Part shown: in pieces, positions 1-64,000 of the stretch | Layout of the letters: the number at the start of each line of letters is the position of its first letter | Numbering within the stretch: the stretch's first letter is position 1 | Assembly (NCBI GenBank): GCA_963721455.1 | Contig: CAVRJG010000053.1 | Span: 171,001-235,000 of the forward strand | From: an uncultured Methanosarcinaceae archaeon | GTDB taxonomy: Archaea > Halobacteriota > Methanosarcinia > Methanosarcinales > Methanosarcinaceae | Direction: 5' to 3' | DNA: 64,000 nucleotides | Notes under the pieces: model-generated | The model's database searches: none | What the model was told of the DNA's origin: nothing | Seen by the model: only the letters and a program-made list of their open reading frames with translations | Program-made: the position numbers and the translations under genes

Positions 1-1404
1 AGGAATCATGCAGATAACATATCCTCCCCTAAAAGCATAAGCGCCCTGCCCGAAAGTTTCCCCATGAAATGTTTTAAGGAAAAGCTGAAGCTGCTCTCTT
101 CCAAACAGGCTTTCCTGAAGCTTCGAAGCTTCCTCTTCCACAAACTCCCGCCCTTCAAGCCTGCCTGAAGCTGCATATGCTCCTGCACACCTGACTCCGA
201 ACCCCAGGGCTTCAAGCTTTTCTCCAGCTATCTTTTGCAGGATTGAGCTTTCCATATCTTCCAAATCCCCTGAGACCCGGAGATCTATAGAGCTTTCAGA
301 GTTCGGTTTAGAATCAGGTTTAGATTCCGGTTTAGAATCAGGTTTAGATTCCGGTTTAGATGATTAATCCGGTTTAAACACGGTCAGCGCAAATTCCCTT
401 GTATGGATAAGGAGCTTTTTGAGCCCGTACCGCGAAGCAAGCCTGCATGCCGCGTTTCCTGCAGCTTCCGCTTCCATGCGCAGAAGGCCTTCTGCAGGAA
501 TTCCGTGTAAATGATGAAGCATTGCGAGTTCGTCTTCGTTCATTCCCATGCTGTCGGAAATAGCTGCAAAATCCAGGAAGACCGAATTTGCAATCTCTTT
601 GCTTGCAAAGTGCCCGAATTCCAGGTGAACCTGAAGTTTATCGTTTGCGGCTTTCCAGCGCCTGAGCTGGGAAAGGGAATTTTCAAGGACCGTTTTATAG
701 CTGCTGCCGTCAGGATAGCTCTCAAGCAGAAGATGAAAACCCGATATGAGCACACCATCAATCTCGCAGGCATGCTGAAGGGCGTACCGCTCAAATGCAG
801 GATTGACAAAGAGCCTGAGGTTTAAATGGTCGCAGGTTGCTATGAAGCGGTTTTCCCTGGGAACTCTGATCTCTGTCCCGTACAGGGAAAAAGTATCCCC
901 CTCGGAAAAATCAAATACGAAATGTATAGGTTCCTGGCTGCCGGAAACGGTGCCCTTATTTTTTTCAGGTTCAGCCCCTGCATTTTCCGTTATCTGCATG
1001 GGAGCGCCTGGGAAGTAGATTGCTTTTTCTGAGAACAAAGAAAGTTGAGTTTTCGAGGGCACTGCAACATTCGGAATTACCCTGGAAGCCCCTAGCTGGG
1101 AAAGGGCATTTGCCATTATTCCGGCGTTTCCGCCCATTCTTACGAGGGATTTTTCAAAATAACGGGTTTTAAGAAATTCGAAAACGGACTGCTCAAAAAC
1201 AAGCCACTCGGCTCCGCACCCGTTTTTCATGCAATAGGCAAGTCCTGCCACAAAATCAGATTCTGAAAGTATTTTTCCGGGGGGATTTTCTATTTTTTCA
1301 AGGATTTCAGCTGTCTCGAAGGTTTCCAGCAGTTCCGAAACCTCGGCTCCGCTGACCCTGTATACAGAGTCTATGTTGACATTATATCCGCAAAGTATAT
1401 TCAT
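1..1404 (-). pseudogene. ADP-dependent glucokinase/phosphofructokinase family protein with internal TAA; runs off the window edge
   Basis: Starts MNILCGYNVNID and has RMGGNAGIMAN and GMNEDEL motifs. After TAA at 364-366 the same frame stays open to position 1 (SSKPESKPD...LEALGFGVRCAGAYAASGRL...GGYVICMIP). Confidence 0.85.
305..378. repeat. 12-bp tandem repeat encoding an SKPE/SKPD linker
   Basis: Alternating ggtttagaatca and ggtttagattcc units. Confidence 0.85.
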
Positions 1405-1460
1405 CTGACCAGTTCCTGTATCCATGGAATGAGAAGCCTCAAGATCAAATGAGAGAGAAT

Positions 1461-2937
1461 TTATTCTCCTGCCCGATTCTGCTTCATTCTCGCAAGCATG
1501 GCTGCGAAAGCTCCTGCCGAGATTGCATCCCCTATCCCGACTGTAGCTTTGGGCTTATCGACCACTTTGGAAGGAATAAGAACTGCATCATGGTCCGGCC
1601 CGTAGAGATATCCGTATTCGAACTCTTCAGGAGTACAGAGCTTTCTCCCTGTGCAGTAGAGCTGGAAGTTTTCCAGGTCTTCGAGTCCTTTACTTGAAAC
1701 AGGAACCTCCAGCCCGGCTTCTGCTTCCGCAAGGTTCTCGATTTTTCCGTTGAGGGCTTTGGCAGCGGCCAGGGTTGAAGAAAATAGCAGGGAGTCCCTG
1801 TGTTCCTTAAGCGTAAGAGGGTGGCCTTTTGCCAGGATACAGATGTAAAAACCAAGAGAATGCACATGGACTCTTTCAAGCGAGAGGTCCTTTAAAAGCT
1901 GGACAGCTCCCTGGTAAAGAGACATTATCCCGTTTTCTTCTTTCCTGATTACGGAATAAGAGAGCTCCTCATGTCCCAGTACATTCAGGGCATTTGCAAC
2001 CTCCACGGTATCAAGGCCCAGGGAATGGACATGTTTGGCAACAATTTCTGTCAGGATAGCCTTTCGTATAAGCCGGTTCTGGATGGATGTGAGTTCCACA
2101 TGGATGCGGAGTTCAGGATTTAAGGATTTTAGTTTCTCAATAACTTTTACGGAGTTTGCAACATGGTCATTATATGTAGATCCGTCCTCGTATTGCTCCT
2201 TTATCATCTGGTAACCTGAAAGCATTGCCCCGTCAATCGGGAGAAGCGAGTCAAGTTGTTCGTAGACTTCCCTGTCCATATCCAGACGGAGCCATTTAGG
2301 GCGGGAGGAAATTATCAGGCGGTTATCTCTCGGCACCTTGAATTTGTTTCCATTGCAGGTTACTTCCAGGTCTTTGGAATACTCAAGGATCCAGTTGACT
2401 TTTGACTCGATTCCGGGTTTGAAGGCTCTCCTGCGGGCGCTTCAGAATGACCTTTCCGGCTTCCACCTTCGGGTGCAGAAGATTGTCAGAAGCTACAAAA
2501 TACTCTGCCTGTTCTTCAGAAAGCCAGGGAATATATGCCACTACCTTTTTAAGTCCCAGGCGGGCAAGAAGGTTAGAAATGATCCCTGCCTGGCCGCCCA
2601 TATGCGCATAGTCGAAACCCAGGTTCTCTTTTAGCCATTCATGGGTATCTGAGGTATGGGTAGGGATTTCGGCAGCTTTTCCCTCTCGCATTGAAATAAG
2701 CAGGCGAGCCATGAAATCCAGAGGGTCCTTTATTTCCCTCGGATATGTTTCAATCCTCCCTTGAATTTCAGCCTCGTTAAAAAGTCCTATAAGCCTGGAC
2801 AGGTCTTTGTCTGTAAGGTGCTTGATAGCATCGATATTGCTGTTATAAGCTACAAACATACCTTCCAGATAGGGGAGGGCTTCTTTTACATTGTAAAAAG
2901 CATCGGTGTGGCGCTGTTCCCATTCTTGTATATCCAC
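1461..2937 (-). pseudogene. pfkC: ADP-specific phosphofructokinase, frameshifted near 2425-2430
   Basis: N-half (AYNSNIDAIK, MGGQAGIISN) and C-half (PKATVGIGDAIS) are in different frames. Removing one base gives ...RPQEAFKPGIESKVNWILEY...KVPRDNR. Confidence 0.85.
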
Positions 2938-3158
2938 TTAATAAACCCCCTGGAAATATATATCTGAATCAAAAAATAATTATCAGAAATTAGGGGAAAA
3001 TCCGGGTTTTGATTTTCCCGGAGTTATCTTGCTTATGTTCCCTCTATTTTCTTTTAAGTTCATTTTATTTAGCTTTGTTCAAATGCAGCCTGAAGTGAAG
3101 CTAGCCTGTATCTGATATCAAGGTGTGCGAATCCTGAATTAAGAGATATAAGCCCGCA

Positions 3159-4346
3159 TTAAGTCGTATACTCGGCATTGATCCTGACGTAGTCATAAGT
3201 CAGGTCGCAACCCCACGCAGTTGCCTTTTCCTCCCCCATGTCAAGGTCAAGGGTAATGACGATTTCCTCATTTGCCATGATCTTTTTCAGAAGCGCAAGG
3301 TCAGAAGAACCGGAAATCTCGCCGGATTTTACAAGTTTGACCTCTTCTCCTCCTCCTGAAAAAGAAAGAGAAAGCCTTTCCTGCTCAAGTTCTGCACCTG
3401 AGTAACCTGCAGCAGCTACGACCCTGCCCCAGTTGGGGTCCTTTCCGAAGATTGCGGACTTGACCAGAGGAGAACGCACAATAGCTTTTGCAGCAAGCCT
3501 TGCATCCCCATATGTTTTTGCGCCCACTACCCTTGCTTCGATAAGTTTTGTAGCCCCTTCTCCATCTTTCGCCATTTTCTTTGCAAGGTCCGTAAGTACG
3601 TAAATCAGCCCTTCCTCAAAATCATCCAGGCAATCCATGCAGGGCTTGACTCCTGACTTGCAGGTGGAGGTGAGAAGTACCATGTCGTTCGTGCTTGTGT
3701 CCCCGTCCACCACAACCATATTGAAAGTTTTATCCACTGCTATTCTGAGAGCCGCATCCAGGACATCTGCAGGCACTTTTGCGTCGGTATATGCAAAACA
3801 CAGCATAGTTCCCATATTTGGCTCGATCATCCCTGAACCTTTAGCAATTGCACCTATCCTGATCCCGCAGTCCATCTCAATAGCTACTTCTTTTACGGCC
3901 TTATCAGTGGTCATGATCGCCTTTGCAGCTTCGTGGCTGCACTCAGGGGAACTGCCCAGCCCTTCAAGGACTTCAGGAAGGTGTTCCCTGATCCAGGAGA
4001 CATCAAGCCTTCTGCCAATTACTCCTGTTGAGGCAACAGCAACAGTATCAGCATCAAGGTCAAGCTTTTCGGCAAGCATTGATGCCATCTCCATAGCATC
4101 AAGAAAACCGTCATCCCCTGTAAAGGCATTGGCATTGCCACTGTTTGCGATTACAGCCGAAAGATGGTGCTGGGTTTCGATCACTTCTTTGCTCAGGGTA
4201 ATCGGGGCTGCAGTCACCTTGTTCTTCGTAAAGACGCCTGCCGCAGGACCTTTCGCAAGAATGACCGTGATTCCCATTTTTCCAGCCTTAATCCCGTTTG
4301 CGGATACACCCCTTACCGCACAGATTCCACCTTCAATTTGCTTCAT
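3159..4346 (-). CDS. argJ: Ornithine acetyltransferase/N-acetylglutamate synthase
   Basis: NSGNANAFTG, KGSGMIEPNMGTML, DGDTSTND, DGEGATK motifs. Confidence 0.97.
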   Translation of the reverse strand: MKQIEGGICAVRGVSANGIKAGKMGITVILAKGPAAGVFTKNKVTAAPITLSKEVIETQHHLSAVIANSGNANAFTGDDGFLDAMEMASMLAEKLDLDADTVAVASTGVIGRRLDVSWIREHLPEVLEGLGSSPECSHEAAKAIMTTDKAVKEVAIEMDCGIRIGAIAKGSGMIEPNMGTMLCFAYTDAKVPADVLDAALRIAVDKTFNMVVVDGDTSTNDMVLLTSTCKSGVKPCMDCLDDFEEGLIYVLTDLAKKMAKDGEGATKLIEARVVGAKTYGDARLAAKAIVRSPLVKSAIFGKDPNWGRVVAAAGYSGAELEQERLSLSFSGGGEEVKLVKSGEISGSSDLALLKKIMANEEIVITLDLDMGEEKATAWGCDLTYDYVRINAEYTT

Positions 4347-4364
4347 GAAAACTCTCCTTTTCCT

Positions 4365-4829
4365 TCAGAGCTTTGCAAGACCCTCAATAATATCGCCGCG
4401 AGTAACAATTCCTACAACGTGGTTGTTTTCAGTTACAGGAAGCCTGTTAATCCTGTGCCTGATCATATGCTCGGAGGCTTCTTCTACGGATGCTTCGGAA
4501 GGGATCGTGTGCACATCCTCTGTCATGATCTCTTTTATCCTTGTAGAACCCACATCAGAAAGCATCTTCTTTGTATCCTCCCAGCCAAGGAGTTCCCTGA
4601 TAGGAACTTCTATAACCTCAAAGGGGCTTGGAAGCCAGAGTTCCCCTTTTTCGGGGAGTATCAGCAGTTTCAGCAGATCCGCTTCACTTATTATTCCCAC
4701 AAGCTCTTCGCCTTCAAGAACAGGAGCACCACTGATACTGTTTTCCTTTAAGATTTTTGCAGCTTCCCGGACTGTATCGTCAGGCTTGCAGAAAACAACG
4801 TTAGGGTTCATGACATCTTTTACTTTCAT
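4365..4829 (-). CDS. CBS domain protein
   Basis: Tandem CBS motifs (VKDVM..., ISGAPV, INRLPV, GIVTRGD). Confidence 0.92.
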   Translation of the reverse strand: MKVKDVMNPNVVFCKPDDTVREAAKILKENSISGAPVLEGEELVGIISEADLLKLLILPEKGELWLPSPFEVIEVPIRELLGWEDTKKMLSDVGSTRIKEIMTEDVHTIPSEASVEEASEHMIRHRINRLPVTENNHVVGIVTRGDIIEGLAKL

Positions 4830-4903
4830 CTGACTACCCCTTGAGATAAATTTTATTCTTTACTTTAATCCGTCACCAGTTATATGTTCTCGCCTATCCA
4901 GGT

Positions 4904-5920
4904 TTAAGGAGCTGCCGCAGGCAGCCAGAGCCCAAGTGTTTCATCCAGCCCGAACATGAGGTTCATATTCTGGATAGCCTGTCCTGATGCACCTTTTACC
5001 AGGTTATCGATTGCCGAGAGCACTACAACCCTGTTATTTTCTTTATCCGCTTCAAAGCTTATGTCGCAGAAGTTAGAGCCCCTGACTGCGGTAAGGGAAG
5101 GAACTCCTGAAGAAGGAAACCTGATAAACGGCCTGTCCCTGTAAAAGTCTTCATAAATAGTCTTTAAGTCGTCTGTGGAAAGAGGCTCCTTTGTAAAGAG
5201 GTGAGCCGTTGTAAAGATGCCCCTGATAGAAGGGATCACGTGAGGAGTAAAATTGATGTTTCGAAGCTTTCCGTCCAGCCTCGTCAGCTCCTGGATGATT
5301 TCAGCCCTGTGCCTGTGGGATGTGAGCTTGTACGGGAGGATATTTTCCGCAAGGTTCGGGTAATGGGAACTCTCAGTAGGTGAGATGCCAGCCCCTGAAA
5401 TCCCGGTTTTGGAGTCAAAAATCGCAATGTCGATAATCCCTGCTGCTGCAAGGGGAGCTGCTGCAAGGATTGCACCGGTAGGAAAGCATCCGGGGTTTGC
5501 TACAAGGTCCTCTTCTGCAGCTTCCGGGTGAAGCTCTACAAGCCCGTAAGCTGCATCCCTTGGATCGCTGTGTTTCATCCCATAAATTTTTTCAAACTCT
5601 GACGTTTCAAGCCTGTAGTCCGCGCTAAGATCGATGACCTTCGTGCTGCCGTCAAGCAGTTCAGGGACATAATTCATGGCAGATCCGTGCGGCACTGCTA
5701 GAAAAACCACGTCACAGCGCTCCCTGATATCTTCAACATCAGGATTCCCATATTTGAGGTCCAGAAAACCTTCAAGATGCCTGTGAGTGCTTGTTACGGG
5801 CTTCCCTGCAAGATTTCGGGAGGTTGCCAGCTCCAGCTTAACATTTGGGTGGTTCACGAGCAAGCGCAGGAGTTCTCCTCCTGTGTATCCTGAAGCTCCT
5901 ATTATTCCAGCCTTGATCAT
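4904..5920 (-). CDS. argC: N-acetyl-gamma-glutamyl-phosphate reductase
   Basis: GASGYTGGEL, ANPGCFPT, DNLVKGASGQAIQNMN motifs. Confidence 0.97.
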   Translation of the reverse strand: MIKAGIIGASGYTGGELLRLLVNHPNVKLELATSRNLAGKPVTSTHRHLEGFLDLKYGNPDVEDIRERCDVVFLAVPHGSAMNYVPELLDGSTKVIDLSADYRLETSEFEKIYGMKHSDPRDAAYGLVELHPEAAEEDLVANPGCFPTGAILAAAPLAAAGIIDIAIFDSKTGISGAGISPTESSHYPNLAENILPYKLTSHRHRAEIIQELTRLDGKLRNINFTPHVIPSIRGIFTTAHLFTKEPLSTDDLKTIYEDFYRDRPFIRFPSSGVPSLTAVRGSNFCDISFEADKENNRVVVLSAIDNLVKGASGQAIQNMNLMFGLDETLGLWLPAAAP

Positions 5921-6669
5921 AAATATTCACTGCCTGTGTAATATCAATACAAGATAATTAAATTTGTTATAGGAAAATTAAATGAAAATTTATCCAGTCT
6001 CTGATCCATAGCTATGAAATATTCCCGGAAAAATGATTCAGTCAATATAACCATTCATCCTTTATCCTCCAATCTGTTTTTGCAATTACAGCTTCGGACG
6101 TAAATATTTACATTTAATTCACTCAAGATTCTATAACCACAGTCAGCAGAGATGACCTGTGCCCTTATATCCTTTATTCTGTATCTTCCGTTTTATTGCA
6201 ATTCATCTTTTTGTTTGAGATTGACGAAGGAAATCAGGTAATTACCGGAGAAAGCGATTTTCATAACCAGTAAATTCTACGGGAATCTCATGTCAGGAAA
6301 CAGGTCAATGCAGGTAGCCCGCTTTAATTGGGAAGCGGAAATTTGCTTTTCAGGCTTCAATAAACACGCTGAGAAGTCACTGAACACCTGGAGTATCTCA
6401 TTAACCGGAACCCGACCTTTTCATCCGGGAATTCCAGTATGGGAAAATTCTGTCTGTTACCTTACTCCCCAGGTTAAAGATCACATTTTTAATATTTAGA
6501 CAGTAGAAATTAAATTTTTAGATATATAAGTATATCCACACCGGCTTTACTCAGGCGCAGAGTGCTGGAAAAAGTTGCTGTTTACAGGTAAACTATTTCA
6601 CCTTTAGAACAGCTTTTACTGTAAGAAAATTTTATTAGGTATAACCTCTGAAGTGACAGGAAGAAAAAC

Positions 6670-7092
6670 ATGAACAAAAAAAAGATAATTTACCTTGCAG
6701 GCCCCCTTTTCACCCATGCGGAACTCGAATACAACCGTAAACTGAAGGATATGCTTCTCAAGAAAGGTTTTTCAGTCTTTTTGCCCCAGGAAGACGCAGA
6801 AGATGCCGCAGATGAGCGCGAAAAACAAAATCAGGAGTGCATTTTCAGGAAATGCGTTGAAGGTGTGGACAATTCGGATATTGTAGTTGCGGTTCTTGAC
6901 GGTGTGGATGTGGACTCAGGGACTGCCTGGGAGATCGGCTATGCCTACGCCAGAGGAAAACCCATCATAGGGCTTCGGACCGATTTCAGGTCCCTGTCGG
7001 ACGGGATAGTTAACCTGATGGTTGAGATGGCAATAGTCGCCCTTGCCAGAGATGAAGAAGAACTGCTCAAAATAATGGAAAAATACCGGTAA
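6670..7092 (+). CDS. Nucleoside 2-deoxyribosyltransferase family protein
   Basis: IYLAGPLF and DSGTAWEIGYAYA motifs. Confidence 0.92.
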   Translation: MNKKKIIYLAGPLFTHAELEYNRKLKDMLLKKGFSVFLPQEDAEDAADEREKQNQECIFRKCVEGVDNSDIVVAVLDGVDVDSGTAWEIGYAYARGKPIIGLRTDFRSLSDGIVNLMVEMAIVALARDEEELLKIMEKYR

Positions 7093-7185
7093 CTTTTGGT
7101 CTTTTATTCTGTTTTTCCAATCGCAGCTTACTCTTAAAGGGTAAGTTTCTAAGTTTCAAATAAAGAAAATGGAGGAAGTTGGCGC

Positions 7186-7232
7186 TTATATCCCCTAGGC
7201 TAAATACCTAGGGGTTTTACGCTTCTTTCTAT
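7186..7232. repeat. Hairpin resembling an IS200/IS605-type element end
   Basis: cccctagg-ctaaata-cctagggg followed by ttttacgcttctttctat. A related copy lies at about 27255. Confidence 0.55.
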
Positions 7233-7302
7233 CAAAAATCTTCCTGCCATTCACTTATACGAAAAAATGGGCTTTCGGACAATTAAAGACGTAAATTTTC
7301 AT

Positions 7303-7983
7303 TCAATCTGTAATCAATCTTTCATCCCTTACATCCGGTTCTGAACCTGAGCTAGGAGGGGTTAACCTTACAATCATCTCATTGTAGTCTTCGTCTCCTC
7401 CTTCATACCAGCCTTCTGCCATTATGAAATAGTTGGTTCCTAAGTTAGGAATATTTACTTTAGCAACTATTATATGCGGGATGTTGTCAGTGTTCAATCG
7501 CTTTTCGCTGAAATAAAGTCCTCCAATACTCCTGCTCCAGCTTACAGGCTCATTAAACGATATTCCAAAGTCGTCAGAGGTTTGAGGGTCCTGGTCTCTT
7601 GTATCAAAGGTTTTAGAAGAACCTACTTTATCGGGGCCATTAAACATCTCAAATAATGCACCACATCCATTTGGATGATCACCGGGGTAATAAAAGCTCA
7701 TCTCACTTTTATCTAAGTTACTGCTCTCCTCCATCAATATAGTTGCAGTATATTTTCCTCCTGGTATTATTTGTACATTCGATATCTGAGATGCACTTAA
7801 TTTGTATTCAGGAATGAAGTTACTTATCATCTGAACTTCATAATCAGAAACATCTGGTGTGTCGTCTACTGGAGTTAAAGGTGATGTTTGTGCTACAGAT
7901 CCTGGTATCGATACTATTGCAATCATGACAACGACTAGTGCCATGGCAATTGTACCGATTTTATTTATTTGTTTAATTTTCAT
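7303..7983 (-). CDS. Secreted hypothetical protein
   Basis: Basic N-terminus and hydrophobic signal peptide (MKIKQINKIGTIAMALVVVMIAIVSIPGSVA), acidic mature part. Confidence 0.75.
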   Translation of the reverse strand: MKIKQINKIGTIAMALVVVMIAIVSIPGSVAQTSPLTPVDDTPDVSDYEVQMISNFIPEYKLSASQISNVQIIPGGKYTATILMEESSNLDKSEMSFYYPGDHPNGCGALFEMFNGPDKVGSSKTFDTRDQDPQTSDDFGISFNEPVSWSRSIGGLYFSEKRLNTDNIPHIIVAKVNIPNLGTNYFIMAEGWYEGGDEDYNEMIVRLTPPSSGSEPDVRDERLITD

Positions 7984-8111
7984 ATTAGTTACCTCTGTAT
8001 CAATATATATTTTCGAGTTCATATTTACTTTTATATACTTGATTTAATTATATAGCGAATTTTTCCGAAATTCAGGTACATATGACCTTATATGCTAGTA
8101 CTATATCCCGT

Positions 8112-8221
8112 AGGACTTACCACTCTATGTATAAAATCAAGTACATTAAACATTATGGAATTATATTTTGGACATTTAACGGTTTAATGCTACCTTTTTT
8201 CAGTTCATAAACGTAAGTCCT
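8112..8221. mobile_element. MITE-like element with AGGACTTAC...GTAAGTCCT inverted ends
   Basis: Terminal inverted repeats 110 bp apart. The same termini occur at 42877-42985. Confidence 0.55.
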
Positions 8222-8473
8222 GCATAAGTCCCAATACTGACTTTTTACTATTATTCGGGGGATTTTGGATTCCAATCGCTTACTTCACATCCGATTGAAT
8301 TCCAAACATTACAACTTATTAACATACATATAATTTGTATGACCAAAGTATCTAACAATTAACACTTTAATCAACTTTATAAAAATGATGGCAGTGTACC
8401 GAAAGTCCTATAAAATAACAATTATCAAGAAGTTATTGTATAGAAAATTCAAAGGAGTGATAAAGTAATAGCA

Positions 8474-8790
8474 ATCGATGAGAATAAATTTGCTCAGTTA
8501 ATCTATGACACAATGGTGCAGGCATTTACAGCAAGCCCCTCAGGACTACTATCATGCAAGCCAGCCGTGGACCCAGAAGGATTTGTCCTCCTGATGTGGC
8601 CAGTTGAGCCTGTTGATGTAAGCCTTTTTGCAAACCCCTGGAATCCAAACAATCCCGAAGGGTCCAGGCCAAGCGTCGAAAACTTTGCTGACCTTGTGAA
8701 TACAGTTCCCAAAATGGGAGCCGTCTATGCAGACAGTACCCGGAATATGTATAATCTCTATGAACGCCTCTTAAAGGAAGAAGCAGTTGC
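8474..8790 (+). pseudogene. N-terminal fragment of an unidentified protein
   Basis: Protein-like frame (FANPWNPNNPEGSRPSVENFADLVN) after a GGAG site with ATA in place of a start; it degrades into AT-rich sequence. Confidence 0.4.
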
Positions 8791-8884
8791 TGTTGGCATT
8801 ACATTTTTTCTCCATATATTGTTTAAGATAATTTATATTTTATATAATTTTTAAAGTTGTCTTTGACTCTAATTATTAAAGACC

Positions 8885-9373
8885 TTGGTCAGAAGACTTA
8901 TATGTGGTCTGTCCTCATCTTTTTTGGGTGATATTATAACAACCGGGAATTCAGTAAACTCAGATAAAGAAGTTAATTCGACTTCCACCAAAAAAGAATA
9001 TATTGTTGAACCTTGGACAGATAATCCTCTTAGCACTTGTGTAAATAATTTAATACCTGCAAAGTCAATCAATTCCATCAAAAAAGGGCAGACCATAATT
9101 CATAGTGTGAACGTAGGTTCTGGGGCAAAATCTCTTGAAGTGGATTTGAACTGGGGAGATAAAAATGATGCGCTGAAACTTAGTAGCTATACCCCTTCAG
9201 CAAGCAATCTTGGAACCTACCGTGATAATTCTGACGGAAGTGTAAATGGTAGGATACACATTAGTATATCTCCATCTAATGGATATATGCAACAGGGAAC
9301 CTGGAAGTTCAAGGTATACGGAGAAAAGGTCAGCGGAGGAGAGGATTACACGTTTAATGTATATCAGCATTAA
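8885..9373 (+). CDS. Pre-peptidase C-terminal (PPC)-like domain protein, signal peptide degraded
   Basis: SLEVDLNWGD...GTWKFKVYGEKVSGGEDYTF, typical Methanosarcina PPC-like domain. Confidence 0.7.
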   Translation: MVRRLICGLSSSFLGDIITTGNSVNSDKEVNSTSTKKEYIVEPWTDNPLSTCVNNLIPAKSINSIKKGQTIIHSVNVGSGAKSLEVDLNWGDKNDALKLSSYTPSASNLGTYRDNSDGSVNGRIHISISPSNGYMQQGTWKFKVYGEKVSGGEDYTFNVYQH

Positions 9374-10133
9374 ACTTCGAAAAAAGCTTATCCTCTGTTT
9401 ATTATTTTTTCTGTTAACAACAACAGCCGTGGCTACAGAATATACTGTAAAGTCATTTCCAAGTGATCAAGCCGGAGCCTCAATTAACGGAGAAAAGGTG
9501 ATAAAGCTAGAAGACACCGTTATACCCTATTGGCAGTTTCTGTTATGGCTGGCCACAGTGTATGTCTCAACGGCAGTTGACTTACTTTACCCTAAAAAGC
9601 TAGTTTTAACAATAGCCGGATATCGGATTGTAAACCCTGGAAATGTACTTGACAACCCCAGCCGTTTTAGAGTATATGCCTATATCAAAACCAAACCTGG
9701 AGCATATATTAGTGAGATTGTAGAAAAAATAGGCTTAGACAGGGAAACAGTAAAATATCACGTAAAAACCCTTGAAGCTCAGAACAAAATCGAAGTCTAT
9801 AAAAAAGGTGGGAAGACAAGATTCTTCGAAAATAATTTTACTTATAGTCAAGAAGAAATGAAAGTTATTTCTGCTCTTCAAAACGTAACGAATCAAAGAA
9901 TAATTTCAGAAATACTTGCTGGTAAGTGTAATACAAATATAGCTCTTGCACGTGAACTTGGAGTTTCCAGGGCTACAGTCAGCTGGTATATGAAAAATCT
10001 CAGAGAAGTTGACCTTATAATGGAAACAAAAGAAGGAAGACAAACAATTTACAGAATAAATCATGTATATAAACTCCTTGTTGAAAAGTATATTCAGTAT
10101 TTACAGGATTCTTACAATAACAAGTGTATGTAA
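9357..10133 (+). CDS. Membrane-anchored winged helix-turn-helix regulator
   Basis: Signal peptide, one TM segment and two wHTH domains (YIKTKPGAYISEI; LARELGVSRATVSWY). Confidence 0.85.
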   Translation: MYISIKLRKKLILCLLFFLLTTTAVATEYTVKSFPSDQAGASINGEKVIKLEDTVIPYWQFLLWLATVYVSTAVDLLYPKKLVLTIAGYRIVNPGNVLDNPSRFRVYAYIKTKPGAYISEIVEKIGLDRETVKYHVKTLEAQNKIEVYKKGGKTRFFENNFTYSQEEMKVISALQNVTNQRIISEILAGKCNTNIALARELGVSRATVSWYMKNLREVDLIMETKEGRQTIYRINHVYKLLVEKYIQYLQDSYNNKCM

Positions 10134-10320
10134 AGTTATGCTTGTGCATACATCTTGGCAGTTGGCGGATTTTTCTGCAAAATCATAAATATCAATAAGT
10201 TCTCAGGTAGAAAATTTAAGTAAAAATCTCATCTTTTTATAATAATTTGAGAACTAAATACAAAACTTCTATTATACGAAAGTACAGTTTCTAAAAAATC
10301 TGCGTTCTGCTCAAGTGCAT

Positions 10321-10585
10321 TTGCGGTCCTTGACGGCGTGGACGTAGACTCGGGGAACTGCCTGGGAGATCGGCTATGCCTACGCAAAAGGAAAACCTGT
10401 CATAGGGCTTCGGACCGATTTCAGGTCCCTGTCGGACGGGATAGTTAACCTGATGATTGAGATGGCTATAGTCGCCCTTGCCAGAGATGAAGAAGAACTG
10501 CTCAAAATAAGGGAAAAAATATCGGTAACTTCTTGTCGGTTCTGGACCGTGTTTATCCACACGCAACTTATTCTTTGAGGTAATT
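10321..10585 (+). pseudogene. Degenerate duplicate of the 3' half and downstream region of the 2-deoxyribosyltransferase gene (copy of 6887-7146)
   Basis: Near-identical runs such as gggcttcggaccgatttcaggtccctgtcggacgggatagttaacctgatg, with small indels. Confidence 0.92.
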
Positions 10586-10832
10586 TAATTTCTTTACGGA
10601 TATGCTTATAATTTAATTTTAAGTGATATAGCCTGTTAACTGGGTTATAAAAATAGCATTTATGTTTGTAAAGTTTTTAAAACTTCTTTTTTTAATTGAA
10701 TGTATAATTATATCTCAATAGAGATAAGTCTGAGAACATATTCAATTACAGAAGCCATAATATGTAATGATTATTAAGTAAAAAAATATTGATATGGAAT
10801 GCCAGACATAATAACTAGTGGAGGTTAAAAAA

Positions 10833-11003
10833 ATGACCTTTTTGAAAGGATACAATTTTACGAAAGTGAAAACTTCACACGGGCCTGACATGTACGTATC
10901 CAGATATGGGAAACTGGTAAGAGTCGTTCCATGCAGTCCCAATGTGAAGTTATCCGAAAGATACACCAGCGACTTGATCCGCCAGATCGAGTCCATGGAA
11001 TAA
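10833..11003 (+). CDS. Small hypothetical protein (56 aa)
   Basis: GGAGG RBS at 10820, ATG at 10833, T-rich terminator-like tract after the stop. Confidence 0.65.
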   Translation: MTFLKGYNFTKVKTSHGPDMYVSRYGKLVRVVPCSPNVKLSERYTSDLIRQIESME

Positions 11004-11210
11004 ATGATAAAAAATTTTTCCGACTTTTTCTTTTTGATTCGGACTTATTTTGGTGAAAGCCTTTTTTCAGACCGAAGCTTTTTCGGCCGGACATTTTTTA
11101 AACTTTTTTCTTTCTATATATACCTTTCTTTTTTCTGAACTTTTTATATACAGTCTTTTGAACTGGTACTTTCAGATTCATCAGATCGTAACAAGATTCG
11201 GTTTATGAAA

Positions 11211-11258
11211 CTCCGTAACATTCGAGTTAGGAAGCTCTGTAACATTCGAGTTATGAAG
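11211..11258. repeat. 24-bp direct repeat x2 with palindromic core, upstream of the GNAT gene
   Basis: ctccgtaacattcgagttaggaag / ctctgtaacattcgagttatgaag. Confidence 0.75.
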
Positions 11259-11316
11259 ATATACTTCTTATTAACTTTACATCGGTAAAAGAACCTTAAA
11301 AACAGGACCTGATACA

Positions 11317-11742
11317 TTGATCCGAAATTACAGGGAAACAGATCTCAAAGAGATGGTAAGAATCTGGTACGATGCCTCTGTCATTGCTCATTCCTTCATG
11401 CCTGCTTCTTTCTGGGCTTCAAAAAAAAGCATTATGAAGGAAAGGTACCTCCCGCTTGCCGAAAATTTTGTTTTTGAGGAGGAAGGCAGGATTACAGGAT
11501 TTATTTCCGTTGTTGGAGAAAGAGTCTGCGCCCTCTTCGTAGCGCCGGAAATGCAGGGCAAAGGGATCGGGAGGACTCTCCTCGAATACGCAAAAAACCT
11601 GACCGGAAAGCTCTCCCTCAAAGTCTACAGAGAAAACGAAAATGCTTTTCGTTTTTATAAGAAATGTGGGTTTGTGGCAGCCGGAGAAGAGGTTGATGAA
11701 TATACAGGTTGCTTGCAGGTTTTGATGGAGTGGAACGAATGA
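11317..11742 (+). CDS. GNAT family N-acetyltransferase
   Basis: LFVAPEMQGKGIGRTLL and NAFRFYKKCGF motifs. Confidence 0.93.
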   Translation: MIRNYRETDLKEMVRIWYDASVIAHSFMPASFWASKKSIMKERYLPLAENFVFEEEGRITGFISVVGERVCALFVAPEMQGKGIGRTLLEYAKNLTGKLSLKVYRENENAFRFYKKCGFVAAGEEVDEYTGCLQVLMEWNE

Positions 11743-11915
11743 GAAGCCCATTGCGGGATAGAACCTATAGTTTCCGAAGGCATCCATTTCTACAAGATAG
11801 AGACAAGATAGAGAATAGTGTAAAACTTCATTTTGAAATCTGAGAAACAAAGCTTAAGCATATGCTGAATATAATGAGTATTAAGGAAGGTAAAGAATAA
11901 ACGGAGAGCACAGCC

Positions 11916-12881
11916 ATGAATCCTGAAACTGGGAATAGATTCACTGAAGAGGGAGAAGACTCACTTTTCCGGCACCTTGAGCCTGATACACCTGAAGTAA
12001 TGGAAATAAAAAGCCTGCAAGGAGAGGAATATGAATACAGCGATTATCTGGGAACAATTGAATATTCTATTGCCAGGCATTTTTATAAGGATGACAGAAA
12101 AATAAAGGACAAAGATGCAGTATCAGCATTGAAGAATATCAGAAAAAACTACGACAAAAATATCTCTTTTTTTAAGCGGAACCTTGAAAAAGAAATTACC
12201 GAAAACCTGATCGAACTCCTTGAAGAAGAGCCAATAACCCATCACGAGTTCGAACTTGTAATTGACTACGTTTTAGACGTTATCGACAACAGGTCCTGGA
12301 TGGAAGATGAGCAGGCGTACCTGAAGTGGGCCACTTATGTTATGGGACTTTTCACGGAAGAAGAGAGTCAAGAATATGAAAGAAACGTCAAAAAGCTTGC
12401 CGCTAAACTGGGTCTGTCCAGCAAACACGCGGATCTAATGCTCTTGAAAGGGGACGAGGACGATTATTTTGAATTTGTAGAAAATTACGGAGACGATGAA
12501 GGAGAAGGGCTGACTGAAGAAGAGCTGATAGCTGAAATGGAAACAAAGTTCCTTTCATTGACAGATGCCGAAAAATTTGATTTCCTGCTGGAAAACGGCC
12601 CGGATTTTTATGAGTTAGTGGGACTTTATATCTCAGAGCTGTCAGAAAAAGGCGAATTTGAAAAGATTCAGGAACTGTACAGAAAGCTTGTTGAAAAATA
12701 TGATGATTTCATTTACCTGTATGTTTTCATGGGAGGAGCCTACGTCGAGATAGACCCTGCTCTTGCAAAATTCTATTTTGAAAACGCCCTGAAAAGCCTG
12801 GATAAACTCGATGACCTTTCGGACTCCACTAAAGAAGTATTAAGAGGCAATCTCCTCGACCTGATTAATAAAATAAACTGA
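11916..12881 (+). CDS. Acidic helical hypothetical protein
   Basis: 321-aa ORF with GGAG RBS and a TPR-like C-terminus. Confidence 0.8.
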   Translation: MNPETGNRFTEEGEDSLFRHLEPDTPEVMEIKSLQGEEYEYSDYLGTIEYSIARHFYKDDRKIKDKDAVSALKNIRKNYDKNISFFKRNLEKEITENLIELLEEEPITHHEFELVIDYVLDVIDNRSWMEDEQAYLKWATYVMGLFTEEESQEYERNVKKLAAKLGLSSKHADLMLLKGDEDDYFEFVENYGDDEGEGLTEEELIAEMETKFLSLTDAEKFDFLLENGPDFYELVGLYISELSEKGEFEKIQELYRKLVEKYDDFIYLYVFMGGAYVEIDPALAKFYFENALKSLDKLDDLSDSTKEVLRGNLLDLINKIN

Positions 12882-13221
12882 CTGTGCCCAGGCAGAATTT
12901 CCGGTAGAAATCCCGTAATCGCCAGATCTTCCATGCCATAATTTAGATTGATGACTCCATTTCAGCTGGCAGAACAAATCTAAAAAGGGATGGGAAAAGA
13001 AGATTCAGCAAATCGAAAAACGGAACAGCCATAATAGCTGTCTTTAACGTGTACTTAACAGCCGTCACAATATTAAAAACGGTTCGTGACACTTTTTATC
13101 GGTGTTTAAAAGCGTAATTTTGTTAAGGTTAGCTGTAGTTAAGATTGCTTCATATTTGTTTTTATATTTTGCACATTAAATAAATATAAAGATTCAATCG
13201 GGGAAAAGCGGGAGCCGTTCA

Positions 13222-14418
13222 GTGACAGCACTCAAAGATTCAGGTGCAGTATGCAAGGATGCGGATGGAGAGAAAAATGTAGAAGATTTACCGACTTTAG
13301 AAGATGTACCGGATGTAGAAGGCACACCAGGCATAGAAATTGTACCTGAAGATTTCAAAGCCATCCGGAACCCCATTCTGCGCTATGCACTGCTCCTGTT
13401 TCCGTGGCTGATCCTGCTCATCATAATTTATATACTGGCAAATTACCCGCTTATTGCAGGAGTGGTGATGTATACCTCAGGAATGCTGGCAGCAGCCCTG
13501 AGCCTTTTTGCTTTTTCCGTACTTATAAAAATGATACCGGAAACTTTCCGTAACCTCTGGCGCCGGAAGATTGTCGTGGGGGCTTACCCTTGGGATTCAT
13601 TTCAAAAAATTCCCTGTGAGAAGGGGTCCGAAATAGCAGCCCCTGAAACTGGGCGGCTTGAAGAAAGATTCCGCCAATTCATGCAGGAACTGCAAAAAAT
13701 GCTGAACCACCCCTACCAGTGGGCTATGGGTGTAGCCTTTTCCCTGCTGGTGTTTACCTGGCATTGGAGTAATCCGATCGAGTTTTTTATTGCTTTTATC
13801 ATAGGACTTATGGCCTGGAGGATGCTTATAACCTCCATCTATATCTGGAAACTAGGAAAAGAATTTCGCCTTGAGCCGCAGCTCGGGCATCCTGACAGGT
13901 CCGGCGGGCTCTCTCCCCTGGGTAATCTCTGCCTGTGGAATGCTTTTATAATCACCATACCGGCAATTCACCTGGGCGGCTGGTCTATCCTGAGAATTTT
14001 TACGGAAAAAGGGAGTCCCTTTTTCGAAATATCAGAAGAATATGCTCCCCTCTACCTGTGGCTGCTCTTAATTCTTGTGCCTTTTGCACTTGTAACTTTC
14101 TTCCTGCCTCTATTGAAAGTGCACTGGATCATGGAGGAATGGAGAAATCGGAAACAGGCACGATTGGATCAACTCGAACACTCCATTAACCAGCTGGAAT
14201 CCAGGCTGCTGAATGAAGCGGAAAAGCTGGACCAGAAAGAGTTTGAAAGCATCCAGAAGGAGCTGGAGATGATGCAACAGGTTTACATGCGGAACGAGAA
14301 GCTCCCCGTATGGCCCTTCAACATGGGAATTATGCTAAAGCTCCTGGTTTCACAGACCGTACCTGTCCTGGGCATTATCTCCCAGGTAATGTCATTGATT
14401 AAACAGGTCACTAGCTGA
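13222..14418 (+). CDS. Multi-pass membrane hypothetical protein
   Basis: About 7 hydrophobic segments, HPDRSGGL and PVWPFN motifs, C-terminal coiled coil. Confidence 0.8.
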   Translation: MTALKDSGAVCKDADGEKNVEDLPTLEDVPDVEGTPGIEIVPEDFKAIRNPILRYALLLFPWLILLIIIYILANYPLIAGVVMYTSGMLAAALSLFAFSVLIKMIPETFRNLWRRKIVVGAYPWDSFQKIPCEKGSEIAAPETGRLEERFRQFMQELQKMLNHPYQWAMGVAFSLLVFTWHWSNPIEFFIAFIIGLMAWRMLITSIYIWKLGKEFRLEPQLGHPDRSGGLSPLGNLCLWNAFIITIPAIHLGGWSILRIFTEKGSPFFEISEEYAPLYLWLLLILVPFALVTFFLPLLKVHWIMEEWRNRKQARLDQLEHSINQLESRLLNEAEKLDQKEFESIQKELEMMQQVYMRNEKLPVWPFNMGIMLKLLVSQTVPVLGIISQVMSLIKQVTS

Positions 14419-14429
14419 CAAAATAAGGA

Positions 14430-14672
14430 AAAAAGGAAAACAAGGGCACAATTTTTCCGTGCTTTCCTTGTTTTCCGTAGTTATATAGGCTTGAATGAGT
14501 TTTTCCGTGCCCTTTGTGGTTATAAACATGGAGTGAGTTAAACCACTGAAAGCACGGAAAACACGGAAGGAAAGAAACAAGGGCACAGATTTCCAGTGCC
14601 TTCCTTATCTTCAGTGGCTACGGTGCCTTGATTGGGTTTTTCCCTGCCCGCCTGTGTTTTTCGTAGTTATGA
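14430..14672. repeat. Imperfect palindromic dispersed repeat built of CACGGAAA/TTTCCGTG units (two tandem units)
   Basis: aaaccactgaaagcacggaaaacacggaa...gggcaca...ttccgtg. A further copy lies at 26072-26198. Confidence 0.7.
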
Positions 14673-15473
14673 AACCTATAGTGATTTAAGTGTAAATATT
14701 TACATTTTAAATTATGTTAGTAGCATAGTTTGGCAATGTGCCAAGAATGATAATCATTGCCAATTAATCAGTTTTACTAATCGTGTAAATATTTGGTGGG
14801 CAGTGTCCCGGATTTGCTGTAAATTTGACGTCAAGTTTTTGTATACTGTACATGAAACAGATCTAATGATATCGAGTTTTTGATTCAAACTTTTTAAAAT
14901 TTATAATTTTACAGAAAAATTGGCACATTGCCTATTCCTACGTGGTTCAGAATAACTGAGTTCAGGAAAGCATAGGTAAAAGAGAGACAGAAAAATGGAA
15001 AAGTTGAGGGGAGAATTTCGGGCTACGTATTATCTATTAGAACAAGAGAATACTTATTTGTGAAATTATCTGTTATTATCTATTAGTCCTTTTAGAAGTA
15101 TTTAAAGAATTAAAGATTTCGGACATTATTAGAAAAACGGCAACGCACTACCCGACGTGAGAAGAAGATTCAATTGGGTTATGTTTTAGGGCGAGATTAC
15201 ATTAGAAGCGAGTAGAAATAATTCGAAAAAATTCTCCGACCCCCCAGCCAATGGTAAGAGAGCATGGGTATTCACCTGGGAAGTATCTTTTTACTAAGGC
15301 TAAGAGTTTAAAAAAGGCATCCGCCTGAAGGAAAACTCTTTGGAATTTATCTATTGTTACGAGTTCAAACCTGTCCAAGATCGTGCACTTTGACCTGGCG
15401 GCATCCCATCATCGAATACACACATGAAGGGCATTACACCGATTCAGATTCAGACATGAAAGGATGTGACAAT

Positions 15474-18400
15474 ATGGTCAATGAAAAGAAGACCACAGGC
15501 AAAGAGGAAATACAAATATCAGAAGAGGAGCAGCTGCATTCTGCAGAAGAAACCCCTGTTACTGAAGAATCTCCTGCTCCGGATGCAGACTCGAATAAAC
15601 TCCCAAAAGAGAACTTTCCCATTGTGGGCATCGGTGCATCGGCTGGTGGACTGGCTGCTTTCGAAGCTTTCTTTTCAGCCATGCCTACAGACATCGAGCC
15701 CGACATGGCCTTTGTCCTGGTGCAGCACCTGGATCCGGTCCACAAGAGCATTCTCGCCGACCTGATCGGGCGCTATACACGGATGCCGGCTTACGAGGTT
15801 AAGGACGGGATGGCTGTCAAGCCTAACTGTGTCTACATCATCCCGCCTAACCGTGATATGATTTTTCAGAACGGCACGTTGCATTTGTTCGAACCTGCCG
15901 AACCGCGCGGCCATCGTCTACCGATTAATATATTATTCCGCTCCCTGGCCGAGGAAAAGAAAGAGCAGGCCATCGGAATTATACTCTCAGGTACCGGCAG
16001 CGACGGCACACTGGGGTTACGGGCTATCAAGGTAGAGGGCGGCATGGTGATAGTACAGGACCCCGAATCAAGCGAGTATGACGGTATGCCTCTCAGCGCC
16101 ATTGAGACCGGTCTGGCAGATTACATCCTGAAACCGGCCGAGATGCCAGCCCAGCTCATTGCCTATGTTGCCCAGGCCTTTGGAAAAAGATCCCAACCGA
16201 TCGCCAATGCAGAAGACTCGATGAAAAAGATATTTAATCTGCTGAGCACCCAGACAGGCCACGACTTTTCCCATTACAAAAAGAACACTATCGACCGCCG
16301 CATCAAGCGGCGTATGGCCGTCCATAATATTGATAATGTGAATGAGTATGTGCGCTATTTACAGCAAAAATCTGCAGAAGTGGAGGCACTCTTTCGCGAC
16401 CTATTAATCGGCGTCACCAATTTCTTCCGTAATCCCGAGGATTTTAAGGTGCTCCAGGAAAAGGTCATCCCGCGTCTCTTTACAGGCAAGAACTCAGATT
16501 CAGTGATACGTGTGTGGGTGCCTAGCTGCTCCACAGGTGAGGAGGCTTATTCCATTGGCATCCTGATCCAGGAGCAAATGGAGGCGTTGATGCTAACTGC
16601 CAAGGTACAAATCTTCGGCACCGATATTGACAGCCGGGCTGTTTTACAGGCCCGCAGCGGCATCTATCCAGCAAGTATCTCCGCCGACGTCTCGTCTGAA
16701 AGGCTGAAGCGCTTCTTCACCCAGGATTCAGAAGGCAACTATCGTATCCGGAAAAATATTCGTAACATGGTGATCTTTTCCGAGCAGGACATTATCAAAG
16801 ACCCGCCCTTTTCCAAGCTCGACCTGATCAGTTGTCGCAACGTGATGATCTATATGGATGGGGAACTGCAGAAGAAACTCATCCCTCTCTTCCACTACGC
16901 ATTAAACCCGGGAGGATTTCTTTTCCTGGGTCCCTCCGAAACCGTGGGAGAGTTCACGAACCTTTTTGATACACTGGACCGCAAGTCGAAACTGTACCAA
17001 AGAAAAGATGATGTTAGCAGTAAACGTCCTTTCATGGAGAGATTTCTCCCACCAAAGCTGGAAAGTGCAGCCTTACGACCTTCAGGCAAGGCTCCTGCCG
17101 AAACGAAACCTCAACTTCGCGAGCTGACCGAACGGACAATGCTTCAATATTACGCCCCTGTCAGTGTGCTCGTCAACGAGCGCGGTGATATTCTCTACCT
17201 TCATGGGCGTACGGGCCTATACCTGGAACCAGCTCCGGGTGAGGCTGGTATGAATATACTGAAGATGGCACGAGAGGGATTGAAGCGGGAGTTGACCACA
17301 GCCCTGCACAAAGCCGTGGTAAGTAAAGAGCCGGTATTTAACCCCGGACTACGGGTCAAAACCAACGGCGATTTCACTACCGTTAATCTGGCGTTACGGC
17401 CTGTGCCGGTAGAAAATGACGTACCCGCCGGGCTAAACCTGTTCCTGATCACCTTTGAGAAAACGCCAGAACCGGATCAGAGCCAAACCGGAAAGACTCC
17501 CTCCATGGATGCTGGTGAAGGTGTCCCGGGGGGCGGAGTGGAAGTTGACGCGCGCATCCTGGCACTGGAGCAAGAACTCAAGATCAAGGAAGAACATCTC
17601 AAAGCCTCCTATGAGGAACTGGAGACCTCCAACGAGGAACTCAAGTCATCCAATGAAGAGATGCAGTCCATGAACGAGGAACTGCAATCAACCAACGAGG
17701 AGCTGGAGACTTCCAAGGAGGAATTGCAATCGGTCAATGAGGAATTGTCCACGGTCAATTCAGAACTGCAAAACAGGGTGTCTGAACTGTCTCAGGCCAA
17801 TAACGATATGAGCAACCTGCTGGCAGGTACGGGTATAGGCACTATCTTTGTGGACCATCAACTGCGCATCATGCGCTTCACCCCTGCAGTCATGCAGGTG
17901 ATCAACCTGATCCCGACCGACGTGGGACGGCCTGTTGGGCACATCATCTCAAACCTGCTGGGCTATGACCACCTTGTAGAGGACATAAAGGAGGTGCTGG
18001 ACAGCCTGAAGCCCAAAGATATTGAAGTCCAGACCAAAGAAGAAGTATGGTACCTGATGCGAATCCGGCCCTATCGCACCCTTGAAAACGTTATCGCGGG
18101 AGCGGTGATCACTTTTACGGAGATTACCGAGATGAAAAGAGCGAAGCTTAAGGAGTCCGAAACCATGCGCCACCTGACGGCGGTGGTGAAAGATTCGAGC
18201 GATGCTATAACGTTGCAGGATATGGAGGGACACATCCTTGCATGGAATCCGAAGGCTGAGAAGATTTATGGCTGGAGCGAAGATGAGGCACTGGCGATGA
18301 ACATTCGCAGCCTGGTTCCTGAGGACCGGAAAGAAGAAGAGTTGGCCACGTTGAAGAAGCTTAGCCGGGCTGAGGTTCTGGAACCTTACCATACCCAGCG

Positions 18401-18539
18401 ACTCACCAAAGACGGCAGAGTGGTAGATGTGTGGCTAAATGCCACTTCACTGGTGAATGAAGCTGGTGAGGCATACGCCATTGCGACCACGGAACGGGAG
18501 ATCAAACCGGAAAAATGGGAGAAGAAAGACCAGGAATAA
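15474..18539 (+). CDS. CheB methylesterase-CheR methyltransferase fusion with coiled coil and PAS domains
   Basis: VGIGASAGGL, VQHLDP, LSGTGSDG, CSTGEEAYS, CRNVMIY motifs, NEELQS repeats, C-terminal PAS. Start position uncertain. Confidence 0.93.
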   Translation: MVNEKKTTGKEEIQISEEEQLHSAEETPVTEESPAPDADSNKLPKENFPIVGIGASAGGLAAFEAFFSAMPTDIEPDMAFVLVQHLDPVHKSILADLIGRYTRMPAYEVKDGMAVKPNCVYIIPPNRDMIFQNGTLHLFEPAEPRGHRLPINILFRSLAEEKKEQAIGIILSGTGSDGTLGLRAIKVEGGMVIVQDPESSEYDGMPLSAIETGLADYILKPAEMPAQLIAYVAQAFGKRSQPIANAEDSMKKIFNLLSTQTGHDFSHYKKNTIDRRIKRRMAVHNIDNVNEYVRYLQQKSAEVEALFRDLLIGVTNFFRNPEDFKVLQEKVIPRLFTGKNSDSVIRVWVPSCSTGEEAYSIGILIQEQMEALMLTAKVQIFGTDIDSRAVLQARSGIYPASISADVSSERLKRFFTQDSEGNYRIRKNIRNMVIFSEQDIIKDPPFSKLDLISCRNVMIYMDGELQKKLIPLFHYALNPGGFLFLGPSETVGEFTNLFDTLDRKSKLYQRKDDVSSKRPFMERFLPPKLESAALRPSGKAPAETKPQLRELTERTMLQYYAPVSVLVNERGDILYLHGRTGLYLEPAPGEAGMNILKMAREGLKRELTTALHKAVVSKEPVFNPGLRVKTNGDFTTVNLALRPVPVENDVPAGLNLFLITFEKTPEPDQSQTGKTPSMDAGEGVPGGGVEVDARILALEQELKIKEEHLKASYEELETSNEELKSSNEEMQSMNEELQSTNEELETSKEELQSVNEELSTVNSELQNRVSELSQANNDMSNLLAGTGIGTIFVDHQLRIMRFTPAVMQVINLIPTDVGRPVGHIISNLLGYDHLVEDIKEVLDSLKPKDIEVQTKEEVWYLMRIRPYRTLENVIAGAVITFTEITEMKRAKLKESETMRHLTAVVKDSSDAITLQDMEGHILAWNPKAEKIYGWSEDEALAMNIRSLVPEDRKEEELATLKKLSRAEVLEPYHTQRLTKDGRVVDVWLNATSLVNEAGEAYAIATTEREIKPEKWEKKDQE

Positions 18540-19356
18540 AAAAGACCTGTCGGAACCGTGACTGATCTCAGTATAACGGCGGAGGAGACATCCCGGATAA
18601 AAACCATTCAGATCACGGAGAATCATAAATCGCTGTCGTTGAAGGTCGCGAGATGGGTACCCTACGAACTGAGGTGCATAAGGTCGAGTTAAGGTTTAAA
18701 TGGACAAGTTTCTGGGAGCCCATTTTCTTTAACCGCCTGGCTATTGATTTTGTTACTCAGTTTTGCATGGGCTGGCAATTACACTTTTTTGACAACTCCA
18801 AATAAACATCAGTAGAGTAATTCTGGGCACGCCGGATAGTTGCCTTATACCAGATATAAGAATGCTGCATTATCAGAAGGCGATTATAATTGATTGAGCT
18901 GATCCCATACCCCATTTTTATTCTTATCCATCATGATTTTTTCAGGGTTGCTTTCAAGATAAGAATCTAGATCGGTCGTTAAAAACACGAGATTTAAAGA
19001 GGCAAATTTTGAGTTTTGCGATCGGTTTATTAATATCTTATTAACTAAATGTTATATATTAGATAAAGTAAACTCATAAGTTTAGTACAGTTTTAAAAGC
19101 AAACCAGATACACCTTACTCAGTTTATGAAGTGCCGATTTTTGCTGTGAGAAATATAAAATACAAAAAAATACAAAACGGGATTGTGGGGATGAGTCATT
19201 GATAATATCTGAAAACACGGACATCACCCAGTGTTTGGGGAAAAGTAGAAGGATTCTTGCGTTTACGATTTTTCAGTAACTGACTCCCAGAACAGCGAAG
19301 AGCCGAAATTGGAAAACGTTGGTGGAAGGGACCACATGCCAGGGAGAAAATGTGGA

Positions 19357-22176
19357 ATGAGAGAAAGCCTGAGAAAGTCCGGCATTGATATTGTTGGAGA
19401 TGTGCCCTGGGGAACGCACTTCTGCCAATTCTACCAGACAAAAAAAGATTTGATGGACATACTTGTTCCCTACTTCAAAGCAGGGCTGGAAAACAATGAA
19501 TTTTGTATGTGGGTCACATCACAACCTTCGGAAGTAGAAAAGGCAAAAAAAGCCCTTCGAAAGGCTGTTCCTGATATTGATGTTTATCTGGAAAAAGGGC
19601 AAATCGAAATTATCCCTTACACCAGCTGGAGTGTAAAAGAGGGTAGTTTTGATTCGGAGAGAGTATTGAACGTCTGGGTTGAAAAACTCAACCAGACCCT
19701 GGAAAATGGCTATGACGGTTTGAGGTTGGGAAATTCTTTCCGGCTGGAAAAAAAGAATTGGAATGATTTTGCCGATTATGAGGAACAGCTAGACGATGTC
19801 ATTGGCAATTACCAGATGATGGCTCTCTGTACTTATCCTCTCGACGGGTGCAACGCAACCGAGATAGTCGATATGGTCATTAACCACCAATTTGCTTTGG
19901 TCAAAAGGGAAGGAAAATGGGAACAGATCGAAAGTTTCAGGCGTAAAAAAGCAGAAGAGAAAATCCGGAACCTGGCAAGCATCGTGGAGTCATCAAACGA
20001 TGCCATCATAACTGAATCCCTTGATGGCATTATTGCCAGCTGGAATAAAGGTGCAAGGCAAATCTATGGTTATTCAGCTAAAGAAATTATTGGAAAGCCC
20101 ATATCCATCCTGGAGCCATCCATATTAATTGAAGAAACAAAAGAATTAGTTGAACTGATTGAACAGGGAGATAAAATTCACTATTATGAGACTTTACATT
20201 TAAGAAAGGATGGCACTATGATAAATGTATCACTAACTCTTTCCCCGGTTTTTGATACATCTGGAAAGCTGACCGCTATCTCAATTATCGCCAGAGATAT
20301 AACCAAAAGTAAAAAAGCAGAAGAAAAACTCCAGAAAAGCGAGGAGAGATACAGGATTGTCACAGAGCAAACCGGACAGGTAGTATATGAATATGATCTA
20401 AGAACAGATAAGAGCAGCTGGGCAGGTGCCATAGAAGAGATTACAGGATATAGTTTTGGAGAATTCCAGAAGTTTGGGGAGAACTTCTGGATTAAGAATA
20501 TTCACCTTACAGATACGAGTCGTCTGGATGAAAAATCCCTGAACGTGAGAAAGACCGGAGGCAGGTATAAGGAAGAATTAAAGTTGAGAAGAAAAGACGG
20601 GACTTACATTTATATAGAAAACAGCGGGATCTGGCTTACGGATCATGAGGGTCAGCCTTACAGGGCTCTCGGAGTACTGAAAGATATTACAGGTGCCAAG
20701 ATTGCAGACATCCATCTCCAGAAAAGTGAGGAAAGATATCGCATAGCAGCCGAACAGACCGGGCAGGTTGTATTCGATTTCAAGCTCGACACACGTGAAG
20801 TCGAGTGGGCAGGAGCCATCCGGGAAGTAACAGGGTACGGTCCGGAAGAGTTTAAAAATTGTGACAAGTCGTTCTGGATAGAACATCTGCACCCAGAAGA
20901 CAGGACCGGACTGCTTGAGAACCTGATGATGTTTTTTAAGAAAGGGGAGAAAATTCAGGCAGAATACAGGTTCAGGAAAAAAGATGGAAACTACATCTAT
21001 ATGGAGATCCGGGGAGTCTGGCTTAAAGATGAAGAAGGGAAGGTGTACAGAGCCATCGGGGTAATGAAAGATATTACGGAATGGAAACATGCGATAGAAA
21101 AGGTTGAAGCCAGTGAGAGGAAGTACCGCTCTGTTATACAGAATTTCAAGGGAATTGTTTTTCAAGCGGATGAGAATTTCATTCCCGTGTTTCTGCAAGG
21201 AGCCATTGAAGAGATCACCGGGTATAGTGAAGAAGAGTTAGTATCCCGGATGCAGTGGAAAGACATCATCCACCCCGATGACCTGCCTCTCTCCCTCAAA
21301 GAGGATGAAAAGGTTCGGAGTGCTCCGTCTACAGGTTACGGGGAAATTGACATCCGTCTGATACGCAAGGACGGAAGAATCAAGTGGGTGCATGGGATCT
21401 ACCAGAAAGTTCAGGGAAAGGATGGAGAGCCAGAATACTATGAGGGTGCGATTTATGATGTGACTGAAAGAAAAGAGACCGAAAAGTTTCTTGCAAGTAT
21501 CGAAACTGCCCGTAGAAAGGAGATCCACCACAGGATCAAAAATAACCTGCAGGTAATTTCCTCCCTTATCGACCTTCAGGCTGAAAAGTTCAAAAACAGA
21601 GAATGTGTCGACGATTCGGAGGTTTTGAAAGCCTTCAGGGAAAGCCAGGACAGAGTAATGTCCATTGCCCTGATCCATGAAGAACTGCACGAAGGCATAG
21701 GAAACGATACGCTGAATTTTTCACCATATCTGGAGAGGCTTGTTAAGAACCTTTTCCAGACATACAGATTTGGAAATGCCGATATTAGCTTAAACATGGA
21801 CCTGGAAGAAAACATTTTCCTTAACATGGATAATGCAGTTCCATTAGGCATAATCATTAACGAACTCGTTTCAAACTCTCTCAAATACGCATTTACCGAC
21901 AAGGATAATGGGAGAATTCAAATCAAGCTTTGTAGAGAAGAATCTCGAGAATGTAAAGATAATAGAGCAGGAAACAATAATGAGTGCTTAAAGGGCACCA
22001 GTTTTATTTTGGCAGTATCAGATAATGGGATCGGTGTGCCTGAAAGTTTTGATCTGGAAAATCCTGGCGGTCTTGGCATACAACTGGTGACCACTCTTAT
22101 AGACCAATTAGGAGGCAAACTTGAACTAAAAAGAGACAACGGGACAGAATTCATTTTAAGGTTTACAGTAGTGTAA
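19357..22176 (+). CDS. MEDS + multi-PAS sensor histidine kinase (HisKA_2 type)
   Basis: WGTHFCQFYQT (MEDS), four PAS/PAC domains, EIHHRIKNNLQ, NELVSNSLKYAF, DNGIG. Confidence 0.94.
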   Translation: MRESLRKSGIDIVGDVPWGTHFCQFYQTKKDLMDILVPYFKAGLENNEFCMWVTSQPSEVEKAKKALRKAVPDIDVYLEKGQIEIIPYTSWSVKEGSFDSERVLNVWVEKLNQTLENGYDGLRLGNSFRLEKKNWNDFADYEEQLDDVIGNYQMMALCTYPLDGCNATEIVDMVINHQFALVKREGKWEQIESFRRKKAEEKIRNLASIVESSNDAIITESLDGIIASWNKGARQIYGYSAKEIIGKPISILEPSILIEETKELVELIEQGDKIHYYETLHLRKDGTMINVSLTLSPVFDTSGKLTAISIIARDITKSKKAEEKLQKSEERYRIVTEQTGQVVYEYDLRTDKSSWAGAIEEITGYSFGEFQKFGENFWIKNIHLTDTSRLDEKSLNVRKTGGRYKEELKLRRKDGTYIYIENSGIWLTDHEGQPYRALGVLKDITGAKIADIHLQKSEERYRIAAEQTGQVVFDFKLDTREVEWAGAIREVTGYGPEEFKNCDKSFWIEHLHPEDRTGLLENLMMFFKKGEKIQAEYRFRKKDGNYIYMEIRGVWLKDEEGKVYRAIGVMKDITEWKHAIEKVEASERKYRSVIQNFKGIVFQADENFIPVFLQGAIEEITGYSEEELVSRMQWKDIIHPDDLPLSLKEDEKVRSAPSTGYGEIDIRLIRKDGRIKWVHGIYQKVQGKDGEPEYYEGAIYDVTERKETEKFLASIETARRKEIHHRIKNNLQVISSLIDLQAEKFKNRECVDDSEVLKAFRESQDRVMSIALIHEELHEGIGNDTLNFSPYLERLVKNLFQTYRFGNADISLNMDLEENIFLNMDNAVPLGIIINELVSNSLKYAFTDKDNGRIQIKLCREESRECKDNRAGNNNECLKGTSFILAVSDNGIGVPESFDLENPGGLGIQLVTTLIDQLGGKLELKRDNGTEFILRFTVV

Positions 22177-22296
22177 AAGAAGTAAGGGTAAAAAGAGTCG
22201 TGTCCGCACTTATTGATTATAGTACACTCATCAATTAAGTAGACTTTATAAACCTGGTTCTATGCTAATAATGGTGTTCAAAAGTGTACTTAGAGC

Positions 22297-23258
22297 CTAT
22301 CCGAAAAGTCCTGCTGCTCTGAATGTTATCCATGCACATGCTAAGTGTAGCGTAGCAAGGTAATTCTCAATTTTCTTTTCCCATCTTATAAGCAGTCTTC
22401 TGAATCTGTTTATCCAGGAATGTGTCCTTTCTACAACCCATCTTCTTGCCCTAAAACCTGGTATCTCTATTCTTATGTTTTCCTCTCCACGGCTTTTGAT
22501 ATGGGCAGTATAACCATATTCTTTAACCAATTCTCTGATATCAGGAAAATCATATCCTTTATCCATACATATATTCTGAATTCCCTCGTCTGGAGAAGGT
22601 CTTTCAAAAATAATAGCACCTAAAGTCTCTTTTAAAAGCTTTTTATCGTGACGATTTGCTCCATCAACAGTTACTGAAAGTGGTATACCTTTACCATCTG
22701 TTAAAATGCTCCTTTTTGTACCTTTTCTGCCACGATCAGTTGGATTAGCTCCGGTCCCAGCTCCACCTAATGGTGCTTTTGTCATAGCACCGTCAATTGC
22801 TTGCCACTCCCACTCTAATCCATTTTTATTATCGTATTCCAGTAGACCAGCTTCCCACATTTTTTCAAATAATCCTGCTTTTTGCCATTCCTGAAATCGA
22901 TCATGGACAGTGCTTGAAGCTCCATAAAATCGTGGCAAAGCTTTCCATTGGCAACCAGTACGAAGAAGATAAAAAATACCACTCAGTATTCTCTTATCAT
23001 CTTTTCGAGGTCTTCCAGGCTTTTTTTTGGGTTTAGGGAGAGGTAATAATAGTTTGATTCATGTGGATTCGGTTAAGGTGCAAAACGCCAAAAAGTGTTA
23101 TTTTTTATGTAATATATCTAAGAATTATGTTGGAAAATCGCTATACATGGTATTCGAAGTTGTGCATAAAATTCGTTAACCGATGACCAATGTAGTTTGA
23201 TTTTATTCCAGAATTCTTCAGAGATCTCGTAGTCGTGTCCGTTTTTTCGTGTTGTCAC
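22297..23258 (-). pseudogene. IS5 transposase disrupted by insertion at 23060-23192
   Basis: Removing the insert and one TSD gives continuous MTTRKNGHDYEISEEFWNKIKLLLPLPKPKKKPGRPR...RTGCQWKALPRFYG. Confidence 0.9.
23060..23192. mobile_element. 133-bp MITE with CAT...ATG ends and 10-bp TSD (IS4/ISH8-like)
   Basis: TSD tagtttgatt at 23050-23059 and 23193-23202. An inverted homologue lies at 58349-58481. Confidence 0.9.
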
Positions 23259-23385
23259 TAATCAACATTACCCTAAAATGTAGTTATTCTACTTTTCGGA
23301 TAGGCTCTTAATAAAAATAGAAATTTAAACGAACTAGGTAGCTTTGGATAGGCTCTCAAGTTCGTCTATTTTACTAATAGATTAT

Positions 23386-24945
23386 TTACTTCTTTAAGTC
23401 TAAGCCTTGAGCTACAGCTGCGCCCAAGTTCTGGTCTGCCTGTCGCAGGTTATCTACTGCTCGCGTCTGGATCTCAGGTTTGGTTACATGGCTGAGATCG
23501 AACACCAGGTTGGAAACCAAGTGCTCCTTCTCAGTCTGGTTCAAGGAGCGGTATCTCTCTCCTGCCTGAGTAAAGTCATCCGTCTTGTAGATCTGCTCCC
23601 GCGTCATATTTCCTTCGACGTAAGGCTTATATGTCTCTCCTTCCTGGGAAACAGGTTTAGATCCTCCCTGGCTGCTGGGATAGTAATTGACGGAGCCATT
23701 GAACACCTGGTACTGCATGGCCCCATCGCGCTGGTTATTGTCTACTCCTGCCAGAGGTCTGTTGGTGGGCAACTCATTGAAGTTAGCCCCCAGGCGGTAG
23801 CGCTGTGTATCGGCGTAGGAGAATGTCCTGCCTTGAAGCATTTTGTCAGCAGAGAACTCGATTCCTGGAACCAGATTAGCTGGGCAGAAGGCTGCTTCCT
23901 CGACTTGAGTAAAGAAATTTTCGGGGTTGCGGTTAAGCACCATCTTGCCTACTGGTAGCAGGGGGAACTTGTCCTCCGGCCAGATCTTGGTGTCATCTAG
24001 AGGATCAAAGGTCTGATTCATCTCCTCGGAGATATTCATTGTTTGCACATAGAGCTCATACTCCGGGTAATCTCCCTTTTGAATGGCATTCCACAGATCT
24101 CTGGTGAGATAGTCTGGGTCTTCACCAGCTATCTTGGTAGCATTCTGGCGATCGAAATTATGCACTCCTAGCTTTGGTTTCCAGTGATATTTGACGTATA
24201 TGGGTTGGCCTTCCTTGTTTACCCACACATACGTATTAACTCCAAATCCTTCCATCATCCTGTAGCTAGCTGGAGTCCCTCGATCTGAGAAGACCCATGT
24301 AAGCATATGAGTTGACTCCGGAGTAAGGGATATGAAATCCCAGAAGTTATTGTGTCCCGAAGACGACGATGGAGTATTGTTGTTGGGCTCAGCTTTTAGG
24401 GCATGAATAAAATCAGGGAACTTGACAGCGTCTCTGATAAAGAAGACGGGTATATCGTTACCTACCAGATCATAATTACCCTCTTCAGTGTAGAACTTAA
24501 CCGCGAATCCCCGAACATCCCTCACTGTATCCGCGGAACCCTTACTTCCTGCTACTGTGGAGAAACGCACAAAGACGGGAGTCTGGTTATTAGAATCCTG
24601 CAGAAATTTAGCCTTAGTGTAATTGTCCATTGGCTCGTAAACCTGGAAGTAACCGAAGGCTCCGGCACCCTTAGCATGCACTACCCTCTCGGGAATGCGC
24701 TCCCGATCGAAGTGAGAGATCTTCTCAACGAACTGGAAGTCTTGCAAAAGAGTCGGACCGCGCTCGCCTACGGTAAGAGAATTATTGTCGTTGTTAATTG
24801 GATAACCCTGACTAGTGGTCATATTTTTGCTTATATTTGTCCCATTTCCTTCTGATGACTTAGCGAGAGATAAACCTGGTAGAAGAATCGCAAGAGTCAT
24901 CAAAAGTGCTAAAATATATTTCAAATCTCTACGAGAAATATACAA
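23386..24945 (-). CDS. Monofunctional heme catalase with N-terminal signal peptide
   Basis: FDRERIPERVVHAKGAGA, DLVGND and RTFSYADTQRYR motifs; leader MYISRRDLKYILALLMTLAILLPGLSLA. Confidence 0.95.
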   Translation of the reverse strand: MYISRRDLKYILALLMTLAILLPGLSLAKSSEGNGTNISKNMTTSQGYPINNDNNSLTVGERGPTLLQDFQFVEKISHFDRERIPERVVHAKGAGAFGYFQVYEPMDNYTKAKFLQDSNNQTPVFVRFSTVAGSKGSADTVRDVRGFAVKFYTEEGNYDLVGNDIPVFFIRDAVKFPDFIHALKAEPNNNTPSSSSGHNNFWDFISLTPESTHMLTWVFSDRGTPASYRMMEGFGVNTYVWVNKEGQPIYVKYHWKPKLGVHNFDRQNATKIAGEDPDYLTRDLWNAIQKGDYPEYELYVQTMNISEEMNQTFDPLDDTKIWPEDKFPLLPVGKMVLNRNPENFFTQVEEAAFCPANLVPGIEFSADKMLQGRTFSYADTQRYRLGANFNELPTNRPLAGVDNNQRDGAMQYQVFNGSVNYYPSSQGGSKPVSQEGETYKPYVEGNMTREQIYKTDDFTQAGERYRSLNQTEKEHLVSNLVFDLSHVTKPEIQTRAVDNLRQADQNLGAAVAQGLDLKK

Positions 24946-25901
24946 TGAAACTACCCCCCAATTATGGTTATATCATTATTCAAGCACATGATTATATAAT
25001 TTTCGTTACTATATACCTGATTAAATATATGTATTTTTATATAACAACTGGCCATATCAGCATAGGAGGGAGTAATAATAAAGATCTAAGGATTTCTCCT
25101 CGGCAATAGACTTCGATGACTTTTTTCTTTGCGGATTTTCAGGTTATACTATTTAATATCTGTTTATTAGATGTAATAAATATATAACAGATACTTACTT
25201 TTAAAACGCCTGCTGATTCTAAAAACTGGACTAGAAAGCTGCTCCTGATTTAATTATTCAAAATGTGGATTTAAAGCCTGCTACGAGCATGTCCTTATCT
25301 TCTAGGGTATGAAAAAACTCCGGTTCCTTTGGCTTTAATCTTCGGGATGGCCATTGGGGATTTCAGCTTATCAGCATCAGGGCCGCCATACGAGAGATGA
25401 AAACTGTCACAAGTCCAGTTTCATATTTTTCATTTCACACGCCTAGCGTCCTAAATACCTATCCATATTCAAAACGATAGCCCTGGCCATTGTACGTGGC
25501 TTCTGGGTATATGTGCTTAGGTATGTGGAAGGGTACAAAGAAGCTACGCTTAATCCACTACAATGCCTTCGGCAGAAATGCTCACCCTACCAGTTTTCTT
25601 AATATCCTGAACCGAAGGATAGTCCAAATACTTATGACCCAAATTTCTGGGTGGAGATGGATTGCAATACCTGAAAAAATGAGTTAATATTACTATGTCA
25701 AGTTACTTTCCTCCATCTTTTAAACCTTCAAATGGAGAATCAATCTCAAGTTCTCACCGTTTTCAAAATCTTTAAGCTTCACCTCTTCATTTTCATTATC
25801 CCAGTCAGGTTCATAATCAGTATAATAAGTTTCAATTCTCTGTTTAATATCAATTTTTGTGATTCAACACTTGGACCGAATAATCCCGAGAGAGCATCTA
25901 A

Positions 25902-26035
25902 GAGCCTATCCGAAAAGTGTTGTGACCTACTGTAGCTTTTACAATAGGTAATATGCACTGCCGGAATGGATACTCTATATTTATAGACCTATAGTAACTT
26001 CACAACATGCCATTATTGACTTTTCGGATAGGCTC
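25902..26035. mobile_element. 134-bp MITE with the same TIRs as the IS5 element
   Basis: gagcctatccgaaaagt ... acttttcggataggctc with no ORF inside. Confidence 0.9.
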
Positions 26036-26071
26036 TTAATTCATCGGTTGGCTATAATTCAAACGAAAAGG

Positions 26072-26198
26072 TAAACTACTGAAAGCATGGAAAACACGGA
26101 ATAAAGGAAACATGGGCACAATCTTTCCGTGTTTTCCGTGGTTATAGAGTCTGGATTGAGTTTTTCCGTGCCCATCGCTGTTTTTCATGTTTATAAAG
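26072..26198. repeat. Copy of the CACGGAAA palindromic repeat family
   Basis: Aligns by eye with 14539-14672. Confidence 0.7.
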
Positions 26199-26407
26199 TT
26201 TGAATTATAGTGTTTAAAAGTGTATTTAATTTGTGCGTTGACTATAATTGGCGTAAAGCTGATCCCAAAACTCAAAATTGCTTTTCTGAATCTCTTATTC
26301 AGAATAATCAATCGGGTTTCGGATCGTGAAAAAATTGTTCTGAAATGTTACTGACTTGAGAATAAAATTGGTTTTGGGATGAGCTCATACGATAAAACCT
26401 CCGGGTC

Positions 26408-27010
26408 TTAATGGAATTTTTCCTCAAAAACCTCGCCCTGCGGTTCTTTTTCCTTGAAAATCTGCCCTTCGAAACAGGAGACTTCGGCTCCTTTGAGCCA
26501 GGCGTCCGGAGAAAGGCCGGCTTTCAGACAGGTATGACTCAGAAAGTCGATAGAATCCATATTGTTTTCAGGAGCGACCTGAGGAAGCAGCAGTCCCTGG
26601 CAATAGCCCTGCTTTACAATAAGACCATGCCTTCCGATCTCTATACGGCCAGGAAGCTCTTTTGGAGGAGCATTGATCTTTTCAGGCGGGGTAAGAATTG
26701 TAACCTCAACAACTATATCATCCAGCTCATCTGCTCCGACAGGTGGGAAACGCGGGTCACGGGTTGCCGCAGAAATGGCAGAATCCATAATTGCTTCCTC
26801 AAGTGTGGAGTCAGGAAAAGGATGCCCTATACAACCCCTGAGGAGCCCGTTTTCCGTAAGTGTGACAAAAACACCCCTCTTCTCCCCGAAAACCGGCGAA
26901 AGCTCAAAACCGAGCTCCTGAGGTTCCGGAAGCCTTTCTTCAGATAGGAAAGATTCAATCGTCTTCCTTGCAAGTTTGACTGCAGTCCTGCCTTCGATGT
27001 CTGTAAGCAT
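26408..27010 (-). CDS. AMMECR1-domain protein (TIGR00296-like)
   Basis: [24 protein letters not shown] motifs. Confidence 0.93.
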
Positions 27011-27247
27011 GTTTGAACCAACACCTCTATTTTATTATTCCAGCATGTGAATGTCAGCCAGTAGTATCAGCTACAGGTTAATGACAAGATGTGTATGGAA
27101 GCTATTATAACAGTATGTTTATCGGCGCTGGTTAAAGTAGATTTCCAGAACTTGATTTCTGAGGAGCCGGAAGATGAGAAAAATTATTTGAAAAAAGTTT
27201 TAAAATTTTGGCAGGAAAGGACTGCCGAATAGAAAGCTCACTATTGT

Positions 27248-27297
27248 GAACTGCCCCGAAGCTAAAGACTTCGGAGTCTCACGCTTCTTCCTATAAA
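27248..27297. repeat. Hairpin resembling an IS200/IS605-type element end
   Basis: ccccgaag-ctaaaga-cttcggag followed by tctcacgcttcttcctata; homologous to 7186-7232. Confidence 0.5.
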
Positions 27298-27323
27298 GGC
27301 CGGAACTCTCGGGAACAGGACAA

Positions 27324-28562
27324 TTAAAGTTTTTTAGCTTCCTGGTACTTTTTGGCCGCAGCCTTCAGAGCCTCAACGCCTGGAAGCTTTACCCCGGCAA
27401 GATAGTCAATGCATGCCCCTCCACCTGTGCTGATGTGGGAAAAACGGTGTTCAAGGCCTAGATGACCAACTTCTGCCGAGATATGCCCCCCGCCAACGAT
27501 TGAAAACTCGGATTTGATCGCAGCTTTTATTATTTCGTGAGTTCCAAGGGCAAAATCATCAAGTTCGGAAACGCCCGCAGGGCCGTTTAAGACAACCGTT
27601 TTTGCATTCTCGATTTCATGGGTAAAGTCCACGATGGTTTCAAGCCCTATATCATTTATGGGAAGAGAATCTGAATCAAGTTCCGAAACCGGCGCTTCGA
27701 CCCGCTTCTTATTATCGTTTAAAGCCACGTCCTGGGGGAGGCCCACCTTGTCTTTGAACTTCGCAAGCAGGCCTTTTGCCTTTTCGATCTGGGCTTCGTA
27801 ACCCTGTGACTTGATGAAATCCAAATTGGTTTTTCCGATATTTACTCCGGATGCAGCAAGGGCCACGTTTGCTACTACCCCGGTCAGGAGTACCCGGTCA
27901 GCCCCTCCATTTGCAAGCACATTTTCCGCCACTCTAAGGGAGTCGTCCACTTTTGCCCCTCCGAGCACGAAAATAGCTGGCCTTTCCCCTCCTTTGACCC
28001 CTCTTTCCAGAGATACAATCTCTTTTTCCATTACCCTTCCGGCTCCAGACGGAAGAACTTCCGTAAACCCGACCACAGAGAGATGAGACCTGTGAGATAC
28101 GGCAAAGGCATCGTTGAGGAAAATATCCACAAAAGGTGCCAGCTTTGTAACCGGATATGTGTTGGCCTGTTCTGCCGGAGACCTTTCGAGGCTTTCTTCG
28201 GAATAGAACCTTACATTTTCAAGCAGTATGACATCACCATTTTCCATCGAAGCAATCCGGGTCTTTGCATAAGTTCCGAAGATATCGTCAACATAGAGAA
28301 CCTGCTTGCTCAGATATTTGGACATTAAGTTGGCATGAGGCTTCATCGTCGTGAAGTCTTTTTTCCCTGGCCTGCTCTGGTGCGCAAGCAAAACAACTTT
28401 TGCGTCCTCAAGATCCTTCAAGGTGGCAATATGGCTTCGGATCCGCATATCATCCAGAATATTACCCCGTGGATCCATAGGAGAGTTCAGGTCAACCCTT
28501 ACAAGAACTGTCTTTCCATATGTGTCAAAATCATCGATTGTAAGAAAGTTTCTAGAAGTCAT
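27324..28562 (-). CDS. pgk: Phosphoglycerate kinase
   Basis: RVDLNSP, LLENVRF, GGAKVDD, HISTGGGA motifs. Confidence 0.97.
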   Translation of the reverse strand: MTSRNFLTIDDFDTYGKTVLVRVDLNSPMDPRGNILDDMRIRSHIATLKDLEDAKVVLLAHQSRPGKKDFTTMKPHANLMSKYLSKQVLYVDDIFGTYAKTRIASMENGDVILLENVRFYSEESLERSPAEQANTYPVTKLAPFVDIFLNDAFAVSHRSHLSVVGFTEVLPSGAGRVMEKEIVSLERGVKGGERPAIFVLGGAKVDDSLRVAENVLANGGADRVLLTGVVANVALAASGVNIGKTNLDFIKSQGYEAQIEKAKGLLAKFKDKVGLPQDVALNDNKKRVEAPVSELDSDSLPINDIGLETIVDFTHEIENAKTVVLNGPAGVSELDDFALGTHEIIKAAIKSEFSIVGGGHISAEVGHLGLEHRFSHISTGGGACIDYLAGVKLPGVEALKAAAKKYQEAKKL

Positions 28563-28881
28563 AACCTCAGCGCACCTTTGTGAATAAGATTTTATATATA
28601 GATTGAAGAATAAAATTTAAAAGACAAAATTTTAGGAAATTTTTCTTCATTATAATAGTGGTTATCTTGTTCATGGGATTTTTTCCATAAATAAGTTTGT
28701 CTGTGTTCAGGTCTCGTGAGATAGATTGTGAATTTTATATAAAAGTCAGAAGAAAAAAGACCAATCCATCCATATCACTTGAGAAATAGACCGCACTATC
28801 AGGACAAAATATTAAAGGAGGTAGAAAGCGACGACGTATGAAAAAGAAAACCTTAGAGACTTTGAAGAGAGGGTCAAAACA

Positions 28882-29424
28882 ATGGTGGAAGCAGGATATA
28901 CAACTGTTGGAAGAGAGATAATTAAATGCACGCGATGTCCGCTCCATAAAAGTGCAATCAGGAGAGTTATAGGGAAAGGATCCTGCAATCCGAAAGTTTT
29001 CTTCATAGGAGAGGCACCCGGAAAAAACGAAAACGAAACAGGGATTCCGTTCTACGGAAGGGCAGGAAAAAAGCTGGACAAGATGATCGAGTATATGGGG
29101 CTTTCTGAAAAGGATTGGATGGTGACAAACACTGTCAAATGCCACCCTCCGGAAAACAGAAAGCCCGGAATAAACGAGATTGAATGCTGCAAGCCCTTCC
29201 TTCTTGCACAGATAATTCTGCTTGACCCAAAAATTATAATTCTGCTTGGTAACACAGCCGAGAAGTCCTTTTGCCCTGGAAGAAAACTCGAATGGGGAGT
29301 CCCTGTAGAACACGAAGGAAGAACGATCCTGAAACTCTATCATCCTGCAGCCCTGATTTACACAGCTTCAAAGATAGAGACCCAGTATGCTTTCATTGAC
29401 AAAAACAGGGAGCTGTGGAGCTGA
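28882..29424 (+). CDS. Uracil-DNA glycosylase (family 4-like, Fe-S)
   Basis: CTRCPL, IGEAPG, VKCHPP, YHPAA motifs. Confidence 0.93.
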   Translation: MVEAGYTTVGREIIKCTRCPLHKSAIRRVIGKGSCNPKVFFIGEAPGKNENETGIPFYGRAGKKLDKMIEYMGLSEKDWMVTNTVKCHPPENRKPGINEIECCKPFLLAQIILLDPKIIILLGNTAEKSFCPGRKLEWGVPVEHEGRTILKLYHPAALIYTASKIETQYAFIDKNRELWS

Positions 29425-29698
29425 TCACTTCGAATGACCAGCCATGCTCTCCGCAAAAATAATAAAAATTATTGATTCATAAATTATAAATATCGAGATC
29501 CTTACTCTATTATTGGGGTTTGTATGGCGACCAGGGAACAAATACTAAATAATGACCAGGGTACCTGATGCCAGAATTGAACATTTAAAACGCAAATGCT
29601 TAATGCCTTATAGCAAATTCCCGAATCGCAAACAATATTTTATTATTCTAATATTTTATACCATATATTAGAGAAGAGGTTCTTTGGGAGGAGTAGTC

Positions 29699-29995
29699 AT
29701 GTCAATGGTTAAAATGTCACCTGATGTACTTTCGTGTTCTGATGACAAGGGAAACATGGAAATTCAAATTAATCTGCCTGGAGTAAAGAAAGAGAATATC
29801 GAATTAAAGATGGTCGAGGAAGGCTTTTTCATAAGAGCAAAAAGAGAAGAAACCGGGGTCGAATACGCCGGAACTTATGCATTTTGCTGCGGGGTCGTCC
29901 CTGAGAAAGCTGTTGCGAAATACTGCGACGGAAAACTGTATGTGACAGTGCCTTACAGGGAGACTACGGAAACCGTGGACGTCAAAATTCAGTAA
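29699..29995 (+). CDS. Hsp20/alpha-crystallin small heat-shock protein
   Basis: INLPGVKKENI and AKYCDGKLYVTVP; GGAGG RBS. Confidence 0.85.
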   Translation: MSMVKMSPDVLSCSDDKGNMEIQINLPGVKKENIELKMVEEGFFIRAKREETGVEYAGTYAFCCGVVPEKAVAKYCDGKLYVTVPYRETTETVDVKIQ

Positions 29996-30085
29996 AATCC
30001 CGGAGTAATAAAAAAATTATCGATATTAATATTAGCATCTTGAATTGAATTTTGTAATTCAAAAAAACGGTAAGATGGAGGGAGA

Positions 30086-30280
30086 ATGTATCCAGTAATC
30101 GATTATCACAAATGTACCGGAGCTCTTGCCTGCTATGAAGTTTGCCCTGCGGAAGTTTTTGAGATTGAGGAAATCGATCAGGTAAAAAAGGCAGTCGTAG
30201 CCCGCCCGGAAAATTGCATCGAGTGTGACCAGTGTGTAGAAGCCTGCCCGGAAGATGCTATCGAACTTGTTAAAGACTGA
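30086..30280 (+). CDS. Dicluster ferredoxin
   Basis: CTGALACYEVCP and CIECDQCVEACP motifs. Confidence 0.9.
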   Translation: MYPVIDYHKCTGALACYEVCPAEVFEIEEIDQVKKAVVARPENCIECDQCVEACPEDAIELVKD

Positions 30281-30311
30281 ATTCAAACCCCAAAACGAGT
30301 GGTGAAAAAAA

Positions 30312-30506
30312 TTGCACCCCAGGATTGACTACAATAAATGTGTTGGCTCACTTGAATGCTACGATATCTGCCCTGTGGATGTATTTGATACGGAAGAGAC
30401 AGAAGAAGGGAAAAGGGCAGTAGTAGCACGTCCTGAAGACTGTATAGAATGTGAACAGTGCGTACAGGTCTGCCCGACCGACGCAATAGAACTGGTAGAG
30501 GATTAA
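30312..30506 (+). CDS. Dicluster ferredoxin (tandem paralogue)
   Basis: CVGSLECYDICP and CIECEQCVQVCP motifs. Confidence 0.9.
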   Translation: MHPRIDYNKCVGSLECYDICPVDVFDTEETEEGKRAVVARPEDCIECEQCVQVCPTDAIELVED

Positions 30507-30557
30507 AAATTATTCGGAAAAACTGAGCTTTAAAAAGCTGACAACAGGTTCCAATCA

Positions 30558-31307
30558 TCAGTTTTTCAAAACCAGCCTCATATCAACGGCAAGAACGCCT
30601 TTTCCATCCTCAAAGACCATGAGAGGGTTGATTTCAAACTCTTCGACTTCCGGAAAATCGCAAACAAACCTCGAAACCCTAAGAATTGCATCCACAAGCG
30701 CATCAACGTCAGAAGGCTTTGCTCCCCTGACACCGGCAAGAAGCGGATAGGTTTTAATCCCTGTAATCATCTCCCTGGCTTCTCTTTCGTCAACTGGGGC
30801 TATTGCAAACCGGACATCTTTGAGAATTTCTACATAAACTCCGCCAAGCCCGAACATCAGCATGGGCCCGAAAGTCGGGTCGCGGGCCATCCCTATAATT
30901 ACTTCTCTGCCGCCGGAGAGCATTTGCTGCAGCTGGACGCCCTCAAGGAATGCATCCGGCATTTTCCTCGGAATACTTTCCATCATGTCCTGATAGGCAG
31001 CCCTAACTTCAGCGGCATTTTGCAGGGAGAGTTTGATTCCTCCAACGTCGGATTTATGGGAAATCTGCGGAGAAACGATCTTCATTACAAGAGGGTAACC
31101 GATCTCTTCTGCGATGTTTATTGCTTCCTCTGCAGTTTTTGCAAAGGCAGTCTTCGCTGAAGGAATGCCATACGCTTTTAGAATGCCAGAGGACTCGAGG
31201 CCCAGTATCTGCCAATTCTTTGCTCTGGCAGCCTCAAAAACCCTGGCTGCTGCGGCCCGATCTGAACCGGACGCATGAGGGATAGTATCTACCTGTTTCA
31301 TAATCAT
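30558..31307 (-). CDS. Acetate-CoA ligase (ADP-forming) beta-subunit-like ATP-grasp protein
   Basis: [35 protein letters not shown] motifs. Confidence 0.9.
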
Positions 31308-31550
31308 ATGACATCTTAAGGACAGTTATTCTTTAAGGGTATTAATTTTGTGATAATGCAAATTCCAGCTTTGTAAGGCTGAAAAGGTAATTCTCTAAAG
31401 TACGGAAAAATGAAAAATTCGAAGGAAAAATAGTCGAAGATGAATTTCTAATATCAAAGATGGCTTCAATAAAAAATACTATTTAAATATTTTAATAAAG
31501 GATGCTGTTAACTTAAAAATTGAAAAAGGTAAAGGAAAAAATCCTCTACC

Positions 31551-32780
31551 TCAGATGTTTATGGAGTGTTTTAACTTCGCTTCGGTCTCACATATTTCCA
31601 TTGTATCCCTTGCAATGGTAAGTTCTTCATTGGTCGGGATGACAAGTACCCTTATTTTAGAATCCGGAGTGGCGATATCGATTTCCTGGCCCCTGATTTT
31701 GTTCTTTTCCTGATCGATCTTTATGCCGAAGTTTTCAAGGCCGGAAAGGATTCTATTCCTGATGGTTGCGCTGTTTTCTCCGATGCCTGCGGTAAAGACA
31801 ATTGCATCCGGGTAGTCGAGAACGGCTGAATACTCACCTATGACTTTCTTGACCTTGTATGAGAAGACTTCAAGGGCAAGTTCGGCTCTCTGGTTGCCAT
31901 TGGAAGCTGCTTCGTCAAGTTCTCTGAAGTCGTTGCTGACTCCGGAGATTCCAAGCACACCGGATTTTTTGTTCATGAGGGTGTCGACTTCCCTGGTTGA
32001 CAGTCCTTCTTTTTCCATCATGAAAGGAACGACTGCGGGGTCAATGGAACCGCACCTGGTACCCATCGCAACACCTTCAAGCGGGGTAAAGCCCATGGTG
32101 GTCTCAACAGATTTTCCACCTTTGACAGCAGTTATGCTTGAACCGTTCCCCATGTGGCAGGTGATGATCTTGGTTTCTTCTAAGGGCTTTCCGAGCATAG
32201 CTGCAGCCCTTCTGGAAACGTATAAGTGTGAGGTGCCGTGGAAACCGTATTTCCTGATTCCGTATTTTTCGTACATGCTGTATGGCAGAGCATATATGTA
32301 GGCATACTTGGGTATCGTTGTGTGGAACGTAGTGTCAAAAACGGCAACATTGGGGAGCCCAGGAATGAGCTCTTCGGCTGCTTCAATCCCCATCATGTTT
32401 GGTGGGTTGTGCAGAGGAGCGAGTTCAAAGCAGTCCTTGATAGCCTTTTCCACGTCTTTGTCGATTAAAACCGACCTGGTGAAAATTTCGCCTCCGTGAA
32501 CGACCCTGTGCCCTATAGCGTTGATTTCAGACACGCTCTTAATGACGCCGTATTCCGGGTCGGTGAGGGTTTTAACGGCTGCTTGAAGAGCTACTATGTG
32601 GTTCGGATAGTCCTGGTGTTCTGCTTGATACTTCTTGCCGTCGAGCCTCTTCATTGTAATGATACCATCTTCGAAAGTTACTCTCTCGACGAGACCTGTT
32701 GCAAGCACCGATTCAGTAGCCATGTCAATTAGTTGATATTTGAGAGACGAGCTCCCGCAATTTATAACCAATACTTTCAT
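31551..32780 (-). CDS. ackA: Acetate kinase
   Basis: [36 protein letters not shown] motifs. Confidence 0.97.
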
Positions 32781-32858
32781 CTGTAAACCCCAGTTCAATC
32801 GATTGCTTTCAAGTCACATTCATAGTTTTTGGTTGTTTTACGTTCATACTATAAGAAA

Positions 32859-33899
<1,041 letters not shown>

Positions 33900-34589
33900 T
33901 CAACCAACCTCCTATATAATTAGAGTAATTTAAGTTAGCTGGGTCTTGATATATAAATTTACGTAAAAAGCTTAGAGACATATATAATAATACAAAATAT
34001 ATATTTCCGCCCGCCAACATGTATCCGTGAACGAATATTTATTCTTGAATTTATGATTGCCTAGTATTATTTTTACGGCAGACATGCGATACTTAAAACA
34101 AATATTACTGAATATAAATGACAAATTAATATAAAAGAATTCCGGAATGAGTTCAATGAGAATATTAGGAATTTAAGGATGCCTGCAAAATGGCCATGAT
34201 TTTAAAAAAATGATCGGGTTAGTCATTGAAATTGCAAAGCAGAGAGGTTTTGAAAACGAGAAGGTTTTTAGCTCCATCTCAGAAGTTTGCCCCCGCAAAG
34301 TCTGCGGAGCCTGCAGGGAAAATGATGAAGCTGCTTGCAAATATCAGAGCGCTGATGGAGGTGAGGGACGAGTGGTATGAGGAGAAGGGGCGAAAAACAC
34401 ATGAGGGGAGGCGGAATAAAAATTTGGGAAAAATAAGACAGGGTAACCTTACCAGCCGTATCCAGACCTTCATTGTGACGCTCGTTTACGAGCGGTCTTT
34501 CCCGCGTAAAATAGAAAGAATTAATTTATATGGTTTCAATAAGGGAGCTGTTCCATAAGTAAAAAGAAAATGTTTATGCCAACTGGGAT

Positions 34590-37418
34590 ATGATGGTTAT
34601 TTCAGAATTAGCTTTAGGCTATCTTACTAACCTGATATATGATTCTTCCAAGAACATCCCTAAAGAAATTTTTGATACTTACTCGAAAGTATATGATAAG
34701 ACAATTGAAGAGTTCTCAAATAAGAATTATAAATTGAATGGAATACAAATTAATACATTTTTTTATCAGAAAAACGTGGAAACGGCAATCAAAAAATATC
34801 TGAAAAACCCGGAAAAGCTTGATTGTGCAAATATTTTAATCCACGAGTTTTTTGAATTGTTCAGTGAGGAAAATTTCTCCCACGAAGATGCAGACTTAAT
34901 CTTAAACACTTTTTTTGAAATTATGGATGCAGAAATCGAGAAATATCCTGAGCTTATAATCTTTTTTGACCATTACTTAGCAAAAAGAACAGATAAAACA
35001 GTTCAAGAGACAAACCAAGGAGTTAAAGAGTTATCTCAAGAATTCCAAGAAATATCCCAAAAAGTTCAGGAAATACACAAAGTCATAAATGGCGGTAGAG
35101 AAAATCAAGATAAAAAAGAGTTAGACATCGACTTCAGAGAATCATTAAAAAAACATCTGAATAAAATAATAGATGAAGATGGAAAAAACGAAATCAGTGA
35201 AGTCTATACAGAACTCTCAGCCAAAGAAGTTTTACCAGTAACTCTCAAATTCCATGATTCGGAAAGCGATAGACCACAAGAATTTGAGGTTCTTGAGCTT
35301 GTTGAAAAAGAAGAGAAGCTGATCATTTTCGGGGAGTCAGGCTCAGGAAAAACAACTACACTTAGATGGTTGAATTACATCTTTGCTAAAAGTTACCTTG
35401 AGGGAAAAAACGAAAATGTTCCCTTGTACATTGAATTAAATTCTTACATAAGTGAAGAGCGGTTCATAAAGAAGCCGTTTGACGCATACGTCACTATGAA
35501 AGCAGAAGGAAAAGGAATCTCAGAGGACACTCTAAAAACGATATTGAAAGGGAAAGCAATTATTCTTCTCGACGGCTTTGACTTACTCTCACCTACCGAT
35601 GAGTTCCATCCCTATGATAAGATTTCAAATTTCATTACTGATTACAACAATTGCAGGTTTGTTATTTCTTCAAGACCAAGCTTTTTTGAGAGCATAAAAA
35701 GCAATTTCAAAGTCTCTGAATTGGAAAAACTAACCGACGAAAAAATAGAGATATTCATAAATCACTATGTTCCAGATGAAGAACTCGCAAATATTCTCAA
35801 AGACAAAATCCTTAGCAATCAACAGTTAAAATCCATACTCTCAAACCCGATGATGCTTTACATCGCCATCAAAGTTGCTATGGGAAGAAAAGACAAGTCC
35901 GATGACTTACTTCCTTCAAACCGTTCTGACTTGTACGAAGCTTTTATTTCTACTCTTTTCAGTCATCAGGACGAAAAAGGAAAACATCTCCACGCAGACA
36001 GAATACAAATTGAGAATGCTCTTACTGATATCTATTTCAATCTTCAATCCAAAAATGAAGTTTCATGCAAATATTCTGAAGCCTTCAAATTTGTCAAAAA
36101 AAGCTCTGAAGATCCTATATTTAAAAAAATTAGCCCACAGTTAATTCTTGAAGACTGCCTCAAACTGGGAATACTGTATAAAAATGATAATTACGTATCA
36201 TATGGAATCCATCAGTCTTTTCAGGAATATTTTGCAGCTATAAAGCTAAAAGAGCTTTTTGAAAGTGGATATGATGTATCAGAGGCTTTTAGTCATCCAA
36301 AGTGGGAAGAAGTCGTGATATTCACCTCTGAAATGCTAGATTCGGATTTTATTGACGAATTTATTGACTCAATGCTTTCAAAAGGCGAGCTTTTCCTGGC
36401 TTCAAAGTGTGTAAATAAAGCAAGTGAAAAAGTAAAGGAAAAATTGTGTTCTTTGCTTGCAGATAAAATGGATTCCCGGTATAAATCAGAAAAGATGAGT
36501 TCTATTGAAAGTCTGGGAAGAATTGGAACCACTGGAATTAGTATAATTGTTAAAGCACTGAAAGATAAAGATTCAGATGTGCGGGGGAGGGCGGCAGAGG
36601 CACTTGAAAATATCAAATCGGATACAGCCGTGCAGCTGCTAATAAACGCACTGAAAGATGAAGATTCAGATGTGCGGGGGAGGGCGGCAGAGGCACTTGG
36701 AAATATCAAATCGGATACAGCCGTGCAGCCGCTAATAAACGCACTGAAAGATGAAGATTCAGATGTGCGGGGGAGTGCGGCACAGGCACTTGGAAATATC
36801 AAATCGGATACAGCCGTGCAGCCGCTAATAAACGCACTGAAAGATGAAGATTCAGATGTGCGGGGGAGTGCGGCAGATGCACTTGGAAATATCAAATCGG
36901 ATACAGCCGTGCAGTCGCTAATAAACGCACTGAAAGATGAAGATTCAGATGTGCAGTGGAGGGCGGCACAGGCACTTGGAAATATCAAATCGGATACAGC
37001 CGTGCAGCCGCTAATAAACGCACTGAAAGATAAAGATTCAGATGTGCGGTGGAGTGCGGCACAGGCACTTGGAAATATCAAATCGGATATAGCCGTGCAG
37101 CCTCTAATAAACGCACTGAAAGATAAAGATTCAGATGTGCGGGGGAGGGTGGCAGATGCACTTGGAAATATCAAATCGGATACAGCCGTGCAGCCGCTAA
37201 TCAATGCACTGAAAGATAAAGATTCAGATGTGCGGAGGAGGGCGGCAGAGGCACTTGGAAATATTTGTACTGTTAAAAATAAAAAGCAGCTGGAAGATCT
37301 ACTGGGATCAGATCATGAATTTTCAGTTAACACGGCATTTGAAATCCTCTATGAAATCGAAAAAGAAGAAAAATCGAAAATTATTTTGTTCAAAGATGAA
37401 AAATTCTCACGAATCTAA
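34590..37418 (+). CDS. NACHT NTPase + HEAT (PBS-lyase-like) repeat protein, NLR-like
   Basis: Walker A GESGSGKTT, Walker B ILLDGFD, ISSRP, NPMML, IHQSFQEYFAA, eight 31-aa HEAT repeats. Confidence 0.92.
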   Translation: MMVISELALGYLTNLIYDSSKNIPKEIFDTYSKVYDKTIEEFSNKNYKLNGIQINTFFYQKNVETAIKKYLKNPEKLDCANILIHEFFELFSEENFSHEDADLILNTFFEIMDAEIEKYPELIIFFDHYLAKRTDKTVQETNQGVKELSQEFQEISQKVQEIHKVINGGRENQDKKELDIDFRESLKKHLNKIIDEDGKNEISEVYTELSAKEVLPVTLKFHDSESDRPQEFEVLELVEKEEKLIIFGESGSGKTTTLRWLNYIFAKSYLEGKNENVPLYIELNSYISEERFIKKPFDAYVTMKAEGKGISEDTLKTILKGKAIILLDGFDLLSPTDEFHPYDKISNFITDYNNCRFVISSRPSFFESIKSNFKVSELEKLTDEKIEIFINHYVPDEELANILKDKILSNQQLKSILSNPMMLYIAIKVAMGRKDKSDDLLPSNRSDLYEAFISTLFSHQDEKGKHLHADRIQIENALTDIYFNLQSKNEVSCKYSEAFKFVKKSSEDPIFKKISPQLILEDCLKLGILYKNDNYVSYGIHQSFQEYFAAIKLKELFESGYDVSEAFSHPKWEEVVIFTSEMLDSDFIDEFIDSMLSKGELFLASKCVNKASEKVKEKLCSLLADKMDSRYKSEKMSSIESLGRIGTTGISIIVKALKDKDSDVRGRAAEALENIKSDTAVQLLINALKDEDSDVRGRAAEALGNIKSDTAVQPLINALKDEDSDVRGSAAQALGNIKSDTAVQPLINALKDEDSDVRGSAADALGNIKSDTAVQSLINALKDEDSDVQWRAAQALGNIKSDTAVQPLINALKDKDSDVRWSAAQALGNIKSDIAVQPLINALKDKDSDVRGRVADALGNIKSDTAVQPLINALKDKDSDVRRRAAEALGNICTVKNKKQLEDLLGSDHEFSVNTAFEILYEIEKEEKSKIILFKDEKFSRI
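36555..37265 (+). repeat. 93-bp tandem repeat, about 7.6 copies
   Basis: gcactgaaagat recurs at 36555, 36648, 36741 ... 37206. Confidence 0.97.
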
Positions 37419-37512
37419 TTTTGTATCCATTCATTCCAGCAATTCCGTATCCTCATGCGAATAAGCCGGCGCACAGCAGCAGAGAATTTTCAGCAGCTTT
37501 TTTAAAACATCC

Positions 37513-38826
37513 TCATTTTTCAACCAGTTTCCCGAAGAAATAACCGGGCTTCGCAGAGACGATTTCCACATCAGCATACTGGCCGGGCTTGAGATTCGAG
37601 CCGCTTATGACAACCGGGCGGTAAGAGTCCGTGCGGGTGAGGACGTCTCCCATTTCAGTATATTTCGAGACAAAAGCTCTGCCTTTCCAGCCGATCATTG
37701 CCTTCTTGGACCCAAGCTTGACCTGCTCGCAGACCTTGTGCAATTCATGGGAGCGCTGCACGGAAATCCGGGAGTCCAGGTTTCGGAAGGAAAAAGCTTT
37801 CGTGTGTGGGCGGGGAGAGTATCTTGAGATATTTACTTTTTCAGGGCGGTATTTCTGTACCCATTCGATGGTTTCCTGAGAATCGTCGTCGGTTTCATCA
37901 CAAAAACCAACGATTATGTCGGTGAAGAGGGAGATGTCTTCGAAACGGGCACGGAATTTCGTTATGATCATGTCCACTGAATCCATTTTGTGCAGGCGGT
38001 TCATTCTCTTCAGGACAGAATGGGAAGCGGACTGGATAGGAAGGTGGAGAAGTTTGAAGATTTTGTCGGAATCAAAAGCGTCTACAAGGTCATCGAGAAT
38101 CGGAAGGACAGAGAAGGGATTCATCATTCCGACCCTGACCTTGAAGTCGCCGGGAATTTCCGAGATCAGGCGCAGAAGGGCGGGGAGTTTGAAACCTGTG
38201 TCCATTCCATACTGGCTGTCGTCCTGCGAAGTGAGCCAGATTTCCCTGCAGCCATCTGCGACTGCTGAGCGGATATCTTCGACTATCTCATCCGGCGGAA
38301 AAGAGCGCAGTTTGCCTCTTGCATGCTTTACAATGCAGTAGGAGCAGGCGAAGTTGCAGCCCTGGGAGATCTGGCAGATGTGAATATTGGGGTTGGAGCG
38401 CTCGCGTGGGACGTTCAGGAAACCCAGGGGTTCGGAAGTCCGGAATTCAAGGCGTCCTTCTCCTTGCAATCGTCCTTCCTTTTTTCTCTGCTCGATTGAG
38501 GAAAGAAGGTCGCCAAGGCGGGAAACCGCGTTTACCCCAAGGATATGGGCTTCGGGATTTGCGTGAAGGATATCTTCAAGCTGGACTTCGGGCATGCAGC
38601 CGGAAACGATCACCTGTATGCCGCGCTCACCCATCCTGCGGATCTTATAGAGAATCTTTTGCTCTGTAGTGTATTTGACTGTGCAGGAGTTGCAGACATA
38701 GACCTCTGCCTGATCGGCAGTATCAGGGCCCAGCAGTTCATGCCCGAGCCTCTCGACGCTTGCCTTCATTATCTCGGCTGATGCCTGGCTTGCAGAACAG
38801 CCAAAACTTTCAAGATAGACCTTCAT
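37513..38826 (-). CDS. tRNA t6A37 methylthiotransferase (MiaB-like radical SAM, archaeal MtaB type)
   Basis: UPF0004 N-domain (FGCSAS, NSCTV, VSGC), CNFACSYC radical-SAM motif, C-terminal TRAM. Confidence 0.92.
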   Translation of the reverse strand: MKVYLESFGCSASQASAEIMKASVERLGHELLGPDTADQAEVYVCNSCTVKYTTEQKILYKIRRMGERGIQVIVSGCMPEVQLEDILHANPEAHILGVNAVSRLGDLLSSIEQRKKEGRLQGEGRLEFRTSEPLGFLNVPRERSNPNIHICQISQGCNFACSYCIVKHARGKLRSFPPDEIVEDIRSAVADGCREIWLTSQDDSQYGMDTGFKLPALLRLISEIPGDFKVRVGMMNPFSVLPILDDLVDAFDSDKIFKLLHLPIQSASHSVLKRMNRLHKMDSVDMIITKFRARFEDISLFTDIIVGFCDETDDDSQETIEWVQKYRPEKVNISRYSPRPHTKAFSFRNLDSRISVQRSHELHKVCEQVKLGSKKAMIGWKGRAFVSKYTEMGDVLTRTDSYRPVVISGSNLKPGQYADVEIVSAKPGYFFGKLVEK

Positions 38827-38984
38827 ACTCTGACTCTAAACTCTATATTTTTTTAATTCTGTAATTCTTTTTAATTCTGTACTTTTTTGAAACTTAACCC
38901 GCATTTACTTGACCCGCGTTTAACCTGATCGACGCTTATCCGTGTTTCAAAAAAGAACGAAAAAGAAAAAAGATAAAAGGGGGT

Positions 38985-40082
38985 TTACAGGTAGAGAGGA
39001 GTCTCCCGCTTATCCTTGATATAAATACTGTCTGTGAACCTGACAGCCCCGGATGCTCCCATGGAAACCGTGTGTACCCTTGCATCTCCGCCGCCGAAAA
39101 GGCTGACTTCCCGCAGAAAATGGCCGGGAGTTACGGCTGTTGCCGAGAAGATCACGTCTTTGCCAGGCACAAGCTTGTCGGTATCGAGGAGATCGTTAAG
39201 GTTCTGAAGGGTAATACCCATTTTCTCGAGCCTTGGCATTTTTTCTTCGATTTCTTCATCGATCTTATCCTGAGCCTTTCCGTTTGCAACCGTTGGAAGA
39301 ACAAGCCTGGCAATGATCTTTCCACCAAGAATCTTGATCGCAGCTGCCGTTAAAACAGCTTCTCCGGAACCACCTGCACCCATTACCACATGGATGCCTG
39401 ACCCGCGGATTGCAGTTGCAACACCGGGCATAAGGTCTCCGTCGGTGACCAGCCTTACACGGGCGCCTGCTTCCCGAATCTCGGTTATCTTCTGGGCATG
39501 CCGTGGACGGTCAAGGATTACAACGACAAGCTCCTCAATATTTCTTCCGAGAGCTTTTGCAACGATCTTCAGGTTGTGCCTGACAGGGGCATCCAGAGCG
39601 ATTTTTTCATCAGGATGATCTTCTTCGTAACGTACCACATCTGGCCCGACAACGATTTTGTCCATGTAGATATCAGGGCCGTGGAAAATTCCACCCCTTT
39701 CGGCCATAGCCATGACCGCAACCGAACCAGGGTAGCCATCTGCAGTAAGGTTTGTTCCTTCGAGCGGATCGACTGCAATATCAACCTCCAGGTCTCCCTT
39801 TCCTGTTCCTACCTGCTCCCCAATGTAAAGCATGGGAGCTTCGTCCCTTTCTCCTTCCCCTATCTTGATTATGCCTTTCATATTAAGCCTGTTCAGCGTC
39901 CTCCGCATGGAGGCGACAGCCACCTGGTCGGCAAAACTTTTGTTCCCGCGCCCCATCTGGTAGGCTGCGGCAATGGCAGCAGCTTCTGTTACCTGAATAA
40001 GCCGGGGCAATAACTCACACTCAATAGGCCCTGCGCACTCAATCATCTCTTCTACTGTCTTTGGATGAGGTATGATAATCAA
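38985..40082 (-). CDS. glpX: Fructose-1,6-bisphosphatase class II
   Basis: IGEGERDEAPMLYIGE, DPLEGT, LDRPRH motifs. Confidence 0.95.
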   Translation of the reverse strand: MIIIPHPKTVEEMIECAGPIECELLPRLIQVTEAAAIAAAYQMGRGNKSFADQVAVASMRRTLNRLNMKGIIKIGEGERDEAPMLYIGEQVGTGKGDLEVDIAVDPLEGTNLTADGYPGSVAVMAMAERGGIFHGPDIYMDKIVVGPDVVRYEEDHPDEKIALDAPVRHNLKIVAKALGRNIEELVVVILDRPRHAQKITEIREAGARVRLVTDGDLMPGVATAIRGSGIHVVMGAGGSGEAVLTAAAIKILGGKIIARLVLPTVANGKAQDKIDEEIEEKMPRLEKMGITLQNLNDLLDTDKLVPGKDVIFSATAVTPGHFLREVSLFGGGDARVHTVSMGASGAVRFTDSIYIKDKRETPLYL

Positions 40083-40309
40083 CTCCCATTTTCTGCTTAC
40101 TGATAATCTTCTTCCTGATAATGAAATTCATTTTCGGTGATTTCTTTTACCTGTTTATGTGATTTCTTAACACAATCGTAATTAATGAATGTATTGCCAG
40201 GCAGGAAACAAATATTTATCTCATAAAACGTTTATCGCAGAAAGCTCTGTAAATAAAAAGCTTTCATACAGGCTTCAAAATAGAGAATAAAGATAAGAAA
40301 TATAAAAGA

Positions 40310-41152
40310 ATGACTAAAAAACATGATTTAAAGCTTGACTTAAAGTTTGACTTAAAGCGTAACTTAAAGCGTGACTCAAAAACAACAGTTTCTGCTCGAT
40401 TTATTCTTCAAGGGGAAACACCCGTGAAAATTCACTGCCTTCACCACCTGAAAAACGAGACCCTGGGAAATATAGGAACCTGGATTACTCAAAAAGGATA
40501 TACGTTTACAAAAACCCTGCTCTCTGAAGAACCTCTTTTCCCTGACCCTGAGGAATTTGATTTGCTTCTGATAATGGGCGGCACGATGAGTGTTTACCAG
40601 GAAGATGAGTATTCCTGGCTACAGCCTGAAAAGGAATTTGTAAGAAGAACGATAGAAGCAGGCAAACCCATACTTGGAAGTTGTTTTGGGGCACAGATGA
40701 TTGCCGAAGTACTGGGCGGAAAAGTTACAAAAAACCGGTTTAAGGAAATAGGCTGGCATACTGTCAGATCCGTGGAAGGAAAAAACCTGAACGATAGCAT
40801 AAGTTCAGAACTTCCGCCCTGCATGTTTCCTGAATTCACAGCTTTTATGTGGCACGGGGACATGTTTGAAATTCCCGCCGGCGCACTGAGACTTTTTGAG
40901 AGTGAAGCCTGCCCGAATCAGGGTTTCATTTACAATGGAAACGTTCTCGGTCTGCAGTTTCATCCTGAAGCCGACAGGCAATGGATAAGAAACCTTATCA
41001 AGGATTCGGGGCATGAGCTTGCTGAAGGAAAGTATGTCCAGTCCGAAAAGGAAATCTGCGGGCAGCAAAGCTTTTTTGGGGGCTCGAAGGGTCTGGCTTT
41101 TTCTCTGATGGACTGGTTTGAAAAAAATGTAAAAGAGAAAGTTAAGGTGTAA
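40310..41152 (+). CDS. Type 1 glutamine amidotransferase (true start possibly GTG 40424)
   Basis: GSCFGAQ nucleophile and QFHPE triad. Confidence 0.92.
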   Translation: MTKKHDLKLDLKFDLKRNLKRDSKTTVSARFILQGETPVKIHCLHHLKNETLGNIGTWITQKGYTFTKTLLSEEPLFPDPEEFDLLLIMGGTMSVYQEDEYSWLQPEKEFVRRTIEAGKPILGSCFGAQMIAEVLGGKVTKNRFKEIGWHTVRSVEGKNLNDSISSELPPCMFPEFTAFMWHGDMFEIPAGALRLFESEACPNQGFIYNGNVLGLQFHPEADRQWIRNLIKDSGHELAEGKYVQSEKEICGQQSFFGGSKGLAFSLMDWFEKNVKEKVKV

Positions 41153-41225
41153 AAGAGAAAGTTAAGGTGTAAAAGAGAAAGTTAAGGTGCAAAAGAGAAG
41201 TAAGGCGCAAAAGAGAAAGCTGAAG
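41128..41225. repeat. 20-bp tandem repeat (3 perfect + 2 degenerate) over the GATase stop codon
   Basis: tgtaaaagagaaagttaagg x3. Confidence 0.9.
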
Positions 41226-41255
41226 AGGAATTTGGGATAAACTTCAGTTTCCCTT

Positions 41256-41786
41256 TTATTTTAAATAGTCTGCCAGCGCCACTCTTTCAATAACGAGTTC
41301 AGGAATATGTTCTTCGCCTGATGCTTCAATTTCTGCATCAGTAATCCCGAACACGGAAAGGATTCCCCGCCTTTTGGCATCGGAATAAGCAAGCAGCTCA
41401 GTACAGGATTTTTCCTCTATTAATTCTCTGATGGCAGAGAGAGCCAGAACCAGATTGTCCATTTTTCCAAGCAGCACGAATACTACACTGTTTTCCCCTT
41501 CACGCAGCCCTATAGAAAAACTCCTCTCAATCTGCCTTTCACCGGCTGCATAGCGCATGATCTCGATTCCTGGATCTTTTGCTATATTCTTGCCTGCAGC
41601 AACTGCCCGAAGAGCCTTTCCTATTGCAAAATGAAGGTGTCTTTCTCCTGCTATCAGGTCCGCGTTTAAGCCCTGGACAATGACTTCGTTTTCGGAAGCT
41701 ATAGAACTTACTGTTTTTAGAAAGCCGGAAAGATTCGGGATACTTACAGTTCCGCAGATTACCTGGATTTCCCTTTGCATTTCCAT
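41256..41786 (-). CDS. cgi121: KEOPS complex subunit Cgi121
   Basis: NIAKDPGIEIMRYAAGERQI and LVIERVAL motifs. Confidence 0.9.
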   Translation of the reverse strand: MEMQREIQVICGTVSIPNLSGFLKTVSSIASENEVIVQGLNADLIAGERHLHFAIGKALRAVAAGKNIAKDPGIEIMRYAAGERQIERSFSIGLREGENSVVFVLLGKMDNLVLALSAIRELIEEKSCTELLAYSDAKRRGILSVFGITDAEIEASGEEHIPELVIERVALADYLK

Positions 41787-42469
41787 ACTCCTGCCATAAC
41801 GCGGGCTTTACAATAAGGATTTCGGTTGTGGAAAAATTAGTGAGTAAAGACTCATAAAATCTGAGAACCCTTATTCTTTCGAATACACGTCACTCTATTT
41901 AGTGAGATAGTTAATAATTCAATCTATATGTTATAGTATTATCAGGATTAACTTTGCTCTAACCTAACTAATTAGTGCCATTCATTTTTGTACATGGATC
42001 TTGGGTACTCTAAGCTCGAATACCAGGTTCCAAGCAGAATGAGAGGACGACGTATACTTTAGTGTATTGCTATATTAAACAAATATGCGCTTTTTTCTAT
42101 GTCTCTGCGGAATTTGAGAAACATTTATAGAAAAATAATATTATTAAAGATATATTAGCAAAATATTGACTAAATAATTTCGGGTTTTAATTAATATTAG
42201 TTTCTTATTTATATTTCTCTAGTCATTATATTTCTTAGATCATAAAATAATAGTAATACAATTTGAAATCACTTTCATCGGCACCAGTCATCAGCACATA
42301 AAATGAAGATTGAAAAAGTTACCAGTACTTTATACTCTTCCAGAGATGAATCTGGATGGTTAACTGGAAAAAACAAAACTTATTTGATGCATCTGGCGAT
42401 TGGAAGTGAATCAAAAATCAACAGCCTTCAAATTGTATCAAACTAAATAATAATTGGGAGTGTGGACAA

Positions 42470-42784
42470 ATGGGAAAACAAATATATGACAGAACGAAGA
42501 AGATCCTGAGTATTTCTATCCTGGTCTTGCTTGTAATGTCAATGATGGTCGCGGTAGTGAGCGCACAGCGAGATGGCGATCGAGACCGAGATCGAGATCG
42601 AGATGGCGATCGAGATCGAAACTGGCGAGATGGCGATCATGGCGGTCGGAATTGCAGGTGGGTCTGTGACGACTGGGAGAAACAGCGGTTCTGTAGAGAC
42701 TGGGGCCATAAAGGGTGTAGAGACTGGGGCTGGAGATGGGTCTGTAGAGACTGGGAATGGAGATGTTGGGGGCGGAAAATGTAA
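42470..42784 (+). CDS. Small secreted Trp/Arg/Cys-rich protein
   Basis: GGGAG RBS, signal peptide ending VSA, RD repeats, six-Cys Trp-rich C-domain. Confidence 0.75.
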   Translation: MGKQIYDRTKKILSISILVLLVMSMMVAVVSAQRDGDRDRDRDRDGDRDRNWRDGDHGGRNCRWVCDDWEKQRFCRDWGHKGCRDWGWRWVCRDWEWRCWGRKM

Positions 42785-42876
42785 GAACTGTCCATGAATG
42801 AAGGAAGATAAACATAAAGACAGAGGCAGTAAGACATTAATTTTGAAAAATCTAATGTATTAACGTCTTTCATAAT

Positions 42877-42985
42877 GGGACTTACGCCCTTGAGAAGCAA
42901 TATAAGGCACGTGCAGATTTACCACAGGATTTGGTAGACGAGCATGATTCATGCTCTTGTTTCTCAGTCACATTGCGTAAGTCCT
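42877..42985. mobile_element. MITE-like element with GGACTTACGC...GCGTAAGTCC inverted ends
   Basis: 10-bp perfect TIR, 109 bp long. Confidence 0.65.
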
Positions 42986-43082
42986 ATAAATATTTGCATC
43001 TTAAAAACTAAATTAAATATTTGGCAGCAGGCATTTACCCTTTAAATTCTCTATTTTTCTATTAATTAACTGTCTGGTTTAC

Positions 43083-43200
43083 TTATATTCAACGTTTTTT
43101 GCTGTTCCTTTTTGATCGCCTTCTTCAATCACCTTGACAAATGCCTGTCTGACAGATTTTCTTTTCCTGACCAGAAAATTGCCTTGTGGTATTTCCAAAC
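43083..43200 (-). pseudogene. Diverged copy of the vhxC 3' end fused to a copy of the cgi121 upstream region
   Basis: Encodes [19 protein letters not shown] versus vhx[20 protein letters not shown]. 43191-43241 matches 41779-41829 at 49/51. Confidence 0.88.
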
Positions 43201-43306
43201 TCCTGCCATAACACGGGCTTTACAATAAGGATTTCGGTTGTAGGAGAAGAAACAAAAAAGAGGGAAAATAAAAGAAAAGCCGAGAATTTTCAAAAAGGGC
43301 TCTGAA

Positions 43307-43438
43307 TTACCAAACATTTGAGAACCACCTCAACACCGTTAACCCCAGCACTACCATAAAAAGAAGAATCAAGAGGTTGAGGATGATCTGGCCGACTTTT
43401 GTTCGAATTGCCCCCAGTTCATACATCCAGATTCCCAT
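43307..43438 (-). CDS. 43-aa single-TM small protein (not in the ORF track)
   Basis: MGIWMYELGAIRTKVGQIILNLLILLFMVVLGLTVLRWFSNVW*. Confidence 0.5.
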   Translation of the reverse strand: MGIWMYELGAIRTKVGQIILNLLILLFMVVLGLTVLRWFSNVW

Positions 43439-43618
43439 ATATAAATATGAATGAGACGGCATATATCCATTTGGAAATTTTCATACATAATTAAAGATTT
43501 GTTTTTGAAGCTTGAAGGAAAAATTAAATATTCTATTCGTTGTTGGATTCATTTCCCATCAATTTTTATTCATTTTCCATCCATTTGTGATTCATTTCCC
43601 TTTTTGATTTGTTTACTG

Positions 43619-44410
43619 TCACTGCTCTTTTATCACTATTTTCTGGTCGCTTTCATCGACTACCCTGACAAAATGCCTGTCTGAAAGATCCTCTTTTCCT
43701 GACCAGAAAATTGCCTTGTGGTACTTCCAGACATTCGGATCGAGTTCAAGAATTCCTACATGAACCACGAGTTCAAAAACAAACCAGTAGCCTGCAAGCA
43801 GATGTATTAAACGGATTAGCCCTAAAGCATCAATACCAAGCAAAGGCGCAAAGTACCAGGCGACAGAGGTAATCCATTCTGCAATGGGAAGCCCGAAAAG
43901 GGTCCAGTTGATATTGTAAAGCACTATCCCTGTAATCGCGATCAGGAAGATTGCCGTGCTTTCGAAAATAATCAAAAGCTTGAGCATGGGGTGAAGTTTT
44001 GTAACATAATGTCCCTTACGCTCGTCATAAATTGTGAAAGCCGGATACCTGCCTTTTCCGAAAAAATTCTTGACTATATCAATAAGGCGTTCTGCATCAT
44101 CTTTTCCAAAAAGGTAAGATTCCCTGAAATGCCCTATCCGGTCTCTGACACTGCATCTTTCTCCTTTGCAGGAAAAAATATTGTAAGGGACCAGAATCCA
44201 GTTTGCGACCAGGAAAAAGGGCACAGCAATAATATGCAGGGTCCGAGCTGTATGAAATTCCATGAAATCCCAGCCAAAATAGATTTTGAACCCTGTGATA
44301 AGAAGGGTCAACATGGCGACAAGATGCACCAGGTGAGTAACTCTCTCAAGCCAGGTATAACGTTCAACAATTATTCTCCCGGAAGCGGGTTTTTCAGCAG
44401 ATCGTACCAT
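43619..44410 (-). CDS. vhxC: Hydrogenase b-type cytochrome subunit
   Basis: His-containing TM helices; follows small and large subunit genes. Confidence 0.88.
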
Positions 44411-44422
44411 TTCCAGCCTCCT

Positions 44423-46213
44423 TTAAAGCACCCTTATATTATAATCCGGATTCTTTCCGGTTTTGTCAATGGTATGAACCGCACATGCCAGACAGGGATC
44501 ATAAGAGCGGGCTGTGTGCAGGATTCCGAGAGGATTGGAATAATCCACTCCAAGTGCATTTTCGGCAGCTGAAATTTTAGTGCCTATGAGAGCCTGCTCA
44601 ACAGGGCTTGGAATTTCCTGTGAATTCCTGGGAGCAAGGTTCCAGGTACTCGGAACCACAGCCTGATAAAGGGTTACCATTGAATCCGGCCCTGTGGCAA
44701 TCCAGTGACCCAGTGCCCCTCGCGGAGCTTCCCATAAGCCCATTCCTGTGGAACTCTTTGCCATGGAAAGATCGGTATGCACCGCAACCTTTCCGCCTGC
44801 CTGAAGATCCTGTGTGAGCCATTTCATGAGTTCTGGAATCACTACAAGAATTTCCTGCATCCTTGCAATCATGCGGGTGTAGTTATTGACTGGATAGTAG
44901 CCGTTATCCTGAAAAGTTTTTACCAATCCCGTAACAAGGGGCTCTCCCATAATCATCATACGAGCAAGGGGGCCGACCTCACACGGAATCCCAGCATAAT
45001 GAGGGGCTTTTGCCCATGAATAGCGGCTCTCCGATCCTTTCGTATAGTCGATCTTTTCAGGGTCCCCTTCTGGAACCGTAACCCCATTCCAGGGAGGACG
45101 GTCTTTTTCCTCGTCAATGTAGAAGGAGTGACTAACGCTTTCTGAAATCTTCCTGTAGTCGAATTTTTCAAGCCTGAAATACCCGTTCATATAACCGGAA
45201 GGCATAACCCTGCTGTCCGCAGGACTTGTGGGATCATATCCATCCCCTTTCTCAGGCTTGAAGAAAACTCCGTAAGAAAGAAAACCGATCTTATCGGGAT
45301 CTTTGTAAGTCCCTGCACGGTCCATTTTCATACTGATAGGCAGACCAAGAAGTTTTTCTCCTATCAGCTCCGAGCCGAAAGCCGCAAAGAGCGGGACGTC
45401 TCCCCAGCCTGCAGAGTGTGAGAAATCCTTGCTGGTAAGGGATTTATTCAGAAGTTCCTGCAGGTGTCCAATGACGAAATTAACAGCCTTTTGTGGGGAA
45501 GAAGCCCTGTAAGTATTTTCAATCCAGGTATTGGGAGAGACCCCAAGAGTAAATGCTTCAATGAATTCCATCGTCTTCGAGACATAACTTACAATTTGCC
45601 CGATATCGGCAACCGTCGGAGAATAAACTACTCCCCCAACATGCTGAAGAACCGGATGAGGCATCTTGCCAGCTATCAAGGAAATGGCGTCGTGCAAGCG
45701 GCGAAATTCCACTATAGCGCCTAGATAGGACGAGCCAGCCGGATAACTGATACCGTTAAGCTGATAAATCAAAGGTGCAAAACGCCCTTGGAGTTCTTTC
45801 CATACTGCATTTCCAACATCCCCGTATTTTGCCAGGATATCACGGTAAGCCGGGTTTGCAAGATCAGGACCCCAGAGTAAGTAGATATGGGCTGCATGGC
45901 TGGCGATGTAATTCAGGCTCTGGTGAACATTTCGCATTAAAAGACCGTTTTTGGGGACCTCACCTGCAACCCCGAAAAGTTCATCGAGGGCATTTGCTGC
46001 AGCTATGCCGTGGCTAACCGGGCAAACTCCACAGATCCTCTGGGACAGAAGTGCCGCATCCCTGGGATCCTGGTGCTCTAGGAGACGTTCAAAACCCCTT
46101 AACTGCAAGCCACTACTCTGGGCGTCAGTAATTACGCCTTCCCCATCGACTTCGGTATTGATTCTGTAATGTCCTTCAATTCTCGTAAGAGGATCAACAG
46201 TAACCTGTACCAT
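44423..46213 (-). CDS. vhxA: [NiFe] hydrogenase large subunit (second operon)
   Basis: [26 protein letters not shown] motifs. Confidence 0.9.
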
Positions 46214-47442
46214 TATTTTTCACCTCCGGTTTCCTCTGGAGTGCTTTCTTCGGCAAAGCCTTCCTCGTCCTCAGGTCTTTTCATGACAGTTCTCCTGACA
46301 GCATGAGCCCCTGCAGCAAGTAACGCGCCCCCTATTGCCACTCCCGCTATAGTAGTGATATTCGTACCTAAAATTCCTGTTTTTTCAATTTCCACGAAAA
46401 AGGGCCTGGTACTATCTGGGAAGCCCGGCTGAACGCAGCCAATACAGGGAGAGCCTGCCTGAGGGCAGTAATTGAGATGGCCGTTCCAGTTGCGAGTAGC
46501 ACAGTCTGCATGGGTATAAGGCCCCTTACATCCCAGTTTCCAGAGGCACTTAGGTCCACCTACTGTCAGCTCAAATTCTCCACGGTCATAGTATCCGCGA
46601 CGAGAACAGTTATCATGAATAACATGGTCAGGCGGGAAGAAAACCTTTGGACGTTTCCAGTGATCCAGCATATAAGGCAAATCATCAGGTACCTTTATTT
46701 TTCCCAAAACAACTGCGCCTATTGTCAAAAAAACCCAGTCTGGATGAGTAGGGCAACCAGTAAGATTAATTACAGGCTTTTCGATGCCAAGGAGATTTAA
46801 AATCCCCTTTGAGGAATCTTCCATAGTAAAGGCAACCCCACGGGGGTCCATAAGTTCAACTATATCACTCTTAGCAGAGTTCACTCCACCATTAGTCGCA
46901 CAATTCCCAATTGCAACAATTGCCGAGGCATTTTTCGCAGCTTTCGCGTAAATCTCTTTATAGGTCTTGCCTCCCAACATGAGATATTTCCCGGAACCTT
47001 GAGGTCCGTTCGCAACTGCTCCTTCGGAAACTAGAACGTAACCATTTTCCCTTTCCAAGATCTCATCCAGCAGAATCTCGGAGTTAAGCTCACTAGTATT
47101 TGCAAGCTTTCCATCTACGAAAATTCCTTGCTGCATCATTAAAACTTCATGATAGAGAAGTTTGAGATTATACTCCTGAAGGAATTCGATGATATCAGGA
47201 GATCCTCCGTCCAGCATTGATATGGTACAGCCACTATCCATTACTCCGTGAAGCCATACTACTTTAGTTTCCGAAAATTCAAGGGCTTTTGCCAGATCGC
47301 TTTTATATGTTTGTAAAAACAGTGAAGCTCCCAGTACCCCAACAGCCTTTATAAAAGTCCGTCGATCCATCTTCATAAAATCGAGATTTTTAAACTTTTC
47401 AAGTAAGCCGTCATCAATCGTCCCAGTTCCCCCTGATCGCAA
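46213..47442 (-). CDS. vhxG: [NiFe] hydrogenase small subunit, Tat signal (start uncertain)
   Basis: DRRTFIK Tat motif, [17 protein letters not shown]-terminal TM anchor. Confidence 0.9.
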
Positions 47443-47724
47443 ATACTTCTATATACAGACATATATAAGATTGAGCCCAATATATTAAAAGACTATCATA
47501 AACCCTATCGGTCTGCTTTGCAAATAACCTTTGAGTGCTACAGAAACAGGCATTGTCAGATATGCAGCTTTCTTTAGAGATACAATGAAAGTTTATTATT
47601 AACGCCCAAATCTAACTAATTTTTAAATAAATATGTGTTCTATAAAAATTGATATATTTTGACACCCTTCTTTATTTATCGAAATTTTAAGGCTATAGCA
47701 TGTTAATAGTGAAGGCTTTATATT

Positions 47725-48696
47725 TTGAGGAAAGAAAACTATGCAGCAAAATATGGGGTACAAAGTATGACTATTGGGGACGATCACGATTTAGAATCGC
47801 CGAGATTTGCAGGCGATGAGGTTTTGGAGGCTTGCTATGACAATGAAAGATTCCTTCGCAGAGGCGATAGTGGATCTGCAGTAGAGAAAGTTCAACAGGC
47901 TCTGATGGATGCGGGATTTCCTTTGCCAAGAGGTGGAGCTGATAGCTTTTTCGGGGAAGAAACTGAGTCAGCTGTCAAAAACTACCAGCGAGCACGCGGA
48001 CTGAGTGCTGATGGTGTAATAGGGCCGATTACTATAGGGAATCTGGACGCAGAATTCTCCACAGGAGTAACAGAGCCTTCAGTTCCACCATCACCGGAAC
48101 CACAAGTATCGAAGGTTCCAACTCCACTAAACCCGGAATCTCCGGTTCGACCAGCACGGGCATCTCCTGTTGAGCCACAAAGGGCACCACCGGTTCCAGA
48201 AGTACATGCACCGCCGGTTCCAAAAGTACACGCACCTCCAGTTCCAGAAGTACACGCACCTCCAGTTCCAATTCCACCGGTATCGGAACCTCCAATTTTA
48301 GCAACACAGACAGTTCCGCCTGAACAAACACCGGTTCATGTAACTAAGCCCATAACTCCACCTGTGACTACACCACCCAAGTCGATTGATAGTCAAGGGC
48401 GCAAATTTCATTCCGCTGGGACATGGAGAGGGAATAGCTCCTTCGAAGTCCAGGCTGGAAAATCAATACGTTTTGAAATAAGTAATCCTAATGTCAGTGA
48501 ATCAAGCATCCGGATAAAGACAAATACAAGGGAAGTCAGAGAATCTGTACTTCTGCCTGAATATATTGTCGATTTTGAATTCTCTATAAGAGGTGAAGGG
48601 CCTTTTACCTGGAAATTTGATATTGAAACAGGCAGCGAGGAATCTTTGTTTAATTGGAAACTTTATAGCAACTGGGTGCCGGGAAAATCCGAGTAA
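47725..48696 (+). CDS. Peptidoglycan-binding domain protein with Pro-rich linker
   Basis: LRRGDSGSAVEKVQQAL...FGEETESAVKNYQRARGLSADGVIGPIT (PG_binding_1-like), PPVPEVHA repeats, C-terminal beta-rich domain. Confidence 0.85.
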   Translation: MRKENYAAKYGVQSMTIGDDHDLESPRFAGDEVLEACYDNERFLRRGDSGSAVEKVQQALMDAGFPLPRGGADSFFGEETESAVKNYQRARGLSADGVIGPITIGNLDAEFSTGVTEPSVPPSPEPQVSKVPTPLNPESPVRPARASPVEPQRAPPVPEVHAPPVPKVHAPPVPEVHAPPVPIPPVSEPPILATQTVPPEQTPVHVTKPITPPVTTPPKSIDSQGRKFHSAGTWRGNSSFEVQAGKSIRFEISNPNVSESSIRIKTNTREVRESVLLPEYIVDFEFSIRGEGPFTWKFDIETGSEESLFNWKLYSNWVPGKSE

Positions 48697-48799
48697 CCAG
48701 TAAATCAGGACGAGAATTGCAAAGGAATAGCTAAGATATTAAAAGGAAAACGTAAGATAATAAAAGAAAAGATCGGACGATAAAAAGAAAAAAATAAGA

Positions 48800-49285
48800 T
48801 TAAATTGGGGAAGAGATTTCTTCCCTTATGAGTTTTATAGCTTTTTCCACACCCTCTAGGACTTCAGGACTTATTTCCTGCGTAGCTTCAGTGACTATTG
48901 TTCCTATTTCGATTCCAATTACCACAATTTCCGGGAGGGTTTGGATCTCTTCTCCAATCCTTAATACATCTGTAATTGTGAGATCGTGAGCAGAGACAAG
49001 GTTTAGGGGTTCAGCAAATTTTATCAGGTCCTTACCTTCTATGCGGTGCACGGAACCTGGCGGGCTGTCTGCCAGAACTGCATCTACTATAATGACCTTC
49101 CTGGCGCCATCAAGAAGATTTAAAAGATCAAGCCCGCAGACCCCTGCGTCCTCGATATCAAGATCTTTGAGGTCTTTAAGTTCGGTTTTGTGAAGAGCCT
49201 CAAGGACTTTGAGGCCAACACCATCGTTTCCCATTAACGGGCTTCCGCATCCCAGGATACGGACAGGAGCATGTAATATAGACAT
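48800..49285 (-). CDS. vhtD: Hydrogenase maturation protease
   Basis: GCGSPLMGNDGVG, IIVDAV, SAHD motifs. Confidence 0.92.
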   Translation of the reverse strand: MSILHAPVRILGCGSPLMGNDGVGLKVLEALHKTELKDLKDLDIEDAGVCGLDLLNLLDGARKVIIVDAVLADSPPGSVHRIEGKDLIKFAEPLNLVSAHDLTITDVLRIGEEIQTLPEIVVIGIEIGTIVTEATQEISPEVLEGVEKAIKLIREEISSPI

Positions 49286-49379
49286 ATTCTCACCTAATTA
49301 AAAAGCGTATAGATTTTTTGAACATGCCTATACTACCTTTTCCAGTTAAGATTTTTCTTTAATAATTTTTTAGTAGTTT

Positions 49380-50156
49380 TTAGTGCTTGCCTTTCTTACT
49401 ATCAAACCTTGAATATTTCTCTACAAACTCTGAATAGTGAGTGTCTGAGAGGTCTTCCTTTCCAGTCACGAAGATAGCTTTGTAGTACTTCCAGACATGA
49501 GGGTCAAACTCCAGAATACCGACATGTACTACCAGTTCAAAGATAAACCAGTAGGTCATCAGCAGGTGAAGAACCCTGAAGAACTGCAGGGAAGTCATGT
49601 CGAATACAGGTGCAATAAGGGCTCCTGCAGACAGGATCCACGAGCCTATAGGAAGACCGAAAAGCGACCAGTCAAGCTTGTAAAGGACAATGCCTGAAAT
49701 CGCAATAAGGACGAGGGCTAAACCTTCAAGCGGAATCAGGATCTTCATTAAGGGGTGAAGTTTAGTCTCGTAGTGACCTTTTTCTTCATCATAGATAGTA
49801 AACGCCGGGTATTTTTTGCCTTTGCTGAAGAAATTACCAATTATACCGCCCAGACGCGCTGCATCTTTAGGACCAAAAATATAATGGTTTATGAAGTGGG
49901 TTATTTTTCCCGTAAACCCGTGACCTTCGGAGAAGATGTTGTAAGGGATAAGGATCCAGTTCACTGCAAGCAGGAACGGAACCGCTATCATGTGGAGAGC
50001 GCGGGCGTTATGGAAACTCATAAAGTCCCATCCCGCGTATATCTTTAACCCTGTGATGATGAGCACCAGCATCGCTATGGCATGGACGGTATGAGCTATC
50101 CTGTCAGTAACGGTATAGCGCTCAACAACCATTGTAGGGTTGTCCTTAGCTTTCAT
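49380..50156 (-). CDS. vhtC: Methanophenazine hydrogenase cytochrome b subunit
   Basis: Paralogue of vhxC; operon context. Confidence 0.9.
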
Positions 50157-50181
50157 TATAGGTCATCTCCTTGTACTATAC

Positions 50182-51957
50182 TTATACTATTCTTAGAGTA
50201 TTTGGAGCGTTTTTCCCGGTCAGGTCAATGGTGTGGACTGCACAGGAAATGCAAGGATCATAGGACCTACCCATATGGAAGATGCCAAATGGATTGGTAT
50301 AATCGACAGCTCCGACTGTGTTAATTTTTGAACCAATGAGAGACTGTTCGAGCGGACCAGGGATGCCATTGCTGTCTCTTGGGGACATTAACCAGGTACC
50401 CGGAACTATGGCCTGATAGTTGGCAACCTTTCCGTTGCTATCAGTGGAGATCCAGTGACCAAGGGCTCCACGAGGTGCTTCCCACAGGCCCATACCCTGG
50501 GAGTTCTTAGCCTTTTCAAAGTTCAGAGGCACGGAAATCTTGCCGCCTGGCTGATAGTCAACTGTTACCCAGTTAAGAAGTTCATATGCGAGAATTGCCA
50601 TTTCCTGCATACGAGCCAACATTCTGGTGTAGACATTAGCTGCAGAGTAGCCTTTCGCATTGAAGGCCTGAGCTAGGCCGGTTACGAGCGGCTCTTTTAT
50701 ATTTAGCATGCGTGCAAGAGGCCCGACTTCACCTGGAATTCCCTCGTATCTCGGAGCCTTGTCCCAGCTGTACTGGCTATCCGAACCTCCTGTGAAGACA
50801 ATTTTATTTGGATCCGTAAACGGAACGGTTTCACCTTTTGTTGGTGCGAAGTCGTTGGCACTGTTCTGGTAGAAGGAGTGAGCAGTACTCTCCGTAACCT
50901 TGTCCGGATTAAATTCCTGATATTCGAGTTTTCCTGATACCACACCTGAGGTGAAAATACGGTCTCCTGCTGGACTCCTCGGGTCGTATCCGTCTTTGGG
51001 CTTGTAGTATCCACCATATGAAATGAAGCAGATCTTTGAGGGGTCCTTGTACCCACCGATTGTATCATGTTTAAGGCTTGCTGGAAGGCCAAGCAGAGTT
51101 TCGCCTACAAGTTCTGAACCAAAAGCTGCATAGAATTCCACATCTCCCCAACCTGCGTCTTTGGAGAAGTCATTGGAAGCAAGGGATTTGTCAACAAGTC
51201 CCTGGAGGTGTCCCTTCACAAAGCTTACCGCTTTGTCTGGAGAGCTTGCCTTATAAGTATTTTCGATCCAGGTATCGAATGGAACTTTCAGAGTATGTTT
51301 GGATACGAAGTCCATGACCTGCAGATAGTAAGTGGAAAGTTTGGTTATATCTGCGACATTAGCCGGGTAGGTATATCCACCTGGATAAAGGGTTGAAACG
51401 CCAGGCATTCTACCGCCAATAAGTGCAATAGCCTCCTGAAGGCGTTTCTTTTCAGGAATTGCTGCAAGATAGGAACTTCCCACAGGTACAGGCACGCCAT
51501 CCATCTTGTAGCTGATTGGGGCAAACCTTCCAACCATCTCTTTCCAGACTGCGTTTCCGGCGTCTCCCAGTGTTGTAAGGACATTTCTATACGCTGGGTT
51601 TGCAAGGTCAGGGCCAAAGAGGATATATATATGAGTTGCATGGCTTGCAACCATGTTCAGGCCCTGGACAATGTTCCTCATTACAAGAGCATCTTTGGGA
51701 ACTTGATCAGCCACGCCATAAAGATCGTCAAGAGCATTTGTGGCTGTCATTCCATGAGCAATAGGGCAGACACCACAAATTCTCTGGGTAAGAAAAGCTG
51801 CGTCTCTTGGATCCTGGTTCTGCAGAATGCGTTCAAAACCCCTGAACATAAGGGAAGATGACTGGGCATCGGTAATAACACCGTTAGCATCTACTTCAGT
51901 GGATATGCGTTGGTGGCCTTCAATTCTCGTTAAGGGATCAACTGTAACGTTTACCAT
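50182..51957 (-). CDS. vhtA: Methanophenazine hydrogenase large subunit
   Basis: RICGVC and DPCISCAVH motifs. Confidence 0.93.
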
Positions 51958-51964
51958 TTTTCAC

Positions 51965-53119
51965 TCACTCTCCTTTCATTCTCCTTACAGCATGTACGCC
52001 TGCTGCAACTGCAGCTGCTCCGACTGCAACTTTGGCTACTGTGTCAATGTTTGTTCCGGCAATTCCGACATCTTCACGTTCAACATACAGGGGTCTTGAC
52101 GTATCTGGGAAGCCCGGCTCGACACAGGCAATACAGGGGCCGCCTGCCTGAGGACACAGGCTGACTGAGCCGTTCCACCTGCGGATTCCACAGTCTGCAT
52201 GGGCGTAAGGACCTTTGCATCCAAGTTTATAAAGGCACGCTGGCCCGCCAACCTCAGTATCGAGCTCTCCGCGGTCATAGTATCCGCGGCGGGGACAGTT
52301 TTCGTGCACCGTATGGTCTGGAGGGAAGAAGACTTTTGGCCTGCCGTAATCGTCCAGAACAGCCGGAAGATCGTCAGGGACTTTTATCTTTCCAAGAATT
52401 ACCGCGCCCACGGTAAGAAGTATCCAATCAGGATGAGCAGGACAACCCGGAATGTTGATTACGGGCTTATCGATGCCAAGTTCTTTAAGCATGCCTCCTT
52501 TTTTATCCTTTGTAAAGCCTACTCCCATGTAATCCGTGTCCTTGGCAACATCGCTGGCTGCATTGGTAATTCCTCCCCAGGTGGCACAGGCCCCGACTGC
52601 AACGATAGCTACGGCATTCTTTGCAGCCTCTGCAAGGGTTTCCTTGAAAGTCTTGTTTCCAATAACCAGGTAGCGTCCGGAACCATCCGGACCGTTCGGA
52701 ATTGCGCCTTCAATGACCAGGATATACTTACCTTCTTTGTAAAGTTCTTCAAGGAGGATCTCGGAGTTAAGCTCGGAGGTGTTTACAAGCTTACCATCAT
52801 TCCAGATTCCCTGCTGTGCACAAATAGTCTCATGGAAAGCAAGATTGACATTGAGCTTTTGTAGTGCCTGTACAATGTCAGGATTGCCTGCATTTAAGAC
52901 CGATTCGGAGCAGCCAGTGCATTCAGAGCCGTGCAGCCAGATAATCTTGGTCTCTGCAAATTCAATACCCCTTACCAGGTCAGCTTTGTAGGTATTCAAG
53001 AATGTAACTGCACCAAGTGCACCTACAGCTTTCATGAAGGTGCGTCGATCCATTTTTAAAAAGTCCACACTCTCCAGTGTACGGACAAGGTTTGTCATTC
53101 CAGTACTCATCTCTACCAC
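51965..53119 (-). CDS. vhtG: Methanophenazine hydrogenase small subunit
   Basis: DRRTFMK Tat motif, ECTGCSES, GCPAHP. Confidence 0.93.
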   Translation of the reverse strand: MVEMSTGMTNLVRTLESVDFLKMDRRTFMKAVGALGAVTFLNTYKADLVRGIEFAETKIIWLHGSECTGCSESVLNAGNPDIVQALQKLNVNLAFHETICAQQGIWNDGKLVNTSELNSEILLEELYKEGKYILVIEGAIPNGPDGSGRYLVIGNKTFKETLAEAAKNAVAIVAVGACATWGGITNAASDVAKDTDYMGVGFTKDKKGGMLKELGIDKPVINIPGCPAHPDWILLTVGAVILGKIKVPDDLPAVLDDYGRPKVFFPPDHTVHENCPRRGYYDRGELDTEVGGPACLYKLGCKGPYAHADCGIRRWNGSVSLCPQAGGPCIACVEPGFPDTSRPLYVEREDVGIAGTNIDTVAKVAVGAAAVAAGVHAVRRMKGE

Positions 53120-53416
53120 ATCTTAATTTTACCCGAAATTATACATCCGAAAGAAAATATAGAATAAATGTTCACCGAAATTATATAAATGTATACATAA
53201 ATTTACCACTAATGTTTTTCAATGTGGGAATAGTATTTAAGGTTTTTTACACGATCCGATAAATATATTAATTGGCTGGATTGAAGGCTATATAATAGAA
53301 GGAAATATATAATGAGCTCTCTAAATTAATAATGTATTTTAATGTACGAAATTGAGCAATGTTGTACATATATAGTGAATTGATGAGCTTGGAAGGAGAA
53401 AAAAGAGTTAAAAGAA

Positions 53417-53456
53417 TCAAGTTAATTTCGAAAGTTTCAAGTTAATTTCGAAAGTT
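53417..53456. repeat. Perfect 20-bp direct repeat x2 in the vht/hyp divergent promoter region
   Basis: tcaagttaatttcgaaagtt x2 with palindromic tttcgaaa core. Confidence 0.85.
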
Positions 53457-54364
53457 AACAGCTCCCGGTAAAGTATGAATTTATACTTAGAAATTTGCTT
53501 GTATTATGAGAAAACGCATAAAAATAAGATGAAATGCAGAAAGGTTTTGGAAAGCAAAGACAGAATCGTTTGCTTGGAAGGGATAATTCAGTCGATTTGA
53601 TTCATTTTAACCGGACTTTATTTTCGCCATAACAGGTCGCTGCATCTCTATCAGCCCCTGTTTGCAACCTCTAGCAGCCCATATATTCTGCCTTTGCTAA
53701 AAAGCGGACATTTTAGTCCTGTATTTTCTCTGTTAACTCCTTTCGCAATGCTTTTGGAGAGAGTTTAAGAAAAAACTCAAACCAAAAAGAAGTGTTAAAA
53801 AGCTTATTTTTTTGCGTGAAGATATTGAATAAATAATACTTACGTACAAATTGTTTCATACATTTTAAAATTTAGATAACTCAGATTCAGATAGAGGAAT
53901 TTCAGGACATTTTCTACAACACCTCTAAAGTAAATTCTAAATTAAGCCAGGAAACATCTTTAAATTATACAAGCGAAATGAAAAAACAAAAAGAATATAA
54001 AATAGAACCATAGAATTGCGAAAAACAATTTTTGCCAATATATTTATTTCAAAACGTAGAATCCGGTTCTTGCTCATGATACCTCCATTTTTCTGTTTGC
54101 GGCAAGTGGAGAAAGAAAAAAAAGAGTAGTTAAAAGAGCAGTCGAAAAATAAAAACAGGCAAGGGGATGAAGGCTGTTTAACCGGTTAAGGAAGTAAAAC
54201 TGGAGAGTTCTTTTGCTCGGTTGAGACCTGTAAATATATATACCGCACAAATATATATCTCTTGTAAAATAATTCCTGTAAAAAACCTAATACGGAAATT
54301 GGTCTCACGAAAAGTTAATCCTCATAAATTAATAAGATTTCGAAAGAAAACAGTTAGAGGTAAT

Positions 54365-54625
54365 ATGTGTATAGCTATTCCTGGAAAAATAAAATCCATC
54401 GTAAATGAGAACACTGCGACGATCGATATGGGTGGAATCTGCAGAGACGTGAACATGGACCTTATGGGAGGCGCCAATGAATCCATGATAGGAAAACACT
54501 TCCTTGTCCATGTTGGATACGCAATAGCTGAAATATCGGAAGAAGAAAGTGAAGAAACAATGCACCTTCTCAGACAGATCGCGGGACTCGAAGACATAGA
54601 TACCTTCGAAAATGAATCTCCCTGA
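54365..54625 (+). CDS. hypC: Hydrogenase chaperone HypC
   Basis: MCIAIPGKI and LVHVGYA motifs. Confidence 0.95.
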   Translation: MCIAIPGKIKSIVNENTATIDMGGICRDVNMDLMGGANESMIGKHFLVHVGYAIAEISEEESEETMHLLRQIAGLEDIDTFENESP

Positions 54626-54643
54626 AAGCGGACGCTGATAAAA

Positions 54644-55762
54644 ATGGAAAACGGCAATTCTCCTTCAAAGCCAGCGGTTCCTGAACTTGAAAAAAAGCTC
54701 CTGGAAAGAATTAGAGGCTCGAAGATACCGCTTCGCATAATGCATGTCTGTGGAACGCACGAGCGGACCATAGCAAAATATGGACTAAGAAGTGTACTTC
54801 CGGAAAATATCGAGGTAATAAGCGGTCCCGGATGCCCTGTTTGCGTTACTCCTGAAGAAGATGTTAATATTGCAATCGCCCTTGCGAAAAGTGGAGCTAC
54901 TGTAGTCACTTTCGGAGACATGATGCGGGTTCCGGGTTCGGCAGAAAGTTTGCTGGATGCAAAGTCTGAAGGGGCAAACGTAAGGATGGTCTATAGCATT
55001 GACGATGCAATTGCCCTTGCGGAAAAGAAGCCAGAACTCGAAGTAGTCTTTTTTGGAATAGGCTTTGAGACCACGGTTCCTGCAAACGCGGCTGCTCTTT
55101 TAAGAAATACACCCGAAAACTTCAGCCTCCTGGCCTCCCAGAAGCAAACTCCTCCTGCAATCGAGCTCCTTGCCAGGGATGCAGACGTTGATGCCTTTAT
55201 AGCTCCCGGGCATGTGGCAACCATAATAGGCACAAAACCTTTTGAACCCCTTGCAGAAAAAGGCTTTCCTGTTGTCGTAAGCGGGTTTGAGGCCAGGGAT
55301 ATTCTCCTTGGAATAAACCTTTTACAGGCGCAGGCAGAGGAAGGAATCTCAAGAGTAGACAATGGCTACCCGAGAGCTGTAAAACCGGAGGGGAACCAGA
55401 TTGCTCTTAAAATAATGGAGACAGTGTTCGAAACTTCGGATTCTGAGTGGAGAGGCATCGGAAAAATAGAAAATTCAGGGCTTGCGCTCAGGAAAGAGTT
55501 TGAGGGAAAAGACGCAGCAACGAAGCACGAAGATCTATATGCCTCTGCTCTCGAGGATGTCCGAAAGAAAGCCGGGAGAAAAGACAAAAATCGCTGCATC
55601 TGCGCAGCCATCCTTACAGGAAAAGCAAAGCCTTCCCAATGCCCGAATTTCGGGAAGGACTGCACCCCGAGAAGTCCTGCAGGCCCCTGTATGGTAAGCC
55701 AGGAAGGCATGTGTTACAACTGGTTCAGGTACTCAAGAGAAGGAGGCAACAGGCGTGCATGA
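54644..55762 (+). CDS. hypD: Hydrogenase maturation factor HypD
   Basis: MHVCGTH, GPGCPVC, GFETT, PGHV, GPCMVSQEGMC motifs. Confidence 0.96.
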   Translation: MENGNSPSKPAVPELEKKLLERIRGSKIPLRIMHVCGTHERTIAKYGLRSVLPENIEVISGPGCPVCVTPEEDVNIAIALAKSGATVVTFGDMMRVPGSAESLLDAKSEGANVRMVYSIDDAIALAEKKPELEVVFFGIGFETTVPANAAALLRNTPENFSLLASQKQTPPAIELLARDADVDAFIAPGHVATIIGTKPFEPLAEKGFPVVVSGFEARDILLGINLLQAQAEEGISRVDNGYPRAVKPEGNQIALKIMETVFETSDSEWRGIGKIENSGLALRKEFEGKDAATKHEDLYASALEDVRKKAGRKDKNRCICAAILTGKAKPSQCPNFGKDCTPRSPAGPCMVSQEGMCYNWFRYSREGGNRRA

Positions 55763-56157
55763 ATTATCCATTGCGTATGAAATTTTAGACCAGGTAATAG
55801 CCACTGCCACGGCCCATGGAGCCTCGGAAGTTAAGCACGTGACCCTTCAGATGGGAAGATTAAGTCATACAAATCCGGAACAACTTAGCTTCTGTTTCAA
55901 GGTCATTGCAGAGGACAGTATTGCCAAAGATGCGGATTTTGTTGTAGAAATGATGCCCCCCGTCCCTTGAATGCGAGTGCGGATACACGGGAACCGTGGA
56001 CGAAAAACAGATACGAGAAAGTAGTGAACTCAAAAGCGAGCTCCTTGCTTATGTAGCTGCTATGAAATGCCCTATCTGCGGAGAGCAGGCCCGTATCACG
56101 GGCGGCAGAGAACTGATCATTAAAAGCATAGAGATTGAAACGGAAAACGAAAATTGA
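55755..56157 (+). pseudogene. hypA: HypA nickel chaperone, frameshifted in a C6 run (55956-55961)
   Basis: MHELSIA start. Removing one C gives ...PPSLECECG...CPICG...GGRELIIKSIEIE. Confidence 0.9.
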
Positions 56158-56192
56158 ATCGCAGATAGTAAAATAAGAAGTAATTCCCCCGA

Positions 56193-56870
56193 GTGATGTT
56201 TATGTTAATGCATGTAATCCATATGGGACACGATGTCTTCAAAGCAAACGATAAACTTGCTGAAAAAAATAGAAAGAAACTTGACAAACATCAGGTCTTC
56301 GCAATAAATGTTATGGGAGCAATAGGGTCAGGGAAGACCACTCTGATAGAGGAGGCAATCAAGCACCTCAAAGAGAAATATAAAATAGCTGTGATCGCAG
56401 GGGACGTGATCGCAGAAATGGATGCTTCCCGTTTCAGAAAACTCGGAGTGCCCACAATTCCTGCAAATACGGGAAAAGAGTGCCATCTGGACGCAAAGCT
56501 GGTGGAAAATGCCCTGAATGAAATCGATCTTGAAAATACCGATCTCCTGATGATTGAAAACGTAGGCAACCTGATCTGCCCTGTGGACTTCAAACTTGGG
56601 GAACACCTGAGGGTTGTAATCGTGAGCGTTACTGAAGGAGACGACATCATCCTCAAACACCCCATGATTTTCAAAACTGCAGAACTTGCAATCATAAACA
56701 AAGTTGACATTGCACATGCAGTCGATGTTAATGCCGAGAAAATGAGAGATGATATCCTTTCCTTAAACCCCGATGTGCCAGTTATCCTGACTTCGAAGCA
56801 TGACTGGGAAAGTCTTGAGACCTGGATTAGTTTCATCGAGCTTGGACTTCAAAAAGCGCAGAGTAATTAA
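56193..56870 (+). CDS. hypB: Nickel-insertion GTPase HypB
   Basis: GSGKTT, ECHLDA, ENVGNLICP, NKVD motifs. Confidence 0.96.
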   Translation: MMFMLMHVIHMGHDVFKANDKLAEKNRKKLDKHQVFAINVMGAIGSGKTTLIEEAIKHLKEKYKIAVIAGDVIAEMDASRFRKLGVPTIPANTGKECHLDAKLVENALNEIDLENTDLLMIENVGNLICPVDFKLGEHLRVVIVSVTEGDDIILKHPMIFKTAELAIINKVDIAHAVDVNAEKMRDDILSLNPDVPVILTSKHDWESLETWISFIELGLQKAQSN

Positions 56871-56932
56871 GGTCGATTTGAAAGAATAAGGGCGATTTAA
56901 TAGAGTCTAAAAGCGGACAAAAGGAACCTTAG

Positions 56933-57979
56933 ATGAAACCCGATACCATTTCTCTTGAGCACGGTGCAGGCGGCGAGGTCATGCAGGCACTTATAGGCGA
57001 GATAATCCTTAAAAACTTCCGCAATAAAAGTGCAGGTTCGATTGGGCTTGAAAGCCTTGACGACGGGTCCACGGTCAGGCTTGAGAATTTTAATTCTGCA
57101 TCCGAACTCGTACTGACCACTGACAGTCATGTGATAACGCCTGCCTTTTTCCCGGATACCAATATAGGAAGGCTTGCAGTTGCAGGCACTATCAATGACC
57201 TTACGGTTATGGGAGCAAAGCCGCTTGCCCTTACATGTGCGGTCGTAGTCCCTGAAGGTTTTTCGCTGAAGGAGTTTGAGGAAATAATCAAAACAATGGA
57301 TGAGACAGCCGCAGAAGTTGGCGTACCCATAATCACAGGCGACACAAAGACCATGGAAAAGACGGCTCTCGATTCGATCATCCTGAACACTGCCGGCCTG
57401 GGCATTACAGATAACCCGGTCAGGGATTCAGGACTTAAATCTGGAGACAAAATCATTGTCACGGGCACTATTGGCGATCACGGGATCTCTCTTATGGCCC
57501 ACAGAGAAGGTTTTGACTTCGATACCGACCTGGTCTCGGACTCAGCCCCGCTCTGGAAACTCATAGAGCCTCTCCTGAAGCTCAGAACCCCGCAGGGAGA
57601 GCCTGTAATTACGGCAATGAAAGACCCGACACGCGGGGGGCTTGCAAACTCTCTGAACGAGATGGCAGCAAAATCCAGAGCAGGCATCCTTATTGAAGAA
57701 GACTGGATTCCTTTCAAGCCTGCAGTTTCCGCAGCCTGCGAGATTCTGGGCCTTGATCCCCTTGAGGTTGCAAACGAAGGAAAAGCAGTTATCGGAGTAA
57801 AAACCGGCTTTGAAGAAGAGGTTCTTTCGATTCTCAGACAGCACCCTTACGGCAAAAATGCTGCCGTTATAGGAGAAGTTACCGCAGACAACAAAGGAGA
57901 AGTAATCCTCAGGAACCGCTTTGGAGGCATGCGTTATGTAGATGTGCCTGCTGGAGACCCGATTCCCAGAGTTTGTTAG
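56933..57979 (+). CDS. hypE: Carbamoyl dehydratase HypE
   Basis: HGAGG, TTDSH, DPTRGG, ANEG motifs; C-terminal PRVC followed by TAG. Confidence 0.96.
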   Translation: MKPDTISLEHGAGGEVMQALIGEIILKNFRNKSAGSIGLESLDDGSTVRLENFNSASELVLTTDSHVITPAFFPDTNIGRLAVAGTINDLTVMGAKPLALTCAVVVPEGFSLKEFEEIIKTMDETAAEVGVPIITGDTKTMEKTALDSIILNTAGLGITDNPVRDSGLKSGDKIIVTGTIGDHGISLMAHREGFDFDTDLVSDSAPLWKLIEPLLKLRTPQGEPVITAMKDPTRGGLANSLNEMAAKSRAGILIEEDWIPFKPAVSAACEILGLDPLEVANEGKAVIGVKTGFEEEVLSILRQHPYGKNAAVIGEVTADNKGEVILRNRFGGMRYVDVPAGDPIPRVC

Positions 57980-58348
57980 TCGCGACTTGACGATGCGCGG
58001 TCCTTCTCGCTACGCCCGAGAGGACTTCTTATCATCTTTTCTCTTTTAATTTCGGCATTTCTTTGTCATTATTTCTCACCATCTTTGACCAGGTTTTGGA
58101 ATTGAAACCGGATGAATCAAAAAGGATGGAGCATTATGAAAATTGTGAAATATAAAAGGAAAAAAATCTTTTTCTGAGGAGAGAAGTTTTCCGGAAAATA
58201 AGAAGCCATGAATGTGAAAAAACCAAAAACACATTACTGCTGATATTCACTGCATTTCTTTTGCCTGCCTTAAGATTCCCAAAATATCTCTTTTGCTATT
58301 TTGTACAGGATAAGGATATGCCCTGTTTTAGCAAATATAATTCATTTT

Positions 58349-58481
58349 CATTTGTATTCGGTTAACGAATTTTATGCACAACTTTGAATACCATGTGTAG
58401 CGATTTTCCGACATAATTCGTAGATATTTGCATAGAAAATAACACTATTTAGGCGTTTCGTATCTTAACCGAATACTAATG
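58349..58481. mobile_element. 133-bp MITE, inverted homologue of 23060-23192
   Basis: TIR catttgtattcggttaa / ttaaccgaatactaatg; interior aligns in reverse complement. Confidence 0.88.
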
Positions 58482-58511
58482 AAGATCAATTAAGCTAAAA
58501 GGAAATAAATT

Positions 58512-58789
58512 ATGGCTAAAAGATTTATTGTGAGTTGAGAGCACCGGTTAATATTTCCATGCAGGCAGCCCTGGATTCAGATGTGGCAAAGCTTCCTGGC
58601 TTCAAGATCGACCAGGACTATGAACCTATTCCTGTTAGCCCATCGAAGGAGATGGTTGAGAGCATGGAAACTGCAAATGAAAAGGTATTTTTGATCCGGG
58701 GCATCGTTGAAGACGAAAAAGAGGAAGAGCTGAAGTCGCTTCCTGATGTGCTCAAAGTCTGGAGCGAGGCTCGAATAGGGCCTTTTTGA
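58512..58789 (+). CDS. Small protein resembling a stand-alone subtilisin propeptide; apparent 1-bp deletion near 58532
   Basis: MAKRFIV-[shift]-ELRAP...LIRGIVED...LKSLPDVLKVWSEARIGPF. Confidence 0.55.
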
Positions 58790-58993
58790 GAATTTCTGTT
58801 TTCCTTTTCATGTCTGCTTTAATCCTTTTTTGTATTCCGGTATATTTCCATAGTAAGGGTTTTTTGGAGGCAGATGTATCTAATAGCACAGCATCTGATT
58901 ATTAAGGTATGTCAGTGCTCTTTCAGGCCTTATCAGGCATGTATGAGCAAATAAGATATGAGACGCAGAGCTGGAAAAGACGGAGAAATATTA

Positions 58994-59527
58994 ATGATAA
59001 TGGATTTTAAAGGCAAAAGCCCGAAAATTTCAGAGACTGCTTTTATTGCGGATTCTGCAGATGTGATAGGGGATATTGAGGTTGGAGATTTTTCAAGTGT
59101 ATGGTTTAATGCAGTTATTCGGGGAGATCGAAATAAGATAAAAATAGGGAATCGGACAAGCGTTCAGGATAATGTGGTAATTCATGCAAATCCGGAAAAT
59201 GGGGTTGAGATTGGGAATGATGTAAGTGTGGGACACGGAGCTGTGCTTCACGGGTGCAGAATAGGAAGTAATGTGCTGATAGGAATGAATTCTACAATAT
59301 TGAATGGGACTGAGATAGGGGAAAATTCCATCGTAGGCGCAAATGCACTTGTTCCTGAGGGCAAGAAATTTCCTGAGAATAGCCTGATTATCGGAGTTCC
59401 CGGAAGGGTAAAGAGAGAACTGGAGGAATCAGAAATTGAAGCCATAGCAGAAAACGCTGCAGAATATGTAGAATTTGTCAGGGAATATAGAGAAGAAATG
59501 AAATCCACACATAAGAATATTTCTTAA
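58994..59527 (+). CDS. Gamma-class carbonic anhydrase family protein (CamH-like)
   Basis: Hexapeptide repeats, RGD, QDNVVIH, GHGAVLHGC motifs. Confidence 0.92.
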   Translation: MIMDFKGKSPKISETAFIADSADVIGDIEVGDFSSVWFNAVIRGDRNKIKIGNRTSVQDNVVIHANPENGVEIGNDVSVGHGAVLHGCRIGSNVLIGMNSTILNGTEIGENSIVGANALVPEGKKFPENSLIIGVPGRVKRELEESEIEAIAENAAEYVEFVREYREEMKSTHKNIS

Positions 59528-59818
59528 ATTTATTCACATAAATTATATTATACCAAACCTGGATATTTACAGTAACAGATGCATATAAGATGGTAAAAAA
59601 CAAAATGAAGAAATTGAAAAGGAGACAAACGAAGTTTCTGTATAAGATGATACACGTTATGTATATACGTAAACTAAGGAATAAAAAATATATAACTTCA
59701 AGTATTTATGTTCCTTATATAATTCTGGTAATACTCTATTACAGACAAAAACGGAACTGAATTAAATGCTACGCAAAAAATATTCGGAAGAAATTGAAAA
59801 GCAAATGAAAGTATTTTA

Positions 59819-61594
59819 GTATCCTCTTCAAATTTGATGGATTTTCAATCACAGGAAAAATATAATAGTTGCTCCATTTACCCTTATCATATTTTGGAGT
59901 AAAAAGATGGAACTCGAAGCTTTAAAACAATTGCTGGCATCTTTGGATATCAATCCTGATGAAATTGAGGATAAAAGGTATGCTACAGCTTTTCGCATTT
60001 TGTTTGCTATCATTGAAAAACAGAACGAGGAGATAGAATTTCTCAAGGCAGAGAACCAAAAGCTTCGAAATGAAATCAATTTACTCAAAGGTGAACAAAC
60101 CAAACCTAAGATTCGTGGCTCTAAAAAGAATGAAGATATTTCTTCTGAGAAAGAGAGACGAAAAAGAGAGCATCCATAGGACAAAGAATCTAAATCAAAA
60201 CTGGACAAAATAGAGGTTCATCGAATTGAAACATGTAAAGTTGATAGATCCGTTTTACCCAGTGACGCATATCCTAAAGGTTATAGGGACGTAATAATTC
60301 AGGATATATCCATAAAGCCTGTGAACACCAACTACAGGATAGAGATATTTTATTCTCCTTCTGAGCATAAAACATATTCAGGAGAATTACCACATGGTAT
60401 CAAAGGTGAATTTGGTCCTGGAATCAAATCTCTGATAATCACACTTAACCATGTTGCTAATGTTTCAGAGCCCAAAATACATGAATTTCTGGAAAATATT
60501 GGTGTTTATATATCCAAAGCCACAATTTCTCGAATTTTGACAAAAGATACTGATATCTTCCATCAGGAGAAAGCTGAGATTTTTCTGGAAGGTCTTAAGG
60601 CTTCGCCTTATCAGCAGATTGATGATACAGGTGCAAGAGTCAATGGTAAAAATCACTATACTCAAATTCTTTGTAATCCTTATTGTGCTGCTTATTTTAC
60701 AGTTCCCAACAAGAGTCGAGAAAATATTTTAGATGTACTTCTATGTGGAAAAGAAAAAACGTACTGCTTTAATGATGAAGCATTTGATTTGATGAAAACG
60801 TTTAATGTTTCCCAAATCTGGATGGAAAAGCTCTCTTCTTTTAAAAACAAAATATTCAGTGACGAAGAAATGCGTCGAAAACTGGATTGTGTTTTTTCAC
60901 TCAAAGGGTATAAAACTACTAAGAAGAAAGTTCTTGAAGCCGGTGCAATTGCGGCATATCATCAAAGTACAGACATACCTGTGGTTACCATACTTCTAAG
61001 TGATGATGCACCTCAATTCAGGCAAGTTGCATCACATCATGCTCTTTGTTGGATTCATGATGGGAGAAACTACAAGAAATTGAGGCCAATAGTACCATAT
61101 TATAAGGAAAAGCTGAAAGCTTTTCTGGATAGGTACTGGGACTTTTATGGGGAACTCGTTAAGTTTCGAGAAAAACCAGATTCAGAGGTAGCGAAGCAAT
61201 TATCCATTAAGTTTGATCAGTTGTTTTCGATTATAACAGGATACGAACAGTTGGATGAAAGAATCAGTAAGACGAAAGAGAAAAAGGAACATCTATTAAA
61301 GGTACTGGTTTTGCCAGAGGTTCCGCTGCATAACAATGCAGCGGAACTAGCGGCGAGAGCAAAGGTCAGAAAAAGAGATGTGAGCCTTCAAACCATAACA
61401 GATGAAGGGACAAAGGCAAACGACACATTTATGACGATTGTTCAGACTGCAAAGAAACTGAGTATAAGTGCGTATCAGTACATATGTGATAGAGTGAGCA
61501 ATACATTTGAGATGCCATCTCTGGCTCAACTCATTAGAGAAAAAAGCTCATGGAGTTGAAAGTCAAAGCTTTCCACTCAATTTGAAGAGGATAC
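59819..61594 (+). mobile_element. IS66-family element, single-ORF type
   Basis: TIR gtatcctcttcaaatt / aatttgaagaggatac; 8-bp TSD gtatttta. Confidence 0.93.
59907..61559 (+). CDS. IS66 transposase with in-frame amber codon at 60177-60179
   Basis: The 90-aa and 412-aa ORFs share a frame and are joined by 47 sense codons; IDDTG, CWIH, HNNAAE motifs. Confidence 0.8.
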
Positions 61595-62859
61595 GTATTT
61601 TATGATTCTTTGAACGAGAAAGACAAAAGAAAATATGCAGCCATAGAAGCAATGAAATTAGGTCACGGGGGACAAAAATATATAAGTAGTGTGCTGGGCT
61701 GCCATTTTCAGACTGTCATGGCTGGAATTGATGAAATCACCAATGGTACAGAAACACCAGAATGTAGGATTCGAAAGCCTGGAGGAGGTAAAAAGAAAAT
61801 CATCGACATGGTGGAAAATATTGATGAAGTTTTCTTTGAGATCTTAAAAGACCATACGGCTGGAAGTCCTATGGACGAAGGAATAAAATGGACAAACCTG
61901 AATCTTACCGAAATTTCAAAGGCTTTTAAATCCAGAGGTATGAATATATCACCCTATGTAGTAAAGCAGCTTTTGGAAAAACATGGTTTTGTGAAGAGAA
62001 AAATGCAAAAAACAGTCACTATGAAAGACTGTAAAGACAGAAACGAGCAATTTGAGAGAATTAAAGAGTTGAAAGAAGAGTACTTTGAAAGCGAGAATCC
62101 GATTATCAGTATAGATGTGAAAAAAAGGAATTCTTAGGCAATTTCTACCGGGATGGAAAAATTTATTGTACGGAAACGGTAAAGGTTTATGATCACGACT
62201 TCAATACATTTTCAGATGGTATTGTAATTCCACATGGCATATACGATCTCAAACGTAACAAAGGATACATCACCTTGGGAACCAGTAAGGATACAAGCGA
62301 GTTTTGTTGTGACTGCATTAAATACTGGTGGGAAAACTACGGTAAGGAAGATTACCGCAAGGCATGTAGCATCTTAATATTAGCTGATGGCGGCGGAAGC
62401 AACTCAAGTAGGCATTATATTTTCAAGGAAGACTTACAAAAGCTGGTAAATGAAATTGGGATTGGAATCAGAATGGCTCACTATCCACCATATACTTCGA
62501 AATACAATCCAATAGAACACAGGTTATTCTGCCATGTTACAAGTGCCTGCAAAGGTGCTGTTTTTACCAGTCTTGATGTGGTTAAAAGTCTCATTGATAA
62601 GACTTCAACATCCAAGGGACTAAAAGTGTTTTCAGCTATCAAAAACAAAGTTTATGCCACAGGAAGAAAAGTAAGTGAAAACTTCAAAGAAAACATGAAA
62701 ATTGTCTTTGATAATTATTTGGGGAAATGGAATTATAGAGCCATTCCCGAAGTGAAAACTTGAACTTATATTTCAATTATTCCTAAAATATAAATCAACT
62801 TCTCTTTTTTCATCAAAGTTTTCGTATTTTTCCAGAGTAATAAGTATTTATTGTGAAGG

Positions 62860-63075
62860 TGCAATTCGAACGCATGAACTCCTGGCAGAATATCCTTCAA
62901 AATATCCACCTTGACCGGGGTAACTGCGGGAAAACCGAACGATTCTGCGCCGTTTTAAGTCATTCTACAAGGGGAGTAAAAGGGTCAAGACCATGGGGAA
63001 GAAACCCCAGTAAAAGCTGGGTACGTTATAAAAGCACCAGCCAGGAAAAGGTGCTCTAAATATAACCAAAAACAC
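62860..63075 (+). pseudogene. Probable cupin-domain gene remnant
   Basis: Interrupted frame VILQGE*...GEETPVKAGYVIKAPA resembles cupin motif 2. Confidence 0.4.
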
Positions 63076-63181
63076 CAGATGCCACTGTTAAATATTTATT
63101 TATATGTTAAAGTGTAATCTAACGTGTTTAATGTTTTATGCGACCAATTTTGCAGTTAAACCACATAAATAAAATACAGAG

Positions 63182-63967
63182 GTGAATGACTTGCATAAGA
63201 AACATGAAACAAAAGCCGAAGCTGATAAAGCAGCTAAGATGACAAAGACAGAAGTCAAGAAGATCCCGAAGAGAGATGAGAAGATTAGCTATAAGCCGCG
63301 TTATGTCCCCGGATCCTGGAAAGGAACCAAAGGAACTTCAATAAGTGAGAAAGTTAGCTACACGCCTCGTTATATTCCTGGCTTCTGGAAAGGGACAACA
63401 CAGAATCCGAAGATAGGTCAGAAGGTTAGCTACAAGCAACGTTATATCCCCGGATCCTGGAAAGGAACAACAGGGGATTCTAAAATAAGTGGAAAGGTTG
63501 GCTACAAGCCGCGTTATATCCCCGGATCCTGGAAAGGTACAACAGAGAATCTGAAGATAGGTCAGAAGGTTAGCTACAAGCAACGTTATATCCCCGGATC
63601 CTGGAAAGGAACAACAGAGGATTCTAAAATAAGTGGAAAGGTTGGCTACAAGCCGCGTTATATCCCCGGATCCTGGAAAGGAACCATCGAAACTCGGAAG
63701 ATAGGTAAGAGGGTTAGCTACAAGCAACGTTATGTACCCGGATCCTGGAAAGGAACAACAGAGGATTCTAAAATAAGTGGAAAGGTTGGCTACAAGCCGC
63801 GTTATATCCCCGGATCCTGGAAAGGAACCATCGAAACTCGGAAGATAGTTGAGAAGGTTAGCTACAAGCCAAGATATGTACCCGGATCCTGGAAAGGAAA
63901 AAAGGAGAATTTGAATAGGACTTACTCACTTGGGAAGCAAAATAAAGCATTTGCAGGCAGACCGTAA
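63182..63967 (+). CDS. Basic tandem-repeat protein (9 x ~24 aa, YKPRYIPGSWKG core)
   Basis: Open frame through all repeats; units of 69 or 72 bp, always multiples of 3. Confidence 0.75.
   Translation: MNDLHKKHETKAEADKAAKMTKTEVKKIPKRDEKISYKPRYVPGSWKGTKGTSISEKVSYTPRYIPGFWKGTTQNPKIGQKVSYKQRYIPGSWKGTTGDSKISGKVGYKPRYIPGSWKGTTENLKIGQKVSYKQRYIPGSWKGTTEDSKISGKVGYKPRYIPGSWKGTIETRKIGKRVSYKQRYVPGSWKGTTEDSKISGKVGYKPRYIPGSWKGTIETRKIVEKVSYKPRYVPGSWKGKKENLNRTYSLGKQNKAFAGRP
63281..63898 (+). repeat. 72-bp tandem repeat, 9 units with A/B alternation
   Basis: Units in register at 63285, 63354, 63426, 63498 ... 63858. Confidence 0.97.
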
Positions 63968-64000
63968 ATATTGGGATTCAGACTGTTTGAAGTTTCATGC

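Follow-up and report, generated by a model that had tools for sequence, protein, structure and literature searches.

The window, the whole 64,000-nt stretch of DNA analysed here, carries a small gene flanked by cgi121 on one side and by a hydrogenase cytochrome b gene on the other, with FBPase, a glutamine amidotransferase, Cgi121 and hydrogenase subunits encoded in the neighbourhood (Table 1). The gene adjoins the NiFe hydrogenase operon, the two genes converge, and the cytochrome b gene is next to it in 7/7 related loci. Our analysis shows a real, transcribed gene, whose small exported product has about 72 residues once the signal peptide is removed. On the modelled structure, the mature protein is a floppy Arg/Asp linker followed by a predicted 38-residue Trp/Arg/Asp/Cys β-hairpin. 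The original prediction of a secreted pre-protein was borne out in its signal peptide, its spacer and its Cys/Trp/Arg domain.

Table 1 Features of the peptide gene and its surroundings (positions in the window).
Feature	Position	Strand	Remarks
Promoter region	42162..42240	+	TATA-like boxes 42208-42218 and 42226-42236; columns invariant in 7 orthologous loci
5′ leader, ~230 nt, candidate cis-regulatory RNA	42241..42469	+	conserved, apparently non-coding
ORF	42470..42784	+	104 aa; limits as in the original prediction
Signal peptide, residues 1-32	42470..42565	+	MGKQ..FDR.KK n-region, hydrophobic core, V-S-A; read from sequence
Arg/Asp/Gly linker, residues 33-61	42566..42652	+	length and sequence variable
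Predicted 38-residue β-hairpin, C62 to C99	42653..42766	+	AlphaFold2; C-x-D-W motifs
Basic C-terminal tail W-G-R-K-M, plus stop codon	42767..42784	+	sequence
3′ untranslated stretch with RNA-contig cover	42785..42980	+	run ends X1 42823, X2 42980, X3 42875
Rearrangement scar	43109..43248	.	degraded copy of cytochrome b 3′ end and copy of cgi121 start, 10-nt overlap

Residues 1–32 read as a Sec-type signal peptide, in which V-S-A precedes Gln33 at the putative cleavage site. The leader profile scored 3.7e-19 on the ORF at 42470–42784, which by its sequence appears to belong to the Sec-exported proteins of the genus that carry an MGKQ..FDR.KK leader. The linker is encoded by imperfect tandem repeats (family D3, 42569–42646), and DNA repeat families D4 and D6 overlie the hairpin stretch. 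The C-domain (residues 62–104) has 6 Cys and 9 Trp in 43 aa, with Cys spacings of 4, 9, 8, 9 and 7 and four C-x-D-W motifs starting at residues 66, 75, 83 and 92; the Cys and Trp counts and the Cys spacings, like the (RD)n spacer and the repeated motif, had been noted before, and the counts and spacings were all correct on recount. Trp makes up 21% of the C-domain, compared with 1.0% of long open frames in the same genome. At least six Trp and four Cys per 43 residues occur in 12 of 39,317 stop-to-stop segments of the genome, and three or four leader-bearing paralogues, together with the present ORF, are among these 12. Neither a C-terminal sorting signal nor a membrane helix anchors the protein, which may therefore simply diffuse away.

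RNA contigs from four metatranscriptome runs, each from a different study, cover 42295–42980 and start at 42295 and 42309; the contributing communities are mixed (bioreactor, sediments and soil). Across the 1.8 kb compared, cover beyond this stretch consists of short pieces at 41831–41899, 43191–43242 and 43276–43334, and because the cover is contig-based, its absence from the flanks is not readable as flank silence. The 5′ leader, which ends in a purine-rich stretch directly ahead of the ATG, is conserved in five orthologous loci (identities of 224/228, 212/224, 205/225, 179/223 and 165/221), and at the distant loci its identity exceeds that of the coding region. RNAalifold proposes 51 pairs in it, 2 of them covarying, and an Rfam search of 41700–43700 gave a nematode snoRNA model alone, whose 19.8 bits fall short of the gathering score of 40. 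We rejected a 47-codon ORF within the 5′ leader (42303–42446) as a gene: in relatives, indels or frameshifts disrupt it or its start is missing.

About a dozen genes of the genome share the promoter, the ~230-nt 5′ leader and the signal peptide, and their low-complexity tails are unrelated. The peptide gene belongs to this paralogous family, which is new relative to the original prediction; similarity to the heads of the paralogues begins at about 42162. An nhmmer search with the ~280-nt module of promoter and leader gave 14 matches in the genome, 12 of which abut leader-bearing ORFs, and 9 of these 12 copies are full-length, that of the ORF at 42470–42784 included. The module is present in 7/7 orthologous loci, compared with 0/5 congeneric loci that lack the peptide. 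Leader-bearing ORFs number 22 in the genome, with tails rich in Gly/Trp, Gly/His, Lys/Trp/Glu, Tyr/Gly/Lys/Asp or Cys/Gly/Asn, and among the relatives that share this leader are some with extremely His/Asp-rich or Cys/Gly-rich tails. The similarity is partly that of a genus-typical signal peptide, since the MGKQ..FDR.KK type of leader also heads ordinary exported globular proteins of the genus (cupredoxin, PKD and cupin). A word search with the leader alone in a collection of 5.8 billion proteins found 3 proteins; alignment-based search did better. The constant promoter, leader and signal ahead of variable tails parallel the precursors of defence peptides and conotoxins. It is conceivable, if rather improbable, that Methanosarcina possesses a defence-peptide-like superfamily with a conserved head of promoter, structured leader and signal and with rapidly diversifying exported tails, of which this member would be a new antimicrobial or cell–cell effector.

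Conservation of Cys and Trp in homologues, which the original prediction presupposed together with expression, is present, as are the transcripts. The frame and the Cys/Trp pattern are kept in 8/59 genomes of the genus (8 species-level genomes), and the frame, Cys pattern and Trp placement persist in relatives as distant as ~40% identity. Only 5 matches were found among 1.84 billion representative proteins. This tiny family is confined to some members of a single methanogen genus, which the source names of the relatives give as Methanosarcina, and the accessible parts of the literature gave no description of the hairpin family. Pfam assigned the query to no family at E ≤ 0.01; at E ≤ 1 the query matched Conotoxin alone, over a span from the signal to the Cys region and with 16.4 bits against a cut-off of 25.1, and 1 of 15 family members touched AtDEF-like (PF25052, E 0.0081). 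Searches of NCBIfam with the query and 9 relatives gave solely compositional sub-threshold matches (such as WGxxGxxG, FliH and HxsA4), and a PDB profile search gave 0 matches at E ≤ 10; neither Pfam nor this search yielded a defensin profile at the curated threshold.

Within the family, the number of Cys (4, 6, 8 or 10) and the length of the linker vary. The C-domain is cationic in 15/15 members (+2 to +10), the linker has a net charge of −7 to +1, and an aromatic-G-R-[RK] tail is retained in the 7 closest of 15 aligned relatives. Some orthologues have His instead of Arg or Asp beside Trp and Cys. The number of Cys is even in 15/16 members, as disulfide bonding would likewise produce; the exception has 5. 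For the C-domain, dN/dS is below 1 in 14/15 pairs (range 0.15–0.64), and for the signal peptide it is 0.1–0.37, with low dS. The C-domains of the closest pair differ by 10.5 non-synonymous compared with 1.5 synonymous changes, and the peptide (38–71% identity by tblastn) evolves faster than its neighbours, full-length Cgi121 being 76–92% identical.

An evolutionary by-product, that is, a drifting repeat tail behind a duplicated promoter and signal module that is tolerated without specific function, would suit the low-complexity, repeat-derived sequence in which alternative frames are open, the patchy distribution, one metagenomic variant (P0005) that runs into another frame, and one orthologue that has lost a strand motif and has 5 Cys. 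We give this account very little credence, as the Cys/Trp framework has been kept over long divergence at one locus in 8 species-level genomes, dN/dS lies mostly in the range above, the structure is predicted with confidence, and the gene is transcribed in several habitats.

The original prediction placed the gene on an acquired cassette, and this part fails: the gene occupies the same site in 7/7 loci and no mobility gene lies nearby. A mobile-element origin was discarded, with no integrase or transposase domain among 10 neighbouring proteins and ordinary base composition. The scar downstream, left by the old rearrangement, joins the two copies described in Table 1 (43139–43200 is 92% identical to 43671–43732, and 43191–43248 is 91% identical to 41779–41836); the cytochrome b relic extends to 43109 and is also present at loci G153 and G165. 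The gene is an old insertion at one conserved site, not a recent island, and it adjoins the hydrogenase because it was inserted into a spacer. A 43-aa membrane ORF that had been suggested as a partner occurs in 38/59 genomes, compared with 8/59 for the peptide in the same genus, and is thus not a dedicated one. No immunity-like partner, peptidase-ABC exporter or maturase was seen here or beside two paralogue arrays (14 neighbouring proteins scanned), and neither place has the adjacent maturase with a dedicated exporter that would mark an enzyme-modified peptide. The sole nearby radical-SAM gene has the UPF0004/radical-SAM/TRAM domain set, which we take to be of MiaB/RimO type, and its synteny is seen at peptide-bearing loci.

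AlphaFold2 models the query with strands at 62–79 and 82–99 and a turn at H80–K81 in G-H-K-G (hairpin pLDDT 81–87). The mature part is predicted to have these two strands and no further secondary structure, unlike defensins, in which three or four disulfides of fixed connectivity lock a three-stranded sheet with or without a helix, and pLDDT is below 50 at residues 27–58; 2/5 models are confident (mean pLDDT 62, 62, 48, 48 and 44). The same hairpin architecture is predicted for an 8-Cys homologue (strands 71–89 and 92–110 plus 59–63 and 118–122; pLDDT 94 at the centre). Both models agree with the proposal of a long β-hairpin, which in the query turns at GHKG. Foldseek against the PDB reached a best E of 6.6, its top rows being long hairpins of cystine-knot hormones. 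VIA-align (48,161 chains) gave Z ≤ 4.0, and the matches listed all align the signal-peptide helix (residues 1–47), so the hairpin itself was effectively not probed. ESM Atlas gave no usable match with residues 58–104, and prediction of a two-copy C-domain complex scored 0.00, which speaks neither for nor against self-association.

We deduced the register from the secondary-structure strings of the AlphaFold2 models; the strand limits of both give i+j = C1+Clast. This register would oppose solely the first and last Cys, place each inner Cys opposite the Trp of the other C-x-x-W, and pair R76 with D85 and D77 with R84. Across 8 close members it yields 1 Cys–Cys, 2–5 Cys–Trp and 0–4 salt-bridge pairs, whereas the alternative register yields 2–3 Cys–Cys and 0 Cys–Trp pairs, with the outer pair three residues out of step. 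C2+C5 and C3+C4 fit one register, from which C1+C6 departs by three residues in all close relatives. A regular hairpin can therefore bring together no more than two of the three Cys pairs; an irregular hairpin end could still allow three bonds. More distant members (10-Cys, extra loop Cys, terminal Cys–Cys) fit neither simple register. The nested C1–C6/C2–C5/C3–C4 ladder of the original prediction is doubtful on these models: in the 8 close members, no single register pairs all Cys across the strands, and DsbA, VKOR and Thioredoxin_4 had no match in the genome (98.5% complete). We propose that the hairpin would be zipped by self-complementary C-[RK]-D-W motifs running antiparallel, with Cys opposite Trp and Arg opposite Asp and possibly a single clasp from the first Cys to the last; the even number of Cys may merely reflect one motif per strand.

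Cys that stay reduced in the reduced habitat could instead serve a thiol or metal function, in which the peptide, together with His-/Cys-rich paralogues, would bind or buffer Ni, Co, Fe or Zn or scavenge oxidants at the cell surface. We consider this improbable. Extracytoplasmic disulfide machinery was not found in the genome, the His/Asp-rich and Cys/Gly-rich tails of same-leader relatives and the His replacements near Trp and Cys in some orthologues would suit such a role, and the NiFe hydrogenase operon lies next door. However, the query C-domain has one His, one C-x3-C and no C-x-x-C knuckles, and its four inner Cys, each set against a Trp, would be widely separated and alternate between the two faces, leaving the monomer without a chelating cluster. 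The hydrogenase adjacency reflects insertion into a spacer, the genes are convergent, and congeners carry the same operon without the peptide.

Alternatively, the Cys, Asp and Trp of C-x-D-W could be substrates of covalent cross-links, the product being a signal or effector of rigid shape. Ranthipeptides and the small subunit of quinohemoprotein amine dehydrogenase have such links in the form of thioethers to Asp or Trp. The strict repetition of C, D and W in one motif, a predicted register that sets Cys opposite Trp, and an even Cys number that requires no disulfides would accord with it, but we hold such a product to be highly unlikely: no radical-SAM/SPASM or other maturase lies beside the gene or the two paralogue arrays, the one radical-SAM gene nearby is presumably of the MiaB/RimO type noted above, and a Sec signal peptide fits poorly with modification that is guided by a leader in the cytoplasm.

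An archaeal antimicrobial peptide is a more substantial alternative, which we nevertheless judge unlikely. The exported cationic Trp/Arg hairpin would bind and disrupt the membranes or walls of competing bacteria or archaea, the Arg/Asp pro-piece would perhaps be removed, and the family of conserved heads and hypervariable tails would be a diversifying arsenal. A C-domain that is cationic in every member behind a neutral to acidic linker, the predicted β-hairpin, evolution faster than that of the neighbours, a narrow and patchy family and transcripts from mixed communities all point in this direction. Set against them is the composition of the domain, with a net charge of merely +4 and 7 acidic residues (Asp/Glu) in 43. 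The predicted hairpin has no hydrophobic face set against a polar one, its two faces being alike, with 6 and 5 hydrophobic residues and net charges of 0 and +1. With 38 residues it would be about twice as long as known hairpin antimicrobials, and disulfide stabilization is doubtful in a strict anaerobe in which the three disulfide families had no match. No processing site, immunity gene, dedicated exporter or maturase was seen, and the small membrane ORF is not specific to the peptide. Many paralogous tails (Lys/Glu/Trp-rich or Tyr/Gly/Asp/Lys-rich) look non-antimicrobial, and no defensin or bacteriocin family matched at threshold. The likening to protegrin and tachyplesin in the original prediction is weakened by these differences in length, charge and segregation of faces.

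We tentatively favour a surface- or matrix-binding peptide over an antimicrobial, on the basis of composition and of analogies with known proteins, as a reading that leads without being probable. Outside the cell, a mildly cationic, non-amphipathic hairpin that bears Trp and salt bridges on both faces would stick to a polyanionic or glycan surface, with Arg pairing with carboxylates and Trp stacking on sugars; the most plausible target would be the cell's own envelope or matrix polymer, or neighbouring cells. The peptide and its co-regulated low-complexity paralogues would jointly form part of the surface or matrix, and its role would not be that of a pore-forming defensin. The similar predicted faces and the 7 acidic residues speak against a membrane-lytic design, variation in Cys-repeat number and linker length is typical of surface and matrix proteins, and the absence of toxin-type accessories counts for the same reading. 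The lack of an anchor counts against it, and so do two points of background: cationic Trp/Arg-rich peptides are classic membrane-active antimicrobials, and a conserved signal with a hypervariable mature part is a hallmark of defence-peptide and toxin gene families.

To our knowledge, next to nothing is known of the small peptides that methanogens secrete, or of the ways in which these archaea compete or stick together in digesters, sediments and soils. The gene offers an expressed and easily synthesized candidate of 47–72 residues with which to probe antimicrobial or matrix-binding peptides of methanogens. If true, the self-pairing of C-R-D-W would be a new minimal way to stabilize a long β-hairpin, and a zipper that may work without disulfides is of interest for peptide design. 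The shared module of promoter and 5′ leader provides a handle on how an important archaeal genus co-regulates a set of exported low-complexity proteins. Were the defence superfamily real, this would be the first Cys/Trp hairpin antimicrobial to be encoded by a methanogen gene, the shared leader RNA would be a common switch for a secreted arsenal, and a hairpin with little or no need of disulfides would work in a reducing habitat.

Among known systems, the hairpin antimicrobials (protegrin, tachyplesin/polyphemusin, arenicin and theta-defensin) share with the query a precursor of signal peptide and spacer, a two-stranded antiparallel hairpin (predicted here), a high content of Arg and aromatics, Cys that pair off between the two strands and a net cationic charge. 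They have no sequence or profile relation to it. They are approximately 17–21 residues long, compared with 38 here, and are strongly cationic and amphipathic, whereas the query combines +4 with 7 Asp/Glu and lacks amphipathic segregation in its predicted hairpin; its Cys lie 7–9 apart and are not all pairable in one predicted register, and its producer is an archaeal strict anaerobe without recognizable disulfide-forming enzymes. The linear Trp/Arg peptides indolicidin, tritrpticin and lactoferricin share the very high content of Trp and Arg and probably cation–π contacts. These peptides have 11–25 residues and no Asp or Cys frameworks and act unfolded or boat-like on membranes, whereas most of the Arg here would be offset by Asp through predicted salt bridges between the strands.

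Conotoxins and amphibian skin peptides have, like this family, a constant signal region and a hypervariable mature part, and the variable surface lipoproteins of Mycoplasma also conserve the 5′ untranslated region, as the paralogues do here. The sub-threshold Conotoxin match reflects no homology; compared with such precursor superfamilies, the tails here are mostly low-complexity repeats, not compact toxins, and in contrast to the Mycoplasma lipoproteins, this member lacks phase-variation repeats and a lipobox. The Cys–Trp–Arg layers of thrombospondin type-1 repeats, WSXWS motifs and designed tryptophan zippers share an elongated β-structure of stacked Trp and Arg with terminal Cys. Thrombospondin repeats differ in being eukaryotic and in having three strands and six Cys in a fixed pattern, and Foldseek and VIA-align, both uninformative for the hairpin, did not list such a fold, so that the resemblance is one of analogy. 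It is such Trp–Arg ladders, known as glycosaminoglycan-binding modules, that underlie the polyanion or glycan binding proposed here.

The peptide gene is present with exactly the sequence first quoted for it, and the counts and spacings reported for its 43-residue C-domain are correct: six Cys, nine Trp, four copies of C-x-D-W and Cys intervals of 4, 9, 8, 9 and 7. The composition of this domain is extreme, with 21% Trp versus 1.0% across the genome's long open frames. At least six Trp and four Cys per 43 residues occur in only 12 of the genome's 39,317 stop-to-stop segments, among them the peptide ORF together with three or four paralogues that share its leader. Full-length relatives were found by the genus search and in metagenome protein sets; as the original prediction expected, Cys and Trp positions are kept in homologues down to ~40% identity, and the frame is preserved across codon-sized indels. 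Nei–Gojobori estimates of dN/dS are 0.13–0.37 for the signal peptide, where dS is notably low, and 0.15–0.64 for the C-domain in 14 of 15 pairs; the exception, the closest pair, has 10.5 non-synonymous versus 1.5 synonymous differences, numbers too small for a test. The number of Cys is even (4, 6, 8 or 10) in 15 of 16 members; the sole odd count, five, belongs to the orthologue in genome G165 (locus L011), which has lost one strand motif. A metagenome protein on a 581-nt contig, P0005, enters the +2 frame past the first Cys motif, owing to a frameshift or to erroneous sequencing.

Features of the peptide gene and its surroundings (window coordinates, or residues of the peptide)
Feature	Position	Strand	Remarks
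Peptide gene	42470–42784	+	104 aa
Signal peptide, Sec-type	residues 1–32	+	charged n-region, hydrophobic core, V-S-A; judged by sequence features
Arg/Asp/Gly linker	residues 33–61	+	imperfect tandem DNA repeats, 42569–42646
Cys/Trp/Arg domain (C-domain)	residues 62–104	+	24–27-nt DNA repeats, 42692–42765
Two TATA-like boxes	42208–42218, 42226–42236		invariant in 7 loci
5′ leader	42241–42469		
Inverted repeat in leader	~42261–42272 with 42436–42447		12 bp, long-range, invariant
Span of module similarity	~42162–42503		
Neighbours, one side			FBPase (glpX), glutamine amidotransferase, Cgi121
Neighbours, other side			cytochrome b, NiFe hydrogenase large subunit, small subunit
Scar 3′ of peptide gene	43109–43248		degraded copy of cytochrome b 3′ end plus copy of cgi121 start; 10-nt overlap at joint
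Cytochrome b relic in scar	43109–43200		85–92% identity
Copy of first bases of cgi121 and upstream flank	43191–43248		91% identity
Small hydrophobic ORF	43307–43462	−	3′ of cytochrome b gene; 51 codons, or 43 from inner ATG
NACHT/STAND protein	34590–37418	+	942 aa
Hydrogenase small/large subunit/cytochrome b set	43619–47442		
PG_binding_1 protein	47725–48696	+	323 aa
Second ORF run	48800–53119	−	384, 591, 258 and 161 aa

Judged by its sequence, the peptide gene is a member of a co-regulated-looking multigene family in which a conserved head is joined to hypervariable exported tails. The signal peptide is common to many small ORFs of the genus with unrelated low-complexity tails (rich in His/Gly, Lys/Trp/Glu/Asn, Tyr/Gly/Lys/Asp, Gly/Trp or Cys/Gly/Asn), and is also carried by cupredoxin, PKD and cupin proteins; sources list the leader-sharing relatives under Methanosarcina species, as hypothetical proteins. 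There are 22 leader-bearing ORFs in the window's genome (E < 0.001). In five loci, identity over the ~230 nt after the TATA-like boxes is 98%, 95%, 91%, 80% and 75%, and in the distant loci it exceeds that of the coding region; genome G154 has a 150-nt deletion in this region. A promoter-plus-leader profile finds 14 sites in the genome, 12 of them immediately 5′ of leader-bearing ORFs. Nine are full-length copies of a module of ~280 nt: one at the peptide gene and four in each of two paralogue arrays of tandem genes, on contig 21 (~41.3, 43.9, 46.8 and 49.1 kb) and contig 39 (~141.6–146.1 kb), loci L060 and L061. At least 12 small ORFs are preceded by the module, with mutually unrelated tails (Gly/Trp, Gly/His, Cys/Gly/Asn/Trp and Asp/Arg/Val repeats). 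All seven orthologous loci have the module, versus none of five congeneric loci that lack the peptide.

The leader region has no match in Rfam. RNAalifold predicts 51 pairs in it, including a 12-bp long-range helix; as only two pairs covary and the sequences vary too little, this RNA structure is no more than a candidate. A 47-codon ORF within the leader is not conserved as an ORF among orthologous loci. At the same site in another species (locus L015, G122:C107, 333–1271) lie two tandem leader-bearing genes, of which the first has a truncated tail behind a complete 5′ module, and the second a partial module and a divergent, Trp-poor tail with eight Cys.

Evidence from RNA contigs that the gene is transcribed, as the original prediction needed, is good but not final. 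An index search found parts of the stretch in 17 RNA-labelled runs, and contigs from four of these, representing four studies (bioreactor, sediment twice, soil), were aligned to 41800–43600. At 90–99% likeness they cover 42295–42980, which includes the gene, and almost nothing else within that interval. Such contigs carry no strand, end or level information and may include DNA carry-over, a proviso that also applies to the starts of two independent contigs at 42295 and 42309.

The gene is divergent from cgi121 and convergent with the cytochrome b gene. Its orthologue adjoins the cytochrome b gene in all seven related loci (G153, G114, G165, G143, G154, G149 and G122), with Cgi121 on the opposite flank in five; in G154 the fetched stretch does not contain it, and in G122 the contig ends. 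Of five peptide-less congeners compared, three have fetched flanks that stop short of cytochrome b; in G148 and G112, cytochrome b lies 720–820 bp from cgi121, without a leader-bearing ORF. In the window, the corresponding spacer measures 1,833 bp. These comparisons indicate that the gene is an old insertion relative to some congeners, carried at one site. The acquired cassette of the original prediction is thus not a recent one: the site is the same in seven of seven loci, base composition is ordinary (G+C 0.45–0.48 over the gene) and there is no mobility gene among the neighbouring proteins scanned. Distribution is patchy, as G148 lacks the gene, yet its Cgi121 is closer (86%) than those of carriers G114 and G165 (82%); on these identities, the gene must have been lost or laterally replaced. 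In the scar, the end of cytochrome b precedes the start of cgi121, as a tandem-duplication joint would arrange them, and a cytochrome b relic is also found in G153 and G165.

The small hydrophobic ORF, once proposed as a 43-aa membrane partner, tracks the hydrogenase region and not the peptide: it matches 38 of 59 genus genomes, some with in-frame stops, versus 8 of 59, the window's included, for the C-domain profile. It has an 87% DNA copy on the same contig (contig 53:55085–55270) and may encode a small membrane protein, so far unannotated, with a link to the hydrogenase operon. Kept beside that operon in six related loci is a protein whose residues 49–104 match a peptidoglycan-binding domain (PG_binding_1), in an archaeon without peptidoglycan; its other 220 residues matched neither a Pfam family nor a solved structure. 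A recent report describes bacteria-killing peptidoglycan hydrolases from archaea (PMC12352652). Elsewhere in the window, a NACHT/STAND NTPase domain is followed by many HEAT repeats in one protein, and the sizes of the first three ORFs in the second run parallel those of the set formed by hydrogenase small subunit, large subunit and cytochrome b.

AlphaFold2, run on the peptide with a 15-sequence alignment, predicts a signal-peptide helix, a disordered linker (pLDDT below 50) and two 18-residue strands (62–79 and 82–99) with a turn at H80–K81; pLDDT is 81–87 in the hairpin block, and the means of the five models are 62, 62, 48, 48 and 44. In P0006, an eight-Cys homologue, the predicted strands are 71–89 and 92–110 (central pLDDT 94), with terminal strands at 59–63 and 118–122. 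Both models support the beta-hairpin first proposed. The register, as deduced from the strand limits of the models, has i+j equal to first plus last Cys in both (161 for the peptide, 181 for P0006). Only the outer Cys would then face each other; the inner ones would each oppose a Trp of the other strand's C-x-x-W, and the middle residues would form reciprocal Arg–Asp pairs (C75–W86, R76–D85, D77–R84 and W78–C83, with W64 opposite W97). Across eight close members this register gives one Cys–Cys, 2–5 Cys–Trp and 0–4 salt pairs, and that three residues away 2–3 Cys–Cys and no Cys–Trp pairs; no register pairs all Cys, which speaks against a nested three-disulfide ladder. VKOR, DsbA and Thioredoxin_4 have no match in the genome (98.5% complete), control genomes do match, and methanogens are strictly anaerobic; these points weaken the three-disulfide design further, although the Cys might oxidise spontaneously. 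The even Cys number would be explained by disulfides, and also by one motif per strand. Neither simple register suits the more distant 10-Cys members, which have an additional Cys in the loop and a terminal Cys–Cys; the fold of the family may therefore be more complicated.

With Trp and salt bridges exposed on both faces, the predicted hairpin should stick to something: to itself, glycans or polyanions. Members of the genus are known to make an acidic chondroitin-like wall polymer, which the window's organism may share. Because of this two-sided stickiness and the known polymer, we tentatively place first a peptide that binds a surface or matrix. An antimicrobial peptide is possible but unlikely. 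It would suit the apparent export, a C-domain that is cationic in all 15 members and follows a neutral to acidic linker, the Trp/Arg richness and predicted hairpin, fast evolution, narrow distribution, transcription in mixed communities, and a family built of conserved head and variable tails; it sits poorly with a net charge of only +4 and seven acidic residues, two faces that are equivalent and non-amphipathic in the model, a length about double that of known hairpin antimicrobials, the lack of immunity, exporter or maturase genes at the locus or beside the paralogue arrays, and paralogous tails that resemble structural low-complexity proteins. A role as a thiol or metal peptide appears improbable, and a cross-linked peptide and a functionless by-product each highly improbable; the remainder falls to something not yet thought of.

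The family is rare. Pfam has no family for the peptide at E ≤ 0.01; at E ≤ 1 its only match is Conotoxin (16.4 bits, below the 25.1 cut-off), and 1 of 15 family members touches a defensin-like family (E 0.0081). NCBIfam returns compositional noise only, and the C-domain profile matches no PDB chain at E ≤ 10. Against 1.84 billion cluster representatives the same profile finds five proteins at E ≤ 0.001, each carrying the peptide's leader. The closest database relative, P0002 (98 aa, 1,800-nt contig, 73% identity), is labelled as from an alphaproteobacterial metagenome bin; because of its leader and the family's distribution, it looks like a mis-binned short contig. The full protein matches 51 of 177 genomes of the taxonomic family, in nearly every case by virtue of the leader alone, and the window's genome has no second C-domain copy.

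An abstract-level literature search found no description of the peptide family or the shared 5′ module, and the self-complementary motif and gene-family architecture are apparently undescribed. By analogy, the precursor logic parallels that of the conotoxin and amphibian peptide superfamilies and of the variable lipoproteins of Mycoplasma. The layers of Cys, Trp and Arg resemble those of thrombospondin repeats, again as an analogy, which the fold searches, uninformative for the hairpin, did not support. Nor is 'defensin-like' apt, as the peptide differs from defensins in sequence and in predicted fold. Closest in working are the beta-hairpin antimicrobial peptides, of which it is not a member: the likeness to protegrin and tachyplesin holds for the predicted hairpin, but not for the in-register ladder, strong charge, amphipathicity or size. 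What the gene appears to encode is a secreted, Cys-rich, cationic hairpin peptide in an unexpected host, an archaeon.
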